From NCBI GenBank assembly GCA_019119225.1, contig DWXM01000017.1, forward strand, positions 22,165 to 86,164: a DNA stretch of 64,000 nt. The letters are read 5' to 3'. Both the position numbers and the translations under genes were made by a program. Of the stretch, positions 1 to 64,000 are shown in pieces. Position 1 is the stretch's first letter. Every line of letters begins with the position of its first letter. This stretch comes from Candidatus Nosocomiicoccus stercorigallinarum (GTDB lineage Bacteria; Bacillota; Bacilli; Staphylococcales; Salinicoccaceae). The notes beneath the pieces were generated by a model. The model made no database searches, was not told the origin of the DNA, and saw nothing but the letters and a program-made list of their open reading frames with translations.

Positions 1-934
1 TATCTGGTTGTATTTTTTTAACATTTTCCATTTGGCGATTATTTTTATATCGTTTCGTTTTAATTTTAGAGCGTATTTCCTCAACAACCTCATCAGGAAT
101 GTTTTTAGCATTGTAGTAATGTCGTAAGTTTTTCTTTAATTGGGCGACACTGCTAATGCCTTGAACGATAACCACATTTTTATCGATTAAATATTTATAA
201 GCAATCTCTTCAAGAGGATAACCGTATTCTCTTATCATAATGATTATTTCTCTTAACTCATCAACTGAATATCCCATATAACCATGTTTAAATTTTGTTT
301 TTAACGCATCATCATACTCTTCTGTTAAAAGACCTTGCATAAGAGGTCCACGTGCTAAAAATGTATAATTATCGTCTAAGTATTCTTCGCCTCGATTATC
401 GATAATATTTAGCGGTGTCATTAAAACAGATAGATGACTATTTTCTTTATAATAGTCGATGACATTTTTTCTCGTTGTCGATATTCCATAACTTTTAATA
501 TGACCATCATTTTTTAAAGATTCGAACGCTGAAATCGTATCATCCATGTTATCGTGTATCGTCCCACCATGAAGCATTAATAAGTCAATAACATCTCTAG
601 AGAGTCTAAGTTTAGACTGGTTAACCGCTTGCTTAATATAATCACCATTTGGATTCCATCTTATTTTTTCTCTTAGCGCTGAATCAAATTCATTTCCTAC
701 TTTTGTCCCGATTATATAATCAAAAAATTGACCATAGTCATGAAGAAATGATCCAATGACAGCTTCGTTTTTACCATATTGGTATAAATCAGCTGTATCA
801 AAGTAGTTTATTCCCTCTTCAAAAGATAATCTAATAATATCACTAAGTTCTTCACGATTATCAAGTGGTAACGTCATACATCCTAAGGCAAATTGAGAAA
901 TGGACTGGTTATCTTTCGTTACAAAATATTTCAA
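1..934 (-). CDS. Aldo/keto reductase (YqkF-like), 3' end runs off the window
   Basis: Manual translation: TTG at 934 after an AGGTG RBS gives MKYFVTKDNQSISQFALGCMTL...; GINYFDTADLY, GTKVGN and IDLLMLHGG are AKR motifs. No stop before base 1. Divergent from nudF as in Bacillales. Confidence 0.85.
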   Translation of the reverse strand, partial: MKYFVTKDNQSISQFALGCMTLPLDNREELSDIIRLSFEEGINYFDTADLYQYGKNEAVIGSFLHDYGQFFDYIIGTKVGNEFDSALREKIRWNPNGDYIKQAVNQSKLRLSRDVIDLLMLHGGTIHDNMDDTISAFESLKNDGHIKSYGISTTRKNVIDYYKENSHLSVLMTPLNIIDNRGEEYLDDNYTFLARGPLMQGLLTEEYDDALKTKFKHGYMGYSVDELREIIIMIREYGYPLEEIAYKYLIDKNVVIVQGISSVAQLKKNLRHYYNAKNIPDEVVEEIRSKIKTKRYKNNRQMENVKKIQPD

Positions 935-1015
935 AATATCACACCTAACGTTTACAATTAATATATAAATAATTATAGCTTAAAAAATGTTTTGAATATA
1001 GTGAGGTATATAATT

Positions 1016-1567
1016 ATGAATCAAAATAATGAACAATTAATTGAAAAGAAGTTATCTAAAAAAGATATTTATAACGGAAAAATTATTGACGTTAATGTAT
1101 ACGACGTAGAGCTTCCAAATGGTGAAGCAAGTAAACGTGAAGTCGTATACCATCAAGGTGCTGTTGGAATAATTGCAGTGCATGATGGTTATATGTATTT
1201 CGTAAAACAGTATCGAATCGCAACTGAAGAAGTATTACTCGAAATTCCTGCTGGTAAAATCGAGCCAGAAGACGATGCAGAGAAAACAGCATTTAAAGAA
1301 TTAAAAGAAGAAACAGGACTAGTTGCAGAAGATGTAAAAAAACTTCATGAATTTTATGTATCACCTGGATTCTCAAATGAGAAGATTCATTTATTTGAAG
1401 CAAAAGGTCTATCATTAAATCAGCAGCAATTAGATGACGATGAGTTTTTAGAATTGGAGAAAATTGAATTATCTCAGTTAGAAGAGAAACTGAGAAATGG
1501 TACTTTTAAAGATGCAAAAACAGTTGTTGGTGTACAGCATGTTCTATATTCAAATGATTATAAATAA
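1016..1567 (+). CDS. nudF: ADP-ribose pyrophosphatase (Nudix)
   Basis: Nudix box GKIEPEDDAEKTAFKELKEETGL and SPGFSNE; ATG 1016 after GAGGT. Confidence 0.92.
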   Translation: MNQNNEQLIEKKLSKKDIYNGKIIDVNVYDVELPNGEASKREVVYHQGAVGIIAVHDGYMYFVKQYRIATEEVLLEIPAGKIEPEDDAEKTAFKELKEETGLVAEDVKKLHEFYVSPGFSNEKIHLFEAKGLSLNQQQLDDDEFLELEKIELSQLEEKLRNGTFKDAKTVVGVQHVLYSNDYK

Positions 1568-1616
1568 AGGAGTGATTTATTGATTTTATTTAAACTATTT
1601 TAAATAAGCACCATTT

Positions 1617-1631
1617 CTAGTATAATTATGA
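1617..1631 (+). promoter_or_regulatory. Putative PerR-like box overlapping the fur -10 (TATAAT 1621-1626)
   Basis: CTAGTATAATTATGA matches TTATAATnATTATAA at 10/14 positions; fur is PerR-regulated in B. subtilis and S. aureus. Confidence 0.35.
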
Positions 1632-1652
1632 GTGAAAATCGGAGTGGTGCAA

Positions 1653-2108
1653 GTGAAATCGAAAATGAATACAGTAAAAGAACAATTACATAAATCAGGT
1701 TATAAACTCACACCTCAAAGAGAAGTGACGCTTAGTGTTCTTTTAGAAAATAAAAGTAAACATTTAAGTGCTGAAGATATATTTCAGCGTGTAAAAGAAC
1801 AATATCCAGAAATTGGACTTGCGACAGTTTATAGAACGTTAGAGTTACTTTACGATTTAAAAATTATTGATAAAGCAAACTTCGGTGATGGTGTGTCTCG
1901 TTATGATTTTAAACAATCAGGCGCAAAACATTATAACCATCACTTAATTTGTGTAAATTGTGGTAAGGTCATTGAAGTTGAAGACGATTTACTTTATGAC
2001 GTTGAAAAGATAGTTGAACATGATTATAAGTTTAAAGTGTTAAATCATCGTTTAACGTTTCATGGTGTTTGTAGAGAGTGTCAATTAAAGGATGAATCAA
2101 ATGAATAA
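1653..2108 (+). CDS. fur: Ferric uptake regulator
   Basis: KLTPQR, GLATVYRTLELL, HHLICVNCG and GVCRECQ motifs; position between nudF and xerD; start (GTG 1653 or ATG 1665) uncertain. Confidence 0.95.
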   Translation: MKSKMNTVKEQLHKSGYKLTPQREVTLSVLLENKSKHLSAEDIFQRVKEQYPEIGLATVYRTLELLYDLKIIDKANFGDGVSRYDFKQSGAKHYNHHLICVNCGKVIEVEDDLLYDVEKIVEHDYKFKVLNHRLTFHGVCRECQLKDESNE

Positions 2109-2994
2109 TGAAAACGAAAGAGACGTTCAAGATTATTTATCTTTTTTAAAGATTGAAAAAGGCTTATCAGAAAGTACTTTAGATTCTTATAAACAAGATC
2201 TAGTGCTATATCAAAACTTTTTAGAAGAACGTCAATTAACATTTAATACAATTACGCCGACAGACATTATTCAATTTTTAAAAGTTGAAAAAGAAAAAGG
2301 AAAACGTTCAAAAACACTTGCCCGTTTACAATCTACTTTAAAAAACTTCCATCAATTTTTAATTAATGATGGGAAGACTGAGAAAAATCCTGCAGCTTTA
2401 TTAAATAGTATTAAAGTAGAACAAACGTTGCCAGATAGTTTATCAATTGAAGAAATGGAGATACTTTTAAATACTCCTGAACAAACAACAGCAGGTATAC
2501 GAGACAAAGTGATGATGGAACTATTATATGGTACAGGTATTCGAGTATCAGAATTAATCGATATGAAGACGTTAGACGTTAACTCTGAGATGGGTTTTAT
2601 TTCTGTTATGGGTAAAGGTCAAAAAGAAAGAATTATCCCAATTACTGATTATGTTGCAGGGTTACTTAGAGAATATATTGAAAATACTCGTATAGAATTG
2701 TTAAAATCAAATGATATAGATGCTTTATTTATAACAAATAGAGGAAAGCCATTTTCTAGACAGGGTGTCTGGAAAATGATTAAAAAGTATGGTCAAATGA
2801 GTGGTGTGTTAAAGAATATAACACCACACACATTTAGACATACATTTGCAACACATTTAATTGAGAATGGTGCAGATCTTAGAATTGTCCAAGAATTGCT
2901 TGGTCATACGGATATTGCAACTACACAAATTTACACACATTTATCTAAGAAATCTGTAAAAGAGATGTACGATAAGTTTCATCCTCGAAAATAA
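2101..2994 (+). CDS. xerD: Site-specific tyrosine recombinase XerD (RipX)
   Basis: [24 protein letters not shown] and LLGH..TTQIYTH motifs; synteny. Confidence 0.95.
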
Positions 2995-3011
2995 AGGAAG
3001 AAGGTTTAATA

Positions 3012-4184
3012 ATGTTTAATAGAATACATTTAGTTGTATTAGATTCTGTAGGAATTGGTGAAGCAAAGGACGCGGAAGAGTTTGGTGACATTGGTGCGCA
3101 CACGTTAAAACACGCACTACAGTCTAAAGATGTAAAGCTACCAAACTTAGAAAAATTAGGTTTAGGTTGTATCGATGACTTGCCAAACCTGAATTGCGTT
3201 AATGAAAGTAAAGCTTTTTACACTAAAATGAGTGAAATTTCTCGTGGTAAAGATACGATGACTGGTCACTGGGAAATTGCTGGACTTAATATTAAAACAC
3301 CATTTAAAACATATCCAAATGGATTCCCAGAAGAACTCATCCGTCAAATTGAAGAAAAAACAAATCGTAAAGTTGTATGTAACTTACCTTATTCTGGGAC
3401 AGATGTAATTGATGATTACGGTGAAGAACATATGGAGTCAGGCAATATCATCGTTTATACATCTGCAGACCCTGTTTTACAAATTGCAGCACATGAAGAT
3501 ATCATTCCGGTAGATGAGTTATACGATATTTGTGAAACTGTACGTGAGATTACATTATCGGAAGAATTTTTAGTTGGACGTGTGATTGCTCGACCATTCA
3601 TTGGAGAAGGAAAAGGGGAATTTACACGTACTGAAAATCGCCATGACTATGCATTAAGTCCATTTGAACCGACAGTTTTAGATGCTCTGAAAGAAAATGA
3701 CTACACAGTTTATGCTGTTGGTAAAATCAATGACATCTTTAACAGTCAAGGAATTACAGATATGGTTCGTACAAAAAATAATATGGATGGTGTTGATAAG
3801 CTACTAGACGTTATGGATAAAGATTTTAAAGGCTTATCATTTACTAACTTAGTCGATTTTGATGCGGTATATGGTCACAGAAGAGATAGTAAAGGTTATG
3901 CGAATGCCTTAAAAGAATTTGACGACCGCTTACCAGAAATATCAGATAAATTAGACGATAACGATTTATTAATTATCACTGCAGATCACGGAAACGATCC
4001 AACGTTTAAAGGAACAGATCATACACGTGAATATGTTCCGTTACTCGTAACATCTAAACAAGATTTAGACTTTAAAGAAATCAAAGCTCGTGATTCATAC
4101 AGCGACGTCGCAGCTACAATTGCAGAGAACTTTGATGTTTCATTTAAGACACATGGAGAAAGCTTCTTAGGAGAATTAAAATAG
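3012..4184 (+). CDS. deoB: Phosphopentomutase
   Basis: [44 protein letters not shown]. Confidence 0.96.
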
Positions 4185-4271
4185 ATGAATAAATCAAAAA
4201 TATTCTTATTTTTATTTATTTTAATCGTTTCACTTATATGGGGCTATGTGTACTGGATGTACGTCGTCTAA
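4185..4271 (+). CDS. Unannotated 28-aa single-TM small protein MNKSKIFLFLFILIVSLIWGYVYWMYVV
   Basis: ATG directly after the deoB stop, GGAG upstream, fills the gap up to a terminator; basic N-terminus plus hydrophobic helix. Confidence 0.6.
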   Translation: MNKSKIFLFLFILIVSLIWGYVYWMYVV

Positions 4272-4298
4272 GACTAAACGTTATGTTTAGTCTTTTTT
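4271..4298 (+). terminator. Intrinsic terminator after deoB and the small ORF
   Basis: AGACTAAAC-gttat-GTTTAGTCT followed by a T-run. Confidence 0.85.
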
Positions 4299-4323
4299 CA
4301 TTATAGAGTTGGAGGTATATAGG

Positions 4324-5040
4324 ATGGAAGGTTATGAGGTTAAGCTCGATGCGTTTCACGGGCCACTTGATTTACTATTACATTTAATTAAAGAACTTGA
4401 AATTGATATCTATGATATACCGATGAGTGTTCTTACTGAGCAGTATATGAATTATATTCAAAAGATGAACGCCCTAGAAATTAATGTTGCCAGCGAATAT
4501 TTAGTGATGGCAAGTGAATTGTTAAGAATTAAAAGCAAAATGTTACTACCAGAACCTCCATTAGAAGAATTTGATGAAGATCCAAGGGAAGAGCTAGTGA
4601 CTCAGTTACTTGATTACCAAAACTATAAAATGTACTCTGAGGAATTAAGGCAATTAAAAGAAGAAGCTGAAAAGTATTTAGTAAAAGCACCACATGAATT
4701 TGATGAGGTTTATGTCAATGAAGAGCTGTCGATTACTTTATCTGAATTAATGGACGCATATAACAAAGTAAGACAAAGAGTAGAGGTGCAGTCATCTACA
4801 AGTTTTATAGAATCTGAATCGTATACACATGAAGATGCAGTTTCATTTTTACAAGATCAATTTAAACATTCGTCTAAATTATCTTTAACAGATTTGTTTT
4901 CAAAAGATGTAAAAAATCATCAAGTTGTTCAAGTGTTTTTAACATTGCTTGAATTTTTAAGTTTAAACATATTTAAAGTAGAAAATAATAACAATGAATA
5001 TATATTTACAAAACTAAAGGAACAAGAAGAATGGATTTAA
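4324..5040 (+). CDS. scpA: Segregation/condensation protein A
   Basis: FHGPLDLLLHLI, EYLVMASELLRIKSKMLLP. Confidence 0.95.
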   Translation: MEGYEVKLDAFHGPLDLLLHLIKELEIDIYDIPMSVLTEQYMNYIQKMNALEINVASEYLVMASELLRIKSKMLLPEPPLEEFDEDPREELVTQLLDYQNYKMYSEELRQLKEEAEKYLVKAPHEFDEVYVNEELSITLSELMDAYNKVRQRVEVQSSTSFIESESYTHEDAVSFLQDQFKHSSKLSLTDLFSKDVKNHQVVQVFLTLLEFLSLNIFKVENNNNEYIFTKLKEQEEWI

Positions 5041-5576
5041 AAAAGATTGATATTATTGAAGCGATGCTATACTTAGCAGGAGATATTGGTGTAAAAGAAT
5101 CTCTATTGATAAAGCACGTACCAATTACAACGAAAGAATTAGAAGAAGAAGTAAACAATTATAATAAGCCTCATTTTATGATTTTAAAATACGATGATAT
5201 ATATTATTTAAAAACGACACCTTTAGTTGAAGAGTATGTCGTAAAACTACTCGAAGAACGACCAAAAAACAAACTATCAAATCAAGCCTTGGAAGTATTG
5301 TCAATCATTGCGTATAATCAACCAGTAGCAAGAGGTGTTATTGAAGACTTAAGGGGTGTTTCACCCGATGGTCCAATTAATACGTTATTAAACAAATCTT
5401 TAATTGAAAGAGTTGCGATTAAAAATGATCGACGTACATTTTATAAAACAACGCAAACATTTTTAGAGGTTTTTGGACTAGAAACAATCAATGACTTACC
5501 AAGTGCTGATGAAATAGAAGAAGATGAACATATTGAACTATTTTTCAGTAATTTAAAAGGAGAAGATAATGAGTAA
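5031..5576 (+). CDS. scpB: Segregation/condensation protein B
   Basis: LSNQALEVLSIIAYNQPV, FLEVFGL..INDLP. Confidence 0.93.
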   Translation: MDLKKIDIIEAMLYLAGDIGVKESLLIKHVPITTKELEEEVNNYNKPHFMILKYDDIYYLKTTPLVEEYVVKLLEERPKNKLSNQALEVLSIIAYNQPVARGVIEDLRGVSPDGPINTLLNKSLIERVAIKNDRRTFYKTTQTFLEVFGLETINDLPSADEIEEDEHIELFFSNLKGEDNE

Positions 5577-6300
5577 AGTAAGATTAAATAAAAAAATTGC
5601 AGATGCTGGAATTACTTCAAGAAGAAAAGCGGAAACTTTAATATTAAATGGACAAGTGAAAGTAAATGATGAAGTGTGTAAAGAACTCGCAACTTTTGTT
5701 GGTCCAAAAGATAAAGTTCAAGTGAATGGTATTGAAATTGAAAATGAAGAGCCAATTTACATTCTATATCATAAACCGACTGGAGAAATTTCGACAGTAG
5801 AGGATGATAAAGATCGACGTACAGTCGTCGATAAATTCGACCACTTAAACACTAGAATTTATCCTGTTGGAAGACTTGACTATGATACGTCAGGCATTCT
5901 ACTTTTATCTAATGATGGCGAGTTTACAAATTATATGACACATCCACGTTACGAAGTAGAAAAAACATACCGTGTTAAAATCGATCGTAATTTATCTAGT
6001 GAAGAGTTAAAAGAATTAGAATACGGAATTATGTTAGAAGATGGGAAAACAGCACCAGCAAGAGTCGAAATTATTCGAGATAAGAAAAGTATGGACATGA
6101 TTGTTCAAATAACGATAATTGAAGGTAGAAATCACCAAGTAAGACGTATGTTTGAATACTTCGGTGCTGAAGTAAAAAAACTGAAACGAATCGGTTATGA
6201 CTTTTTAACAATCGAGGGAGTACCAACTGGTGATTATAGATTTTTAACGCCACACGAAGTGAAAAAGTTGATTGGTCATGCAAAAGCAGTTTCAAAATGA
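5569..6300 (+). CDS. rluB: 23S rRNA pseudouridine synthase B
   Basis: S4 domain, GRLDYDTSG, EGRNHQVRRM. Confidence 0.93.
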   Translation: MSKVRLNKKIADAGITSRRKAETLILNGQVKVNDEVCKELATFVGPKDKVQVNGIEIENEEPIYILYHKPTGEISTVEDDKDRRTVVDKFDHLNTRIYPVGRLDYDTSGILLLSNDGEFTNYMTHPRYEVEKTYRVKIDRNLSSEELKELEYGIMLEDGKTAPARVEIIRDKKSMDMIVQITIIEGRNHQVRRMFEYFGAEVKKLKRIGYDFLTIEGVPTGDYRFLTPHEVKKLIGHAKAVSK

Positions 6301-6305
6301 TTCAA

Positions 6306-6351
6306 ATTTGTCATATTTGTGACTAATCAGCTATTGATTTATTGTTATAAT
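6306..6351 (+). promoter_or_regulatory. res operon promoter: extended -10 (TGtTATAAT 6343-6351) with upstream ATTTGTCA/ATTTGTGA direct repeat (candidate ResD/SrrA site)
   Basis: Repeat at 6306-6322 resembles TTTGTGAAT-type ResD sites; the -35 is poor, which suggests activator dependence. Confidence 0.45.
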
Positions 6352-6382
6352 TTAATTATATATTTCTAGGAGGCTATAGCGA

Positions 6383-6916
6383 GTGAATAAGAAAGCGCGA
6401 AATATATTACGTATCACTATAATTGTAGGCATCGTTATTTTAACGGCTGCCACATTATGGTTTAACTTTAGTTCTAAAAATCAATCGACAAAAGTTGGTG
6501 ATACTGCGATTGACTTTAAATTAAAAACAACTGACGGTGAAGATGTTCACTTATATGATGTAACAAAAGATAAGGGTGTTATTTTAAACTTTTGGGGGAC
6601 TTGGTGCAAACCATGTCGTGAAGAAATGCCCGATTTAAACGAAGCTTATGTTACAGCTGATAATGATGATTTCGTTATTATTACTGTGAATGTATCTGAA
6701 AATAGTCAACAAATTAACCAATTCTTATCTGGTCTACCAGAGGAAATTAGTCTTCCAATGGCTATGGACAAAGATCGCAGTGTAACTCAAGAATATAATG
6801 TAGGCCCGCTACCTACAACAATTGCGGTTGATAAAAACAATAAAATTGTTAAAAAACAAGAATATCAGTTAACTAAAGAGGATATTCAAGACTTTATTAA
6901 CGAAGTAACAGATTAA
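6383..6916 (+). CDS. resA: Thiol-disulfide oxidoreductase ResA
   Basis: N-terminal TM, NFWGTWCKPC, GPLPTT. Confidence 0.93.
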   Translation: MNKKARNILRITIIVGIVILTAATLWFNFSSKNQSTKVGDTAIDFKLKTTDGEDVHLYDVTKDKGVILNFWGTWCKPCREEMPDLNEAYVTADNDDFVIITVNVSENSQQINQFLSGLPEEISLPMAMDKDRSVTQEYNVGPLPTTIAVDKNNKIVKKQEYQLTKEDIQDFINEVTD

Positions 6917-6927
6917 GGTGAGTGAAC

Positions 6928-8586
6928 ATGTCTAAAGAAAACGAATATATTGAATGTCCACATTGTGGGCATGTCAATCCACCAGGGACTCAACTTTGTC
7001 AGTCATGCGGGTTATTAATCAATGATGATTATGACAAAAAGAAAATAAAAGACGTTATGAGATATGATGGAAGTGCGGTCCGCTCTAAGGTAAAATCTTC
7101 ATCTTTATTTGATAAGATTTGGATATTCTTCACGTCCATTCGTAATGGTGTAATTATTATTGCCCTAATCGCAATTGCTTCAGCAATTGGTACAATTTTA
7201 CCTCAAGAGTATTTCATACCTGTAGGTGTTGATGCCGCAGATTATTATAAAGAGCATTATGGAACTTTTGGTACACTTTACTACAACTTAGGTTTCCATA
7301 ACTTATATTCTTCTTGGTGGTTTTTACTTTTAAATGCAATGCTCGCGTTATCAATTATTGCAGCATCGATTGACCGCGGCGTACCATTATTTAAATCTTT
7401 AAAAAATCAAGGTGTTAAAAAGCACCCATCCTACTACAAAAGACAACGAATATATTTACATAATGAAGAGGCATCAAAAGATGATGTAGAAAGTCTAGTC
7501 AAAGATTTAGAGAAAAAAAGATACAAGGTACGTAAAGAAGAGAATTCTTATTTACTTGAAAAAGGACGTCTCTCAAGATACGGTCCTTATATTAACCACA
7601 CTGGTCTTATAATATTACTAATCGGCAGTATGTTAAGATTCTTTCCAGGAATGTACTTAGATGAACTTGTATACGCACCAGAGGGTGAAACAGTCAAATT
7701 ACCTGGAACTGATAGTAAATATTATATTAAAAACGATGAATTTATTATTGATACGTATGATAAGGATGCAGGAACTGTTTTTGATAAGTCCCTAGAAAAT
7801 CAAGAAGCACTTGCGAGTAATTATCAAACCAATATTACATTTTATGAAAATGAAACTTCAGATATCGTCGGATCAGAGCCAGAATTAAAAGAAGTTGATC
7901 GTGCTGAAATTAAAGTAAATCATCCATTTAAATTTGATGGTTATCACTTATATCAATCAAGTTTTGATAATTCTGCAATGAAATCTATGACGTTTGAGAT
8001 TCAAGATGATGATGGGAATGTTATTTCTGAACCATTTGAAATTAACTTAAAAGACCCTGAAGAAGAATTTACAATTAAAGGCACAGATAATACGGACTTT
8101 GATATTCGTCTAAGAGCATACGCTCCAGATTTTCTAGAAATCGGTTCTAATGGTGGATTAATTTCACAGACTCCGGTCCCAAGAAATCCAGCATTTATTT
8201 TTGAAGTTAAAGACAATGATAATAATGAAGAGTATTCATTAATACAAATACAAGATACGACAGAAATAACAGAAGACAATATGTATAACGTTAAATTTGT
8301 ATCGATGGAAAATGAAATGTCTAGTGTTCTAACATTGAAAAAAGATAAAACATTGTTCTTAATTGCTTCAGGATTTATTATATTCCTAATTGGAGTGTTT
8401 ATTGGGTCTTATGTTAATCATAGACGTATATGGATTAACTCTGATAATGGTTTAACACTCGCTGCTCATACGAACCGAAATTACTATAGTATTTCAAAAG
8501 AAATTAATGAAATACTTGAAAAACGTAATTTAGGAGAAGTAGTAGACAGTGATTCTAAAGTTCATGATGAACGAATGAAAGGATAA
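6928..8586 (+). CDS. resB: Cytochrome c biogenesis protein ResB (system II)
   Basis: N-terminal CxxCGH..CxxCG, IGTILPQ, GPYINHTG, VNHP, YQSS. Confidence 0.93.
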   Translation: MSKENEYIECPHCGHVNPPGTQLCQSCGLLINDDYDKKKIKDVMRYDGSAVRSKVKSSSLFDKIWIFFTSIRNGVIIIALIAIASAIGTILPQEYFIPVGVDAADYYKEHYGTFGTLYYNLGFHNLYSSWWFLLLNAMLALSIIAASIDRGVPLFKSLKNQGVKKHPSYYKRQRIYLHNEEASKDDVESLVKDLEKKRYKVRKEENSYLLEKGRLSRYGPYINHTGLIILLIGSMLRFFPGMYLDELVYAPEGETVKLPGTDSKYYIKNDEFIIDTYDKDAGTVFDKSLENQEALASNYQTNITFYENETSDIVGSEPELKEVDRAEIKVNHPFKFDGYHLYQSSFDNSAMKSMTFEIQDDDGNVISEPFEINLKDPEEEFTIKGTDNTDFDIRLRAYAPDFLEIGSNGGLISQTPVPRNPAFIFEVKDNDNNEEYSLIQIQDTTEITEDNMYNVKFVSMENEMSSVLTLKKDKTLFLIASGFIIFLIGVFIGSYVNHRRIWINSDNGLTLAAHTNRNYYSISKEINEILEKRNLGEVVDSDSKVHDERMKG

Positions 8587-8591
8587 TATTT

Positions 8592-9797
8592 ATGTCAGAT
8601 CATTTATTTTTACAAATCAGTAATATATCTATTTATATCGGCTTTATATTACTGCTAATTTCGCTTATTCCACTCGGTATGAGCATTAGCTCTAAAAGAT
8701 CTTCTAAATATGCAAATATCGCAGTATGGATAGTTACAATCGCATTTATTTTAGAGCTAGCTTACTTTATATTTAGATGGCTAGCGACTGGACATGCACC
8801 GGTGTCAAACTTATTTGAGTTTATTGCAATGTTCTCAATTATGCTTATATTTGGTTATCTCGTCACTTACCATTACTATAAAACGAAAGTCTTTGGATTA
8901 TTTGCAATCCCTATTTCGTTATTATTACTTGGATATGGTGCACTTTTCTCAACAGATGTTGCACCATTAATCCCAGCACTACAAAGTAACTGGTTAGCTA
9001 TTCACGTAATCACAGTAACAATTTCATACGGTATTTTATCTATGAGTGCAGTTGCAGGAATTATTTACTTAATAAAAATTGTACCAGCAGATGAAAAGTC
9101 ATGGAGAACATTTTTCTTAGAAGGTATTTCTTATTTTGTCATTGTTATCTTTACATTTATGATAATGATGATTGTTATGAGAGGTATTGTGAATTATGAA
9201 GCTGATTTCTATTATGTAAATCAACAGGGTGAAGAAGAAGTTGTAACATATCACTTACCGAGCTTAGTAAATTATGACGATGCAATTCCTGTTAAAAATA
9301 TCGGTGGAAATGAATATGACAAGGCTGATCATTTTACAACTGGCATTGAATTACCACCAATTATAAAAGCACACTCATTAAACACAGTCATTTGGTCAGT
9401 TGGTGTTGGCTTAATTATTTATGGTTTACTTCGTTTAATAGCTAGAAGAAGACTCTATACGTTATTTAAGCCTCTTGCTAATAAAGCAGATTTAAACTTA
9501 ATGGACGACATTGGTTACCGTTCAGTAATTATCGGCTTCCCATTATTTGCATTAGGTGGACTATTCTTTGCTGCAATATGGGCACAAGCTGCATGGAGTA
9601 GATTCTGGGGATGGGACCCTAAAGAAACATGGGCTTTTATAACGTTTATGTTCTACACAATTTTTCTACACTTACGTATCAATAGAGGTTATGAGGGTGA
9701 AAAATCTGCATGGCTAGCTGTCGCTGGATTCTTCTTAATACTCTTTAACTTAGTTGCGATTAACCTAATTGTTGCAGGTCTACATTCATACGCTTAA
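8592..9797 (+). CDS. resC: Cytochrome c biogenesis protein ResC/CcsA
   Basis: WAQAAWSRFWGWDPKETW (WWD domain), GLHSYA. Confidence 0.95.
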   Translation: MSDHLFLQISNISIYIGFILLLISLIPLGMSISSKRSSKYANIAVWIVTIAFILELAYFIFRWLATGHAPVSNLFEFIAMFSIMLIFGYLVTYHYYKTKVFGLFAIPISLLLLGYGALFSTDVAPLIPALQSNWLAIHVITVTISYGILSMSAVAGIIYLIKIVPADEKSWRTFFLEGISYFVIVIFTFMIMMIVMRGIVNYEADFYYVNQQGEEEVVTYHLPSLVNYDDAIPVKNIGGNEYDKADHFTTGIELPPIIKAHSLNTVIWSVGVGLIIYGLLRLIARRRLYTLFKPLANKADLNLMDDIGYRSVIIGFPLFALGGLFFAAIWAQAAWSRFWGWDPKETWAFITFMFYTIFLHLRINRGYEGEKSAWLAVAGFFLILFNLVAINLIVAGLHSYA

Positions 9798-9809
9798 AGG
9801 AGGGATTAT

Positions 9810-10520
9810 ATGTCTAAACGTAAGATTTTAGTTGTCGATGACGAAGAAAGAATTCGAAAACTCGTTATACTTTACTTAGAAACAGATGATTTTGAAGTTT
9901 CTGAAGCAGAAAATGGAGAAGAAGCTTTAGAACTTGCGTTAAATGAAGATTTTGATTTAATCATTTTAGATATTATGATGCCAGGTAAAGATGGTATTGA
10001 AGTAACTAAAGAGTTAAGACAACATAAATCCACTCCAATTCTTTTACTCACAGCAAAAAGTGAAGAGAATGATATTTTAGAAGGCTTTGAGGCTGGAGCA
10101 GATGATTATGTAAAAAAACCTTTCTCACCAAGAGAAGTACTTCAAAGAACAAAAGCAATATTAAAGCGATCATCTGAAACAGCATATATGAAATTTGATA
10201 CAAATAATCGTGATATAATAATTTTTGAACATTTAGAGATTGATAATGATGCACACCGAGTAACTGTTGATGGACAATATGTCAATTTAACACCGAAAGA
10301 ATATGAATTACTATTATTTTTAGCTGAAAATCCGGATAAAGTATTTGATCGTAAAGAATTATTAAAAGAGGTCTGGAAATATGAGTTCTATGGTGATTTA
10401 AGAACTGTAGATACTCATATTAAACGGTTAAGAGAAAAATTAAGTGATGTATCAGTAGATGCAAGCTTAATGATTCAAACTGTCTGGGGAATTGGTTATA
10501 AATTCGTGGTTTCTGAATGA
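9810..10520 (+). CDS. resD: Response regulator ResD/SrrA
   Basis: OmpR family, VVDDEERIR, WKYEFYGDLRTVDTHIKRLREKL. Confidence 0.95.
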   Translation: MSKRKILVVDDEERIRKLVILYLETDDFEVSEAENGEEALELALNEDFDLIILDIMMPGKDGIEVTKELRQHKSTPILLLTAKSEENDILEGFEAGADDYVKKPFSPREVLQRTKAILKRSSETAYMKFDTNNRDIIIFEHLEIDNDAHRVTVDGQYVNLTPKEYELLLFLAENPDKVFDRKELLKEVWKYEFYGDLRTVDTHIKRLREKLSDVSVDASLMIQTVWGIGYKFVVSE

Positions 10521-12214
10521 ATTTAAGAGATAGTTTAGTCGTAAAACTGTGGTTTACTATTATTGTAATAGTTACCGCAGTTTTAATTATATTGTCTATC
10601 AGTTTAACGTTTTACTTTAAAAATTATGCTTTAAATAATAGTGAAAATAATCTTTTAAATGATTTAGAACGTATTGAACAAGAAATTTTGATGCATCATG
10701 AAGATGCAATAAATACTCAAAAAGTGCATACAGAAAACAATTTAATCGTCTACCAAAATGGCCGTTATGTATCAGCAAATTCTGAAACCGATAAAATTAT
10801 TTTTGATTATATTATTAATGATAGAGAATCTAATAGTGATACACTTTTTATAAAACACGGTGAAAATAAAGAGTATATGGTTAAAGTTTTAAATATGTCA
10901 CAGTATTATGATACTGATACATTACTTATTAAATACTCTGATATGTCTCCGATCTATAAATCAATTCGTGATATTACGATGATTATTTCTATTAGTGCGT
11001 TTATTATATTTATTGTGACAACTCTATTTTCTTTTTTACTCATCCGTAAAATTACAGATCCATTAATTGCTTTAAGAGATGCTTCTTTAAAAATGGCGAG
11101 TGGTCAGTTTAGTAAACTCGAGGTAAAAAGTTTTGATGAGATTGGTGAATTGACTTTAGCATTTAACAAAATGAGTGAAGATATTAAAGATAATATTAGA
11201 AACTTAGAACATGAAAAAAATTTACGAGAATCTATATTCACCTCGATTTCTGATGGTATTTTATTTTTCGATGAAAATAACAATACTATTTTTAGGAACA
11301 AAGAAGGAGATATCTGGTTAAAAGAAATTATTCATCAAGAATCTCTCGTCGATACGATTAATTTTTATTTAGATAAAACTAAAGTCAATTTTGAATCTTT
11401 TTCAATCACAGAGTCTGTAAACGAGGATACGTATGTTGAAATATCCTTTACACCTGTTGTCTATTCTGAAAATATCGGTGTGACAGTTACAATACGCAAC
11501 ATTACGAGTGAGAAAAAGTTAGAGGATATGCGTGCTGAATTTATATCGAGCGTATCCCATGAGTTAAAAACACCGATGGTCATGATTACTGGTTATAGTG
11601 AAGCACTGTTAGATGGTATTGTAACTGATAAAGAAGAAGTAAATAGTATGCTTAGTATTATTAAAGATGAGTCTGATCGAATGAATCACTTAATTAACGA
11701 GTTAATTGAAGTTAATAAACTTGAGTTTAACTCTGATTTATTTAATATTAAAGATAATGATTTTAATATACTTATGGATGATATTGAAAAACGATTTAGT
11801 TATGAAGCAAAAGATAATAACTTAAATTTTAAGGTTATAAATACGTTAGAAAATTCAATATTCCCTTTTGATTATGATAAAATGTATCAAGTGTTTACTA
11901 ATTTAATTGATAATGCGATACGTTACACTACTGCTGGTGACTCTATTATAATTACTCTTAACGAGAATAAAAATAATATAACTATTAAAATTTCTGATAC
12001 AGGAATCGGTATGAAAGCCTCAACATTAAATCGTATCTTCGAACGATTTTTTAAAGAAGATAAAGCAAGAACTCGTGGTAAACAAGGCACTGGACTTGGG
12101 TTAAGTATCGTAAAAAGCATTATTAATAAACATAATGGTACGATAGATGTTGAGAGTGAATACAACAAAGGTACAACATTTATAATTACTCTAAGTAAAG
12201 AGGGGCAACAATGA
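10517..12214 (+). CDS. resE: Sensor histidine kinase ResE/SrrB
   Basis: Two TMs, HAMP, VSHELKTP, NLIDNAIRY, GTGLGLSIV. Confidence 0.93.
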   Translation: MNLRDSLVVKLWFTIIVIVTAVLIILSISLTFYFKNYALNNSENNLLNDLERIEQEILMHHEDAINTQKVHTENNLIVYQNGRYVSANSETDKIIFDYIINDRESNSDTLFIKHGENKEYMVKVLNMSQYYDTDTLLIKYSDMSPIYKSIRDITMIISISAFIIFIVTTLFSFLLIRKITDPLIALRDASLKMASGQFSKLEVKSFDEIGELTLAFNKMSEDIKDNIRNLEHEKNLRESIFTSISDGILFFDENNNTIFRNKEGDIWLKEIIHQESLVDTINFYLDKTKVNFESFSITESVNEDTYVEISFTPVVYSENIGVTVTIRNITSEKKLEDMRAEFISSVSHELKTPMVMITGYSEALLDGIVTDKEEVNSMLSIIKDESDRMNHLINELIEVNKLEFNSDLFNIKDNDFNILMDDIEKRFSYEAKDNNLNFKVINTLENSIFPFDYDKMYQVFTNLIDNAIRYTTAGDSIIITLNENKNNITIKISDTGIGMKASTLNRIFERFFKEDKARTRGKQGTGLGLSIVKSIINKHNGTIDVESEYNKGTTFIITLSKEGQQ

Positions 12215-12783
12215 AGAAATCTCACACATATAAAATATTAATGATTAGTATTTTATCAGCAATTTCATTTATTTTAATGTTAATCAGCATTCCATTACCA
12301 TTTTTTCCACCATTTTTAAAATTTGATATCGGTGACTTACCAGCTTACATTGGTTTTGCGGTGTTTGGTGGAGGTGTTGGAGTTTTAATTATCTTTATAA
12401 AGATAATTATTTATAGCTTTATAGTATCTAGTGAACCAATTGGACCAATTGCAAACTTACTTGCATCATTAAGTTATTTATTACCTTTATATTTAGTTTA
12501 CGTAAGAACAAAAACAAAAAAATCTCTTGTTATTGGTATAGGTGTCGGCACGATTGTAATGACACTTGTGCTATCAGTACTAAACTATTTCATATTACTT
12601 CCGTTATATGGGATGATTCTTGATCAAAGAGATGTTTTTGAAAATGTGAAAACATTAGTAACCGCTGGTATTATTCCATTTAATATCGTTAAAGGAATAT
12701 TACTTGGGCTAGTTATTTACTTTGTTCATATAAAAATTATTCCAATTTTAAAGAAACAAAAAGAAAGAGGACAACACTCATAA
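12211..12783 (+). CDS. ribU: ECF transporter S component, RibU-like (riboflavin)
   Basis: PPFLKFDIGDLP, PIGPIAN, LNYFILLPLY, IIPFNIVKG; position between resE and fer. Confidence 0.85.
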   Translation: MKKSHTYKILMISILSAISFILMLISIPLPFFPPFLKFDIGDLPAYIGFAVFGGGVGVLIIFIKIIIYSFIVSSEPIGPIANLLASLSYLLPLYLVYVRTKTKKSLVIGIGVGTIVMTLVLSVLNYFILLPLYGMILDQRDVFENVKTLVTAGIIPFNIVKGILLGLVIYFVHIKIIPILKKQKERGQHS

Positions 12784-12800
12784 AGTGTTGTCCTCTTTTT
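12764..12800. terminator. Bidirectional terminator between ribU and fer
   Basis: AAAGAGGACAACACT-cataa-AGTGTTGTCCTCTTTTT. Confidence 0.88.
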
Positions 12801-12802
12801 AA

Positions 12803-13054
<252 letters not shown>

Positions 13055-13209
13055 CTAATGTCACCTCTTCAATAAATTAATCTTAAAATTTTTAGCACAC
13101 CTTTTCAACTCATTGTACTTACTAAATATGAAGATTTGAATATACTTTCAAAGTGTAGTAAAAAATACTATAATGAGAATTACTAAAGTAGGTAGGGTAG
13201 GAATGAAAT

Positions 13210-14262
13210 ATGAAAGACGATTTTTACAAAGATATACAACATAAACGTAGTGATACGAATAAAAATGATCAACCAAGACGCCGAACTAGAAAAAACAAAG
13301 TCGATAAGGAATTTAGTCGAAGTGCAAAGTATAATAAAGAAGATGTAAAAAAAGAAAACGCTAAATCCTCAAGTAAACATACAAATAAAGAAAAAGAAAA
13401 CAAAGATACAGGATTTAAGACGTTAATTGCTTCGTCTGCATCTTCATTGAAAAATAAATCTGCAAAATATAAAAATCAATTTTCTAAAGAGTTTAATGAA
13501 TCAAAATCTAAAGTTAAAGAATTTAAAAATAACCATTTCACTAAAGACAGTATAAATAAAAATAGAAATAAAAAATCACTCATTGCTTTAATTGCTCTGT
13601 TAATTCCTATTACGTTAGTTCTCGGTGCCATGATTGTTTCTAACTTCTGGCCATCTGGTGACGGTTTCGAAGAGAGTGCAGCTGTTGATGATAATGAAGG
13701 TAAAGATACTAGAGAAGTTGACAAAGACTTCGAAAATAAAAAAGCTGAATTAGAAAAAGAGTTTGCTAAAAAAGAAGAAGATAAAAAAGATAGTAAATCT
13801 GGCAAAAAAGAAAGTGACAATGATAGTAAGAGTGACAAAAAAGAAGATAAAAACAGTGCTGATGATCAGTCAAAAGCAGCACAATATTCTGAAAAGCAAA
13901 TAGCAAGTCTAGAAAAACTTGGACAATCTGAAATAAACTCTAAAAAAGAAGCAGATGAAAAGCGTAAGCAACAAGAAGCTGAAAGAGAAAAACAGCGTCA
14001 AGAAGAAGAAAGCCGTCTAGCTGAAGAACGTAAAAAGCAAGAACAAGAACAACGTGATAAAGAAGAAGAAACGAAAGATGAAGAAGATAATGAAGAAGAA
14101 ACAGTTGGGGAAACTCACGTCGTTACAGCAAAAGATAACCTTTACCGTATAGCAATTAATTATTACGGTAGTGGTAGCGAAGAAAACGTTCAAAAAATTA
14201 GAGATGCCAATGGAATTTCAGGAAATAACTTATCCGTTGGGCAACAATTAATTATTCCATAG
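13210..14262 (+). CDS. ebpS: EbpS/YpbE-like membrane protein with C-terminal LysM
   Basis: Charged N-terminal region, one TM, acidic linker, LysM (DNLYRIAINYYGSGS..IRDANG); upstream of cmk. Confidence 0.75.
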   Translation: MKDDFYKDIQHKRSDTNKNDQPRRRTRKNKVDKEFSRSAKYNKEDVKKENAKSSSKHTNKEKENKDTGFKTLIASSASSLKNKSAKYKNQFSKEFNESKSKVKEFKNNHFTKDSINKNRNKKSLIALIALLIPITLVLGAMIVSNFWPSGDGFEESAAVDDNEGKDTREVDKDFENKKAELEKEFAKKEEDKKDSKSGKKESDNDSKSDKKEDKNSADDQSKAAQYSEKQIASLEKLGQSEINSKKEADEKRKQQEAEREKQRQEEESRLAEERKKQEQEQRDKEEETKDEEDNEEETVGETHVVTAKDNLYRIAINYYGSGSEENVQKIRDANGISGNNLSVGQQLIIP

Positions 14263-14276
14263 AAAAGGTGTACTAC

Positions 14277-14924
14277 ATGACAAAAATCAACATTGCAATC
14301 GATGGGCCAGCTGCTGCTGGAAAAAGTACTATCGCTAAAATCGTCGCATCAAAACTCAACTATAAATATTTAGACACAGGTGCAATGTACCGTGCGGTAA
14401 CATTATATGCTTTAAATAGTGATTCAAAATTAGATGCGTCGAATATTAAAAACATTACAATTGATTTTGGAGAAAATGGTGAAGTTTTTCTAAATGAAAA
14501 AATCGTTACAAATGAAATTAGATCAAGTCTAGTTACAAATAACGTTAGTAAATTTGCTTCATTAGATTTTGTAAGAGAGTATCTCGTAAAACTCCAACAA
14601 CAAATCGCCCACGATAAAGGTATAGTTATGGATGGTAGAGATATCGGTACAGTTGTTATACCCGATGCTGAATTAAAAATATATTTAACTGCAAGTCCAG
14701 AAATCCGTGCAAAACGACGACTTATTGAAGAAGAAGCAAGAGGAAATGATATTACACTCGATGACTTAATAAAAGAAATTGTCGCACGTGACGAAAGTGA
14801 TATGTCTAGAACACATTCCCCACTTAGAAAAGCTGACTCAGCAATCGAATTAAACACTGATAATATGACAATCGATGAGGTTGCGAATGAAATATTAAAT
14901 TACGCAAAAAAGGTGGACAGTTAA
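14277..14924 (+). CDS. cmk: Cytidylate kinase
   Basis: IAIDGPAAAGKST, DTGAMYRA, DGRDIGTVV. Confidence 0.96.
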   Translation: MTKINIAIDGPAAAGKSTIAKIVASKLNYKYLDTGAMYRAVTLYALNSDSKLDASNIKNITIDFGENGEVFLNEKIVTNEIRSSLVTNNVSKFASLDFVREYLVKLQQQIAHDKGIVMDGRDIGTVVIPDAELKIYLTASPEIRAKRRLIEEEARGNDITLDDLIKEIVARDESDMSRTHSPLRKADSAIELNTDNMTIDEVANEILNYAKKVDS

Positions 14925-15532
14925 TGTTTTACAAAATTATGAAAATATTCGTTACTTTGTATTACAGAGTGGCACATAAAATAACAGTTATTGGAGAAGG
15001 AAATATCCCAAAAGAAGGCCCAGTTCTACTCGCAGCCAATCATAAGTCTTTACATGATCCACCTGCCGTTGGAATTTCTGTAAAGCGTGAGATGTCATTT
15101 TTCGCTAAATCTGAGCTGTTTGAAAATAAACTATTCGGTGCAGCGATTAGAAATTTAAACGCAATTCCAGTAAATAGAGGTAAAGGTGACCGTGCTGCTT
15201 TAAAAACTTCAATTGAGGCATTAAAAGAAGGCAGAATGCTACTTATGTTTCCTGAGGGAACGAGAAATAAAACTGGTAAGGATGATTTAACACCACTGCA
15301 AGAAGGCGCAAGCTTTATCGCAATGAGTGCGAAAGCACCAATTGTACCTGTTGCGATTCGAGGTAGTTATAAAGATAAAAATGGTGTTACAATTATATTT
15401 GGTCAACCAATATATACGAAGCAATTACGTGAAGAAGGATATAAGAGAAAAGATATTACTAAAATTTTAGAAAATAATCTAAATAATTTGTTAAAAGGTC
15501 CATTACACCTTGACAAATCGGATAAATTATAG
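14924..15532 (+). CDS. plsC: 1-acyl-sn-glycerol-3-phosphate acyltransferase
   Basis: NHKSLHD, FPEGTR, PIVPVAI. Confidence 0.88.
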   Translation: MFYKIMKIFVTLYYRVAHKITVIGEGNIPKEGPVLLAANHKSLHDPPAVGISVKREMSFFAKSELFENKLFGAAIRNLNAIPVNRGKGDRAALKTSIEALKEGRMLLMFPEGTRNKTGKDDLTPLQEGASFIAMSAKAPIVPVAIRGSYKDKNGVTIIFGQPIYTKQLREEGYKRKDITKILENNLNNLLKGPLHLDKSDKL

Positions 15533-15574
15533 GAACTTAATAGTATTAAGCGTTTTAAAATGGAGGATAACAGT

Positions 15575-16756
15575 ATGACTAACGAAGAAAAATTTGAAGA
15601 AGTAGAAAACACTGAAGAAACTGTAAGCTCAAAATACAACGAAGGTGACGTTGTTACTGGTAAAGTTTCTAAAGTTGAAGAAAAATTTGTTGAAGTTGAA
15701 TTAGAAGACGGTACTAAAGGAATTGTTCCAATTAGTCAATTAACTTCTAAGCGTATTGAAACAACAGACGAAGTGGTTAGTCTTGAAGATGAGGTTACTG
15801 CTAAAGTTATTAAAATCGAAGATGAAAACACTGTAGTGATTTCAGTACGTCAACATGAAACTGAAGAAGCATATAGTGAGTTACAAAGTAAAAAAGACAA
15901 TGATGAAGTCATCCAAGCAGAAGTAATTGAAGTTGTACCAGCTGGTTTAGTAGTAAATGTTGGTGCACGTGGTTTCATACCAGCTTCACTTATTTCAACA
16001 CAGTTTGTTGAAGATTTAAATCAATTTGACGGACAAACTTTAGACGTTAAAGTTGAAGATGTTGATCCATCAAATAACCGTATCATCCTAAACAGAAGAG
16101 TACTTGAAGAAGCTGCTGAAAAAGAAGAAATTCTTAAAAACTTCGATTCACTTGAAGAAGGTTCAGTGGTAGAAGGGGAAGTTGTTCGTACAACAAACTT
16201 TGGTGCTTTCGTTAATGTTAACGGTATCGATGGTTTAGTTCACATCTCTGAAATCAGCTACGAAAGAGTTGAAAGTGTTGAGGATGCTGTAAATATTGGC
16301 GACACAGTAAATGTTAAAATACTTTCAGTCGACAAAGATAATGAAAGATTATCACTTTCAATTAAACAAGCTGGCGAAAGTCCATTTGAAGAATTCTCAA
16401 ATGAACACGAAGTTGGCGATGTTGTTAAAGGTACTGTAAAACGCCTAGTTGACTTTGGTGCTTTTGTTGAAGTTGCACCCGGTGTTGAAGGTCTAGTACA
16501 CATCTCAGAAATTTCATATGATCATGTCGAGCACCCAGAAGACGTATTAAAGCCAGAACAAGAAGTAGAAGTTAAAATCATTGGCTTTAATGAAGAGGAA
16601 GAGAAAACTTCATTATCAATTAAAGCAACAAAAGAAAAACCTAAACGTCAACCACAAACTCAAAATAAAGAAAAAACAGTTTATAAAGATGACGAAGATG
16701 ATGCTCCAACATTAAGAGATATTTTAGGAGACAAACTTAAAGACTTAGGCCTTTAA
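15575..16756 (+). CDS. rpsA: 30S ribosomal protein S1 (four S1 domains)
   Basis: Repeated FGAFV..GLVHISEIS. Confidence 0.95.
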   Translation: MTNEEKFEEVENTEETVSSKYNEGDVVTGKVSKVEEKFVEVELEDGTKGIVPISQLTSKRIETTDEVVSLEDEVTAKVIKIEDENTVVISVRQHETEEAYSELQSKKDNDEVIQAEVIEVVPAGLVVNVGARGFIPASLISTQFVEDLNQFDGQTLDVKVEDVDPSNNRIILNRRVLEEAAEKEEILKNFDSLEEGSVVEGEVVRTTNFGAFVNVNGIDGLVHISEISYERVESVEDAVNIGDTVNVKILSVDKDNERLSLSIKQAGESPFEEFSNEHEVGDVVKGTVKRLVDFGAFVEVAPGVEGLVHISEISYDHVEHPEDVLKPEQEVEVKIIGFNEEEEKTSLSIKATKEKPKRQPQTQNKEKTVYKDDEDDAPTLRDILGDKLKDLGL

Positions 16757-16764
16757 TTATATTT

Positions 16765-16797
16765 AAAGAGCGAGGAAACTCGCTCTTTATTTTTTTA
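16765..16797 (+). terminator. Intrinsic terminator after rpsA
   Basis: AAAGAGCGAG-gaaa-CTCGCTCTTT followed by T-run. Confidence 0.9.
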
Positions 16798-16849
16798 TAA
16801 ATAAAACTGTAATTATGATAGAATAATAAAAGAAAAGAGGGAAATATAA

Positions 16850-18160
16850 ATGATACCTACGGTTGCTGTAGTTGGACGTCCAAATGTTGGGAAGTCAACT
16901 TTATTTAATAGGATTATTGGAGAAAGAAAATCTATTGTAGAAGATACTCCAGGTGTTACAAGAGACCGTATCTATTCAACAGGTGAGTGGCTTGGCCATG
17001 AATTTAATATTATAGATACTGGTGGAATTGAATTAGAAAATAGTCTGTTTCAAAACGAAATTGCAATGCAAGCAGAAATCGCAATTGATGAGGCAGATGT
17101 TATTGTTATGGTTGTAAATGGTAGAGAAGGTGTAACTAATGATGATGCGCATATCGCTCATCTGCTTCACCGATCTAAAAAGCCTGTTGTATTAATGGTT
17201 AATAAGATAGACTCATATGAATTACGATCAGAAATTTATCAGTTCTATGAATTAGGATTAGGTGAACCTTATCCAGTATCAGGCTCACATGGACTTGGTC
17301 TTGGAGATGTACTAGATGAAGTTATAGACAATTTTAAATCACTTAACTATGAATTAGAAGACGACGATTCAATAAAAGTGTCATTAATTGGTCGTCCAAA
17401 TGTTGGTAAATCGAGTTTAGTAAATACTATTTTAGGTGAAGAGCGTGTCATCGTTTCAAATATTGCTGGTACAACACGTGATGCCATTGATAGTAAATTA
17501 GAAAAAGACGGTGTAAATTATACTTTTGTAGATACTGCAGGTATTAGAAAACGAGGAAAAGTATATGAAAGTACTGAAAAATATTCAGTATTAAGAGCAA
17601 ACGTTGCGATTGAACGTAGTGACGTTGTATTAATTGTTTTAAATGGTGAAGAAGGTATTAGAGAGCAAGATAAAAGAATTGCAGGGCTCGCACATGAGGC
17701 GGGACGTGCGATCATTATCGTTGTAAATAAATGGGATGCAGTTGAAAAAGATACAAAAACAATGCGTGAGTTTGAGTTAAAAATTAGAGATCAGTTTAGA
17801 TTTTTAGATTATGCTCCGATTGCTTTTGTATCAGCAAAAACTAAAAGTAGAGTACATACTCTATTTCCGTTAATACATGTTGCAGATGAAGCACATAAAA
17901 GAAGAGTACAATCTAGTACATTAAATGAAGTACTTGTAGATAGTGTCGCAATGAATCCAACACCTACAGATAAAACTGGTAAACGACTAAACATTTTCTA
18001 TGGCACACAAGTAAGTGTTTCACCACCGACATTTGTCGTATTTGTAAATGATCCTGAACTCATGCACTTTAGTTATAAGAGATATTTAGAAAATCGCTTA
18101 CGAGAAGCGTTTGATTTTACTGGTACACCAATTCATATTATTACACGTAAAAGAAATTAA
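16850..18160 (+). CDS. der: Ribosome biogenesis GTPase Der/EngA
   Basis: Two GRPNVGKS P-loops, DTGG/DTAG. Confidence 0.97.
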
Positions 18161-18175
18161 TGCAGGAGAGATATC

Positions 18176-19228
18176 ATGAATATTTCAATGATTGGAACTG
18201 GAAGTTTTGGAACAAGCTTGGCAATGGTGCTTGATTCTAATCATCATAACGTACTAATGTACGGTAGAAACGAACAAACAATTAATGAAATAAATAATAA
18301 CCATTCAAATAAAAAATATTTAAAAGATATTGAGTTAAACGAATCAATTCGTGCAACAAATGATTTAAAGGAAGCAGTTACCCATGGTGACTTACTTGTC
18401 TTAGCTGTACCAGTTAAAGCTATACGTACAGTTTCTAAAGAAATTAATAAACTATTAAATGACTTAGATAAACAGGTATTAATATGTCACGTCGCTAAAG
18501 GATTAGAATTAGGTTCTCACAAAAGAGTGTCTGAAGTTATTAGCGAAGAGATTGATGAAAAGAATTATACGGACATCGCTATTTTAAGTGGTCCATCACA
18601 CGCTGAAGAAGTGTCATTAAAACAACCAACAACTGTTAGCACAGCTTCAATTAATAAAACAGGCCAAAAAGAAATTCAAGACGTATTTATTAATAAATAT
18701 TTTAGAGTATATGAAAATAATGACCTTATCGGTGTAGAAGTCGGTGGCGCTTTAAAAAATATTATTGCATTAGCTATCGGCGTATTAGACGGTTTAGGTT
18801 TTGGTGATAATACAAAATCTGCTGTAATTACAAGAGGCTTACACGAAATTGCACGTTTAGGAACTAAAGTCGGAGCAAACCCGCTAACATTTATGGGACT
18901 TACAGGTGTTGGAGATTTAATTGTTACAGCAATGAGTGAACATTCAAGAAACTTTAGATGTGGTAGAATGCTTGCTAGTGGGCAATCACTAGATGAGATC
19001 ATTGAAAATATGGGAATGGTCGTTGAGGGTGTAAACACAACAAAAGCAGCATATGAACTTTCAAAAATACACAACGTCGACATGCCAATTACAAATGTCT
19101 TATACAAGTACTTATTTGAATCAATTTCAGAAAAAGATGCTTTATTAACTTTAATGATGAGAGAAAGAAAATCTGAGACAGAAGAATTAGTAGATATAAT
19201 GAGAAATCATTTAGAGATGGAGAAATAA
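18176..19228 (+). CDS. gpsA: NAD(P)H-dependent glycerol-3-phosphate dehydrogenase
   Basis: GTGSFGT, SGPSHAEEV, GGALKNIIA, GVGDLIVT. Confidence 0.96.
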   Translation: MNISMIGTGSFGTSLAMVLDSNHHNVLMYGRNEQTINEINNNHSNKKYLKDIELNESIRATNDLKEAVTHGDLLVLAVPVKAIRTVSKEINKLLNDLDKQVLICHVAKGLELGSHKRVSEVISEEIDEKNYTDIAILSGPSHAEEVSLKQPTTVSTASINKTGQKEIQDVFINKYFRVYENNDLIGVEVGGALKNIIALAIGVLDGLGFGDNTKSAVITRGLHEIARLGTKVGANPLTFMGLTGVGDLIVTAMSEHSRNFRCGRMLASGQSLDEIIENMGMVVEGVNTTKAAYELSKIHNVDMPITNVLYKYLFESISEKDALLTLMMRERKSETEELVDIMRNHLEMEK

Positions 19229-19229
19229 A

Positions 19230-19436
19230 ATGTTTGATATATCTAGAATGGATTTAATGTGGGTATCATTTTATTCGATGGGTGCAATGGCTTTAGCTGC
19301 ATTACTCATATATATTGCACGCTATAAAATGCCATATAGACTTGTCAGTATTTTATTATCGATTGTAGCTTGGCTATTACTAATCTTTTCATTTATAACA
19401 ATGATTTTAGTCTTAGGAGGAAGTAGCCATGCGTAA
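19230..19436 (+). CDS. YphE-like (DUF2768) small membrane protein
   Basis: MWVSFYSMGAM, two TMs; position after gpsA. Confidence 0.75.
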   Translation: MFDISRMDLMWVSFYSMGAMALAALLIYIARYKMPYRLVSILLSIVAWLLLIFSFITMILVLGGSSHA

Positions 19437-20166
19437 CGTACTTAAAATGATAAGTTTACTATTTGTGACATTAATATTAAGTGCATGCATGTACCCTCAA
19501 AGTGAGCGTCAAAAAAATGATTTACCAAAAGAATCACAAATAAAAATGGTGGATAATGCTGTCAAACAATATCAAGAAGATAATGGTGGTTTATTACCAT
19601 TTAAGACAACTGAAGATCATTTAAATAACCGTGAATACCTTAAATATCAAGTCGATTTTCAAAAGCTAGTCCCTGATTATCTTAGTGATATTCCAACTAC
19701 TGCATATGAAAATGGCGGTCATTACCAATATGTCATAATTGATGAGGACTCTGATCCAAAAGTAAAAATAGCTGACCTTAGAATTACAAATACAATCCGT
19801 TCATTAACGACTCGATTAAATGTTTTAAGTGAGCATGTAGAACTTGGTGAAACAATTGGTCCAAATGTCTATGCACTTGATTTAGACCATTATCATTTAG
19901 ACCAAAATCCAACAGTGGATAGCCCTTATACAGGAAACGAATTAAATGTCTACTTTAACGGAGGAGAAGAATTTTTAGTTGATTATAGAGATGATGTTCA
20001 ATATATCATTGACGACAAAGGTTTAAGTTTTGACACTGGTGAAGATGTTAGACATGTCTTATATGAGAACACTCCTGTTGTACCAACTTATAGCCCAGAG
20101 TTAACAGTAGACGAAAATAATAACGTGATATTTATGACAAGTAAAATTAAAAATGAAAAAAAGTGA
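19429..20166 (+). CDS. YphF-like lipoprotein
   Basis: Lipobox LSAC-MYP, GGLLPFKT, AYENGGHYQYV, SPYTG. Confidence 0.8.
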   Translation: MRNVLKMISLLFVTLILSACMYPQSERQKNDLPKESQIKMVDNAVKQYQEDNGGLLPFKTTEDHLNNREYLKYQVDFQKLVPDYLSDIPTTAYENGGHYQYVIIDEDSDPKVKIADLRITNTIRSLTTRLNVLSEHVELGETIGPNVYALDLDHYHLDQNPTVDSPYTGNELNVYFNGGEEFLVDYRDDVQYIIDDKGLSFDTGEDVRHVLYENTPVVPTYSPELTVDENNNVIFMTSKIKNEKK

Positions 20167-20274
20167 TCTTATTAAACAAAGAATCCTTAAAGATATTGAA
20201 GTGACGGCACTCATGTGGTAAAGTCAAAACATAATGAATAATTCATTATATAGAATCTAGGAGGTCAATTAACT

Positions 20275-20547
20275 ATGAACAAAACTGATTTAATTAATGC
20301 AGTTAGTGACAAAGCAGATCTTACTAAAAAAGATGCAAGTGCTGCAGTAGATGCAGTATTTGAAGCTATTCAAGGGTCACTTACAGAAGGTGAAAAAGTT
20401 CAATTAATTGGATTCGGAACTTTTGAAGTACGTGAACGTGCTGCTCGTAAAGGTCGTAACCCACAAACAGGTGAAGAAATCGAAATTGCAGCATCTAAAG
20501 TTCCAGCTTTCAAAGCAGGTAAAGCTTTAAAAGACGCAGTAAAATAA
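20275..20547 (+). CDS. hup: DNA-binding protein HU
   Basis: [28 protein letters not shown]. Confidence 0.98.
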
Positions 20548-20554
20548 GAATTTT

Positions 20555-20582
20555 AATAGACCTAACGATCGTTAGGTCTATT
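20555..20582 (+). terminator. Perfect 28-bp palindrome, probable terminator after hup
   Basis: AATAGACCTAACGA|TCGTTAGGTCTATT. Confidence 0.8.
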
Positions 20583-20602
20583 CATTTATAAGGGTGATTT
20601 TT

Positions 20603-21070
20603 TTGTTAGCATTAAGCGAGATGATGACTTATTTTGATAATGACATTCAGGAAAAATATTCTGATTTTCTTAAAGAACTAAACAATGAAAAGTATTATCT
20701 AAGTATAAATACTGAAATGGTTGAGGCTGTTATTAAATTTAATATCGCTTTACTTATTCTTGATGAGGAGCCTAAATCAAATAATTTAGAAACACACGTG
20801 TTATATAGCGATTTATTAATGACAGAGTTTTACACAATAATGGCGAAACATAATCATTACAAAATACTATTTGACATAGTAATGCTAACAAAACAATCAA
20901 TCACGAAAAAGTCAAATTTTTTTAATTCAAATACTAATTTAATGATTGATGATAAAAAGCATTTGTTTTTTGCACCAATTGAATATTTAATTACAAATGG
21001 TTTTTTGAATGAATCAGTCAATAGAAAAATCGAAGCTTTTTTAGATAATGGTGAAAATAATGAAAGATAA
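20603..21070 (+). CDS. hepS: Medium-chain polyprenyl diphosphate synthase small subunit (HepS/HexA-like)
   Basis: Slot between hup and menG; VLYSDLL..FY and KKS motifs; start uncertain (GTG 20594 or TTG 20603). Confidence 0.7.
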   Translation: MLALSEMMTYFDNDIQEKYSDFLKELNNEKYYLSINTEMVEAVIKFNIALLILDEEPKSNNLETHVLYSDLLMTEFYTIMAKHNHYKILFDIVMLTKQSITKKSNFFNSNTNLMIDDKKHLFFAPIEYLITNGFLNESVNRKIEAFLDNGENNER

Positions 21071-21755
21071 TAGAATTCAAACAATATTTAATACAATTTC
21101 AAAAGATTATGACCAAATGAATGACATCATTAGTTTTAAACAACACGATATTTGGCGTAAAAAGACGATGGCTGAAATTTTTTTACATGATGATGATCGT
21201 GTATTAGATTTATGTTGTGGTACTGGAGACTGGACGATTCAGCTTGCAGAAGTAAACAAAAATGTAGATGTTACTGGCCTTGATTTTAGTGAGAACATGT
21301 TAGCAGTCGCTAAAGATAAAGTAGCACACTTTGAAAATATAAAACTCATACAAGGTGATGCGATGGAGTTACCTTTTGACGATAATAGTTTCGACCTAAT
21401 TACAATTGGCTTCGGATTAAGAAATTTGCCGAATTACAAGCAAGCACTCATTGAAGTATTTAGAGTGCTAAAACCAGGTGGCCAATTTGTTATATTAGAA
21501 ACATCAAATCCAAACAATAAAGTGATTGCAAAGCTGTTTAATATATACTTTGGTAAAATAATGCCATTATTCGGTCAATTATTTGCTAAAAGCGGTGAAG
21601 AATATAAATGGTTGTATGAATCGACAAGAGATTTTTTATCAAAAGAAGAATTAAAAGATTTAATGAGCACAACTGGATTCATAAACATAAAAATTGTCCC
21701 TCATAACATGGGTATGGCTGCAACCCATTTTGCACATAAGCCACTAAATGACTAA
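21060..21755 (+). CDS. menG: Demethylmenaquinone methyltransferase
   Basis: YDQMNDIISF, LDLCCGTGD, FGLRN. Confidence 0.95.
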   Translation: MKDNRIQTIFNTISKDYDQMNDIISFKQHDIWRKKTMAEIFLHDDDRVLDLCCGTGDWTIQLAEVNKNVDVTGLDFSENMLAVAKDKVAHFENIKLIQGDAMELPFDDNSFDLITIGFGLRNLPNYKQALIEVFRVLKPGGQFVILETSNPNNKVIAKLFNIYFGKIMPLFGQLFAKSGEEYKWLYESTRDFLSKEELKDLMSTTGFINIKIVPHNMGMAATHFAHKPLND

Positions 21756-22704
21756 ACCATTTAGAACTTATATTAAGCCTGATCTTAAACAAATTGATAA
21801 TTACATTAGATCAAGTTTACAATCTGGAAAATCCATTGTGAATGATGAAAGCTTCAATTTGTATGTCACAGGCGGTAAAAAATTAAGACCATCTTTAGCA
21901 CTTCTCGTTGGTAAATTAGGGGACAAAAATAAATACGATGATTTAATTAAAACTGCAGCAAGTTTAGAACTTATTCACATGGCAAGTTTAGTTCATGATG
22001 ATATTATTGATGATTCAAAAACGAGAAGAAAGCATAAAACAACTTATTATAAGCATGGCTACTTTCAAGCTATAAATACAGGAAATTATTTATTATCTAG
22101 TGCAATTGAAGCAGTCGCTCATATTGAACATCAGGATTTTCACGATGCATATGCTGAAGCAATGAAAAAAATTGTAGAAGGCGAACTGTTTCAGTTTGAT
22201 ACTCAATTTGACGATACTCAAACAATCGATGACTATTATAGAAAAATCTATAAAAAAACAGCATTGTTAATCGTCTTAAGTATTAAGCTTGGTGCATATG
22301 CAACAAACGTTGATGAGGAATTATTAGAAAAACTTATACAGTACGGTTATAACATCGGGATGAGCTTCCAAATCTTAGATGATTGTTTAGACTTTACAGC
22401 GAGTGAGAAAGTACTTGGTAAACCGAATTTTTCTGACCTAAAAAATGGACACTATACTTTACCAGTACTTTTATTAAGAGATGAAGATCCTAATTTTAGA
22501 TCTATGCTTAAAGAATATAGTTATACTCGTAAAAATAGTGAAGAACTATCTAAATACTTACTAAAAACAAATGCAATCAGTCAATCAAAGAAAGTAAGTA
22601 GTAGGTATTTAGATGAAGCACTTCAAAATATAGAAGGCATTCCATCACCAGTCAAAGATTACTTAGCTGAAGTAGTTGAAAAACTAAGAGATAGATTAAA
22701 TTAA
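21748..22704 (+). CDS. hepT: Polyprenyl diphosphate synthase large subunit
   Basis: GGKKLRP, HMASLVHDDIID, FQILDDCLD. Confidence 0.92.
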   Translation: MTKPFRTYIKPDLKQIDNYIRSSLQSGKSIVNDESFNLYVTGGKKLRPSLALLVGKLGDKNKYDDLIKTAASLELIHMASLVHDDIIDDSKTRRKHKTTYYKHGYFQAINTGNYLLSSAIEAVAHIEHQDFHDAYAEAMKKIVEGELFQFDTQFDDTQTIDDYYRKIYKKTALLIVLSIKLGAYATNVDEELLEKLIQYGYNIGMSFQILDDCLDFTASEKVLGKPNFSDLKNGHYTLPVLLLRDEDPNFRSMLKEYSYTRKNSEELSKYLLKTNAISQSKKVSSRYLDEALQNIEGIPSPVKDYLAEVVEKLRDRLN

Positions 22705-22760
22705 TGTGACAATTATCATTGATAAATGCTATTATATATACAGATTACTTAAAGGAGATT

Positions 22761-23213
22761 ATGTCAATGGAAAGAACATTTTTAATGATTAAACCAGACG
22801 GTGTTCAAAGAAACCTTATCGGTCAAATTGTTGAACGCTTAGAAAACAAAGGGTTCAAAATTGTAGGTGCTAAATTAATGCAAGTATCTGATGATCTTGC
22901 TAAAACACACTACGGAGAACACAGTGAGAAACCATTTTTCGGTGAACTAGTAGATTTCATCACATCTGGACCAGTATTTGCAATGGTTCTTGAAGGTGAA
23001 AACATCATTAGCACTGCACGTTTAGTTGTAGGTGCTACAAATCCTCAAGAAGCTAACCCAGGTACAATCCGCGGTGACTTTGGTTTAACAGTAGGTAAAA
23101 ATATTATTCACGGTTCAGATTCACCTGAAAGTGCTGAACGTGAAATCAATCTTTTCTTTGATGAATCAGAGCTTATCGACTATAGCTTAATCAATAAAGA
23201 CTGGATTTATTAA
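22761..23213 (+). CDS. ndk: Nucleoside diphosphate kinase
   Basis: [17 protein letters not shown]; ATG 22761 after AAAGGAG. Confidence 0.97.
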
Positions 23214-23217
23214 TCTT

Positions 23218-23254
23218 AAAAAAGGCTGAGTATAACTACTCAGCTTTTTATTTT
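23218..23254 (+). terminator. Intrinsic terminator after ndk
   Basis: GGCTGAGT-ataact-ACTCAGCT followed by T-run. Confidence 0.8.
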
Positions 23255-23276
23255 ATATAAATAAGAGGTGTAGTAA

Positions 23277-24443
23277 ATGAGATTTTTAACAGCAGGTGAA
23301 TCTCATGGTAAAAAAGTTACGGCAATTGTCGAAGGGTTTCCTTCAAATGTACCAATCGACAAAAATCGTATGACAAAGGAATTATTTATGCGTCAAGGTG
23401 GTTATGGTAGAGGTAGACGCATGCAAATAGAAAAAGATACATTTGAATTTGGAAGTGGCGTAAGACATGGTTATACATTAGGTAGCCCAATTCAAATGGA
23501 AGTAAATAACGATGACTTTAAGCAGTGGGTTAATGTCATGCAATCCGAACCGATTACTGACGAAGAAATTAAAAAAATGCGTCGAGTGATTAAACAACCT
23601 AGGCCAGGCCATGCAGATTTAGTTGGTGGAATGAAGTATAACCACCGTGATTTAAGAAATATCCTAGAGCGTTCTTCAGCTCGAGAAACTACGGCACGTG
23701 TGCTCGTCGGTGCACTATGTAAAGAGTTACTCCATGCACTAAACATTAATATGACAAGTCGAGTGACTCAAATTGGTAACGTCATCGATGACGGTAAGTA
23801 TACGTATAAAGATATTTCGACACAAAAAGAACAGTCTTCTGTTCGCATGGTGTCTAAAGAGAAAACAGAACAAGCCGAAAAACTCATCGATGAAACTAAA
23901 GCTTCTGGAGATACGTTAGGTGGTATTGTAGAAGTTATTGTTGAAAATCCCATTATTGGACTTGGCTCTCATGTCCATTATGACAAGAAACTCGATGCTA
24001 AAATTGCACAATCAATTGTAAGTATAAATGCATTTAAAGGTGTCGAGTTTGGAATGGGCTTTAAAATGGCAAGTCAAAACGGAAGTAATGTACATGACGA
24101 AATCCTTTATAATAACGACGAAGGATTTATTCGCAAAACGAATAATTTAGGTGGCTTTGAAGGCGGTATGACAACTGGTATGCCAATCGTCGTACGCGGT
24201 GTTATGAAGCCAATTCCTACGTTATATAAGCCGTTAATGAGTGTCAATATAGATACGAAAGAGCCATTTAAAGCAACGATTGAGCGAAGTGATCCGACAG
24301 CAGTTCCTGCTGCTAGTATTGTTGCAGAGCATATGGTTGCAATTGAAATTACTAAAGCAATATTAGAAAAATTCGGTAGCGATGATTTTTCAGATTTAAA
24401 ACGTAATATTGAGAACTATAATAAGCGCTTAGAGGAATATTAA
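23277..24443 (+). CDS. aroC: Chorismate synthase
   Basis: [28 protein letters not shown]. Confidence 0.97.
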
Positions 24444-25486
24444 TGGATATTAAAACAGACTATAATTCAAATAATTATACGATACATGTCGGTCATTCAA
24501 TTTTTGAAACATATATTAATCATTATACTTCAAAATATAATGATGTATTTTACTTAATTGATGAATATGTTTTTGATTTATATAAAGAAAAGTTCATATC
24601 ATTTGAAAATGTTATAAAAGTACCTCAAGGTGAATCGTTTAAAGATATTCATCACGTTATGGATACGATTGATTTACTTTTAAAAAATGAAATTAAAAGA
24701 AATAGTTTAATCGTCGTAATTGGTGGAGGTGCAACTGGAGATGCAGGTGCATTTTTATCGAGTATTTTACTTAGAGGAATAGATTATATTCACGTACCAA
24801 CAACTTTGCTTAGTCATGACTCTTCAGTAGGCGGTAAAACTGCGATTAACCGTCCGTCAGGTAAAAATTTAGTCGGTACGTTTTATAGACCTAAAGGTGT
24901 CATTTATGATTTAAACTTCTTACAGACGTTAAATAGTGAAGAATTGTTAAGTGGCTTTGGAGAAGTTGTGAAACACGCAATGTTAAATAATAAAAATACA
25001 GTAAATCATTTAACTGAAGTAACAAAAGATAGAATTAATTTAAAAGAATTAGAACCATTTATTATCTCCGGTATAAAAACTAAAATGTATTATGTGACTG
25101 TCGATGAAACTGAATCTAACTTAAGACGTTCACTCAATCTCGGACATACGTTAGGGCATGCTTTAGAATATGAATATAAACTTAAACATGGTCATGCAAT
25201 AATTTTAGGTCTATTATTTACGCTATTTTTATCAAACAAAATATTGGATAGTCAATTTGATTTAAATTACTATAAAAAGTACTTTAAAAAAATTGGGTAT
25301 AACATATCATATCTATATAATTTAGCCGAAGACAATCTGATTGATTTAATGTCTATAGATAAGAAAAACAGTGTATCTAATATGATAAACTTCGTTTTAC
25401 TGGAAGACTACGGAACACCTGTATTTAAAGGTATTGAAAAGAACGCATTAAAGAAATATTTAAAAGAATTTCAGGAGATAATATGA
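24443..25486 (+). CDS. aroB: 3-dehydroquinate synthase
   Basis: GGGATGD, DSSVGGKT, LNLGHTLGHA. Confidence 0.95.
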   Translation: MDIKTDYNSNNYTIHVGHSIFETYINHYTSKYNDVFYLIDEYVFDLYKEKFISFENVIKVPQGESFKDIHHVMDTIDLLLKNEIKRNSLIVVIGGGATGDAGAFLSSILLRGIDYIHVPTTLLSHDSSVGGKTAINRPSGKNLVGTFYRPKGVIYDLNFLQTLNSEELLSGFGEVVKHAMLNNKNTVNHLTEVTKDRINLKELEPFIISGIKTKMYYVTVDETESNLRRSLNLGHTLGHALEYEYKLKHGHAIILGLLFTLFLSNKILDSQFDLNYYKKYFKKIGYNISYLYNLAEDNLIDLMSIDKKNSVSNMINFVLLEDYGTPVFKGIEKNALKKYLKEFQEII

Positions 25487-26778
25487 CAAATGAAATTAAA
25501 AAGACTTTTAAAGGAACATTAGAAGTTCCTGGAGACAAGTCAATCACACACCGAGCGGTGATGATCGGAAGTTTAAGCACTGGTACAACAACAATTTATA
25601 AGCCCTTAATTAGTGACGATATTTTAAGAACGATTCAATGTATGAAAGAACTCGGTGCACATATTCATATCGAGGATGAAAGGATCGTTATTGAAAGTGG
25701 CGGTTTGTTGTCTCTAAATTCCCCAAAAGAAGCTCTTTATACAGGAAATAGTGGTACAACAACTCGTTTACTCACTGGACTTATTGCAGGACTTAAGTTA
25801 AATGCTGAAATTAAAGGCGATTCTACAATTCAAAAGAGACCGATGAATCGTATAAAAATTCCATTAGAAGAAATGGGAGCAAATATAAGCTTAATTAACA
25901 ATGAATATCCACCAATTAAAATACAAAAAAGCGAGTTAACAGGCATTACATATGAAATGCCTGTTGCGAGCGCACAAGTTAAAAGTGCGATTATATTCGC
26001 TGCACTCGGTGCTAAAGGTGAAACAAAAATTATAGAAAAAAATATTTCTAGAAACCATACAGAGTTAATGTTAGCTGATTTTGGTGCCAATATAAGAGTC
26101 GATAATAATATAATTACAGTAAAAAGAACAGATTATTTAAATGCCCAAGAAGTTAGAGTACCTGGAGACATTTCAAGTGCTGCATTTTTAATGGTACTTG
26201 CTGCTATTATTCCAGGTAGTGATATTACAATTAGAAACGTATCGTTAAACGAAACAAGAAACGGTATTATTACAATTTTTAAAATGATTGATGCCAATAT
26301 GACAGTAACTGTTAAAAATAATGATGGCGAACCATACGGTGATATACGAGTAAAGTATAAAAACAATCTAAAACCGTTTATTATTAACGAAACACTTATC
26401 CCTAAACTCATCGATGAGATTCCTATCTTGACGGTTCTTGGACTATTTTTAAATGGTAAAAGTACTATTAAAGATGCTGAAGAATTACGTGTTAAAGAAA
26501 CAGACCGAATTGTAGCTGTAACGAATGAGTTAAAGAAATTTAATGCATCTTTCAATATTTTTGACGATGGATATGAAATTATACCGACGAACGATTTAAC
26601 TCAATCTATTGAACAACTAAAAAGCTATAGCGATCATAGAATCATCATGATGCTAATCATTATGACGATAAAAATGAATCAAGAATTAAATATCGATGAC
26701 ATATCACATTTAAACGTTTCATATCCGAATATTTTAGATGACATCGATTCAATCACAAAAGAGGTGGACTATGAGTAA
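25483..26778 (+). CDS. aroA: EPSP synthase
   Basis: PGDKSITHR, GNSGTT, SAQVKSA, KETDRI. Confidence 0.96.
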   Translation: MTNEIKKTFKGTLEVPGDKSITHRAVMIGSLSTGTTTIYKPLISDDILRTIQCMKELGAHIHIEDERIVIESGGLLSLNSPKEALYTGNSGTTTRLLTGLIAGLKLNAEIKGDSTIQKRPMNRIKIPLEEMGANISLINNEYPPIKIQKSELTGITYEMPVASAQVKSAIIFAALGAKGETKIIEKNISRNHTELMLADFGANIRVDNNIITVKRTDYLNAQEVRVPGDISSAAFLMVLAAIIPGSDITIRNVSLNETRNGIITIFKMIDANMTVTVKNNDGEPYGDIRVKYKNNLKPFIINETLIPKLIDEIPILTVLGLFLNGKSTIKDAEELRVKETDRIVAVTNELKKFNASFNIFDDGYEIIPTNDLTQSIEQLKSYSDHRIIMMLIIMTIKMNQELNIDDISHLNVSYPNILDDIDSITKEVDYE

Positions 26779-28036
26779 CACTATTGAAAAGGCAATTGAT
26801 AAAATACGTGCAGGTAATTATGATAGCCAATCTATTGAAAATGTCTTAGAAAATTTAACGAAATATAACGAAGAAGATGAAGAGCTACTATTTGTCCTTG
26901 GTGATTTGTTAGATTCAATTGGAGAAAAAGATGCTGCGTTAAAAATATTTAACCATCTATATAATACAAATAATTACGATGACAACCTACTTGCATATTT
27001 AATCGACATTCATATCACTAATGGAAATATTGACGATGCGTTACTTTTATTAAATGAAGCAAAAGAAACACCGACATCTTTACTATTAAAAGCTGAAGTG
27101 TTTCAACAGATGCATTTAAATGATGTCGCTCTTAAAAATCTTTTAAAAGCAAAAAAATTAACCGACGATATCGTCATAGACTTTGCGATTGCAGAGCTAT
27201 ACTTCTATGAAGGTAACTTACTCGAAGCAACGTATTATTATAAAAATGTCTTAAAAGAACTTGACTCGGTCAATAATATTAATGTGAATTTACGACTCGC
27301 AAATATTTATACGAATTTAATGGAATCAGAGACTGCATTAAAATTCTTCAACGAAGTAGATTCTAGTGAATTTGAGAACGAAGATTATTTCTCAAAAGGG
27401 CTCGTTCATTTCCAACTAGAACAATATAAAGAAGCAGAAAAGATGTTAATGACAGTTATCGAAAATGAACCTTATTTTATAAACGCATATATTTTACTCA
27501 TGAAAATTAAAGAAAAAGAGTATGCGTTTACTGAAGCTATTCAATACCTTAAAGATTACAGTGTCCTCGATGATTTAAATCCTTTAATTTATTATCACAT
27601 CGGTCGATTGAATTTAAAATTAGGTCAAGTTGAGGATGCAAAAGAATATTTTAGTAAAGCAACGCATTTAGATTCTGAATATGAGGACGCATTACTTATG
27701 CTATTTGAAAGTATATTAGAGTCTGATACGACTGAAGAAATTGATCAGTATACAAAACATTTAGATGTCAAGGAAATGTCACCTGACGCACTTCACTTAC
27801 TCGGTACAATTGAAGCAAGAAATGAAAATGATGAAAAAGCAAAGTTATACTACGGTGAAGCTGAAAAATTTTTAAAAGATAACACTGAATTTTTATCTGA
27901 CTATTATTATTACTTAACTGAAATTCGAGATGATAAACGAGTCGACGTTCTAAATAAGTTAATTAAACTTGAACCAAATAATTCTGACTGGCAACTAGAG
28001 CTAGAATATATTAGAGGTGAGGAGGATGGTTTCTAA
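26771..28036 (+). CDS. TPR-repeat protein (YpiA-like)
   Basis: TPR-like helical repeats; position after aroA. Confidence 0.8.
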   Translation: MSNTIEKAIDKIRAGNYDSQSIENVLENLTKYNEEDEELLFVLGDLLDSIGEKDAALKIFNHLYNTNNYDDNLLAYLIDIHITNGNIDDALLLLNEAKETPTSLLLKAEVFQQMHLNDVALKNLLKAKKLTDDIVIDFAIAELYFYEGNLLEATYYYKNVLKELDSVNNINVNLRLANIYTNLMESETALKFFNEVDSSEFENEDYFSKGLVHFQLEQYKEAEKMLMTVIENEPYFINAYILLMKIKEKEYAFTEAIQYLKDYSVLDDLNPLIYYHIGRLNLKLGQVEDAKEYFSKATHLDSEYEDALLMLFESILESDTTEEIDQYTKHLDVKEMSPDALHLLGTIEARNENDEKAKLYYGEAEKFLKDNTEFLSDYYYYLTEIRDDKRVDVLNKLIKLEPNNSDWQLELEYIRGEEDGF

Positions 28037-28469
28037 AAGAGATTTTCTCGATTATTTTTTACACAAATATAACCACTTAAATTATCAAGTTGTCTGGATA
28101 TTAAATTTTATAAAATCTGACGACAAGTTATTAAAAAACATTACTTTAATAAATAACGATACAAATATACAATTAGTTATTTCAGAGCGTTACCCTTATG
28201 TCATGCTAAAATTAGACTCTATTGTTATATTGGATAGCGAGGACATTCTTTATATTCTAAACGAATATAAAGATTATCCAATTTTTATAGATTTTCATGT
28301 AAAAGATGATTTAAAATTAAAAGAAGTTAAAATTAATCAAGTATATGAGACGTATTATTTAGAAAAAAATGATTCAATCGATCATCTTATTGATGAGGCA
28401 CTAATTAATAAAGATGAAAAAAAGTTTAATATACTCTCAAAATTAATAAAAAATATAAACGAGGGATAG
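28026..28469 (+). CDS. YpiB/ReoY-like protein with C-terminal IDEAL domain
   Basis: KRDFLDYFL, WILNFI, IDEALINKDEKKF. Confidence 0.75.
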   Translation: MVSKRDFLDYFLHKYNHLNYQVVWILNFIKSDDKLLKNITLINNDTNIQLVISERYPYVMLKLDSIVILDSEDILYILNEYKDYPIFIDFHVKDDLKLKEVKINQVYETYYLEKNDSIDHLIDEALINKDEKKFNILSKLIKNINEG

Positions 28470-28471
28470 TT

Positions 28472-28900
28472 ATGTTATACAACTACCATGATTTATCATT
28501 AATTAAAGATGAAATTGAGTTCGTAGACACAGCAGTTATACCAGTTGTAGATATTGATATTACTGATGATCGCTTAGAGAATTCAAACAATATCGAACTT
28601 ATGCAGCACGTATTATTTTTATTAGAAAAACAGTTAAAGGGTCGACTATTAATTACACCATTATTTTCAGTGATTAATAATGATTCAAAGAGTGTTGTAG
28701 ACTATGGTAATCAATTAAAAGACTTTGGATTTAAACATATCGTAATTTTAACTGTTAATAATAGAGATATTGATGAGTTTGATCAAATTAAATTAAACAG
28801 CATACCTCTAGAAAACTTTGAAGCAGATGTTATGCAGTCACTTGTGAAAGATGAGATGACAAATGTTTTAAAACAAATTATCAAATTCTGGAACCAATAA
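28472..28900 (+). CDS. YpiF-like protein (DUF2487)
   Basis: FVDTAVIP, LEKQLKGRLL, GFKHI. Confidence 0.8.
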   Translation: MLYNYHDLSLIKDEIEFVDTAVIPVVDIDITDDRLENSNNIELMQHVLFLLEKQLKGRLLITPLFSVINNDSKSVVDYGNQLKDFGFKHIVILTVNNRDIDEFDQIKLNSIPLENFEADVMQSLVKDEMTNVLKQIIKFWNQ

Positions 28901-28926
28901 AAATTACTTTATAAAAATAAGAAAAG

Positions 28927-28980
28927 TTTGTCTAAAATATGAAAAGACTTGTTGACCATGCTTATCTAATAGGATAAACT
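28927..28980 (+). promoter_or_regulatory. qcr promoter: TTGACC-17bp-TAAACT with an upstream TTTGTC half-site similar to the res promoter
   Basis: -35 at 28952-28957, -10 at 28975-28980; TTTGTCTAAAATATGA at 28927. Confidence 0.5.
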
Positions 28981-29036
28981 TAATATGTCTTAGTTATTAA
29001 TATAGAAAAGATTGTAAGTTTGAGGGGGGAAATGGA

Positions 29037-29537
29037 ATGTCAAATAAAGTTACTCGACGCCAATTTCTAAACTATTCATTAATGGGTGTCGGTTCTTTTA
29101 TGGCAGCCGGAATGATTCTACCAATGGGTAGATTCGCATTAGATCCATTATTCCAGACTGATGCTGAAGGTGACGAAATCGTTACAAGTGTTAAGGTCAG
29201 TGAAATAACAGAAGAACCTGAGAAGGTTGATTTCACATTTACCCAACAAGATGCTTGGTACGAAAGTGAAGTTACTAACTTTGCATGGGTCTATAAAGAT
29301 GGGGACAAGCTTGTCGGTTTATCGCCTGTATGTAAACACTTAGGTTGTACAGTTACATGGGCTGGAGATGATAATAACCCAGATATGTTCTTCTGTCCTT
29401 GCCATAACGGTCTGTATACTAAAGATGGTAACAACGTACCAGGGACGCCTCCACGTGGACCACTGGATGAGTTCGAGGTTGGAGAAAAAGATGGATATAT
29501 CACAATTGGTAAGAAAAAAGAGAACACGCTTGTTTGA
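29037..29537 (+). CDS. qcrA: Menaquinol-cytochrome c reductase Rieske subunit
   Basis: Tat motif TRRQFL, CKHLGC, CPCH. Confidence 0.96.
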   Translation: MSNKVTRRQFLNYSLMGVGSFMAAGMILPMGRFALDPLFQTDAEGDEIVTSVKVSEITEEPEKVDFTFTQQDAWYESEVTNFAWVYKDGDKLVGLSPVCKHLGCTVTWAGDDNNPDMFFCPCHNGLYTKDGNNVPGTPPRGPLDEFEVGEKDGYITIGKKKENTLV

Positions 29538-29556
29538 GTAAAATAGGAGGGATTTT

Positions 29557-30231
29557 ATGCTAAATCGTATTTACGATTGGATTGATGATAGAATTGATAT
29601 CACTCCGATTTGGAGAGACATCGCTGATCACGAAGTGCCTGAGCACGTTAACCCTGCCTATCACTTCTCAGCATTCGTCTACTGTTTTGGTGGATTAACT
29701 TTCTTCATTACAGTAATTCAAGTTCTATCCGGTATGTTTTTAACAATGTATTACGTACCAGACATCGTTAATGCTTGGAACTCTGTGTATTATCTGCAAA
29801 ACGATGTTGCAGCTGGTATGATTGTACGCGGTATGCACCACTGGGGTGCGAGTTTAGTAGTTGTAATGATGTTCTTACATACACTAAGAGTATTCTTTAC
29901 AGGTGCTTATAAATCTCCACGTGAATTAAACTGGGTAGTAGGAGTATTACTATTCATGGTAATGCTAGGATTAGCATTTACTGGTTACTTACTACCATGG
30001 GATATGAAAGCATTATTCGCAACGAATGTTGGTCTTGATATTGCTGAATCAGTACCATTTATTGGTGAATGGATTAAAACACTACTCGCTGGAGATGCAG
30101 AAATTGTAGGCGCACAGACTCTAACAAGATTCTTTGCGATTCACGTATTCTTCCTACCTGCAGCATTGTTTGTATTAATGGGGATTCACTTTATCTTAAT
30201 ACGTAGACAAGGAATTTCAGGTCCACTATAG
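29557..30231 (+). CDS. qcrB: Menaquinol-cytochrome c reductase cytochrome b subunit
   Basis: HEVPEHVNP, RGMHHWGAS, TGYLLPWD, GISGPL. Confidence 0.97.
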   Translation: MLNRIYDWIDDRIDITPIWRDIADHEVPEHVNPAYHFSAFVYCFGGLTFFITVIQVLSGMFLTMYYVPDIVNAWNSVYYLQNDVAAGMIVRGMHHWGASLVVVMMFLHTLRVFFTGAYKSPRELNWVVGVLLFMVMLGLAFTGYLLPWDMKALFATNVGLDIAESVPFIGEWIKTLLAGDAEIVGAQTLTRFFAIHVFFLPAALFVLMGIHFILIRRQGISGPL

Positions 30232-30260
30232 GATCTAATTTTTAGGGGAGGTAGAAATTA

Positions 30261-31055
30261 ATGAAGCGCGGTAAAGGTCTTAAGTTTGTTGGAGACTCAC
30301 GAATTCAAAGCTATGAAAAACCAAAACTAAATCGCGACTATTCAGAATTCCCTGGTAGAACAGAAGAATTCTACCCAGACTTCTTATTAAAAGAATGGTT
30401 AACTGGTGCGGTATTCTTAGTTGGTTTTCTATGCTTAATCGTTGCTGACCCGGCACCTCTTGAGAGAATGGCTGATGCAACAGATACAGGTTATATTCCA
30501 TTACCTGACTGGTATTTCTTATTCTTATACCAGATTCTTAAGTATTCATATGCATCTGGTCCATTCAACGTAGTAGGTGCAATTATTATTCCTGGTCTAG
30601 CAATGGGGGCATTACTATTAATGCCTTGGTTAGATACTTCAAAACACCGAAACTGGAAAAAACGTCCAGTAGCGGCGAGTTTAATGATTGTTTCAGTAGC
30701 TATTATTTTCTATGCAACATGGGAATCAGTTGCATACCATGACTGGGAACAACAAGCAGAACAAGGTAAAATTGTGTTCTCAAACTTAGATTCTGATGAT
30801 CCAGTATTCAACGAATTAATTCGTACAAACTGTACAAGCTGTCACGGAGGAGAATTAACAGGTGCATCAGGTCCAGACTTAGTAACTCCAGACCTTGATG
30901 AAGGAACTGTTAAAGCTTTCGTAGAAAACGGTACAGAAACAATGCCAGCATTCAAAGATACGCTGACTGAAGATGAGATTGATGAAATTTCTCAATTCAT
31001 TGCTAACCTTGAACTTACAGATAAAAAGAACGCTGACAATACTGGTGAAAAATAA
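30261..31055 (+). CDS. qcrC: Menaquinol-cytochrome c reductase cytochrome b/c subunit
   Basis: PLPDWYFLFLYQ, heme c motif CTSCH. Confidence 0.96.
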   Translation: MKRGKGLKFVGDSRIQSYEKPKLNRDYSEFPGRTEEFYPDFLLKEWLTGAVFLVGFLCLIVADPAPLERMADATDTGYIPLPDWYFLFLYQILKYSYASGPFNVVGAIIIPGLAMGALLLMPWLDTSKHRNWKKRPVAASLMIVSVAIIFYATWESVAYHDWEQQAEQGKIVFSNLDSDDPVFNELIRTNCTSCHGGELTGASGPDLVTPDLDEGTVKAFVENGTETMPAFKDTLTEDEIDEISQFIANLELTDKKNADNTGEK

Positions 31056-31065
31056 TTAAAATTTT

Positions 31066-31099
31066 ACCCTCGATGCAAGACGCATTGGGGGTATTTTTA
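31066..31099 (+). terminator. Intrinsic terminator after qcrC
   Basis: TACCCTCGATGC...GCATTGGGGGTA followed by T-run (G-U pairs). Confidence 0.8.
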
Positions 31100-31110
31100 T
31101 AGGTGACTTT

Positions 31111-31692
31111 ATGACTCAATTATTATACCAATTGATGTATAATCGAATATTTTTAGTAATACTACTCATATCAAATTTTCTTGGTACAATTTACGGTTAT
31201 TATTGGTATCGTGGACAATTATCAGGAACTGAATGGTATTTTTATCCATTTGTTCCAGATAGCCCAACAGCAACTTTATTTTTATGTATTGTAATTGCTT
31301 CAATTCTCTTTAATAAAAAATACGGGTTAATAGATGCTTTAGCGTTTACAACGTTAATTAAATATGGTGTTTGGGCGGTTATTATGAATTTTCTATATTT
31401 CTTTGAATTAAACACGGTAACTCCAATAGGTCTTATGCTAATCATGTCGCATAGTATAATGGCCCTTCAAGCATTTTTATTTTTACCACACTTACAAATT
31501 AAACCATGGCATTTTTATGTTACAGCGCTTTGGTTATTTCATAATGATGTTATCGACTACGTCTATATGCAGTATCCAAAATACGGGTCGTTAGACCGTT
31601 TTAGTGATCATATTGGGTATTTATCATTTTGGTTAACGATAATTGTTTTAGTATTACTTAAAACATTAGTACCAATTAAACGTTTAAATTGA
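31111..31692 (+). CDS. DUF1405 (YpjA-like) membrane protein
   Basis: GTIYGYYWY, FVPDSPTATLF, HNDVIDY. Confidence 0.85.
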   Translation: MTQLLYQLMYNRIFLVILLISNFLGTIYGYYWYRGQLSGTEWYFYPFVPDSPTATLFLCIVIASILFNKKYGLIDALAFTTLIKYGVWAVIMNFLYFFELNTVTPIGLMLIMSHSIMALQAFLFLPHLQIKPWHFYVTALWLFHNDVIDYVYMQYPKYGSLDRFSDHIGYLSFWLTIIVLVLLKTLVPIKRLN

Positions 31693-31746
31693 CTTTAAAT
31701 TGCTTTCTAAAGTATGATGTATATTGAAGAATAGGAGAGTTGTTTT

Positions 31747-32445
31747 ATGTTGATGTATATTATATATTTCGCTATTCTTTTAATCGTACCTTTACTTGCT
31801 CAAATGAACGTAACTTCTACATTTAAAAAATATAGTCGAGTTCGTTCTACAAGTGGGTTAACAGGTAAAGAAGTAGCAGAAATGATTTTAAGAGAAAATG
31901 GTATTTATGACGTTGAAGTGTTACGTGGGAAAGGTCAACTTACAGACCACTATGACCCAAGTAAAAAAGTTGTCGTATTATCACCAGATAACTATGACAA
32001 ACCATCAGTTGCTGGTACAGCAGTTGCGGCACACGAAGTTGGACACGCAATTCAACACGCAACTGGGTATATGTTTTTAAACTTTAGATCAGCGATATTC
32101 CCACTTGCACAATTTGGAAGTAACTTTGCGTTCTTCTTAATTATGGCAGGGATTTTACTCACTGCAGGTATGCAAGCGTCTGGTCCGACACTCGGTACTT
32201 ATTTACTATGGGGTGGAATTGGATTATTCGCATTCTCAGTATTATTCCAAATCGTAACATTACCAGTTGAATTTGATGCTTCAAATCGAGCGATGAAACA
32301 AATTCAGCGATTGAATATTGTAAACGAAAAAGAATACCGTCACGCTAAAAAAGTACTTAGCGCTGCGGCAATGACTTACGTTGCAGCAACAGCAACTGCT
32401 GTAGCTGAACTAGTAAGATTAATTTTAATAGCTAGAAATAACTAA
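31747..32445 (+). CDS. Membrane zinc metallopeptidase (YugP-like)
   Basis: LTDHYDP, AHEVGHAIQH, TLPVEFDAS, AAAMTYVA. Confidence 0.9.
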   Translation: MLMYIIYFAILLIVPLLAQMNVTSTFKKYSRVRSTSGLTGKEVAEMILRENGIYDVEVLRGKGQLTDHYDPSKKVVVLSPDNYDKPSVAGTAVAAHEVGHAIQHATGYMFLNFRSAIFPLAQFGSNFAFFLIMAGILLTAGMQASGPTLGTYLLWGGIGLFAFSVLFQIVTLPVEFDASNRAMKQIQRLNIVNEKEYRHAKKVLSAAAMTYVAATATAVAELVRLILIARNN

Positions 32446-32474
32446 AACTACTCAAATTACTGAGTAGTTTTTTT
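32444..32474 (+). terminator. Intrinsic terminator after the metallopeptidase gene
   Basis: AAAACTACTCA-aattac-TGAGTAGTTTTTT. Confidence 0.85.
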
Positions 32475-32537
32475 ATTTCACAATGTTCAATTTCTTTATT
32501 ATACTTATATGGAATAATATTAAAAAGGAAGATTTAA

Positions 32538-33674
32538 ATGAAAATTGGAGTGACATGTTATCCAAGTGTTGGTGGAAGTGGGATTATCGCGACAGAACTC
32601 GCAATAGAAATGTCAAAACTCGGTCATGAGATTCACTTTATTGCTTCTAGTGTACCATTTCGATTAATTGGTAATTATTCTAATATTTATGTACATACAG
32701 TTGAAATCAATGATTATAATGTCTTTAAATTTAGACCGTATGACATTACACTTGCTTCAAAAATTGCAGAAGTTATTGATTTACATGATTTAGATGTTAT
32801 TCATATGCACTATGCGATCCCACATGCTGTAGCAGGCATATTAGGGAATCAGATGTCTAAACGTAACGTTGGTATTATAACGACACTTCACGGTACAGAT
32901 ATTACCGTTTTAGGTCACGATAGAAGTCTAGAGCCTGCGATACGTTTTGGTATTGAAAATTCAGATGTGACGACGGCTGTGTCGAATAGTTTAAAACAAC
33001 AAACTATTGATATGATTAAGCCTAATAAGGATATAGAAACTATATACAACTTCGTTGATGAAACTCGTTTTAATCGAAATAATTTAGAAGAAGTGAAACG
33101 ACATATGAAACAGAGTCTCGGTATCGATCAAGACTCAAAAGTGATTATGCATTCTTCAAACTTCAGGAAAATCAAAAACATACAAACGATAGTTGAAGCT
33201 TTTAACATTATTCAACAATCTGTAAAGTGTGATTTAGTTTTAGCTGGAGATGGTCCTGAAATTGCTCCAGTTCGAGACTTAATCTACGAACTAGGTATAG
33301 AAGATAAAGTCCATCTCGTCGGTCAACAAACAGATGTTACATCATTTTATAAAATGAGTGACTTATTCATGCTATTAAGTATCAAAGAAAGTTTTGGCCT
33401 TGCGCTTTTAGAAGCAATGAACTGTGGTAGTGTACCTATTGGTTCAAATGCTGGTGGTATTAAAGAAGTTATTAAGCACGGTGAAACTGGCTATATAGTT
33501 GACGTATATGACAAAGAATCTGCAGCAGAATATGCTATTCAATTGTTAACGAATGAAACACTTTATAAAGATATGCAAGAAACAATGATTAAAGACGTAA
33601 GATCTAGATTTGGAGAAAAAGAAATTGTTTCACAATACGAGAATATTTATAAATCTGTCATTAAGGAAAATTAA
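32538..33674 (+). CDS. bshA: N-acetyl-alpha-D-glucosaminyl L-malate synthase (bacillithiol)
   Basis: CYPSVGGSG, HMHYAIPHA, TTLHGTDIT, ESFGL. Confidence 0.95.
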   Translation: MKIGVTCYPSVGGSGIIATELAIEMSKLGHEIHFIASSVPFRLIGNYSNIYVHTVEINDYNVFKFRPYDITLASKIAEVIDLHDLDVIHMHYAIPHAVAGILGNQMSKRNVGIITTLHGTDITVLGHDRSLEPAIRFGIENSDVTTAVSNSLKQQTIDMIKPNKDIETIYNFVDETRFNRNNLEEVKRHMKQSLGIDQDSKVIMHSSNFRKIKNIQTIVEAFNIIQQSVKCDLVLAGDGPEIAPVRDLIYELGIEDKVHLVGQQTDVTSFYKMSDLFMLLSIKESFGLALLEAMNCGSVPIGSNAGGIKEVIKHGETGYIVDVYDKESAAEYAIQLLTNETLYKDMQETMIKDVRSRFGEKEIVSQYENIYKSVIKEN

Positions 33675-33676
33675 AT

Positions 33677-34855
33677 ATGAATCTTGAAGAAACTTTTAAA
33701 GAAGCAAATACAATATTAGATACTTTACAAAAAAATGGATTTGAAGCATATTATGTCGGCGGATCAGTGAGAGATTATTTAATGGACGTAAGCATCGGAG
33801 ATATCGATATTACTACGAATGCACTTCCAGAAGATATTCAAAATATTTTCCCACGTACAATTGATGTTGGAGTTGAACATGGCACTGTGATTGTCGTTAT
33901 AAATAAAACTCCATTTGAAGTGACAACTTATCGTACTGAGACAACGTATTCAGACTATAGAAGACCAGACTCAGTGTCTTTTACAACATCTATAAAAGAA
34001 GATTTAGCACGTCGTGACTTTACAATGAATGCTGTGGCTATGGATCGAATGTTTAAAATTTATGATCCATACAATGGTCAATTATCAATTAAAAATAAAG
34101 AAATTGTAACAGTTGGAGATCCGTATGAACGTTTTAATGAAGATGCATTAAGAATGCTTCGTGCAATTCGTTTTGTATCACAATTAGATTTTAAATTAAA
34201 TGAAAGTACATTTAATGGAATCGTAAAGCTTGCTTCAAATGTCCAATACATCTCAGTTGAACGTATCGTCCAAGAATTAAAAAAACTTTATAGTGGAGTA
34301 AATGTATCACATGCAAAAAGTTTATTAATTGATTCTCAAATGCTTAATTTCATACCTTATTTTAATAAGTTAGATATAGATTATATTAAAAAAACAAATG
34401 TACATTCATTCATCAATGAAATTATCATTCAACAAATATTGAACGAGAATATTCATTTTGAAAATGAGCTAAAGCTTTCGAACGATGAAAAAAATAATAT
34501 TAAGGAATCTTTAAGTCTTTATAAAAATCTAGCTGAAAATGAATCACCAATATTACACGCGTATAATTATACTAAACATGTTATATTAAATTTAAAAAAT
34601 ATTATTAGTGATAATAATTTTTTAAACCAACAATATTTAAATCAAATCGACGATATACTATTAGAAAAGAAACGACTAAAGATTAGAAGTAAGAAAGATC
34701 TTGCTGTAAATGGTAATGACTTAATGAAAACGTTAAATAGACATGGAGGCCCTTGGTTAAAAGAGTTACTTTCAGAAATTGAAAGAAATGTTTTATTTAG
34801 TAAATTAGACAATAATTATGAGTCGATTATAGAGTGGGTGAAAAATGAATATTAA
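33677..34855 (+). CDS. cca: CCA-adding tRNA nucleotidyltransferase
   Basis: VGGSVRD, DIDITT, RRDFTMNA, EDALRMLRA. Confidence 0.95.
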   Translation: MNLEETFKEANTILDTLQKNGFEAYYVGGSVRDYLMDVSIGDIDITTNALPEDIQNIFPRTIDVGVEHGTVIVVINKTPFEVTTYRTETTYSDYRRPDSVSFTTSIKEDLARRDFTMNAVAMDRMFKIYDPYNGQLSIKNKEIVTVGDPYERFNEDALRMLRAIRFVSQLDFKLNESTFNGIVKLASNVQYISVERIVQELKKLYSGVNVSHAKSLLIDSQMLNFIPYFNKLDIDYIKKTNVHSFINEIIIQQILNENIHFENELKLSNDEKNNIKESLSLYKNLAENESPILHAYNYTKHVILNLKNIISDNNFLNQQYLNQIDDILLEKKRLKIRSKKDLAVNGNDLMKTLNRHGGPWLKELLSEIERNVLFSKLDNNYESIIEWVKNEY

Positions 34856-35603
34856 AAATTCTGTAAAAGTTGCATCAGAAAATAGTAAATACTTTCAATC
34901 ACTAATATTCAAAGATACCATTAATTCAACTCAAACGATTGCTAAAGAGGAGTTAAAGAACTATAAGGACGAATTTTTAGTTGCAGCACTCACTCAAACT
35001 GATGGTGTTGGTCGATTTAAAAGAAACTGGGAATCCCCGAAGGATAAGGGATTTTACGGATCATTTGTATTTAGACCTGATGTAAGTAGAGAAAAACTTA
35101 TAGAGTTTAACTTATTTATAGCACTCGCAATAACTAAAACTATCGAGTCTTTTATAGATTACAATATAAAAATTAAGTGGCCAAATGATATTTACATTGA
35201 TGGTAAAAAAGTCTGTGGTTTTTTAACCGAGATGGTTAAAGAAAAGGAACAGTTTTCTATCATTTGTGGAATAGGAATTAACTTATTTCATGAGAAGTCT
35301 GAAGTCGATAAAAAAGAGTCGATTGAACGATTTGCGAATAAAACATTTAATGTAGAAGACTTTATTAATCTCTTAATTCATAATATTGAAACGTATTATG
35401 AATTATTTTTAAGTCAAGACTTTAAGTCTATTAGAAATGAGTATATAAGTTATTCTGTCGTATTAGGTAATAGGATTAAAATTACGACGTCAAGCGAACA
35501 ATTTTATGCTAAGGCAATTGATATTGATGATAATGGTATACTTGTAGTAATTAATGATGACGGTCATATAAAAAGAGTCATCAGTGCAGATATTGAAGAA
35601 TAG
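34845..35603 (+). CDS. birA: Biotin protein ligase lacking the N-terminal HTH
   Basis: STQ, QTDGVGRFKRNW, KWPNDI, KKVCGFL, GIGIN. Confidence 0.9.
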   Translation: MNIKNSVKVASENSKYFQSLIFKDTINSTQTIAKEELKNYKDEFLVAALTQTDGVGRFKRNWESPKDKGFYGSFVFRPDVSREKLIEFNLFIALAITKTIESFIDYNIKIKWPNDIYIDGKKVCGFLTEMVKEKEQFSIICGIGINLFHEKSEVDKKESIERFANKTFNVEDFINLLIHNIETYYELFLSQDFKSIRNEYISYSVVLGNRIKITTSSEQFYAKAIDIDDNGILVVINDDGHIKRVISADIEE

Positions 35604-35616
35604 AGTTGTGATTTGT

Positions 35617-38115
35617 ATGTTAGATAAGCGATTTGCTGTTGTGGATTTAGAAACGACTGGAAATGATCCACATAAAGATAAAATAATTGATTTGAGTATT
35701 GTGTTTGTTGAAGGAAATAAAATTGTCGGCGATTATAATCATTTAATTTCTGATGCCGACGATATACCTTCATTTGTGACAGAACTCACTTCAATTACAT
35801 TAGAAGACATTAAATCAGGTGTAAAGTTTAGCGATATTAAAGATGAAGTCTATGAATTACTCGCTAACTGCTGCTTTGTTGCACATAACATTGAATTTGA
35901 TTTAAATTTTTTAAAAATTGCATTTAAAGAAGTAGGAATTAACTTTAAGCCAAATTTAGCGATAGATACAGTAGAGTTGTCAAAAGTATTTTTCCCAACA
36001 TTAAACTCGTATCAACTTGGTGCTTTATCAAAATCTTTAAATTTAACGCTAGATAATGCACATCGAGCATATGATGATGCTAAAGCGACGGCAGAGCTTC
36101 TTATAAAAATTATAAATGAGATTCAACGTTTAGACCGACAAACGATGATACGTTTATATAACATATCTAAATCATTAGACACGAATGTCAGTGAATTGTT
36201 ATTTGCATCGTTAAGTGAGAATAATCATAAAGATGCGTCATTTTTAGTAAAATCTTTAAGTTTAAAAGAAGTTAAAGAACAACAGCAAGTAAAAAATCAT
36301 ATAACGATTGAATCGTTGTATGAAAACTTTTTAGAGATGAACCAATTTAAACATCGAGATGATCAAATCGAGTTAATCTATACTGTCTATAATAGTTTAA
36401 AAGAAAATAAAGCACTCGCTTTAGAAGCATATACTGGTCTTGGTAAAACTGAAGCTATATTAATTGCGAGCATTGCGTTTAGTAATGAGACAAATCAACA
36501 AATTTTAATTTCAACGAGTAAAAAGATATTACAAGAGGAAATGTATTATCGTAGTTTAAAGCGTTTATTAAAAGCATCAAATTTAAACAAATTACCTATT
36601 GCGATGTTAAAAGGGAAGTCAAATTATATTAATTTAAATACGATGCTTAAATTGCTTGAATTTAAAGATGACAATTACGAAATTATAATTCTTAAAATGA
36701 AATTACTTGTATGGCTAACATCCACAAAAACTGGTGACTTAGGTGAAGTCTCATTAAAAGGACCTGAAAAACTCTATTATGACACTGCACATTATCAAAT
36801 CAGTGATTACGATCAATACTTTTATAATCGTGCGGTAGATCATGCTAAATCGAGTCATATATGTATTACGAATCATTATTTTATGCAAGAGTGTCTAACT
36901 GAAATGGATAGTAAATATTTGATTGTCGATGAAGCCCATCAAGTATTAAAAGCAGTAAACAATCAAAACGAAACCGGATATAAATATATGGATTTAAAGT
37001 TTTTATTATCCCAAATTGGAGTAAACAATAAGGATCGTATTTTAAAAGATTATTTAGACCATAATCATTATGAGAAAAAAGATTATTTAATTAGTATGCT
37101 TAGTCAGTTAAATAAAACAATTGACGAAGCATTTACTCAATTAAATCATCAAAATATAACTCGGGCGACAACTCACTTTACACATATTTTAAATTTAATC
37201 GACATTGTTTTAAGTTCAATTTTAAATACTGAAAACTATGAGTCTTTATATAATTACCTTAATCATTTTAAACTTAAAATCCATGATATTGTAAAACATT
37301 TAAAAAGCAATGAATACAGATTAATTACTGATAAAAATTTCCAAAAGACAACACTTTTTGTTAATAATCATTCTAAAGAATTGTTATATACCGAGTTAGA
37401 ATCTTTAAAAGGGCAATTACTCATTTCTGGTACGTTAGAAGTCAATGAGTCATTTAATCATTTAGACGAATGGTTTAATGGTGAATTTGAAAAGAAAATT
37501 ATTAAAAATGATAATCTTTTTGACAATGTCGATCTATTTATACCAAATGATGTTCATGACTTAAATGATAGAGAAGCATATATTATAGATCTTGTAGACT
37601 ATATATCAATGTACTACAGTATTCGACAAGAAAAGACAATTGTATTATTTACCAATTATAAGTTATTAAATGACGTGTATCAGTTTATCATTGAAAGTGA
37701 ACTATTTGATTTTCCGATATTAAAGCAAAATAAAAATGATTCAGCAAATAAGTTATTACTTCAATATAATCAACTTCAAAACTGTTTATTACTTGCGACT
37801 GAAAGTTTCACTGAAGGGATTAATTTTGAAAACCTAAATGACCGTACAATCTTTTTAACAAAATTACCTTTCCCTGTACCAACAGGTGAAGGATTTAGAC
37901 ATTTCTATAAAGAAGATTTACCAGACGCGGTATTTATGTTCAGACAAATTTTAGGACGTATTAAACGTAATGAAAATGATAGTGGTAGAATTGTTCTTTT
38001 TGATAACCGATTACTCAATAAGACTTATAAAAATGCATTTTTAAAATATTTCGAGGAAGAAAATATCATCTATGATGATAGGTCAGCTTTCAATGATATG
38101 TTAACTAGATTATAA
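35617..38115 (+). CDS. dinG: DinG family 3'-5' exonuclease/helicase
   Basis: VVDLETTG, AHNIEFD, HRAYDDA (DEDDh), TGLGKT, DEAH. Confidence 0.92.
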   Translation: MLDKRFAVVDLETTGNDPHKDKIIDLSIVFVEGNKIVGDYNHLISDADDIPSFVTELTSITLEDIKSGVKFSDIKDEVYELLANCCFVAHNIEFDLNFLKIAFKEVGINFKPNLAIDTVELSKVFFPTLNSYQLGALSKSLNLTLDNAHRAYDDAKATAELLIKIINEIQRLDRQTMIRLYNISKSLDTNVSELLFASLSENNHKDASFLVKSLSLKEVKEQQQVKNHITIESLYENFLEMNQFKHRDDQIELIYTVYNSLKENKALALEAYTGLGKTEAILIASIAFSNETNQQILISTSKKILQEEMYYRSLKRLLKASNLNKLPIAMLKGKSNYINLNTMLKLLEFKDDNYEIIILKMKLLVWLTSTKTGDLGEVSLKGPEKLYYDTAHYQISDYDQYFYNRAVDHAKSSHICITNHYFMQECLTEMDSKYLIVDEAHQVLKAVNNQNETGYKYMDLKFLLSQIGVNNKDRILKDYLDHNHYEKKDYLISMLSQLNKTIDEAFTQLNHQNITRATTHFTHILNLIDIVLSSILNTENYESLYNYLNHFKLKIHDIVKHLKSNEYRLITDKNFQKTTLFVNNHSKELLYTELESLKGQLLISGTLEVNESFNHLDEWFNGEFEKKIIKNDNLFDNVDLFIPNDVHDLNDREAYIIDLVDYISMYYSIRQEKTIVLFTNYKLLNDVYQFIIESELFDFPILKQNKNDSANKLLLQYNQLQNCLLLATESFTEGINFENLNDRTIFLTKLPFPVPTGEGFRHFYKEDLPDAVFMFRQILGRIKRNENDSGRIVLFDNRLLNKTYKNAFLKYFEEENIIYDDRSAFNDMLTRL

Positions 38116-38148
38116 TAAAATTATTAACCATTTTAGGGGGAGAATATT

Positions 38149-39333
38149 GTGCAAATCTCAAAAAGAATGGATCTATTACAACCAAGTCCAACAATCGCCA
38201 TTTCAAATTTAGCACGCGATTTAAAAGCGGAGGGTAAAGATATCATAAGTCTTTCTGCTGGTGAGCCTGACTTTAATACTCCAAAAGAAATCATTGACTC
38301 AGCATATGAAGCAGCGTTAGAAGGACAAACTAAGTACGCTGCAACAACAGGAATCTTACCACTACGTGAAGCAATTAAAAATAAAATGAAAAAAGATAAT
38401 AATCTCGATTATAATGTAGATGAAATTTTTGTTGGTAGTGGAGCAAAACAGGTGTTATTTAATATTTTTCTAGCGATATTAAATCCTGGAGATGAGGTTA
38501 TAATTCCATCGCCGTACTGGGTATCTTATATCGATCAAGTAAAATTTGCTGAAGGAACACCGGTCGTTGCTAATACAACAAGTAAAACAAATTATAAATT
38601 AACACCAGAAATCTTAGATAATCATGTTACTGATAAGACTAAAATTTTAATTTTAAATTCTCCAAATAACCCCACAGGTGTCATCTACAGTAAAGATGAA
38701 CTAAAAGCACTCGCAGATTACTTAGAAGATAAAGATATTATCGTCGTTTCTGACGAAATCTATGAAGTATTAGTTTATGAAGGTAAACATTATTCAATTG
38801 CTGAAATGAGTGACAAAATGAAACAAAGCACCGTTGTTGTAAATGGTGTCAGTAAATCTCATGCAATGACTGGATGGAGAATCGGATATGCATGTGGCGA
38901 CAAATCACTGATTAAAGCAATGTCTAAATTACAAAGTCAGTCAGTATCTAGCGTAACAACACCTGCACAGTTCGCTGCAATTAAAGCCTATAATTTAGAT
39001 GAGGCATACTTAAAAGATTATAATCAAACGTTTAAAAATCGCCGTGATAATGCGTATAAAGAAATTCAAAAGATTCCGTACATCACATGTGTAGAACCAA
39101 CTGGAGCGTTTTACTTGTTCCCTGATGTAAAAGAACTTGTTGAAAAATGTAACTTTGATAATGTAGACGCGTTTGTAGAAGCACTTTTAAAGGAAAAACA
39201 CATTGCATTAGTTCCAGGTTCAGCATTTGGTTCTGAAAATAACTTACGTATCAGTTACGCACTAAGTGAAGATAAATTTAATGAAGCAATGCGTCGTCTT
39301 AAAGAGTTTGTAGAAACACATTTAAATAATTAA
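38149..39333 (+). CDS. aspB: Aspartate aminotransferase (class I PLP)
   Basis: GEPDFNTP, NSPNNPTG, DEIY, SKSHAMTGWRIGY. Confidence 0.9.
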   Translation: MQISKRMDLLQPSPTIAISNLARDLKAEGKDIISLSAGEPDFNTPKEIIDSAYEAALEGQTKYAATTGILPLREAIKNKMKKDNNLDYNVDEIFVGSGAKQVLFNIFLAILNPGDEVIIPSPYWVSYIDQVKFAEGTPVVANTTSKTNYKLTPEILDNHVTDKTKILILNSPNNPTGVIYSKDELKALADYLEDKDIIVVSDEIYEVLVYEGKHYSIAEMSDKMKQSTVVVNGVSKSHAMTGWRIGYACGDKSLIKAMSKLQSQSVSSVTTPAQFAAIKAYNLDEAYLKDYNQTFKNRRDNAYKEIQKIPYITCVEPTGAFYLFPDVKELVEKCNFDNVDAFVEALLKEKHIALVPGSAFGSENNLRISYALSEDKFNEAMRRLKEFVETHLNN

Positions 39334-39341
39334 TCAAAAAT

Positions 39342-39370
39342 AAAGAGATATTAGCTACTAATATCTCTTT
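39342..39370 (+). terminator. Hairpin, probable terminator after aspB
   Basis: AAAGAGATATTAG-cta-CTAATATCTCTTT. Confidence 0.75.
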
Positions 39371-39395
39371 AATTATTAAAAGTAGGTGAATTTTT

Positions 39396-39992
39396 ATGAA
39401 TGAATATATAAAATTTATTCGTATTACTGTAAATAAGCTTTTAATTGATCATTATGCTAAAATTGGTCTTGATGAAAAACTCACCATTTTATTAATTCGA
39501 TTAATTGAATATAGTAATGATGGCAGTAAAGAGATCTCTTTTGACGATATTATCGAAGGTTCAACTTTTACCCCTGAAGAACTATCTATACTTATTCAGA
39601 AATTAATAGAAGAAAACTTTATTAATATTAATACTAAAGTTATCGATGGCAAGCATATTGAAACATATGACTTTAATCCACTTTATAATAAACTAGAAAA
39701 TGTTATTACGGATAAAGAAGAACCTACATATACTGATGATGATGTCAAAAACTTATTTCAATACATTGAAAAACTATATGGTAGAACACTCGGACCTAGT
39801 GAATATGAACGTATGACTGCATGGTTAAGAGATGATGGCTATAGTACAGAAAGTATTAAAGAAGGCGTAGATATCGCATACAAAAATAATGTAACTTCAC
39901 TAAGTTATGTAGAGAAAATACTCCACAGTATGAAAAAAGAAGATACAAACGAACCAAATGTTCCATTTATAAATTGGTTAGAAGGAGATTAA
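39396..39992 (+). CDS. dnaD: DNA replication protein DnaD
   Basis: GRTLGPSE, YVEKIL, C-terminal PFINWLE. Confidence 0.85.
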   Translation: MNEYIKFIRITVNKLLIDHYAKIGLDEKLTILLIRLIEYSNDGSKEISFDDIIEGSTFTPEELSILIQKLIEENFININTKVIDGKHIETYDFNPLYNKLENVITDKEEPTYTDDDVKNLFQYIEKLYGRTLGPSEYERMTAWLRDDGYSTESIKEGVDIAYKNNVTSLSYVEKILHSMKKEDTNEPNVPFINWLEGD

Positions 39993-39995
39993 ACA

Positions 39996-40661
39996 TTGTT
40001 AAGTAAAAAGAAGACGATGGAAGCATTAGATATCATTCACGACATGTTTCCTGAAGCTGAAGCTGAGTTAAACTATAGTAATGAATTTGAGTTAACTATT
40101 GCGGTATTATTATCTGCTCAAGCAACAGATATATCAGTAAATAAAGTCACCGATCACTTATTTAAGAAATATAAAACACCAGAAGATTATCTAAATGTAC
40201 CGTTAGAAGAACTAGAAAATGATATAAGAACAATTGGACTATATCGTACAAAAGCAAAAAATATTCAAAAATTATGTCGTGACTTAATTGATAAATTTGA
40301 CGGTAAAGTACCAACGAATTACGATGAATTAATTACACTTGCAGGTGTCGGTCGAAAAACCGCAAACGTTGTGTTAAGCGTTGCATTTGATACACCGAGA
40401 ATTGCTGTCGATACACATGTTGAACGTGTCTCAAAACGCTTAGGTATTGCAAGATGGAAAGATAACGTGACTGAAGTCGAAGAAACGCTAATGAGAAAAA
40501 TACCGATGGACAGATGGAGTAAAGCTCATCATCAACTGATTTTCTTTGGAAGATATCACTGTTTAGCTAGAAATCCAAAATGCTTTGATTGTCCACTATT
40601 ATATATGTGCCGAGAAGGTCAAAAGAGAAAACGTAAATTAGAGAAAGAAAAAGCAAAGTAG
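39996..40661 (+). CDS. nth: Endonuclease III
   Basis: LLSAQATD, GVGRKTANVV, VDTHV, Fe-S cysteine cluster. Confidence 0.97.
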   Translation: MLSKKKTMEALDIIHDMFPEAEAELNYSNEFELTIAVLLSAQATDISVNKVTDHLFKKYKTPEDYLNVPLEELENDIRTIGLYRTKAKNIQKLCRDLIDKFDGKVPTNYDELITLAGVGRKTANVVLSVAFDTPRIAVDTHVERVSKRLGIARWKDNVTEVEETLMRKIPMDRWSKAHHQLIFFGRYHCLARNPKCFDCPLLYMCREGQKRKRKLEKEKAK

Positions 40662-40682
40662 CGAACGCTACTTTGCTTTTTT
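40648..40682. terminator. Bidirectional terminator between nth and ponA
   Basis: AAAAAGCAAAGTAGCG-aa-CGCTACTTTGCTTTTT. Confidence 0.9.
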
Positions 40683-43068
40683 AATTATTTGAATTATCAT
40701 CTGAATTGTTTGATGGTGGAGTAGTATTTATTTCATCACCACCAGATTCATTTGGTGTTGTGTCTTGGTTTGTATTCGAGTTTTCACTTTCTGAAGGTGT
40801 TTCTACTGGATTTGTCGTTTCAGTATCTTGTCTTTCTTGAGATTCTTTACTGTCATCTGATTCTTTACTTTCTTCAGATTGAGTGTCTTCTTCAGTTTCA
40901 TCTTCACTTGGTGTTGTGTAGTAGTATCTACGTACTTTTTGATTACTATTATTATTAGAATCATTATTATTAGTGTTGTTATTATTGTTGTTGTTATTGT
41001 TATTAGAGTTATTATTAAAGAAGAAAGAACTATCCTTTACAGCAAGTTCATTTCCGTTTATCCAATTCACACTGTCAGGCTTTGTAAAATCTTGGCCATT
41101 AAATGTACTAATTTGATTCATTACATCTTGGAAGAACCACTGCGGTGTAATATGTTCTTCGTTACCAATAAATGAAGTGACACCGTCTTTTTTAGTACTT
41201 GTAAACCCTGTCCAAACACTCATTGTATATTCTGGAGTATAGCCAACAATCCAGGCATCCTTCGCTGCGTTACTTGGTAAATTATATTCATCTAATACAC
41301 TGTCTGAATAAGACGTTGTACCAGTTTTCGCTGCGATATTTAAACCATCCATTTTTATATAATCGGCACTACCATATGGATCAAACGTGCCTTTTAACAT
41401 ATCTGTAATCATGAATGCTGTATAATCTTCCATTGCTTTATGACTTTCGTAGTCTATATCAATCTTTTCATTCTCAGAGTTAATTACATATCGCACGGCA
41501 CTCGCTTCATTAAATGTTCCTCCGTTACCAAATGCTGCGTATGCTTGTGCCATTTGAAGTGGACTAAATCTTGATTCATTACCACCGAGTACATCGTTAA
41601 ATGATACTGAATAGTCTCCGTCTAACTTTTTAGAGTAGTCAAGTCCTAATTCTTTCGAGAAATCCTCAGCAGAACCGCTCGATTCATCTTCTACTTGTTC
41701 AAATACTTTTACAGCAGGGACGTTAAAACTTTGTCTTAGAGCGTCTCTAATTGTCACCGTTCCGTGACCTTGTTTATCGTAGTTGTAAATTTGACCATCG
41801 AAATTTTTCGGTGTATAAGACATTTCATCTTGAACCGTATAATTTGTTGGTAATTTCATATTTTCTATCGCAGGTCCGTATGCAAGTATTGGCTTCATTG
41901 TGGAACCAGTATTATGTTGAGTAATCGCAAGGTTTTCTTTTACTACCTCTTGATAATCTCTACCACCACTAATCGCAACTAATGCGCCACTATTTGTATC
42001 AAGTATTGATGATGCGATGTTAAAATCATCACTCTTAAATTTATCACCATAGAAAAACTCTTTATCATCCACTGTATTTTGTAACGTACGCTGGATATTT
42101 GCGTCCATATTAGTATATATATCAATACCAGATGAAAGTAACTCAGATATTTCGATGTTATTAAATTCGTCTGACTCTTCAAGCTGTGTTTTAATAATGT
42201 TGACGTATGCAGCAAATTCAGGATCTTTTGGTTCAGTTGAAGCGCGCTCTTCTTCTGATCTTGCAATTAAGTTTGCAGTTAAATCAGTGTTTACCGCTTC
42301 ATTGTATTCATCTTCAGTAATTCTACCGTGATGAAGCATCAATGAAAGCACTTGGTTCGCACGTTTATTACCAGATTCAGCATCGACATATAAGTTATAT
42401 ACGTTTGGTAAGTTCGGTAGACCTGCTAAATATGCTGCTTCCTTTAAATTTAAATCTTCAAGCTCTTTATCAAAGTAGTATAAACTCGCAGTACGTACAC
42501 CATATATACCATCAGAATAGTAAATTTTATTTAGATACATTTCTAAAATATCATCTTTAGAATATTCTTGCTCTAAACGATAGGATAAATACGCTTCTTG
42601 TGCTTTACGTTTAATAGTTTTTTCTTCTGTTAAAAATGCACGTTTAACAACTTGCTGAGTAATTGTTGAAGCACCTTGAGATCCAAAGCCACCTGTAATA
42701 TTTTTAACTACTGCACCTCCGAGACGTTTAAAGTCAATGGCACCATGCTCATAGAATCTATTATCTTCTACAGCAAGTACAGCATCGGTCATATGTTCAG
42801 GTGTGTCATCAATATCAATATATTCTCGTTCAATGCCTTGATAAATTGTCGTAACAAGCTCGTCATTTTTATCGAAAACTCGAGAAGGAATTGGATCTTT
42901 TAATTTTTCAATACTAAATGCTGGAGCAGTTGAAGCGAAATATGCAAATACAACAATTCCAAGCACAAATACCGAAACACACGCTAATATAAATAATAGC
43001 GCGAGACGTTTCCATAACGTTTTTTTAGATTTATTATTCCTTTTATTTCTCGATAAAGGATTATTCAT
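40681..43068 (-). CDS. ponA: Class A penicillin-binding protein (PBP1A / S. aureus PBP2-like)
   Basis: EDNRFYEHG and GASTITQQ (glycosyltransferase), STMK, SFN, KTGT (transpeptidase); low-complexity tail. Confidence 0.95.
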   Translation of the reverse strand: MNNPLSRNKRNNKSKKTLWKRLALLFILACVSVFVLGIVVFAYFASTAPAFSIEKLKDPIPSRVFDKNDELVTTIYQGIEREYIDIDDTPEHMTDAVLAVEDNRFYEHGAIDFKRLGGAVVKNITGGFGSQGASTITQQVVKRAFLTEEKTIKRKAQEAYLSYRLEQEYSKDDILEMYLNKIYYSDGIYGVRTASLYYFDKELEDLNLKEAAYLAGLPNLPNVYNLYVDAESGNKRANQVLSLMLHHGRITEDEYNEAVNTDLTANLIARSEEERASTEPKDPEFAAYVNIIKTQLEESDEFNNIEISELLSSGIDIYTNMDANIQRTLQNTVDDKEFFYGDKFKSDDFNIASSILDTNSGALVAISGGRDYQEVVKENLAITQHNTGSTMKPILAYGPAIENMKLPTNYTVQDEMSYTPKNFDGQIYNYDKQGHGTVTIRDALRQSFNVPAVKVFEQVEDESSGSAEDFSKELGLDYSKKLDGDYSVSFNDVLGGNESRFSPLQMAQAYAAFGNGGTFNEASAVRYVINSENEKIDIDYESHKAMEDYTAFMITDMLKGTFDPYGSADYIKMDGLNIAAKTGTTSYSDSVLDEYNLPSNAAKDAWIVGYTPEYTMSVWTGFTSTKKDGVTSFIGNEEHITPQWFFQDVMNQISTFNGQDFTKPDSVNWINGNELAVKDSSFFFNNNSNNNNNNNNNNTNNNDSNNNSNQKVRRYYYTTPSEDETEEDTQSEESKESDDSKESQERQDTETTNPVETPSESENSNTNQDTTPNESGGDEINTTPPSNNSDDNSNN
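40942..41016 (-). repeat. AAT/AAC trinucleotide tract encoding poly-Asn in the PBP tail
   Basis: NNNSNNNNNNNNNNTNNNDSNNNSN. Confidence 0.85.
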
Positions 43069-43072
43069 CTTC

Positions 43073-43672
43073 TTACCTCTCTCCAAAATAAATTTCATCT
43101 ACAGTTTTTAAATAATCAAATCTCGGGTTGTATTTTTCGGGGATTTGATAGCTTTCTTTTTTTACATCGTCATATCGAATCGATTTTCTTCCATCTTTAT
43201 TTTTAAAATTATCCCAGTGGACTAAAAACCGTTCAATCGGATATAAAAATACTTCATCGTGTACGTGAAATCTCATTATAATAAAAACAATGCCACCTTG
43301 CTTGTGACATTCTCTCATATGCTCAACCTGGTGCTCATGTATGTTGATGAAAGGAAACCTTGTAGGATTTCTCGTTTCTTTCACTTCGAAGTCGATATAT
43401 CTCCCTCTATAAATACCGTTATAGTCACTTGTTGAAGGTGTTTTATAATAAGCTTCTGTTATTTTAGCCTTTTTTCTCGATGGATAATCTACATTCACAA
43501 CAGTAATAGGTGTTGGTTTTTTATGGATAATCGCACGATCTGTATTTAAATAATACTTATTTGTCGTATCAATATCCTTTTCAAGCGTCATCCCACGATG
43601 GCCATATTGTACTTTTTTCTTCCTATGATTACTAGTGACATTACTTTTTTGAATACCAGCAGGATACTTCAA
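43073..43672 (-). CDS. recU: Holliday junction resolvase RecU
   Basis: RGMTLE, HKKPTP, DYNGIYRG, DFEVKET; TTG start at 43672 after AAGGA. Confidence 0.95.
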   Translation of the reverse strand: MKYPAGIQKSNVTSNHRKKKVQYGHRGMTLEKDIDTTNKYYLNTDRAIIHKKPTPITVVNVDYPSRKKAKITEAYYKTPSTSDYNGIYRGRYIDFEVKETRNPTRFPFINIHEHQVEHMRECHKQGGIVFIIMRFHVHDEVFLYPIERFLVHWDNFKNKDGRKSIRYDDVKKESYQIPEKYNPRFDYLKTVDEIYFGER

Positions 43673-43761
43673 ATTAATCATTCCTTGAGTATATTCATTC
43701 ATGTTAAATTATTATACAATAGTATATGCATATAAATCTATCTTTTAAAAGGATGAGTCTA

Positions 43762-44088
43762 TTGAATAGCGATCTTAAAAGTAGTGATTTAAAGATGTAT
43801 CTTAAAGAAGTGAAACATAAATATGAAACGGCAAAAAATGGTTACAATTACAGTTTTGAAAATGAAATTCAACCTTTTTTGAATTATGCCGATAAAATCG
43901 CAGCTTCTATAGAATCTATTTCCTCAGACAAATATTATAACAGTGACACAAAAGTGAAACTATCTCAACAAATAACAGAACTTGCAATGGCTTGTCATAA
44001 AAAAGAATTTAAAACACGTCTATTCAATGAAAAATTTAAATTCATTTCAATGTGGTTTAATTATATTATAAATAAGGAGTTAATATGA
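43762..44088 (+). CDS. YppE-like protein (DUF1798)
   Basis: Synteny (divergent from recU), YSFENEIQPF, ACH; start uncertain. Confidence 0.65.
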   Translation: MNSDLKSSDLKMYLKEVKHKYETAKNGYNYSFENEIQPFLNYADKIAASIESISSDKYYNSDTKVKLSQQITELAMACHKKEFKTRLFNEKFKFISMWFNYIINKELI

Positions 44089-44624
44089 GAGTTTTAATTA
44101 TAGGATATAGAAATTATGAACTCGGTATATTTAACCATAAACAAGAAGAAGTGACTGTTTTAAAATTATTTTTAAAAATGAAAATCATCGAATATATAGA
44201 AAACGGGGCAGAATGGTTTATCGTCCAAAATTATCCTGGCATAGATATGTATGCAGGTGAGGTATTAAAAGACTTAAAAGAAATTTACGATTTTAACTAT
44301 ATTGTCTTGAAGCCTTTTTATAACTATGATGAGCGATTTAAAGATGAAGATAAACTCATCTTACAAGAAATTGAAAATGAGGCAGAATTTTCATCTTACA
44401 TTTTTAAACGTCCTTATGAAAATCCGAGTATGTTTAAAGAAATTAATCACTTTTTAACTGATAACAGTTCACATGCTTTAATATTTTACGACGAAGAATC
44501 CGAATCGAACTTAAAGTATATATATCGTCATTTACTTGAAAAGAGTAGCAATTCTGATTATAATATTGAAAGAATTCAATTTGACGATTTAAATGATTTT
44601 ATTAGTTATCAATATGACAACTAA
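44085..44624 (+). CDS. ypsA: YpsA (DUF1273, SLOG family)
   Basis: GYRNYELGIF, GAEWFI, PYENPSMF; upstream of gpsB. Confidence 0.88.
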   Translation: MRVLIIGYRNYELGIFNHKQEEVTVLKLFLKMKIIEYIENGAEWFIVQNYPGIDMYAGEVLKDLKEIYDFNYIVLKPFYNYDERFKDEDKLILQEIENEAEFSSYIFKRPYENPSMFKEINHFLTDNSSHALIFYDEESESNLKYIYRHLLEKSSNSDYNIERIQFDDLNDFISYQYDN

Positions 44625-44636
44625 GAGGTGAAAGAA

Positions 44637-44957
44637 ATGAGCGAATATTCTCTTAACTTGTCTGCTAAAGATATTTTTGAGAAAGAGTTTGAAAAAACAA
44701 TCAGAGGTTATCAACCAATTGAAGTTGACACTTTTTTAGATGATGTCATTGCTGACTATCAGCGTATGGCAGATATGAACAAAAACTTACAAAAGCTTGA
44801 AGAAGAAAACAAACGTTTAAAAAAAGAAGTCGAAGAGTTAAGAATCCGAGTGGCAACACGTTCTCGTAGTGATGTGTCTGACAGTCAGAATCAACATATC
44901 GATATTTTAAAACGTCTTTCTAATTTAGAGAAAAAAGTATTTGGTCATACTAAATAA
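44637..44957 (+). CDS. gpsB: Cell division regulator GpsB
   Basis: [35 protein letters not shown]. Confidence 0.96.
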
Positions 44958-44959
44958 TT

Positions 44960-45345
44960 CCCGGTGGATCGGATAATCGCTAAGGTAACTTAGAGGAAAG
45001 TCCATGCTCACACAGTCTGAGATGACTGTAGTGTTCGTGCTTGACGAAACAATAAGTCAAGGTAGCAATATGCTAACGGCAGTTTAGTTTTCTAAGTCAT
45101 TTTGATATGAAAACAAACTTGAAAGTGCCACAGTGACGATTTTTTATGGAAACATAAAAAGTGGAACGGGTAAACCCCTCGAGTGAGCAATCCAAATTAG
45201 GTAGGAGCACTTTTTCTCTGGAATTCAACAGAAGAAAGAGATATTACAAAAGTAATATAGACAGATGATTATCACTATTGTGTGAGTGTAATCTAGTGCA
45301 CGTTTTAACACATTAGTACAGAACATGGCTTATAGAGAAGCCGGG
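44960..45345 (+). ncRNA. rnpB: RNase P RNA, bacterial type B
   Basis: GAGGAAAGTCCATGCTC, GAAAGTGCCACAGTGACG, GGTAAACCCCTCGAG, ACAGAACATGGCTTA; P1 CCCGG/CCGGG; downstream of gpsB. Confidence 0.97.
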
Positions 45346-45351
45346 CTAGGT

Positions 45352-45379
45352 GACTCTCCGTTATGGAGAGTCTTTTTTT
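45352..45379 (+). terminator. Intrinsic terminator after rnpB
   Basis: GACTCTCC-gttat-GGAGAGTC followed by T7. Confidence 0.9.
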
Positions 45380-45419
45380 AAATCAATATATATTAATTAA
45401 ATATAAAAGGATGCTTATT

Positions 45420-46541
45420 ATGAAATTTAATTTTTTAGCAAATACACCAATGGGTCTTGAGCGTGTGGTGGCAAATGAAATAGAGTCTTTAGGTTACAAC
45501 ACAACGCTTGAAAATGGACGTGTTTTCTTTACTGGTGATGAAAAAACAATTGTTGAAACGAACTTAAAACTACGTACAGCTGAACGTATTCGTATTATTA
45601 TTGGAGATTTTAATGTAACGACTTTCGATGGTTTATTTGAAGCTGTTAAAGAACTCCCATGGTCAGAAATTTTAGGTCCAGATGCAAATTTTCCTGTCAC
45701 AGGTAAGTCTCATAAATCTACACTATATTCCGTACCAGATGTACAGAGAATTACAAAAAAGGCCATTGTTGAACACTTAAAAGAAGCATTTAAGCTTGAT
45801 GGTAAACTTCCTGAAACTGGTGCACGTTATAAAGTAGATATTAATATTTTAAAAGACCGAGCAATACTTACAATTGATACGTCAGGAGATGCATTACATA
45901 AACGCGGGTATAGAGTAGCTCAAGGTGAAGCACCAATCAAAGAAACACTCGCTGCTGCGATGTTACAACTCGCAAACTATACAGGAGATAATCCTTTAGT
46001 TGATCCGTTTTGTGGATCTGGAACAATCGCGATTGAAGCTGCGATGATTGCTAAAAATATAGCTCCAGGGTCAAATCGCACATTTGATGCTGAGAAATGG
46101 GATATTATTCCAGAAGATATGTGGACAAATTTAAGAAATAAATATGAAGAAGAAGCATTATACGATAAAGACGTTGAAATATATGCAAGTGATATCGACA
46201 ACAAAATGATTGAGGTTGCAAAGGAAAATGCTGAAGAAGTTGGTTTGCTAGAAGAAATTAAATTTACAGTTCAAGATGTCCACGATTTAAATGATATTAA
46301 AGATCATACTCAAATCGTTACAAACCCTCCATATGGTGAGCGTATTGGTGAAGCAAAAGCAGTGGAGGATATGTACCGTAAAATCGGACAATTAATGGAA
46401 CAAAACGATACGTTAAACGTTTATTTAATGACGTCAAATAAAGAATTTGAAATTATTATTGGGAAGCGTGCGACACATAGAAGAAAATTATTTAACGGAT
46501 ATATTGAAACAACTTATTATCAGTACTGGGGTAAGAAGTAA
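45420..46541 (+). CDS. ypsC: THUMP-domain 23S rRNA methyltransferase (YpsC/RlmL-like)
   Basis: LHKRGYR, APIKETLAA, DPFCGSGT, NPPYGER. Confidence 0.92.
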   Translation: MKFNFLANTPMGLERVVANEIESLGYNTTLENGRVFFTGDEKTIVETNLKLRTAERIRIIIGDFNVTTFDGLFEAVKELPWSEILGPDANFPVTGKSHKSTLYSVPDVQRITKKAIVEHLKEAFKLDGKLPETGARYKVDINILKDRAILTIDTSGDALHKRGYRVAQGEAPIKETLAAAMLQLANYTGDNPLVDPFCGSGTIAIEAAMIAKNIAPGSNRTFDAEKWDIIPEDMWTNLRNKYEEEALYDKDVEIYASDIDNKMIEVAKENAEEVGLLEEIKFTVQDVHDLNDIKDHTQIVTNPPYGERIGEAKAVEDMYRKIGQLMEQNDTLNVYLMTSNKEFEIIIGKRATHRRKLFNGYIETTYYQYWGKK

Positions 46542-49500
46542 TGGTAAACGATGATACTTTAAATATCTTATATAAGATTCGTAAAGAAATAAGCAAATCC
46601 AACAACAAACAGCTTATGTCTGAAATCGACTACACGATTAAAAAAGTGTATGACGACTTATTTGTTGTTTCGTTTATCGGACATTTTTCTGCTGGTAAAT
46701 CGAGTTTAATTAACTATTTATTAGAAGAAGATGTCCTACCATCTTCACCAATTCCAACGACAAGTAAAACTGTCCAAATCGAAGTTAATAACGACACACT
46801 CGCGCGCGTTTACATTGATAAGAACCATTTTGTTAAGTTAAATAATTTAAGTGAAGTTAAAGATATTAATAAAAAAGACGTTGCAATTGAGTATGTAAAG
46901 ATTATGCATGAAAGTAAAAAGTATGACGACACTTTCGTATTCCAAGATACACCAGGTGTCGACTCAAAAACATCTGCGCACGAGGAAAGCACAAATAAGT
47001 TTTTACTAAACTCTGACTACGTCTTTTTTACAGTTGAATATAATCATGTTGAAAGTGAATCGAACTTATCCTTTTTAAGTGAGATTGCATCTTATAATAT
47101 TCCGTTTTCTTTAATCGTTAACCAAATCGATAAACACGATGATAATGAATTATCCTACGAGACATTTATCCATCGTTTGAATACGACACTAGAAAACCAT
47201 GGAATCACACCAGAACATATTTTTACAACATCTATATATGACACACCATACAGACAAAATAATGAATTAGAAACATTTTTAAAAGAACTTGACCAATCAA
47301 GAAAAGAATTTAAAGCGCGTTATCACGACCGTATTATTAAAAATATTGAATCTAAACATGTGGATTATTTAAATGACACGTTAAGCAATTTACAGGTTGA
47401 AGAGAAAACTATTTCAGACTTAAAGGCACATATATCTTACTTAGAAGAAGAAAAAGATACTCAAGATGCTTCAGAAATTAAACAAGATAAAAATAAATTG
47501 AAAAATTACTTAGACAACAATGCAAAATCAGTTGTAGATAATAGCTATCTCTTTCCACATGACGTTAAAGACAGTATTCGTGAATATTTTAAAATGTGTA
47601 CTGGTGAAGTGACAATTAAAGGATTTTTTGGTAAAAAGAAAAAGTTAGATGCAATGAAAAAAGAACAATTGTCAAATGTCCATAAATTTATGCAAGACGT
47701 CATTGATCGCCAAATTAACACTCAAATAAATGACTTATTCTTTGATTTGAAAATTTCAACGAGCGACTATTTCAAATATGAGTATCATAATTCATTACTC
47801 ATCGATTATGACATTACTGAGAGTAATGAGAAATTTTTACACGTTTATTTAGATCACTTAAAACAAACGATTTCTAGAGAAGTGAGAGAACAACTCAGCA
47901 CATTTATTGATTCCTTAAATGTTAGCCATCAAAATGTTGAAACTGCTAGTAACGTAAATGAAGAATTAGCACGATATAAAAAAGCGTTAGACATTCAAGA
48001 GTTAAAAGAAGTATTTTTATCTGGTAGTTATCAAAACTTATATACTCATGTTGATGAAGATTTAAAAGTATTAAACAAAAATATTGAAGTCTCTTTAGAT
48101 CAGATTAAAGACCTCACTGAAGAGAAAGTAGATATCGCGAGCTATGACTATAAATCAGAATCTTTAAATATAGAGTTATATAAAGAAGTTACTGATTTAG
48201 TTTCAACTTCAGAAAACTATAAAGATGTTTACAATTTACTACAGAGTAAATTATCTCGATTAGATAATGACGAAGCGAATATTAGTGTGTTTGGTGGTTT
48301 TAGTGCCGGTAAAAGTACGTTTATAAATGCGTTATTAAAAGAAAAATTATTGACAACAAGTCCGAATCCTACAACCGCTTCAATTACAGAAATTAGTAAT
48401 AATGAAAAAAGCTATATTGAATACAAATCAGAAGAATCTCTAATTAAAATGCTCGAAGCTGTCACTGGTAAAACAGGAATATCTTTAGATAAACAAGTCA
48501 ATGAGCTAAATAAAAAAGAAGTTTCTAAATTATATATTCCACTTAAAAATGGATTGAATGAAAATTTTGAACTATACCGACCGTTGCTTGGTCAAACTAT
48601 TGAATCAACGAAAAAAGACATCGATTTTAAAACAAGTGAAGATAGTCACGCAATATTTATAGAAAAAGCGTATATCGGTGATGATGCACCGCTTCTAGAA
48701 AACTTTACAATCGTTGATTCACCAGGTATTAACTCAATGAACGACCGTCATACTCAAGAAACATACCATATTATCGCTAATAGTGATTTAATTATATATG
48801 TTTCATACTTTAACCATGTGTTCACAGAGTCAGATGCACAATTCCTAAAGTACATTCAATCAATTAAAGGTAAGGAATTTCCATTAACCATCATTATTAA
48901 CGCAGTTGATCTTGCTAAAGATACGACAGAAATAGAAGACGTCAAAGAGTATATGCATCAGTCGTTAAACCAGCTTAAAATTCAGCACGATATTTACGGC
49001 GTATCAAGTAAATATGCATTAAATCATGATGATGCATCATTTGAATCTGTAAAAGCACAATTTTTAGAAAATGCTGAGAATACATCAAAAGCACTGCTTG
49101 TTAAAAGTATCGATGAAAACATCAAACAATTTGTTGAATTGTTGAAATCAAACATTAAACAGTTTAACGAAGGTGAGAATTACATTCATACACTCATTAA
49201 AAATCGTGAAAAAACATCTCAATTAATTGAAAGCTTTACAGCGTATAATATTAAAAATGAAACAACAAGTGAGATGGAAAACTTATTCACATTTATGCCA
49301 AAACAACTCGAACTTAAACTGTACGATTATTTATCTACAAAAGTTTCAATAAATGATACGAGTAAAAAAGCGTTAAGTACACGATCAGAAGAATTAAGCA
49401 GTGATATTTCTCAGTATTTAACGATTGAAAGTAATACAATATTAAATAATATATTTAGATTTGTTGATCAGCTGTTAATTCAACAGCTTAATGACTTTAA

Positions 49501-49897
49501 TGTTAAACTAAGAGAAAGTAATGTTGTTGATACCATTACTTATCCTAAAACAAATCATAGTCAAATTACAGTTTCCATTGACAAGTTATTCATAAAAGAA
49601 AAAGTAAAACAACTCGAGAAAAAGACGAAAACTCACAAACAGCTTAGAGATAACATTTTAAAATTGTCTAAAGAGATTGTAGAGTCACTACAATTGGATG
49701 ATTTAAAGCGACATGTAAATGAAAATATCAAAGTATACTTTGACTCAGTCGATGCTTCATTAAAAGAAGATAAAACTCGAGTGCTCGAATTACTTCATAA
49801 AGAAGTTAAAACACCTAGTGAAGCGAAATATAACGAAAGTGTTGAATTGTTAAATAAAATAAAACAGAGTGTAGGTGAAGGTAATGTCAATTATTAA
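46541..49897 (+). CDS. dynA: Bacterial dynamin-like protein DynA (YpbR), two fused GTPase domains
   Basis: GHFSAGKSS..DTPGVDS and GGFSAGKST..DSPG. Confidence 0.9.
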   Translation: MVNDDTLNILYKIRKEISKSNNKQLMSEIDYTIKKVYDDLFVVSFIGHFSAGKSSLINYLLEEDVLPSSPIPTTSKTVQIEVNNDTLARVYIDKNHFVKLNNLSEVKDINKKDVAIEYVKIMHESKKYDDTFVFQDTPGVDSKTSAHEESTNKFLLNSDYVFFTVEYNHVESESNLSFLSEIASYNIPFSLIVNQIDKHDDNELSYETFIHRLNTTLENHGITPEHIFTTSIYDTPYRQNNELETFLKELDQSRKEFKARYHDRIIKNIESKHVDYLNDTLSNLQVEEKTISDLKAHISYLEEEKDTQDASEIKQDKNKLKNYLDNNAKSVVDNSYLFPHDVKDSIREYFKMCTGEVTIKGFFGKKKKLDAMKKEQLSNVHKFMQDVIDRQINTQINDLFFDLKISTSDYFKYEYHNSLLIDYDITESNEKFLHVYLDHLKQTISREVREQLSTFIDSLNVSHQNVETASNVNEELARYKKALDIQELKEVFLSGSYQNLYTHVDEDLKVLNKNIEVSLDQIKDLTEEKVDIASYDYKSESLNIELYKEVTDLVSTSENYKDVYNLLQSKLSRLDNDEANISVFGGFSAGKSTFINALLKEKLLTTSPNPTTASITEISNNEKSYIEYKSEESLIKMLEAVTGKTGISLDKQVNELNKKEVSKLYIPLKNGLNENFELYRPLLGQTIESTKKDIDFKTSEDSHAIFIEKAYIGDDAPLLENFTIVDSPGINSMNDRHTQETYHIIANSDLIIYVSYFNHVFTESDAQFLKYIQSIKGKEFPLTIIINAVDLAKDTTEIEDVKEYMHQSLNQLKIQHDIYGVSSKYALNHDDASFESVKAQFLENAENTSKALLVKSIDENIKQFVELLKSNIKQFNEGENYIHTLIKNREKTSQLIESFTAYNIKNETTSEMENLFTFMPKQLELKLYDYLSTKVSINDTSKKALSTRSEELSSDISQYLTIESNTILNNIFRFVDQLLIQQLNDFNVKLRESNVVDTITYPKTNHSQITVSIDKLFIKEKVKQLEKKTKTHKQLRDNILKLSKEIVESLQLDDLKRHVNENIKVYFDSVDASLKEDKTRVLELLHKEVKTPSEAKYNESVELLNKIKQSVGEGNVNY

Positions 49898-50732
49898 TGA
49901 AAAAGAATTACTAGAGTTAGATCCGTCTACATTATTACTTGTTGATACGAGAAACGTCATGGGAAATGAAGAAAAAACAAATGAACTTCTTCGAAATAAT
50001 CCGATAAAACATACGATTCATATACCAGAACACCCATTTATCGTAGAAGAGGGTGGACATAATAATGGTCGTAGTCCAGTTCCAACTAAAGGTGTTGTTA
50101 AGGGGCTATACGATTCGCTTAAATCAACAGGGAAAGATATCGTATTATTCTCAGATGATAAAAGCTTCTTTCATACACGTCTATACGTCGTATTTAAATT
50201 ATATGGCTATGACGTAGATATTTATATTGGAAGTTTAGATGTTTTAAAAAAGGTTGCTAAAAAAGTCGAAGACGTAACTGTAGAACTACCGAGAGAGTTT
50301 GAAAATATTGATGAACTACCTGACAGTAATCTTTACACCACTCTTGAAGAAGTCGAAGAAAACCTTAACGACAATACTCACTTACTAATAGATGTTCGTG
50401 CAAGATCTAGATACCTCGGTGAAGGAGATAATATGGATAGTAAAAGCGGCCATATTCCTACAGCAATTAATATTGAAAACAGAGAGTTGTTTAAAGACGG
50501 GAATATGTCACTCGACGTTTTACAAGACGAACTTGAAGACATTAAAAAGTTCGATAAGGTCACAGTATCTTGTGGTTCAGGGATGAGTGCAACACCGATG
50601 TTTACGTTTTTAGATTATCACGGTGTGCCTGTTAAATTATATGGCGGTAGTTTTTCTGAATGGGTACGTGAAGGTAAAGATATTGTGAGTAATGAAACGA
50701 CTTTAAAGGAACGTGTATCAGACATTGAGTAA
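49884..50732 (+). CDS. Two-domain rhodanese/sulfurtransferase
   Basis: IDVR..RYLG, GHIPTAIN, CGSG, YGGSFSEW. Confidence 0.88.
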   Translation: MSIINEKELLELDPSTLLLVDTRNVMGNEEKTNELLRNNPIKHTIHIPEHPFIVEEGGHNNGRSPVPTKGVVKGLYDSLKSTGKDIVLFSDDKSFFHTRLYVVFKLYGYDVDIYIGSLDVLKKVAKKVEDVTVELPREFENIDELPDSNLYTTLEEVEENLNDNTHLLIDVRARSRYLGEGDNMDSKSGHIPTAINIENRELFKDGNMSLDVLQDELEDIKKFDKVTVSCGSGMSATPMFTFLDYHGVPVKLYGGSFSEWVREGKDIVSNETTLKERVSDIE

Positions 50733-51594
50733 ATTATTAGTTATCGACGGAATGGCGCTACTATTTCGTCACTTTTTTGCAACGAGTTTTAGTAAACAAT
50801 TTTTTTACAACAAGTATGACCAACCAACAAACGGTGTACAAGGTACCATTCGTCATATATATAAGGCTATTGAAATTATACACCCTGAAAAAATTATCAT
50901 TGCATGGGATATGGGGAGTAAAACGGTCCGTACAGAGTGGTATGGTGACTATAAATCGAATCGACCACCTCCCCCAGAAGAACTCATCCCTCAATTTGAT
51001 TTAGTAAAAGACGTTCTAAATGACCTTGGATTTTATCAAATTGGAATTACAGGTTATGAAGCTGATGACATAATTGGTACAATCGCAAAAAAATACAGTC
51101 AAACAATTATCATCTCTGGTGATAAAGACTTACTGCAAGTTATCAACTCATATAATGAATTATGGTTAACAAAAAAAGGGTTTACTGAATACGACATATA
51201 TGACTACGAACGGTTTAAAAATGAATATTCAATTACACCGGAGCAATTTATCGATGTCAAAGCACTGATGGGTGATAGTGGGGATGGTTATTTTGGTGTT
51301 AGTGGAATTGGTGAGAAAACAGCGTTAAAGCTTATACAAAAACATGACACACTCGACAACATATTAAATAACTTGGATTCACTTACAACTCGCCAACGTG
51401 AAAACATATTAAAAGACTATGATCATTTAATATTAAGTCGCCGACTTGCTGAAATTATTACAGATGTACCAGTAAACGTAAATGATATTATCGAATTCTC
51501 AGATTTTAGTTATGATATCGAACGTCAATTAGATGTCTTAAAAAATTATGATCTTACGATATCAAAACGTTATGTTGAAAGTTTGGATTTATAA
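50713..51594 (+). CDS. 5'-3' exonuclease/flap endonuclease (YpcP/FenA)
   Basis: IDGMALLFR, YKSNR, EADDIIGT, SGDKDL, GIGEKTA; start may be TTG 50725. Confidence 0.92.
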   Translation: MYQTLSKLLVIDGMALLFRHFFATSFSKQFFYNKYDQPTNGVQGTIRHIYKAIEIIHPEKIIIAWDMGSKTVRTEWYGDYKSNRPPPPEELIPQFDLVKDVLNDLGFYQIGITGYEADDIIGTIAKKYSQTIIISGDKDLLQVINSYNELWLTKKGFTEYDIYDYERFKNEYSITPEQFIDVKALMGDSGDGYFGVSGIGEKTALKLIQKHDTLDNILNNLDSLTTRQRENILKDYDHLILSRRLAEIITDVPVNVNDIIEFSDFSYDIERQLDVLKNYDLTISKRYVESLDL

Positions 51595-51989
51595 TGGCTA
51601 CAATATATATTGATGCAGCGACTAGACAACATCCACATGTTTCAGTTGGCGCTGTTGTAATAAAAAATGACGATGAAGTTTATGAGTTCACAACACTCTT
51701 TGAAGGAATAGATAATAATGAAGCAGAATGGGCAACTTTAGTATATGCAATTGAGAGATGTATCGAATATAATATAACTGAGGCAATTATTTACACTGAT
51801 TCCCAAATAGTTGTTGATTCAATAGAAAAAAGATTTGTAAAAAATAAGCGTTTCAAAAAGTATTTAGATGAATATATGAAAAATGAAGCTTCGTTTAATC
51901 TATTATTTACTTCTTTTGTAATGAGAAAAAATAACAAACATGCAGATACTCTTGCAAAAAATGGACTGTACAAACATTTAAATAAGTAA
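51594..51989 (+). CDS. RNase HI-family protein (YpdQ/EbsB-like)
   Basis: IYIDAA, NNEAEW, YTDSQ, NKHADTLA. Confidence 0.88.
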   Translation: MATIYIDAATRQHPHVSVGAVVIKNDDEVYEFTTLFEGIDNNEAEWATLVYAIERCIEYNITEAIIYTDSQIVVDSIEKRFVKNKRFKKYLDEYMKNEASFNLLFTSFVMRKNNKHADTLAKNGLYKHLNK

Positions 51990-52005
51990 AGGATTAGTGC
52001 ATATT

Positions 52006-52176
52006 ATGAATCTTCATGAACTTGAGAAAATTCGTGAGTTAGAAGATAACTATTGCAAAAACTGTAAGTTAAAAAAAGTAAACAGAAAATTATATAATAA
52101 ATCCTACGCACATCATTTTTGTATCAATGAATGTTCTGTAGGACTTAAAATAAAAATATATGGAAATAATTTATAA
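52006..52176 (+). CDS. Small zinc-finger protein (zf-C2HCIx2C type), 56 aa, missing from the ORF track
   Basis: MNLHELEKIRELEDNYCKNCKLKK...AHHFCINECSVGLKIKIYGNNL; CxxC...H..CIxxC; alternative in-frame GTG at 51997. Confidence 0.85.
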   Translation: MNLHELEKIRELEDNYCKNCKLKKVNRKLYNKSYAHHFCINECSVGLKIKIYGNNL

Positions 52177-52187
52177 GGAGAATACAA

Positions 52188-53293
52188 ATGAACATTTTAA
52201 AGATCGAACCTACACCAAACCCAAATACAATGAAAGTTGTTTTAGATGAACATAAAGAAGATATGAAATCTTCAACACATACTGAAGTTAGCGATGATAA
52301 TCCTGAATTCATCAATCGTGTACTTGAAATTGAAGAAGTGACAAGTGTATTTTATGCACTAGACTTCATTTCTATCGATAAAGATCCTCGTGCGGATTGG
52401 GAGGCTATCATTCCTAAAATCGAAGCAACGTTTGAAGACGGCGATACAAAAAAGTAGTACCGCACGTCGACGAACATTTCGGTGAAGTAAAAGTAGAGTT
52501 ACTTAAATTTAAAGAAATCCCTTACCAAATTAAGTTAAATGATGGACAAGCTAGAGAAGAGTTAAGTGAAAGATTTGTACAAGCAGTAGAAAAAGCGACA
52601 TTACCGACCGATAACATTATTTTTAGTAGAAAATGGGATGCGCTTGGATTTTATTATGGTGAACTTCAAGACGTTTTAAACGAAGTTACTGAAGAACTTG
52701 AAGCAATATATACTGAATCTCGTTTAGAAGAACTCATTCAAGCTGCAAAAGAAAACAAACAGCCTGAACCGAAGCAATATTTCAAAGTTGATTTAGATAC
52801 ATTTAAAAATGAATCCGACTGGAAAAAGCGTCTCTATTACTTAAATCACTTTGACACACCAGATATATCTGATTACGAATTTTTATCGTACGCGTTAACT
52901 GACGAAAAAGTTCAAATTCGTAGAATGGCAGTGTCACTACTCGCAATGATTGAAAAAGAAGAAACATTAAATTATTTAAAAGATGCTTTACAAGACAAAT
53001 CTGTAACTGTAAGAAGAACTGCAGGAGACGCTTATAGCGATCTCGGCTTTAAATCTGGCTTAAAAGATATCTATCCATTACTTAACGATAAAAGTCCGAT
53101 TGTTCGTTGGCGTGCGGCAATGTATATATATGAAGTTGGAGACGAATCGAGTCTACCGTGCTTGTATAAATATAGAGAAGATTCATCTTATGAATGTAAA
53201 CTCCAAAAAGAACTCGCAATTTCTCGAATTGAAGACGGAGAAGAAGCACTTGGAAGTGTTTGGAAACAAATGGAAATGAGGGATAAGTCATGA
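52188..53293 (+). CDS. cvfC: CvfC/YpgR-like protein (NifU-N + virulence factor + HEAT domains) interrupted by a -1 frameshift at 52448-52457
   Basis: 0-frame [11 protein letters not shown] (NifU-N) stops at TAG 52455-57. The -1 frame is open from 52454 ([28 protein letters not shown]...) into HEAT repeats (VRRTAGD, VRWRAAM) and ends at 53293. Joined product 368 aa. Confidence 0.88.
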
Positions 53294-53727
53294 ACGCATA
53301 CGAAGATTATATGAATGAGCTTGTAGAAGCATATAGAAGAGACTTAACTAAATATAATTTTGAAGAACTAACAACTACTGATGCAGTCGATACTTTCATG
53401 AATGATTTAGACAGCAATGAAACAACTTTTGTTGTGATCAATAGTATGTGTGGTTGTGCGGCAGGACTCGCAAGACCAGCAGCTCGTACAGTTGCATTAC
53501 AAAATCCAAATAAACCTGATCACTTAGTCACTGTTTTTGCTGGGCAAGACAAAGAAGCAACAGAAACAATGAGAGAATATATCGGTCAAGCGCCTTCTAG
53601 CCCGTCAATGGCTCTTTTTGAAGGAAAAGACTTAAAATATTTCTTACCGAGAGAATTTATTGAAGGTAGAGAAGTCGAAGATATTATGATGGACTTAAAA
53701 GATGTGTTTGACGAACATTGTCAATAA
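53290..53727 (+). CDS. brxA: Bacilliredoxin BrxA (YphP)
   Basis: [29 protein letters not shown]. Confidence 0.93.
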
Positions 53728-53756
53728 AAAAAGGAAAGCGTTTCGCTTTCCTTTTT
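53727..53756. terminator. Bidirectional terminator between brxA and the convergent small ORF
   Basis: AAAAAAGGAAAGCG-ttt-CGCTTTCCTTTTT. Confidence 0.9.
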
Positions 53757-53772
53757 AGTCTATTAATTAGTA

Positions 53773-53844
53773 TTATTCGTAAATGCACATCGAAATCATG
53801 TAAAGTGAGAGTAATACTAATCCAGTAAACATTACTGCTTCCAT
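53773..53844 (-). CDS. Unannotated 23-aa hydrophobic peptide MEAVMFTGLVLLSLYMISMCIYE
   Basis: SD AAGGAG (53853-53858) 8 nt before ATG; TATAAT on - strand at 53885-53890; terminator just downstream. Confidence 0.65.
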   Translation of the reverse strand: MEAVMFTGLVLLSLYMISMCIYE

Positions 53845-53924
53845 TGAGACCACTCCTTCTTTGGAAGTATTTATGATTACTTACATTATATTAAATATAC
53901 AAGATAAAAGAAAGGTGGATTTTT

Positions 53925-54878
53925 ATGAATAGTTTTGACGAAGCTTATCATAACCTGTTAACGCATGTTTTAGACACGGGTATTGAAAAAGATGACCGTA
54001 CAGGTACTGGAACAATTTCTACATTTGGATACCAAATGCGTTTTGATTTAAGTAAAGGTTTCCCGCTTCTTACGACAAAACGTACATCATTTAAACTTAT
54101 CGCCACTGAACTCATCTGGTTTATGAGAGGCGATACAAATATCAAATATTTGCTTCAGTACAACAATAATATTTGGAATGAATGGGCGTTTAAACGTTAT
54201 GTTGAGTCTGAGGATTACAAAGGTCCAGATATGACAGATTTTGGTCGTCGCGCACTCAAAGATGAAGCGTTTAATGAAGTGTATAAAGAAGAAATGGAAA
54301 AATATAAAAAAAGAATTTTAACTGACGACACATTTGCTAAAAAATATGGGGAACTTGGGAACGTATACGGAAAACAGTGGAGAGACTGGGTAGGACCAAA
54401 TGGTGAATCTATCGATCAATTAAAAAATTTAATTGATTCGATTAAGAATAATCCATACTCTAGACGTCATATCATTTCAGCATGGAACCCAGCTGAAATT
54501 GAAACGATGGCATTACCACCTTGTCATACATTATTCCAGTTTTACGTAAATGATGGAAAACTAAGTTTACAACTTTACCAACGTAGTGCTGATGTATTTT
54601 TAGGTGTTCCATTTAATATTGCATCATATAGTTTACTATTAATACTTGTCGCAAGAGAAACTGGTTTAGAAGTGGGAGAATTCGTGCATACGTTTGGTGA
54701 CGTTCACATTTATAAAAACCATATTGATGCGGTTGAAACACAGCTTTCACGTGACGGTTTTAAAGCACCAACAGTTAAAGTTAATACAGATAAATCAATG
54801 TTTGATCTTGAATATGAAGATTTAGAACTTGTAGATTATAAAAGTCATAAAAGTATTAAAGCACCAATCGCAGTGTAA
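53925..54878 (+). CDS. thyA: Thymidylate synthase
   Basis: [28 protein letters not shown]. Confidence 0.98.
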
Positions 54879-54890
54879 AGGAGAAAAATT

Positions 54891-55379
54891 ATGTTATCTT
54901 TAATCGTAGCATACGCGAATCAAAACGTGATTGGGTTTAAAGGTGATATGCCCTGGAAACTCCCACACGATTTAAAACGTGTTAAAGAAATTACGACAGG
55001 CCATACTATCGTCATGGGCCGTTCAACTTATGAATCACTTGGTAAACCACTACCAAATAGAAAAAATGTTGTTTTAACTTCTCAAAATATTGAGGACGAT
55101 GGAATAGAAATTATTAGAAGCCTCGAAGAAATTAAAGACTTAGAAGGTAAAGTGTTTATATTTGGTGGAAGTAAGTTGTACCACGCAATGATTGACGAGG
55201 TCGATGAAATGTATATTACTGAAATATATGAAGATTTTATTGGTGACACATTCTTCCCTGAATATAATAAAAACGACTTTGAAATCATATCTAAAGAAGA
55301 CTTTGATGTGTCTGAGGATGTTAACTATCCATATTCATATTTACACATCATAAGAAAAGAAGATCGTTATGAATCGTAA
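54891..55379 (+). CDS. folA: Dihydrofolate reductase
   Basis: MPWKLPHDL, VMGRST, PLPNRKN, GDTFFP. Confidence 0.96.
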   Translation: MLSLIVAYANQNVIGFKGDMPWKLPHDLKRVKEITTGHTIVMGRSTYESLGKPLPNRKNVVLTSQNIEDDGIEIIRSLEEIKDLEGKVFIFGGSKLYHAMIDEVDEMYITEIYEDFIGDTFFPEYNKNDFEIISKEDFDVSEDVNYPYSYLHIIRKEDRYES

Positions 55380-55923
55380 TATATGGAAAATACTGTTTTT
55401 AGTATTACTCTCAATAAATTTAATCATAATATTAACTATTGGCTATAAAATTTTAACAGCACCGAGTTATGATAATTTTACTGAAAAATCAAACCAAACT
55501 CACACGTCACCAGTTCAAGTCGTTGCGAATAATGAGACGATAGAACACGCGATTAACGAAGAAATTGACGATAACATGTACGTCAATATTAATGAGGACG
55601 GTATCACTATAGAAACAGGATACCAGGTACTAAAACTAGATATCCCTGTAAAAATCTCAATAGAACCACTTGTAAAAGACGATAAAATTATTCTACAATT
55701 AAAAGATATAGACGTTGCTTCATTATCAATTAGTATGGACATGCTCTACGATACACTTAAAGATCATGTAGAGCTTGGTGAAGGAATGACGTTTAGCGAT
55801 GATTCAGCTGAAATTATTATCGACTCAAAAGTATTTAAAGATCAGCTCGAATACGACGTTACAATCGATGAAATTGATTATAAAAATGATAAATGGTACT
55901 TCTCAGTCGATGGGGTACTCTAA
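55369..55923 (+). CDS. YpmS-like (DUF2140) membrane-anchored protein
   Basis: WKILFLVLLSIN N-terminus; synteny upstream of msrA. Confidence 0.7.
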   Translation: MNRNIWKILFLVLLSINLIIILTIGYKILTAPSYDNFTEKSNQTHTSPVQVVANNETIEHAINEEIDDNMYVNINEDGITIETGYQVLKLDIPVKISIEPLVKDDKIILQLKDIDVASLSISMDMLYDTLKDHVELGEGMTFSDDSAEIIIDSKVFKDQLEYDVTIDEIDYKNDKWYFSVDGVL

Positions 55924-55936
55924 GGGAGTGCAATAG

Positions 55937-56458
55937 ATGGCAAAAGCAACTTTAGCAGGCGGATGTTTTTGGTGCCTCGTTAAACCATTTGACCAATATG
56001 ACGGTGTGAATAGTGTCATTAGTGGATACTCAAATGGACATAAAGAAAATCCGACTTATGAAGAAGTTGGATCAGGTACAACAGGACACACTGAAGCCGT
56101 TCAAATTGATTTTAATCCAGAAGTTATTTCTTATAACGAAATTTTAGAAGTTTTCTTCAAAACATTTGACCCAACTGATAACGACGGTCAATTTGGTGAT
56201 AGAGGATCAATGTATATGCCTGCAGTTTTTTACCATGATAATGAACAAAAAGAAGCTGCAGAAGAATATATTAAAGAATTAAATGACAAAAAAGTATTTA
56301 AAGATCCAGTAATCACACCTGTATTACCTTTTAAAAACTTCTATGAAGCTGAAGATTATCACCAAGATTTTTATAAGAAAAATAGCGCACATTATAATGC
56401 ATTTTATAAAGGATCTGGTCGTAAAGGATTCATTGAAGAACATTGGAGTGAAAATTAA
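55937..56458 (+). CDS. msrA: Peptide methionine (S)-sulfoxide reductase
   Basis: [18 protein letters not shown]. Confidence 0.97.
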
Positions 56459-56877
56459 TGAATAGAAATGTTTCAGAACTTAATGAAATGGAATATCATG
56501 TTATGAAAGAAAATGGCACAGAACCTCCATTTCAAAATGAATATGATCAACATAATGAAGTAGGAATTTATGTCGATAAATTATCTGGTCAAGCACTATT
56601 TAGCTCGACTGATAAATATGATGCTGGATGCGGTTGGCCATCTTTTACTAGAACGATCGACGAGTCAGTGTCTGAACACTTTGATGATTCATTTGGCATG
56701 CGCAGAATTGAAGTTCGTAGTGACAGTTCGGATTCACATTTAGGACACGTATTTAATGACGGACCAGTCGAAGCCGGTGGAATGAGATACTGTATTAATT
56801 CAGCTGCACTTAATTTTATTCCTAAAGAAGATTTAGAAGGTACAGAATACGAAAAGTACTTAACATTATTTGAGTGA
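56458..56877 (+). CDS. msrB: Peptide methionine (R)-sulfoxide reductase
   Basis: GTEPPF, GCGWPSF, HLGHVF, RYCINS. Confidence 0.97.
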
Positions 56878-56881
56878 TTTT

Positions 56882-57103
56882 ATGAAAAGTTATTCATTTT
56901 ATCAATTTTTAAAAACGAAAACTGGAGAAAAGAGTGACAACGGATTATTTTCAATTCAAGCTGTAAATGATCCACAATTTCCAATATTTTCAACAGATTA
57001 TGATGAAATATCAGATTATCTAGAGAAAACACCTTATGACGGTGTTTCTCTGGATACATATGATACGCTATTTGAAGAATATAAAAACTGGTTAAATTAT
57101 TAG
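56882..57103 (+). CDS. YozE family protein
   Basis: [21 protein letters not shown]. Confidence 0.85.
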
Positions 57104-57113
57104 GAGGAAAATA

Positions 57114-57824
57114 ATGAGTATTCATATTGGAGCAGAACAAGGTGCGATTGCAGAAACGATTTTATTACCAGGAGACCCGTTACGTGCAAAATATATTGCA
57201 GAGACTTTTTTAGAAGATGTGACTCAGTTTAACGAAGTAAGAAATATGTTTGGATTTACTGGAACATACAAAGGAAAAAGAATCTCTGTAATGGGAACAG
57301 GTATGGGAGTTCCATCAATTTCTATTTATGTACATGAATTAATGCGTGATTATGGTGTGAAAAACTTAATTCGTGTTGGAACTTGCGGAGCAATTAAAAA
57401 AGATATTAAAGTACGTGATTTAATTATCGCACAAAGTGCATCAACAGATTCTAGTCAAAATGTAAAATTATTTGACGGCATTAGCTATGCACCAACTTCT
57501 GACTTTGAATTACTGTCTTCAGCATATAACGAAGCGACAAAACGTGGTGCACGCGCAGTAGTTGGTAACGTATTTACTGCAGATTCATTCTACGATGAAA
57601 AAGGTAACATCGAACAACTCGCTGAGTACGGTGTGCTTGCTCTAGAGATGGAATCAAGTGCTTTATTTACAATTGCTAAAAAATATGACGCTAAAGCATT
57701 AAGTATTTTAACAGTATCTGATCACGTCTTAACTGGAGAAGAAACTTCAGCAATGGAAAGACAAACATCATTTAACGAAATGATTGAAATAGCATTAGAC
57801 GCAGCATTACCTTTTGCTGAGTAA
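57114..57824 (+). CDS. deoD: Purine nucleoside phosphorylase, DeoD type
   Basis: [26 protein letters not shown]. Confidence 0.96.
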
Positions 57825-57850
57825 TTTTTAATTAGAAAATAGGTGAAGTT

Positions 57851-59398
57851 GTGAATAACGAAGATCCAAAGAATAGTCGTTTAAAGATAAATTTAAATAT
57901 ATTTTGGTTTATTATTATTTTACTAACGACAATTTTCATTACGACAATTATTACTGCTTTAAGTCTAAACGGCAATACTGAGCGTGCTGTAAACGTTGGT
58001 ACTGATACACGTCAAGAATTTGCAAAACTATATAACGTATATGATACGTTATCTAAAGAATATTACACAGATGTCGATAAAGACGAATTAATCGAATCAT
58101 CTATTAAAGGAATGGTCGAAGGTTTGAACGACCCATATAGCGAATATATGCTACCAGAACAAACCGAAGAGTTTGAAGAGTCGATTACTGGAGACTTCCA
58201 TGGTATCGGCGCAGAACTCATGCAAGATGATCGATCGATTATCATCTCAAGTCCAATGAAAGGTTCTCCAGCAGAAGATGCTGGACTACAATCTGGAGAT
58301 AAAATTATTAAAATCGATGAAGAATCAACTCAAGATTTTACAACGCAAGATGCTGTAAAAAGAATTCGTGGTGAAAAAGGAACTGATGTGACGTTAACAA
58401 TTCAGCGTGGGTCTGATAAGCCGTTTAACGTGACGATTACTCGTGACAAAATTCATGTTGATAGTGTCACTTCAGAAATTAAAGATAACGTCGCACATAT
58501 TAGTGTGAATAGGTTCCAACAAGAAACCGCAAATGAACTTAAAAATGCTTTAGAAGAAGCAAAAGATAAAGAAGTAGAAGATATTATTTTAGACTTCCGC
58601 TCAAATCCAGGAGGCCTCTTAAATGAAGCTGTCGATATGATTAACTTCTTTGTCAATAAAGGTAAGTTAGTTCTTTACTTAGAAAACAAGTTTGGTGACC
58701 GTGAAAAAGTGATCGCTGAAAATGATCAAATCATTAGAGAAGATGATTTTGACAATATCTATATTCTTCTAAACGAAGGTTCTGCGAGTGCAAGTGAAGT
58801 ATTTGCTGGTGCAATGAGAGATTTAACTGATGCGGAAATCATCGGTACAAAATCATTTGGTAAAGGTATCGTCCAGCGTTCAAGTGAATTTAAAGATAAT
58901 TCACTCGTAAAATATACAAATACGAAATGGTTAACACCAAATGGTGAGTGGATTCATGAAAAAGGTCTTGAACCAGATTTCGTCATTAACACTCCAGATT
59001 TTTATAGAGTGAAATTTTTAGATAGTGAAGATGCTTATATCGAATCACAAAGTAATGATGACATAATCTCTATTAAAGTTATGTTAGATGCACTCGGATA
59101 TGATGTAGATACAATTGACAATAATTTTGATAGTAATTTAACTGATGTTGTTCAACAGTATCAAAATGATAAAGATTTAGAGTCTAACGGAATTGTCACA
59201 GGTGATACGACAGAACAGTTAATGAAAGACATTCGTGAACATATAAAAGAAAACGATGTTCAATTAGAATATTTACTCGACTATATAGAAGGTAAAAAAT
59301 CTAAAGAAGAAATTACAAAAGAAATGAATGAAAACTCTAAATATATTCCTGTCGATGAATCTCGTAAAAGAGAATTAGATGAAGACGGAGAAGAATAA
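57851..59398 (+). CDS. ctpA: Carboxy-terminal processing protease (S41) with PDZ and PG-binding domain
   Basis: DPYS, GIGA, DFRSNPGG, SASASE, FGKG. Confidence 0.92.
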   Translation: MNNEDPKNSRLKINLNIFWFIIILLTTIFITTIITALSLNGNTERAVNVGTDTRQEFAKLYNVYDTLSKEYYTDVDKDELIESSIKGMVEGLNDPYSEYMLPEQTEEFEESITGDFHGIGAELMQDDRSIIISSPMKGSPAEDAGLQSGDKIIKIDEESTQDFTTQDAVKRIRGEKGTDVTLTIQRGSDKPFNVTITRDKIHVDSVTSEIKDNVAHISVNRFQQETANELKNALEEAKDKEVEDIILDFRSNPGGLLNEAVDMINFFVNKGKLVLYLENKFGDREKVIAENDQIIREDDFDNIYILLNEGSASASEVFAGAMRDLTDAEIIGTKSFGKGIVQRSSEFKDNSLVKYTNTKWLTPNGEWIHEKGLEPDFVINTPDFYRVKFLDSEDAYIESQSNDDIISIKVMLDALGYDVDTIDNNFDSNLTDVVQQYQNDKDLESNGIVTGDTTEQLMKDIREHIKENDVQLEYLLDYIEGKKSKEEITKEMNENSKYIPVDESRKRELDEDGEE

Positions 59399-59402
59399 TT
59401 CA

Positions 59403-59435
59403 GTTAAACACCGTGCATTATGCATGGTGTTTAAC
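59403..59435 (+). terminator. Hairpin after ctpA
   Basis: GTTAAACACCGTGCA-tta-TGCATGGTGTTTAAC; no clear U-tail. Confidence 0.65.
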
Positions 59436-59460
59436 ATTGTGATTAGAAAAGAGGATACAT

Positions 59461-60528
59461 ATGAAAGAAAAAAATGATGTCGTCGTACTGACTGGTGGTG
59501 GAACAGTCGGACACGTCATGTTAAACAAATTACTTATCCCTGAATTACTCAATGAAGACATTAAGCCGTATTATATTGGATCTAAAACTGGGATTGAAAA
59601 AGAAATTATAGAAAGTTCTGGAATTGAATATCACAGTATATCAAGTGGTAAATTACGACGATATATTTCATTTGAAAACTTTAAAGATATCTTTAAAGTG
59701 ACTAAAGGTATATTTGACGCGAGAAGAATGCTAAGAAAATTAAAACCAAGACTTGTGTTTTCTAAAGGTGGTTTTGTCTCTGTACCTGTTGTCTTAGCAG
59801 CAAAAAGTTTAAATATCCCTGTTTACATCCACGAATCAGATATTTCTCCAGGTCTTGCCAATAAAATTGCAGGAAAATTTGCGACAAAAATATTTGTCAC
59901 ATTCGAAAAAACATTAAATTATGTTGATAAGAATAAAGCTGAATATATAGGTCCGGTAATCCGTGAAGAGCTTTTACATGGTAGTGAAACAATCGCACAA
60001 GATATTACTGGTTTCGACTCAAGTAAAAAAACTATTATGTTTGTCGGTGGAAGTTTAGGTGCTAAATCTATTAACGATATTGTCCATGAAAATATCGATG
60101 AATTAACAAAAGACTTTCAAGTCATTCACATTACAGGTGCTGGTAATATTAAAGATGATTTACAATCAGAAAATTATAGACAATATGAATTTGTTCAACA
60201 TGAATTACCACATCTTTTTAAAATGTCAGATGTTGTGATTTCTAGAAGTGGATCAAATGCTATTTATGAGTTACTTCTGCTTAAAAAACCGATGCTCTTA
60301 ATTCCTTTACCGTTATCACAAAGCCGAGGCGATCAAATAGAAAATGCACATTATTTTAAAAGTAAAGGATATGCAGAAGTCATCGAAGAAGAAGAATTAA
60401 CTCCGAAAAAAATGATTGATTTTATTAAAAAAATCGCAAATAATAAAACGGAATACATTAAACAAATGGAGCAATTTAAATCTGGTACAACAGCAAAACG
60501 TTTAACTGAAAAACTATTAGAGGAGTAA
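59461..60528 (+). CDS. murG: Lipid I GlcNAc transferase MurG
   Basis: TGGGTVGHV, KGGFVS, HESD, GGSLGA, DQIENA. Confidence 0.96.
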   Translation: MKEKNDVVVLTGGGTVGHVMLNKLLIPELLNEDIKPYYIGSKTGIEKEIIESSGIEYHSISSGKLRRYISFENFKDIFKVTKGIFDARRMLRKLKPRLVFSKGGFVSVPVVLAAKSLNIPVYIHESDISPGLANKIAGKFATKIFVTFEKTLNYVDKNKAEYIGPVIREELLHGSETIAQDITGFDSSKKTIMFVGGSLGAKSINDIVHENIDELTKDFQVIHITGAGNIKDDLQSENYRQYEFVQHELPHLFKMSDVVISRSGSNAIYELLLLKKPMLLIPLPLSQSRGDQIENAHYFKSKGYAEVIEEEELTPKKMIDFIKKIANNKTEYIKQMEQFKSGTTAKRLTEKLLEE

Positions 60529-60533
60529 TTGTT

Positions 60534-61151
60534 ATGAGTCGTTCAAAGAAAATATCATTATTCATTGTATTTACTCTTATTTTTGGTGTTATTGCTGTTT
60601 TTCATGAGTCACGTATTGGGAAATTTATCGACCGAGAAGTCTATGAATTTATATATGCTTCTGAAAGTTTTTTAACAACGGCTCTATTTTTAGGATTCAC
60701 GCAACTCGGTGAAGTGATTTCAATGATTATTCTATCACTCATCGTCATTGCAATTTTACTCCTATATCGAATGAATATTCATGCATTATTTATGGTCGTT
60801 TCAATGCTTGCATCAAGTATATTAATACCGATACTGAAACATTCATTCGACAGAGAACGTCCAGCTTTTTTAAGACTTATTGAGATTAGCGGATTCAGTT
60901 TTCCGAGTGGACATAGTTTAGGTTCTACTATCTTTTTTGGTAGTTTAATGGTTATAATTAAGCATACAAACTTAAACCATAAAGCAGTGCTATATGCAAT
61001 TTGTGCGGTTTTCATCTTGTTAATTTGTTCGTCAAGAGTTTACCTCGGAGTACATTTCCCAACGGATGTATTAGCAGGCATTGCAATTGGTAGCGCAACA
61101 GTCGCACTAGTATCTTGGCTATTTCATGGTAAGTTTAATGATATAAAATAA
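60534..61151 (+). CDS. PAP2-family membrane phosphatase
   Basis: K..F.RERP, FSFPSGH, SRVYLGVHFPTDV. Confidence 0.92.
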   Translation: MSRSKKISLFIVFTLIFGVIAVFHESRIGKFIDREVYEFIYASESFLTTALFLGFTQLGEVISMIILSLIVIAILLLYRMNIHALFMVVSMLASSILIPILKHSFDRERPAFLRLIEISGFSFPSGHSLGSTIFFGSLMVIIKHTNLNHKAVLYAICAVFILLICSSRVYLGVHFPTDVLAGIAIGSATVALVSWLFHGKFNDIK

Positions 61152-61162
61152 CGAAAAAGAAG

Positions 61163-61795
61163 GTGGATCTATTGATTACTCATTTATATGAATCAATTAC
61201 GCTTGAAAATGACCGTATTAAGTTGATACCGATGCAACTATCACACGCTAAAGAACTTCAAAAAGTAAATCATGAAAGTATATGGACTTATATGTTATTT
61301 CAAGCCGTCACAGAAGATGAAATGACTGAATGGGTATCAACCGCAATAGATTCACGCAATAAAATGCAAGCAATCCCTTTTGTCGTCGTCCTAAAATCAA
61401 CAGATGAGGTACTCGGTAGTACAAGAATTCAACATATTGATTATGAAAGACAAAGTTGTGAAATTGGTGCAACATGGTTTGGAACAAGTGCACAGCGTAC
61501 ATTTGTAAATTCCGACTCAAAATTTTTACTCTTAGAATTTTGTTTTGAAATCATGCATATGATGCGTGTTCAAATTCGAGCAGACGAAAGAAATGTCAGA
61601 TCGAATAAAGCGATTGAACGATTAGGATTTACCAAAGAGGGCGTACTAAGAAAAGAACGCGCACTTCATGGAATACCACGTAATTTAGTTGTTTACTCAA
61701 TTATTGACGATGAATGGCCTGAAGTGAAACAGAATTTATTAATTAAGCAACAAAGTTATAGTAACGATACTCCAGGAAAAGTTTCAGGGAATTAA
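61163..61795 (+). CDS. GNAT (RimJ/RimL-like) acetyltransferase
   Basis: EIGATW, N.RSNKAIERLGFTKEGVLR. Confidence 0.88.
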   Translation: MDLLITHLYESITLENDRIKLIPMQLSHAKELQKVNHESIWTYMLFQAVTEDEMTEWVSTAIDSRNKMQAIPFVVVLKSTDEVLGSTRIQHIDYERQSCEIGATWFGTSAQRTFVNSDSKFLLLEFCFEIMHMMRVQIRADERNVRSNKAIERLGFTKEGVLRKERALHGIPRNLVVYSIIDDEWPEVKQNLLIKQQSYSNDTPGKVSGN

Positions 61796-61800
61796 CAAAA

Positions 61801-61838
61801 CGCCTATTAAAGTTTTTACTTTAATAGGCGTATTTTTT
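61801..61838 (+). terminator. Intrinsic terminator after the GNAT gene
   Basis: CGCCTATTAAAGT-tttt-ACTTTAATAGGCG followed by T-run. Confidence 0.88.
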
Positions 61839-61876
61839 ATAATGATTTTAACTATTGTTTATTTTGAGGTGGAGAA

Positions 61877-62548
61877 ATGCCAAACATATTAATTATTGAA
61901 GACGAGCAGAACTTAGCACGGTTTTTAGAACTTGAACTTAAACATGAAGGCTATGATGTCACCGTAAAGACTGATGGCTTAAACGGGTTAGAAAAAGCTT
62001 TAGATGAAGATTTTGATTGTATATTGCTTGATTTAATGCTTCCAGGGTTAAATGGTCTCGAAGTGTGTAGAAAAATTAGAAGAGAAAAAGAAACCCCAAT
62101 TATTATGATTACAGCTAAAGATGCAACGTATGATAAAGTCATTGGATTAGACTACGGCGCAGATGATTACATTGTTAAGCCGTTTGAAATTGAAGAACTA
62201 CTCGCACGCTTAAGAGTAATTATTAGAAGACATTCATCAAGTAGTTTATCAAACACGATAGAAACTCATGGTATTACAGTCGATTTATCTGCATATAAAG
62301 TAATTATTGAGAATACCGAAGTTGATTTAACAAAAACTGAATTTGAACTACTTAAATTACTTATAGAAAATGAAAATGTCGTATTAAGAAGAGAGATAAT
62401 TTTAGATAAAATATGGGGGTATGATAACGAAGTTGAAACAAACGTCGTTGACGTCTATATTCGCTATCTAAGAAATAAGTTAAAACCATTTAAACTTGAA
62501 AAAATCATTGAAACTGTAAGAGGTGTTGGTTACGTGATTAGATCATGA
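61877..62548 (+). CDS. arlR: Response regulator ArlR
   Basis: [30 protein letters not shown]; staphylococcal synteny. Confidence 0.92.
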
Positions 62549-63897
62549 AAACGTCATTAAGAAGTCGCTGGATGCGTCTATCTATTTTAATTATTATCGG
62601 CTCTTTTATTATGTTTAGTGCGTTTTTAATATATGCGACAAGTTTATATTTAAAAGATTTACAGTACCGAGCGCTCGATAGAAGTACTGTAGAACTTAAA
62701 GCTATGTACGAAACGACCGCTTTTAATACGATTAATGAACGTGAAATTTATTCTAACCTCTACGACAACCAAAAATTTGTCCTCTATACAAATAGTGGTG
62801 AGGAAGTGTATCGCTGGCCGAGTAAAGATATGTCTTTTAATATTCCGAGAGAACAAATTATTCATCCAGATATTTACTCTGTAGATTTTGAAGATATGAA
62901 TTACCTCGTACAGACTGTAAAAATTGATTCAGAATACTGGAACGGCTACATCGCGGTCATTCATCCAATGAATGAATATTATACAATTTTACAAATGATT
63001 ATTATCATCGCAACTATTATTGGATTCATGTCAATATCGATTACTCTAGTCATTAGTTACTTTATGGCTGGACAAATGGTACGACCGATTTATAGGTTTA
63101 CTAGACAGCTTCAATATGTTGAAAATAATGGTTTTTCAGAACGTCTTGATTTAAAAACTAATCTTGAAGAAATCGATTATATGGTTTTATCTTTTAATAA
63201 TATGATGGATACGCTCGAAGAGTCTTTTAATCAGCAAAAACAATTCGTAGAAGACGCTTCACACGAACTGCGTACTCCGCTTCAAATCGTTCAAGGCCAT
63301 TTAAATTTAATTAACCGATGGGGAAAAAATGATAAAGCTGTCCTTGAAGAGTCTCTTCAGATATCGATAGACGAAATGGGACGAATAACAAAGCTTATAG
63401 AAGAGTTACTTGAGTTAACAAAAAATGAAAATGAAAAGACAAATATAATTGAACCAATTAATTTAAACGAAGAGATTATTAGTAGAGTAAATGCAATGAA
63501 ACAACTGCATCCAACATATACGTTTACACTAGATTTAGATCAAGCAATTTTTTATCCGATTAGTCAGTATCAATTTGAACAAATTTTAGTCATATTTCTA
63601 GATAATGCAGTAAAGTATGATTATATTAATAAATCGATTCATATTAAATCTAAATTGATGAGTAATAAAATAAAAATAGAAATTAGTGATAAAGGTGTCG
63701 GAATACCTAAAGAAGATGTGAATAAAGTGTTTGATCGCTTTTATCGTGTGGATAAATCAAGAAGTAGAGAACTTGGTGGAAATGGACTTGGATTGTCCAT
63801 TGCGAAAAAAATTATAGAATCAAATGACGGAAATGTATATTTAGAAAGTAAGATAAACGAAGGTACGACAATTCATATTGAATTTCCATTAAAATAG
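62545..63897 (+). CDS. arlS: Sensor histidine kinase ArlS
   Basis: [42 protein letters not shown]. Confidence 0.9.
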
Positions 63898-63993
63898 TTT
63901 TATTACACTCAAAAGGGTGTTAATTTCTTTATAATCAATGCTATAAATGTTAAAATATACACAAGCAATAAATACACAGAAGAGGTGTCTTAA

Positions 63994-64000
63994 ATGAAAG
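63994..64000 (+). CDS. Start of the next gene (odhA/sucA by staphylococcal synteny), only two codons visible
   Basis: AGAGGTG RBS at 63981-63987 followed by ATG AAA G. Confidence 0.3.

Follow-up and report, generated by a model that had tools for sequence, protein, structure and literature searches.

A conserved candidate site for programmed −1 frameshifting in the cvfC/ypgR gene of Nosocomiicoccus and related genera

The window analyzed here, a 64,000-nt stretch of Candidatus Nosocomiicoccus stercorigallinarum DNA (contig DWXM01000017.1, positions 22,165 to 86,164), contains a cvfC/ypgR gene that is divided between two reading frames. This arrangement raises the question of whether the gene is broken, whether it is really two genes, or whether it is one gene from which ribosomes produce two proteins. 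The features of the cvfC locus described below are on the forward (+) strand, and positions are numbered from the first nucleotide of the window. ORF1 (52188–52457) begins with ATG 52188 and is preceded by the sequence AAGGAG (52175–52180), which we read as a strong Shine-Dalgarno (SD) sequence 7 nt upstream of the start codon. The 3′ end of ORF1 reads GAT ACA AAA AAG TAG. Its 89-aa product, which would be made without a frameshift, matched the Nfu_N profile (Pfam PF08712, E = 6e-19) over profile positions 2–83 of 88, i.e. essentially the whole model. The proposed shift site, A_AAA_AAG (52448–52454), is in the X_XXY_YYZ phase of the 0 frame and is abutted by the 0-frame TAG stop codon (52455–52457), a ‘shifty stop’ arrangement. 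On the 5′ side the −1 frame is closed by TGA 52433–52435, which forms the 5′ limit of the shift window, and the 0 and −1 frames overlap by only 22 nt (52436–52457). ORF2 (52454–53293) extends in the −1 frame for 279 codons from GTA 52454 to TGA 53291–53293 and has no start codon of its own near the junction. It contains the Virulence_fact domain (PF13769, E = 6.5e-24) and HEAT repeats (HEAT_2, PF13646, E = 6e-15), such that the CvfC/YpgR domain set is complete across the split. Joining ORF1 to ORF2 gives a 368-aa CvfC/YpgR-type protein that is colinear with fused homologs of 369–376 aa, and these homologs already show that the Nfu_N, Virulence_fact and HEAT architecture predicted for the trans-frame protein is coherent. 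The initial annotation of this DNA had placed the heptamer in phase with a stop codon directly after it, had found the −1 frame open for 279 codons, and had taken the unshifted product for a complete domain; the coordinates were confirmed and the profile match bears out the last claim.

The gene order at this locus is a zf-C2HCIx2C ORF, cvfC and a BrxA/YphP-type gene, followed by thyA and folA. The zinc-finger ORF (51997–52176; PF10782, E = 3e-21) is the first gene of the operon and the counterpart of cvfC1 of Staphylococcus aureus, while the third gene (53290–53727; PF06491, E = 4e-52) encodes a BrxA/YphP-type thiol-disulfide protein. PF10782 upstream and PF06491 downstream of cvfC were found both here and at the S. 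aureus locus, in keeping with the layout described for the S. aureus cvfC operon (PMC13009471). The ATG of the BrxA-like gene overlaps the ORF2 TGA (ATGA, 53290–53293), and the sequence GAGGGA lies 8 nt upstream of this ATG. Because of this overlap and spacing, translation of BrxA may be partly coupled to frameshifted ribosomes. At the other end of the operon, the zinc-finger ORF is preceded by AAAGGA (51988–51993), after which come in-frame GTG 51997, ATT 52003 and ATG 52006 codons (51988–52008). The SD spacing suits ATT or ATG better than GTG, and the true start may be ATT 52003 or ATG 52006; a non-canonical AUU start has been reported for S. aureus cvfC1 (PMC13009471).

We examined whether ORF2 behaves as a coding sequence and where its translation could begin. 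Pairwise dN/dS values for ORF2 were between 0.04 and 0.10, with dS at 1.6–2.9 or saturated, and the value was 0.08 in comparisons with other Nosocomiicoccus species. The encoded protein is 59–64% identical across genera and has many invariant residues. From these values we conclude that ORF2 is under strong purifying selection, as expected from the initial annotation, which had seen no decay in this frame. The −1 frame contains no ATG, GTG or TTG for 163 codons, the first being the ATG at 52925 (codon 163), as had also been noted. No SD-like sequence was found at the ORF1/ORF2 junction of this genome, and no start position for ORF2 was conserved across genera. Some genomes do contain a GTG soon after the junction, but this triplet encodes the Val of a conserved FGEV motif, for which other genomes use GTA or GTC. 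The FGEV region immediately follows the junction, and because its residues are conserved and colinear with the fused homologs, they are evidently translated. Public gene calls for the C-terminal part have inconsistent starts, yielding proteins of 229–268 aa, none of which includes Nfu_N. In relatives the short ORF has an annotation of its own as a ‘NifU N-terminal domain-containing protein’ of 89–95 aa, and a search of public annotation returned no joined CDS from the family.

Relatives were collected with a DNA search, a protein search of the whole family (Salinicoccaceae; 45 genomes) and a scan of named genomes, and the loci were compared by script. The family comprises Nosocomiicoccus, Phocicoccus, Jeotgalicoccus, Salinicoccus, Lacicoccus and Corticicoccus. 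Forty-one genomes could be evaluated, as one assembly was fragmented at the locus and three genomes of one genus lacked the gene. In every one of the 41, which represent six genera with 64–78% nucleotide identity, the Nfu_N part and the C-terminal part were offset by −1. The sequence NNA AAA AAR was present in the 0-frame phase in all 41 as well, with a 0-frame stop codon 0–3 codons later, and the in-phase heptamer was always A_AAA_AAG or A_AAA_AAA. When columns were counted with the alignment anchored on the heptamer, positions 1–6 were invariably A within an otherwise hypervariable linker. The codon preceding AAA AAR was ACA, ATA, GTA, GCA, TCA or CCA in these 41 genomes. As the amino acid varies while the third base is always A, the constraint acts on the nucleotide sequence rather than on the protein. 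In many genomes the two frames share as little as 16 nt, and this overlap then contains nothing but the A-run. The length of this run differs between genera: Nosocomiicoccus and Phocicoccus have A6 (A_AAA_AAG), Jeotgalicoccus has A7, and in Salinicoccus, Lacicoccus and Corticicoccus it reaches A9.

An independent assembly that is 99% identical to this one shares both the A6 and the split, as do two species at 78% identity, one of them N. massiliensis NP2; the split was also seen in many metagenome contigs. In these two other Nosocomiicoccus species the 0-frame stop codon corresponding to TAG 52455–52457 is TAA. The 41 genomes are related and the counts do not represent independent events; even so, the variable flanks and saturated dS values show long independent evolution. 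Two further observations were made during this survey. The three genomes without the gene belong to a genus that we designate g3; they are 91–99% complete and contained no cvfC homolog by DNA or protein query, and it appears that cvfC was lost in this genus. Salinicoccus carnicancri Crm has a second frame break in the C-terminal part, near residue 215–222, besides the conserved site; this is probably a sequencing error or decay in one assembly.

Outside the family the gene is fused. An order-wide search gave an open frame of 281–322 aa in every family genome, while in the sister families an open frame of 370–417 aa was found in all but one of the matches listed. Among named genomes, 48 loci from Staphylococcus, Mammaliicoccus, Macrococcus/Macrococcoides and Bacillaceae were fused at 369–376 aa and had no conserved A-run in the linker. 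From these comparisons we conclude that the phylogenetic partition between split and fused genes is clean. The sole exception among the named loci was Staphylococcus microti DSM 22147, in which cvfC is split elsewhere, with an overlap of 103 nt and no slippery heptamer. In contrast to the conserved site, this split is probably a sporadic frameshift or an assembly error.

The cvfC operon of S. aureus (cvfC1-4) and the YpgR-type loci of Bacillaceae resemble the locus studied here in gene order (zinc finger, Nfu_N/CvfC, BrxA-like) and have the same domain set, with identities of 46–55% for the C-terminal part and about 52% for the N-terminal part. They differ in that CvfC is encoded there by a single frame of 369–376 aa, whereas in Nosocomiicoccus and throughout its family it is split by the −1 site. 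The S. aureus operon reads zinc-finger gene, stand-alone Nfu_N gene, fused 371-aa CvfC gene and BrxA-like gene; its stand-alone (cvfC2-like) Nfu_N protein is 51% identical to ORF1 and the N-terminus of its fused CvfC is 52% identical. An extra stand-alone copy of this kind was found at 20 named Staphylococcus loci, and the fused gene occurs without it in Mammaliicoccus, Macrococcus, the S. intermedius group and Bacillaceae. No stand-alone Nfu_N gene is present next to cvfC in this genome; the contrast with staphylococci had been drawn in the initial annotation and proved correct. The presence of a separate free Nfu_N gene and a fused cvfC in one S. aureus operon supports the logic of two products. 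On this comparative evidence, free Nfu_N beside full-length CvfC appears to have two separate origins, a gene duplication in Staphylococcus and recoding in Salinicoccaceae.

The heptamer by itself was dismissed as evidence since the motif is common in this AT-rich genome. It occurs 67 times in the 64-kb window compared to about 49 expected, in agreement with an earlier caution that it also arises by chance. Genome-wide there are 2038 AAAAAAR sites, and a crude set of 1075 long ORFs (genome GC content 34.6%) contains 269 in-phase A_AAA_AAR heptamers in ordinary genes, hence the motif alone proves nothing. At only two of the 2038 sites does a long 0-frame ORF end within 5 codons while the −1 frame remains open for at least 100 codons. 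One is the cvfC site. The other (14906–14912; genes 14268–14924 and 14924–15532) was rejected as a frameshift site because it is an ordinary TAATG overlapping pair, the second gene of which has its own ATG and an SD-like sequence, AGGTGGA. It is this rare geometry, and not the heptamer itself, that sets the cvfC site apart.

Several properties of these genomes bear on whether such a site would be slippery. A similarity search of this incomplete assembly identified a single tRNA-Lys gene, with a UUU anticodon, although a divergent CUU species could be missed by this approach. The same search of four near-complete relatives identified two tRNA-Lys genes in each, again UUU only. A single tRNA-Lys(UUU) is the condition that makes AAG shifty in Escherichia coli (Tsuchihashi and Brown 1992, cited in PMC4066793). 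In the crude ORF set, NNA AAA AAA is three-fold under-represented (observed/expected 0.34). The corresponding ratio is 0.96 for NNA AAA AAG versus 2.7–3.3 for NNT or NNG followed by AAA AAG, and AAG serves as the first Lys codon 44% of the time after NNA versus 17% otherwise. This genome-wide avoidance, together with the switch to AAG after NNA, suggests that such runs are costly elsewhere.

Candidate stimulatory elements differ among the genera. In Jeotgalicoccus (11 species) a 9-bp hairpin, CACCUGAGU...ACUCAGGUG, starts 6 nt downstream of the heptamer. Its alifold energy is −16.8 and single-sequence z-scores range from −1.4 to −3.7. Third-position entropy at codons with a conserved amino acid is 0.20 in the hairpin region compared to 0.90 elsewhere (Mann-Whitney p = 7e-5). 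A hairpin at a spacing of ~6 nt is a classical stimulator and a hallmark of ribosomal −1 frameshifting. The Jeotgalicoccus hairpin would be a frameshift stimulator specific to that lineage; Nosocomiicoccus and Salinicoccus lack it. A shared structure for all genera of the family was considered and rejected, as the alifold signal was strong only in Jeotgalicoccus, weak in Nosocomiicoccus and Phocicoccus, and zero in Salinicoccus. In the genome studied here, no significant 3′ stimulatory structure was detected in the 70-nt segment downstream of the site (z = +0.96). The weak hairpin at 52459–52483 that the initial annotation had put forward did not hold up, having a minimum free energy of −4.1 kcal/mol and a z-score of +1.3, with 184 of 200 shuffled sequences folding at least as well. 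An SD-like element 5′ of the heptamer is absent from this genome, as that annotation had said; the AAGGA found in some relatives (the N. massiliensis group and Phocicoccus) was rejected as a conserved stimulator because it is lost here and its spacing is inconsistent. Instead of a hairpin, the candidate helper in Nosocomiicoccus is the stop codon directly 3′ of the heptamer. A −1 shift can proceed by two-tRNA slippage, or by one-tRNA slippage in the P site with a slowly decoded A-site codon (PMC6771820), and an adjacent stop codon stimulates −1 shifting at some sites (Weiss et al. 1987; also potato virus M, as cited in PMC1851650).

The most likely explanation for these results, which we hold with fairly high confidence, is that cvfC/ypgR in this organism is one gene in two frames that is expressed by programmed −1 recoding to give a short Nfu_N protein and the full-length protein. 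We favor this explanation because of the geometry of the site, the family-wide split with its in-phase heptamer, purifying selection on ORF2, the lack of a conserved start and the single tRNA-Lys species. Ribosomes would initiate at ATG 52188 and mostly terminate at TAG 52455, releasing the 89-aa free Nfu_N domain. A fraction of ribosomes would slip back one base on A_AAA_AAG (52448–52454), either by a tandem slip of two tRNA-Lys(UUU) or by a slip of the tRNA-Lys paired with AAG in the P site during slow decoding of the stop codon in the A site. The slipped ribosomes would resume at GTA 52454 and complete the 368-aa Nfu_N, Virulence_fact and HEAT protein. We infer that the shift is ribosomal in this genome, where the run is only A6, and the favored mechanism is a slip on A_AAA_AAG that is presumably aided by the abutting stop codon.

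The efficiency of the shift can be gauged by analogy. In E. coli a bare A_AAA_AAG yields about 0.3% frameshifting, and at most about 3.7% is reached with the best 3′ context (PMC4066793). Because of these low efficiencies, free Nfu_N probably predominates over full-length CvfC, unless host ribosomes or an unseen element raise the rate; full-length CvfC could be very scarce. The short product may itself be functional, in which case recoding might serve to hold two functional products at a fixed ratio. A neutral scenario accounts for the conservation just as well: a linker that was already slippery may have tolerated the loss of one base, and the slippery site would then have become indispensable.

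Other explanations for the two frames were weighed against this one. The slip could occur during transcription if RNA polymerase adds one A in the A-run, so that some mRNAs carry both ORFs in one frame. Runs as long as A9 are known slippage sites, as in Thermus dnaX and IS elements (PMC5009743), and AAAAAAA is under-represented in all frames of E. coli, which has been attributed partly to polymerase slippage (PMC4066793). The Salinicoccus, Lacicoccus and Corticicoccus sites, with A9 and no conserved downstream structure (alifold energy 0), would suit such a mechanism, and transcriptional slippage may contribute in these A9 lineages, e.g. in Salinicoccus. However, the run is only A6 here, in Phocicoccus and in the other Nosocomiicoccus genomes, which is short and below the length of about 9 A/T at which slippage occurs in the bacteria studied. 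All 41 genomes also have the run beginning at the third codon position, and even the A9 lineages retain NNA, a phase that a polymerase does not require. In addition, the hairpin of Jeotgalicoccus, where the run is A7, is spaced 6 nt from the heptamer, as is typical of ribosomal stimulators; as polymerase slippage has no use for a hairpin, this element speaks for a ribosomal shift. We therefore regard transcriptional slippage as an unlikely explanation for the site as a whole.

It is less probable still that the two ORFs are separate genes, with the C-terminal protein having its own initiation (a non-canonical start or termination-reinitiation) and the Lys-Lys run being merely the tail of Nfu_N. 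Public annotation does show two genes, and the AUU start of S. aureus cvfC1, which belongs to the same operon, demonstrates that unusual starts occur (PMC13009471). Such a start would have to operate in a frame that lacks ATG, GTG and TTG for 163 codons, has no SD-like sequence at the junction and has no start conserved across genera, and the conserved FGEV-region residues that follow the junction in register with the fused homologs speak against it. Separate genes would also leave unexplained both the invariant in-phase A6 behind a variable amino acid and the Jeotgalicoccus hairpin. Thus, the sequence comparisons leave little room for two independently translated genes.

The least probable explanation, with hardly any weight left to it, is a sequencing error or a recent homopolymer deletion that has produced a young pseudogene. 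In a single genome a missing homopolymer A would look identical, a caveat that the initial annotation had attached to its proposal, and sporadic breaks do occur in this gene family, as in S. microti and at the second break in S. carnicancri. These breaks sit at other positions and lack the heptamer, whereas the A6 and split recur in the 99%-identical assembly and the two species at 78% identity, and the split is found in 41 of 41 genomes and many metagenome contigs. The dN/dS of 0.04–0.10 over saturated dS likewise speaks against decay. From this conservation and selection we conclude that error and young pseudogene are excluded; uninterrupted ORFs in close relatives, which had been named as grounds for abandoning the proposal, are the opposite of what the orthologs show.

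As far as we could determine, programmed recoding of cvfC would be a known mechanism in a gene new to recoding, with the dnaX motif, the topology of IS3 OrfA/OrfAB and the logic of copA. The transposase genes of IS3 and IS1 resemble cvfC in that a short N-terminal protein comes from the 0 frame and a fusion from a −1 shift within a short overlap, and also in that stimulators vary between members; 72% of the IS1/IS3 heptamers are A_AAA_AAG or A_AAA_AAA (PMC4066793). They differ from cvfC in belonging to mobile elements, whereas cvfC is a gene of housekeeping type that lies on the chromosome in a conserved operon and is inherited vertically, and at cvfC no pseudoknot or SD stimulator was detected in this genome. 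E. coli dnaX, which encodes tau and gamma, is likewise a cellular gene in which A_AAA_AAG is read by a shifty tRNA-Lys(UUU) and both products have a common N-terminus. Reading of dnaX in the 0 frame gives the long protein and a shift truncates it, the reverse of cvfC, and the dnaX site is flanked by an SD-like element upstream and a strong hairpin downstream, neither of which is detectable at cvfC here. In E. coli copA one gene gives both a full-length protein and a free N-terminal domain, as cvfC would do with Nfu_N. The copA N-terminal domain is encoded as a separate gene, copZ, in other bacteria (PMC5009743, PMC6771820), which parallels cvfC recoding here and the separate cvfC2-like Nfu_N gene in many Staphylococcus species. 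In copA, however, shifted ribosomes make the short product; in cvfC unshifted ribosomes would do so and the shift would be obligatory for the full-length protein. Genes with transcriptional slippage, such as Thermus dnaX (A9) and those of IS elements, resemble the A9 sites of Salinicoccus, Lacicoccus and Corticicoccus, whereas the run in this genome is only A6. A literature search for cvfC together with frameshifting found no paper, and a search combining the genus names of the family with ribosomal frameshifting returned nothing relevant. The GeneTack survey (PMC3711429) and a 2016 review of recoding (PMC5009743) contain no mention of NifU, virulence factor or Staphylococc-.

A more speculative extension, which we consider improbable, is that the site acts as a tunable sensor. 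The slip rate of tRNA-Lys(UUU) would then depend on modification of its anticodon loop (U34 thiolation and related modifications), and hence on sulfur and Fe-S trafficking. If this were true, the ratio of full-length CvfC to free Nfu_N would report and respond to thiol/Fe-S status in a redox operon with a BrxA-like gene downstream, and the abutting stop codon, the hairpin and the longer A-run would represent different operating points.

Few −1 programmed frameshifts are well supported in bacterial genes outside mobile elements: dnaX, copA and a handful of others. The proposed cvfC site would be one that is kept across a whole family of six genera and is obligatory for the full-length protein. 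One slippery site with different helpers, a stop codon in Nosocomiicoccus, a hairpin in Jeotgalicoccus and A9 in Salinicoccus, would constitute a natural comparative system for the evolution of recoding signals. The annotation of about 40 species would also need correction, as a ‘NifU N-terminal domain protein’ and a ‘virulence factor’ with an arbitrary start would be one recoded gene. Finally, the finding may offer a functional hint about the poorly understood CvfC/YpgR family, in that two lineages would independently make free Nfu_N alongside the full-length protein.
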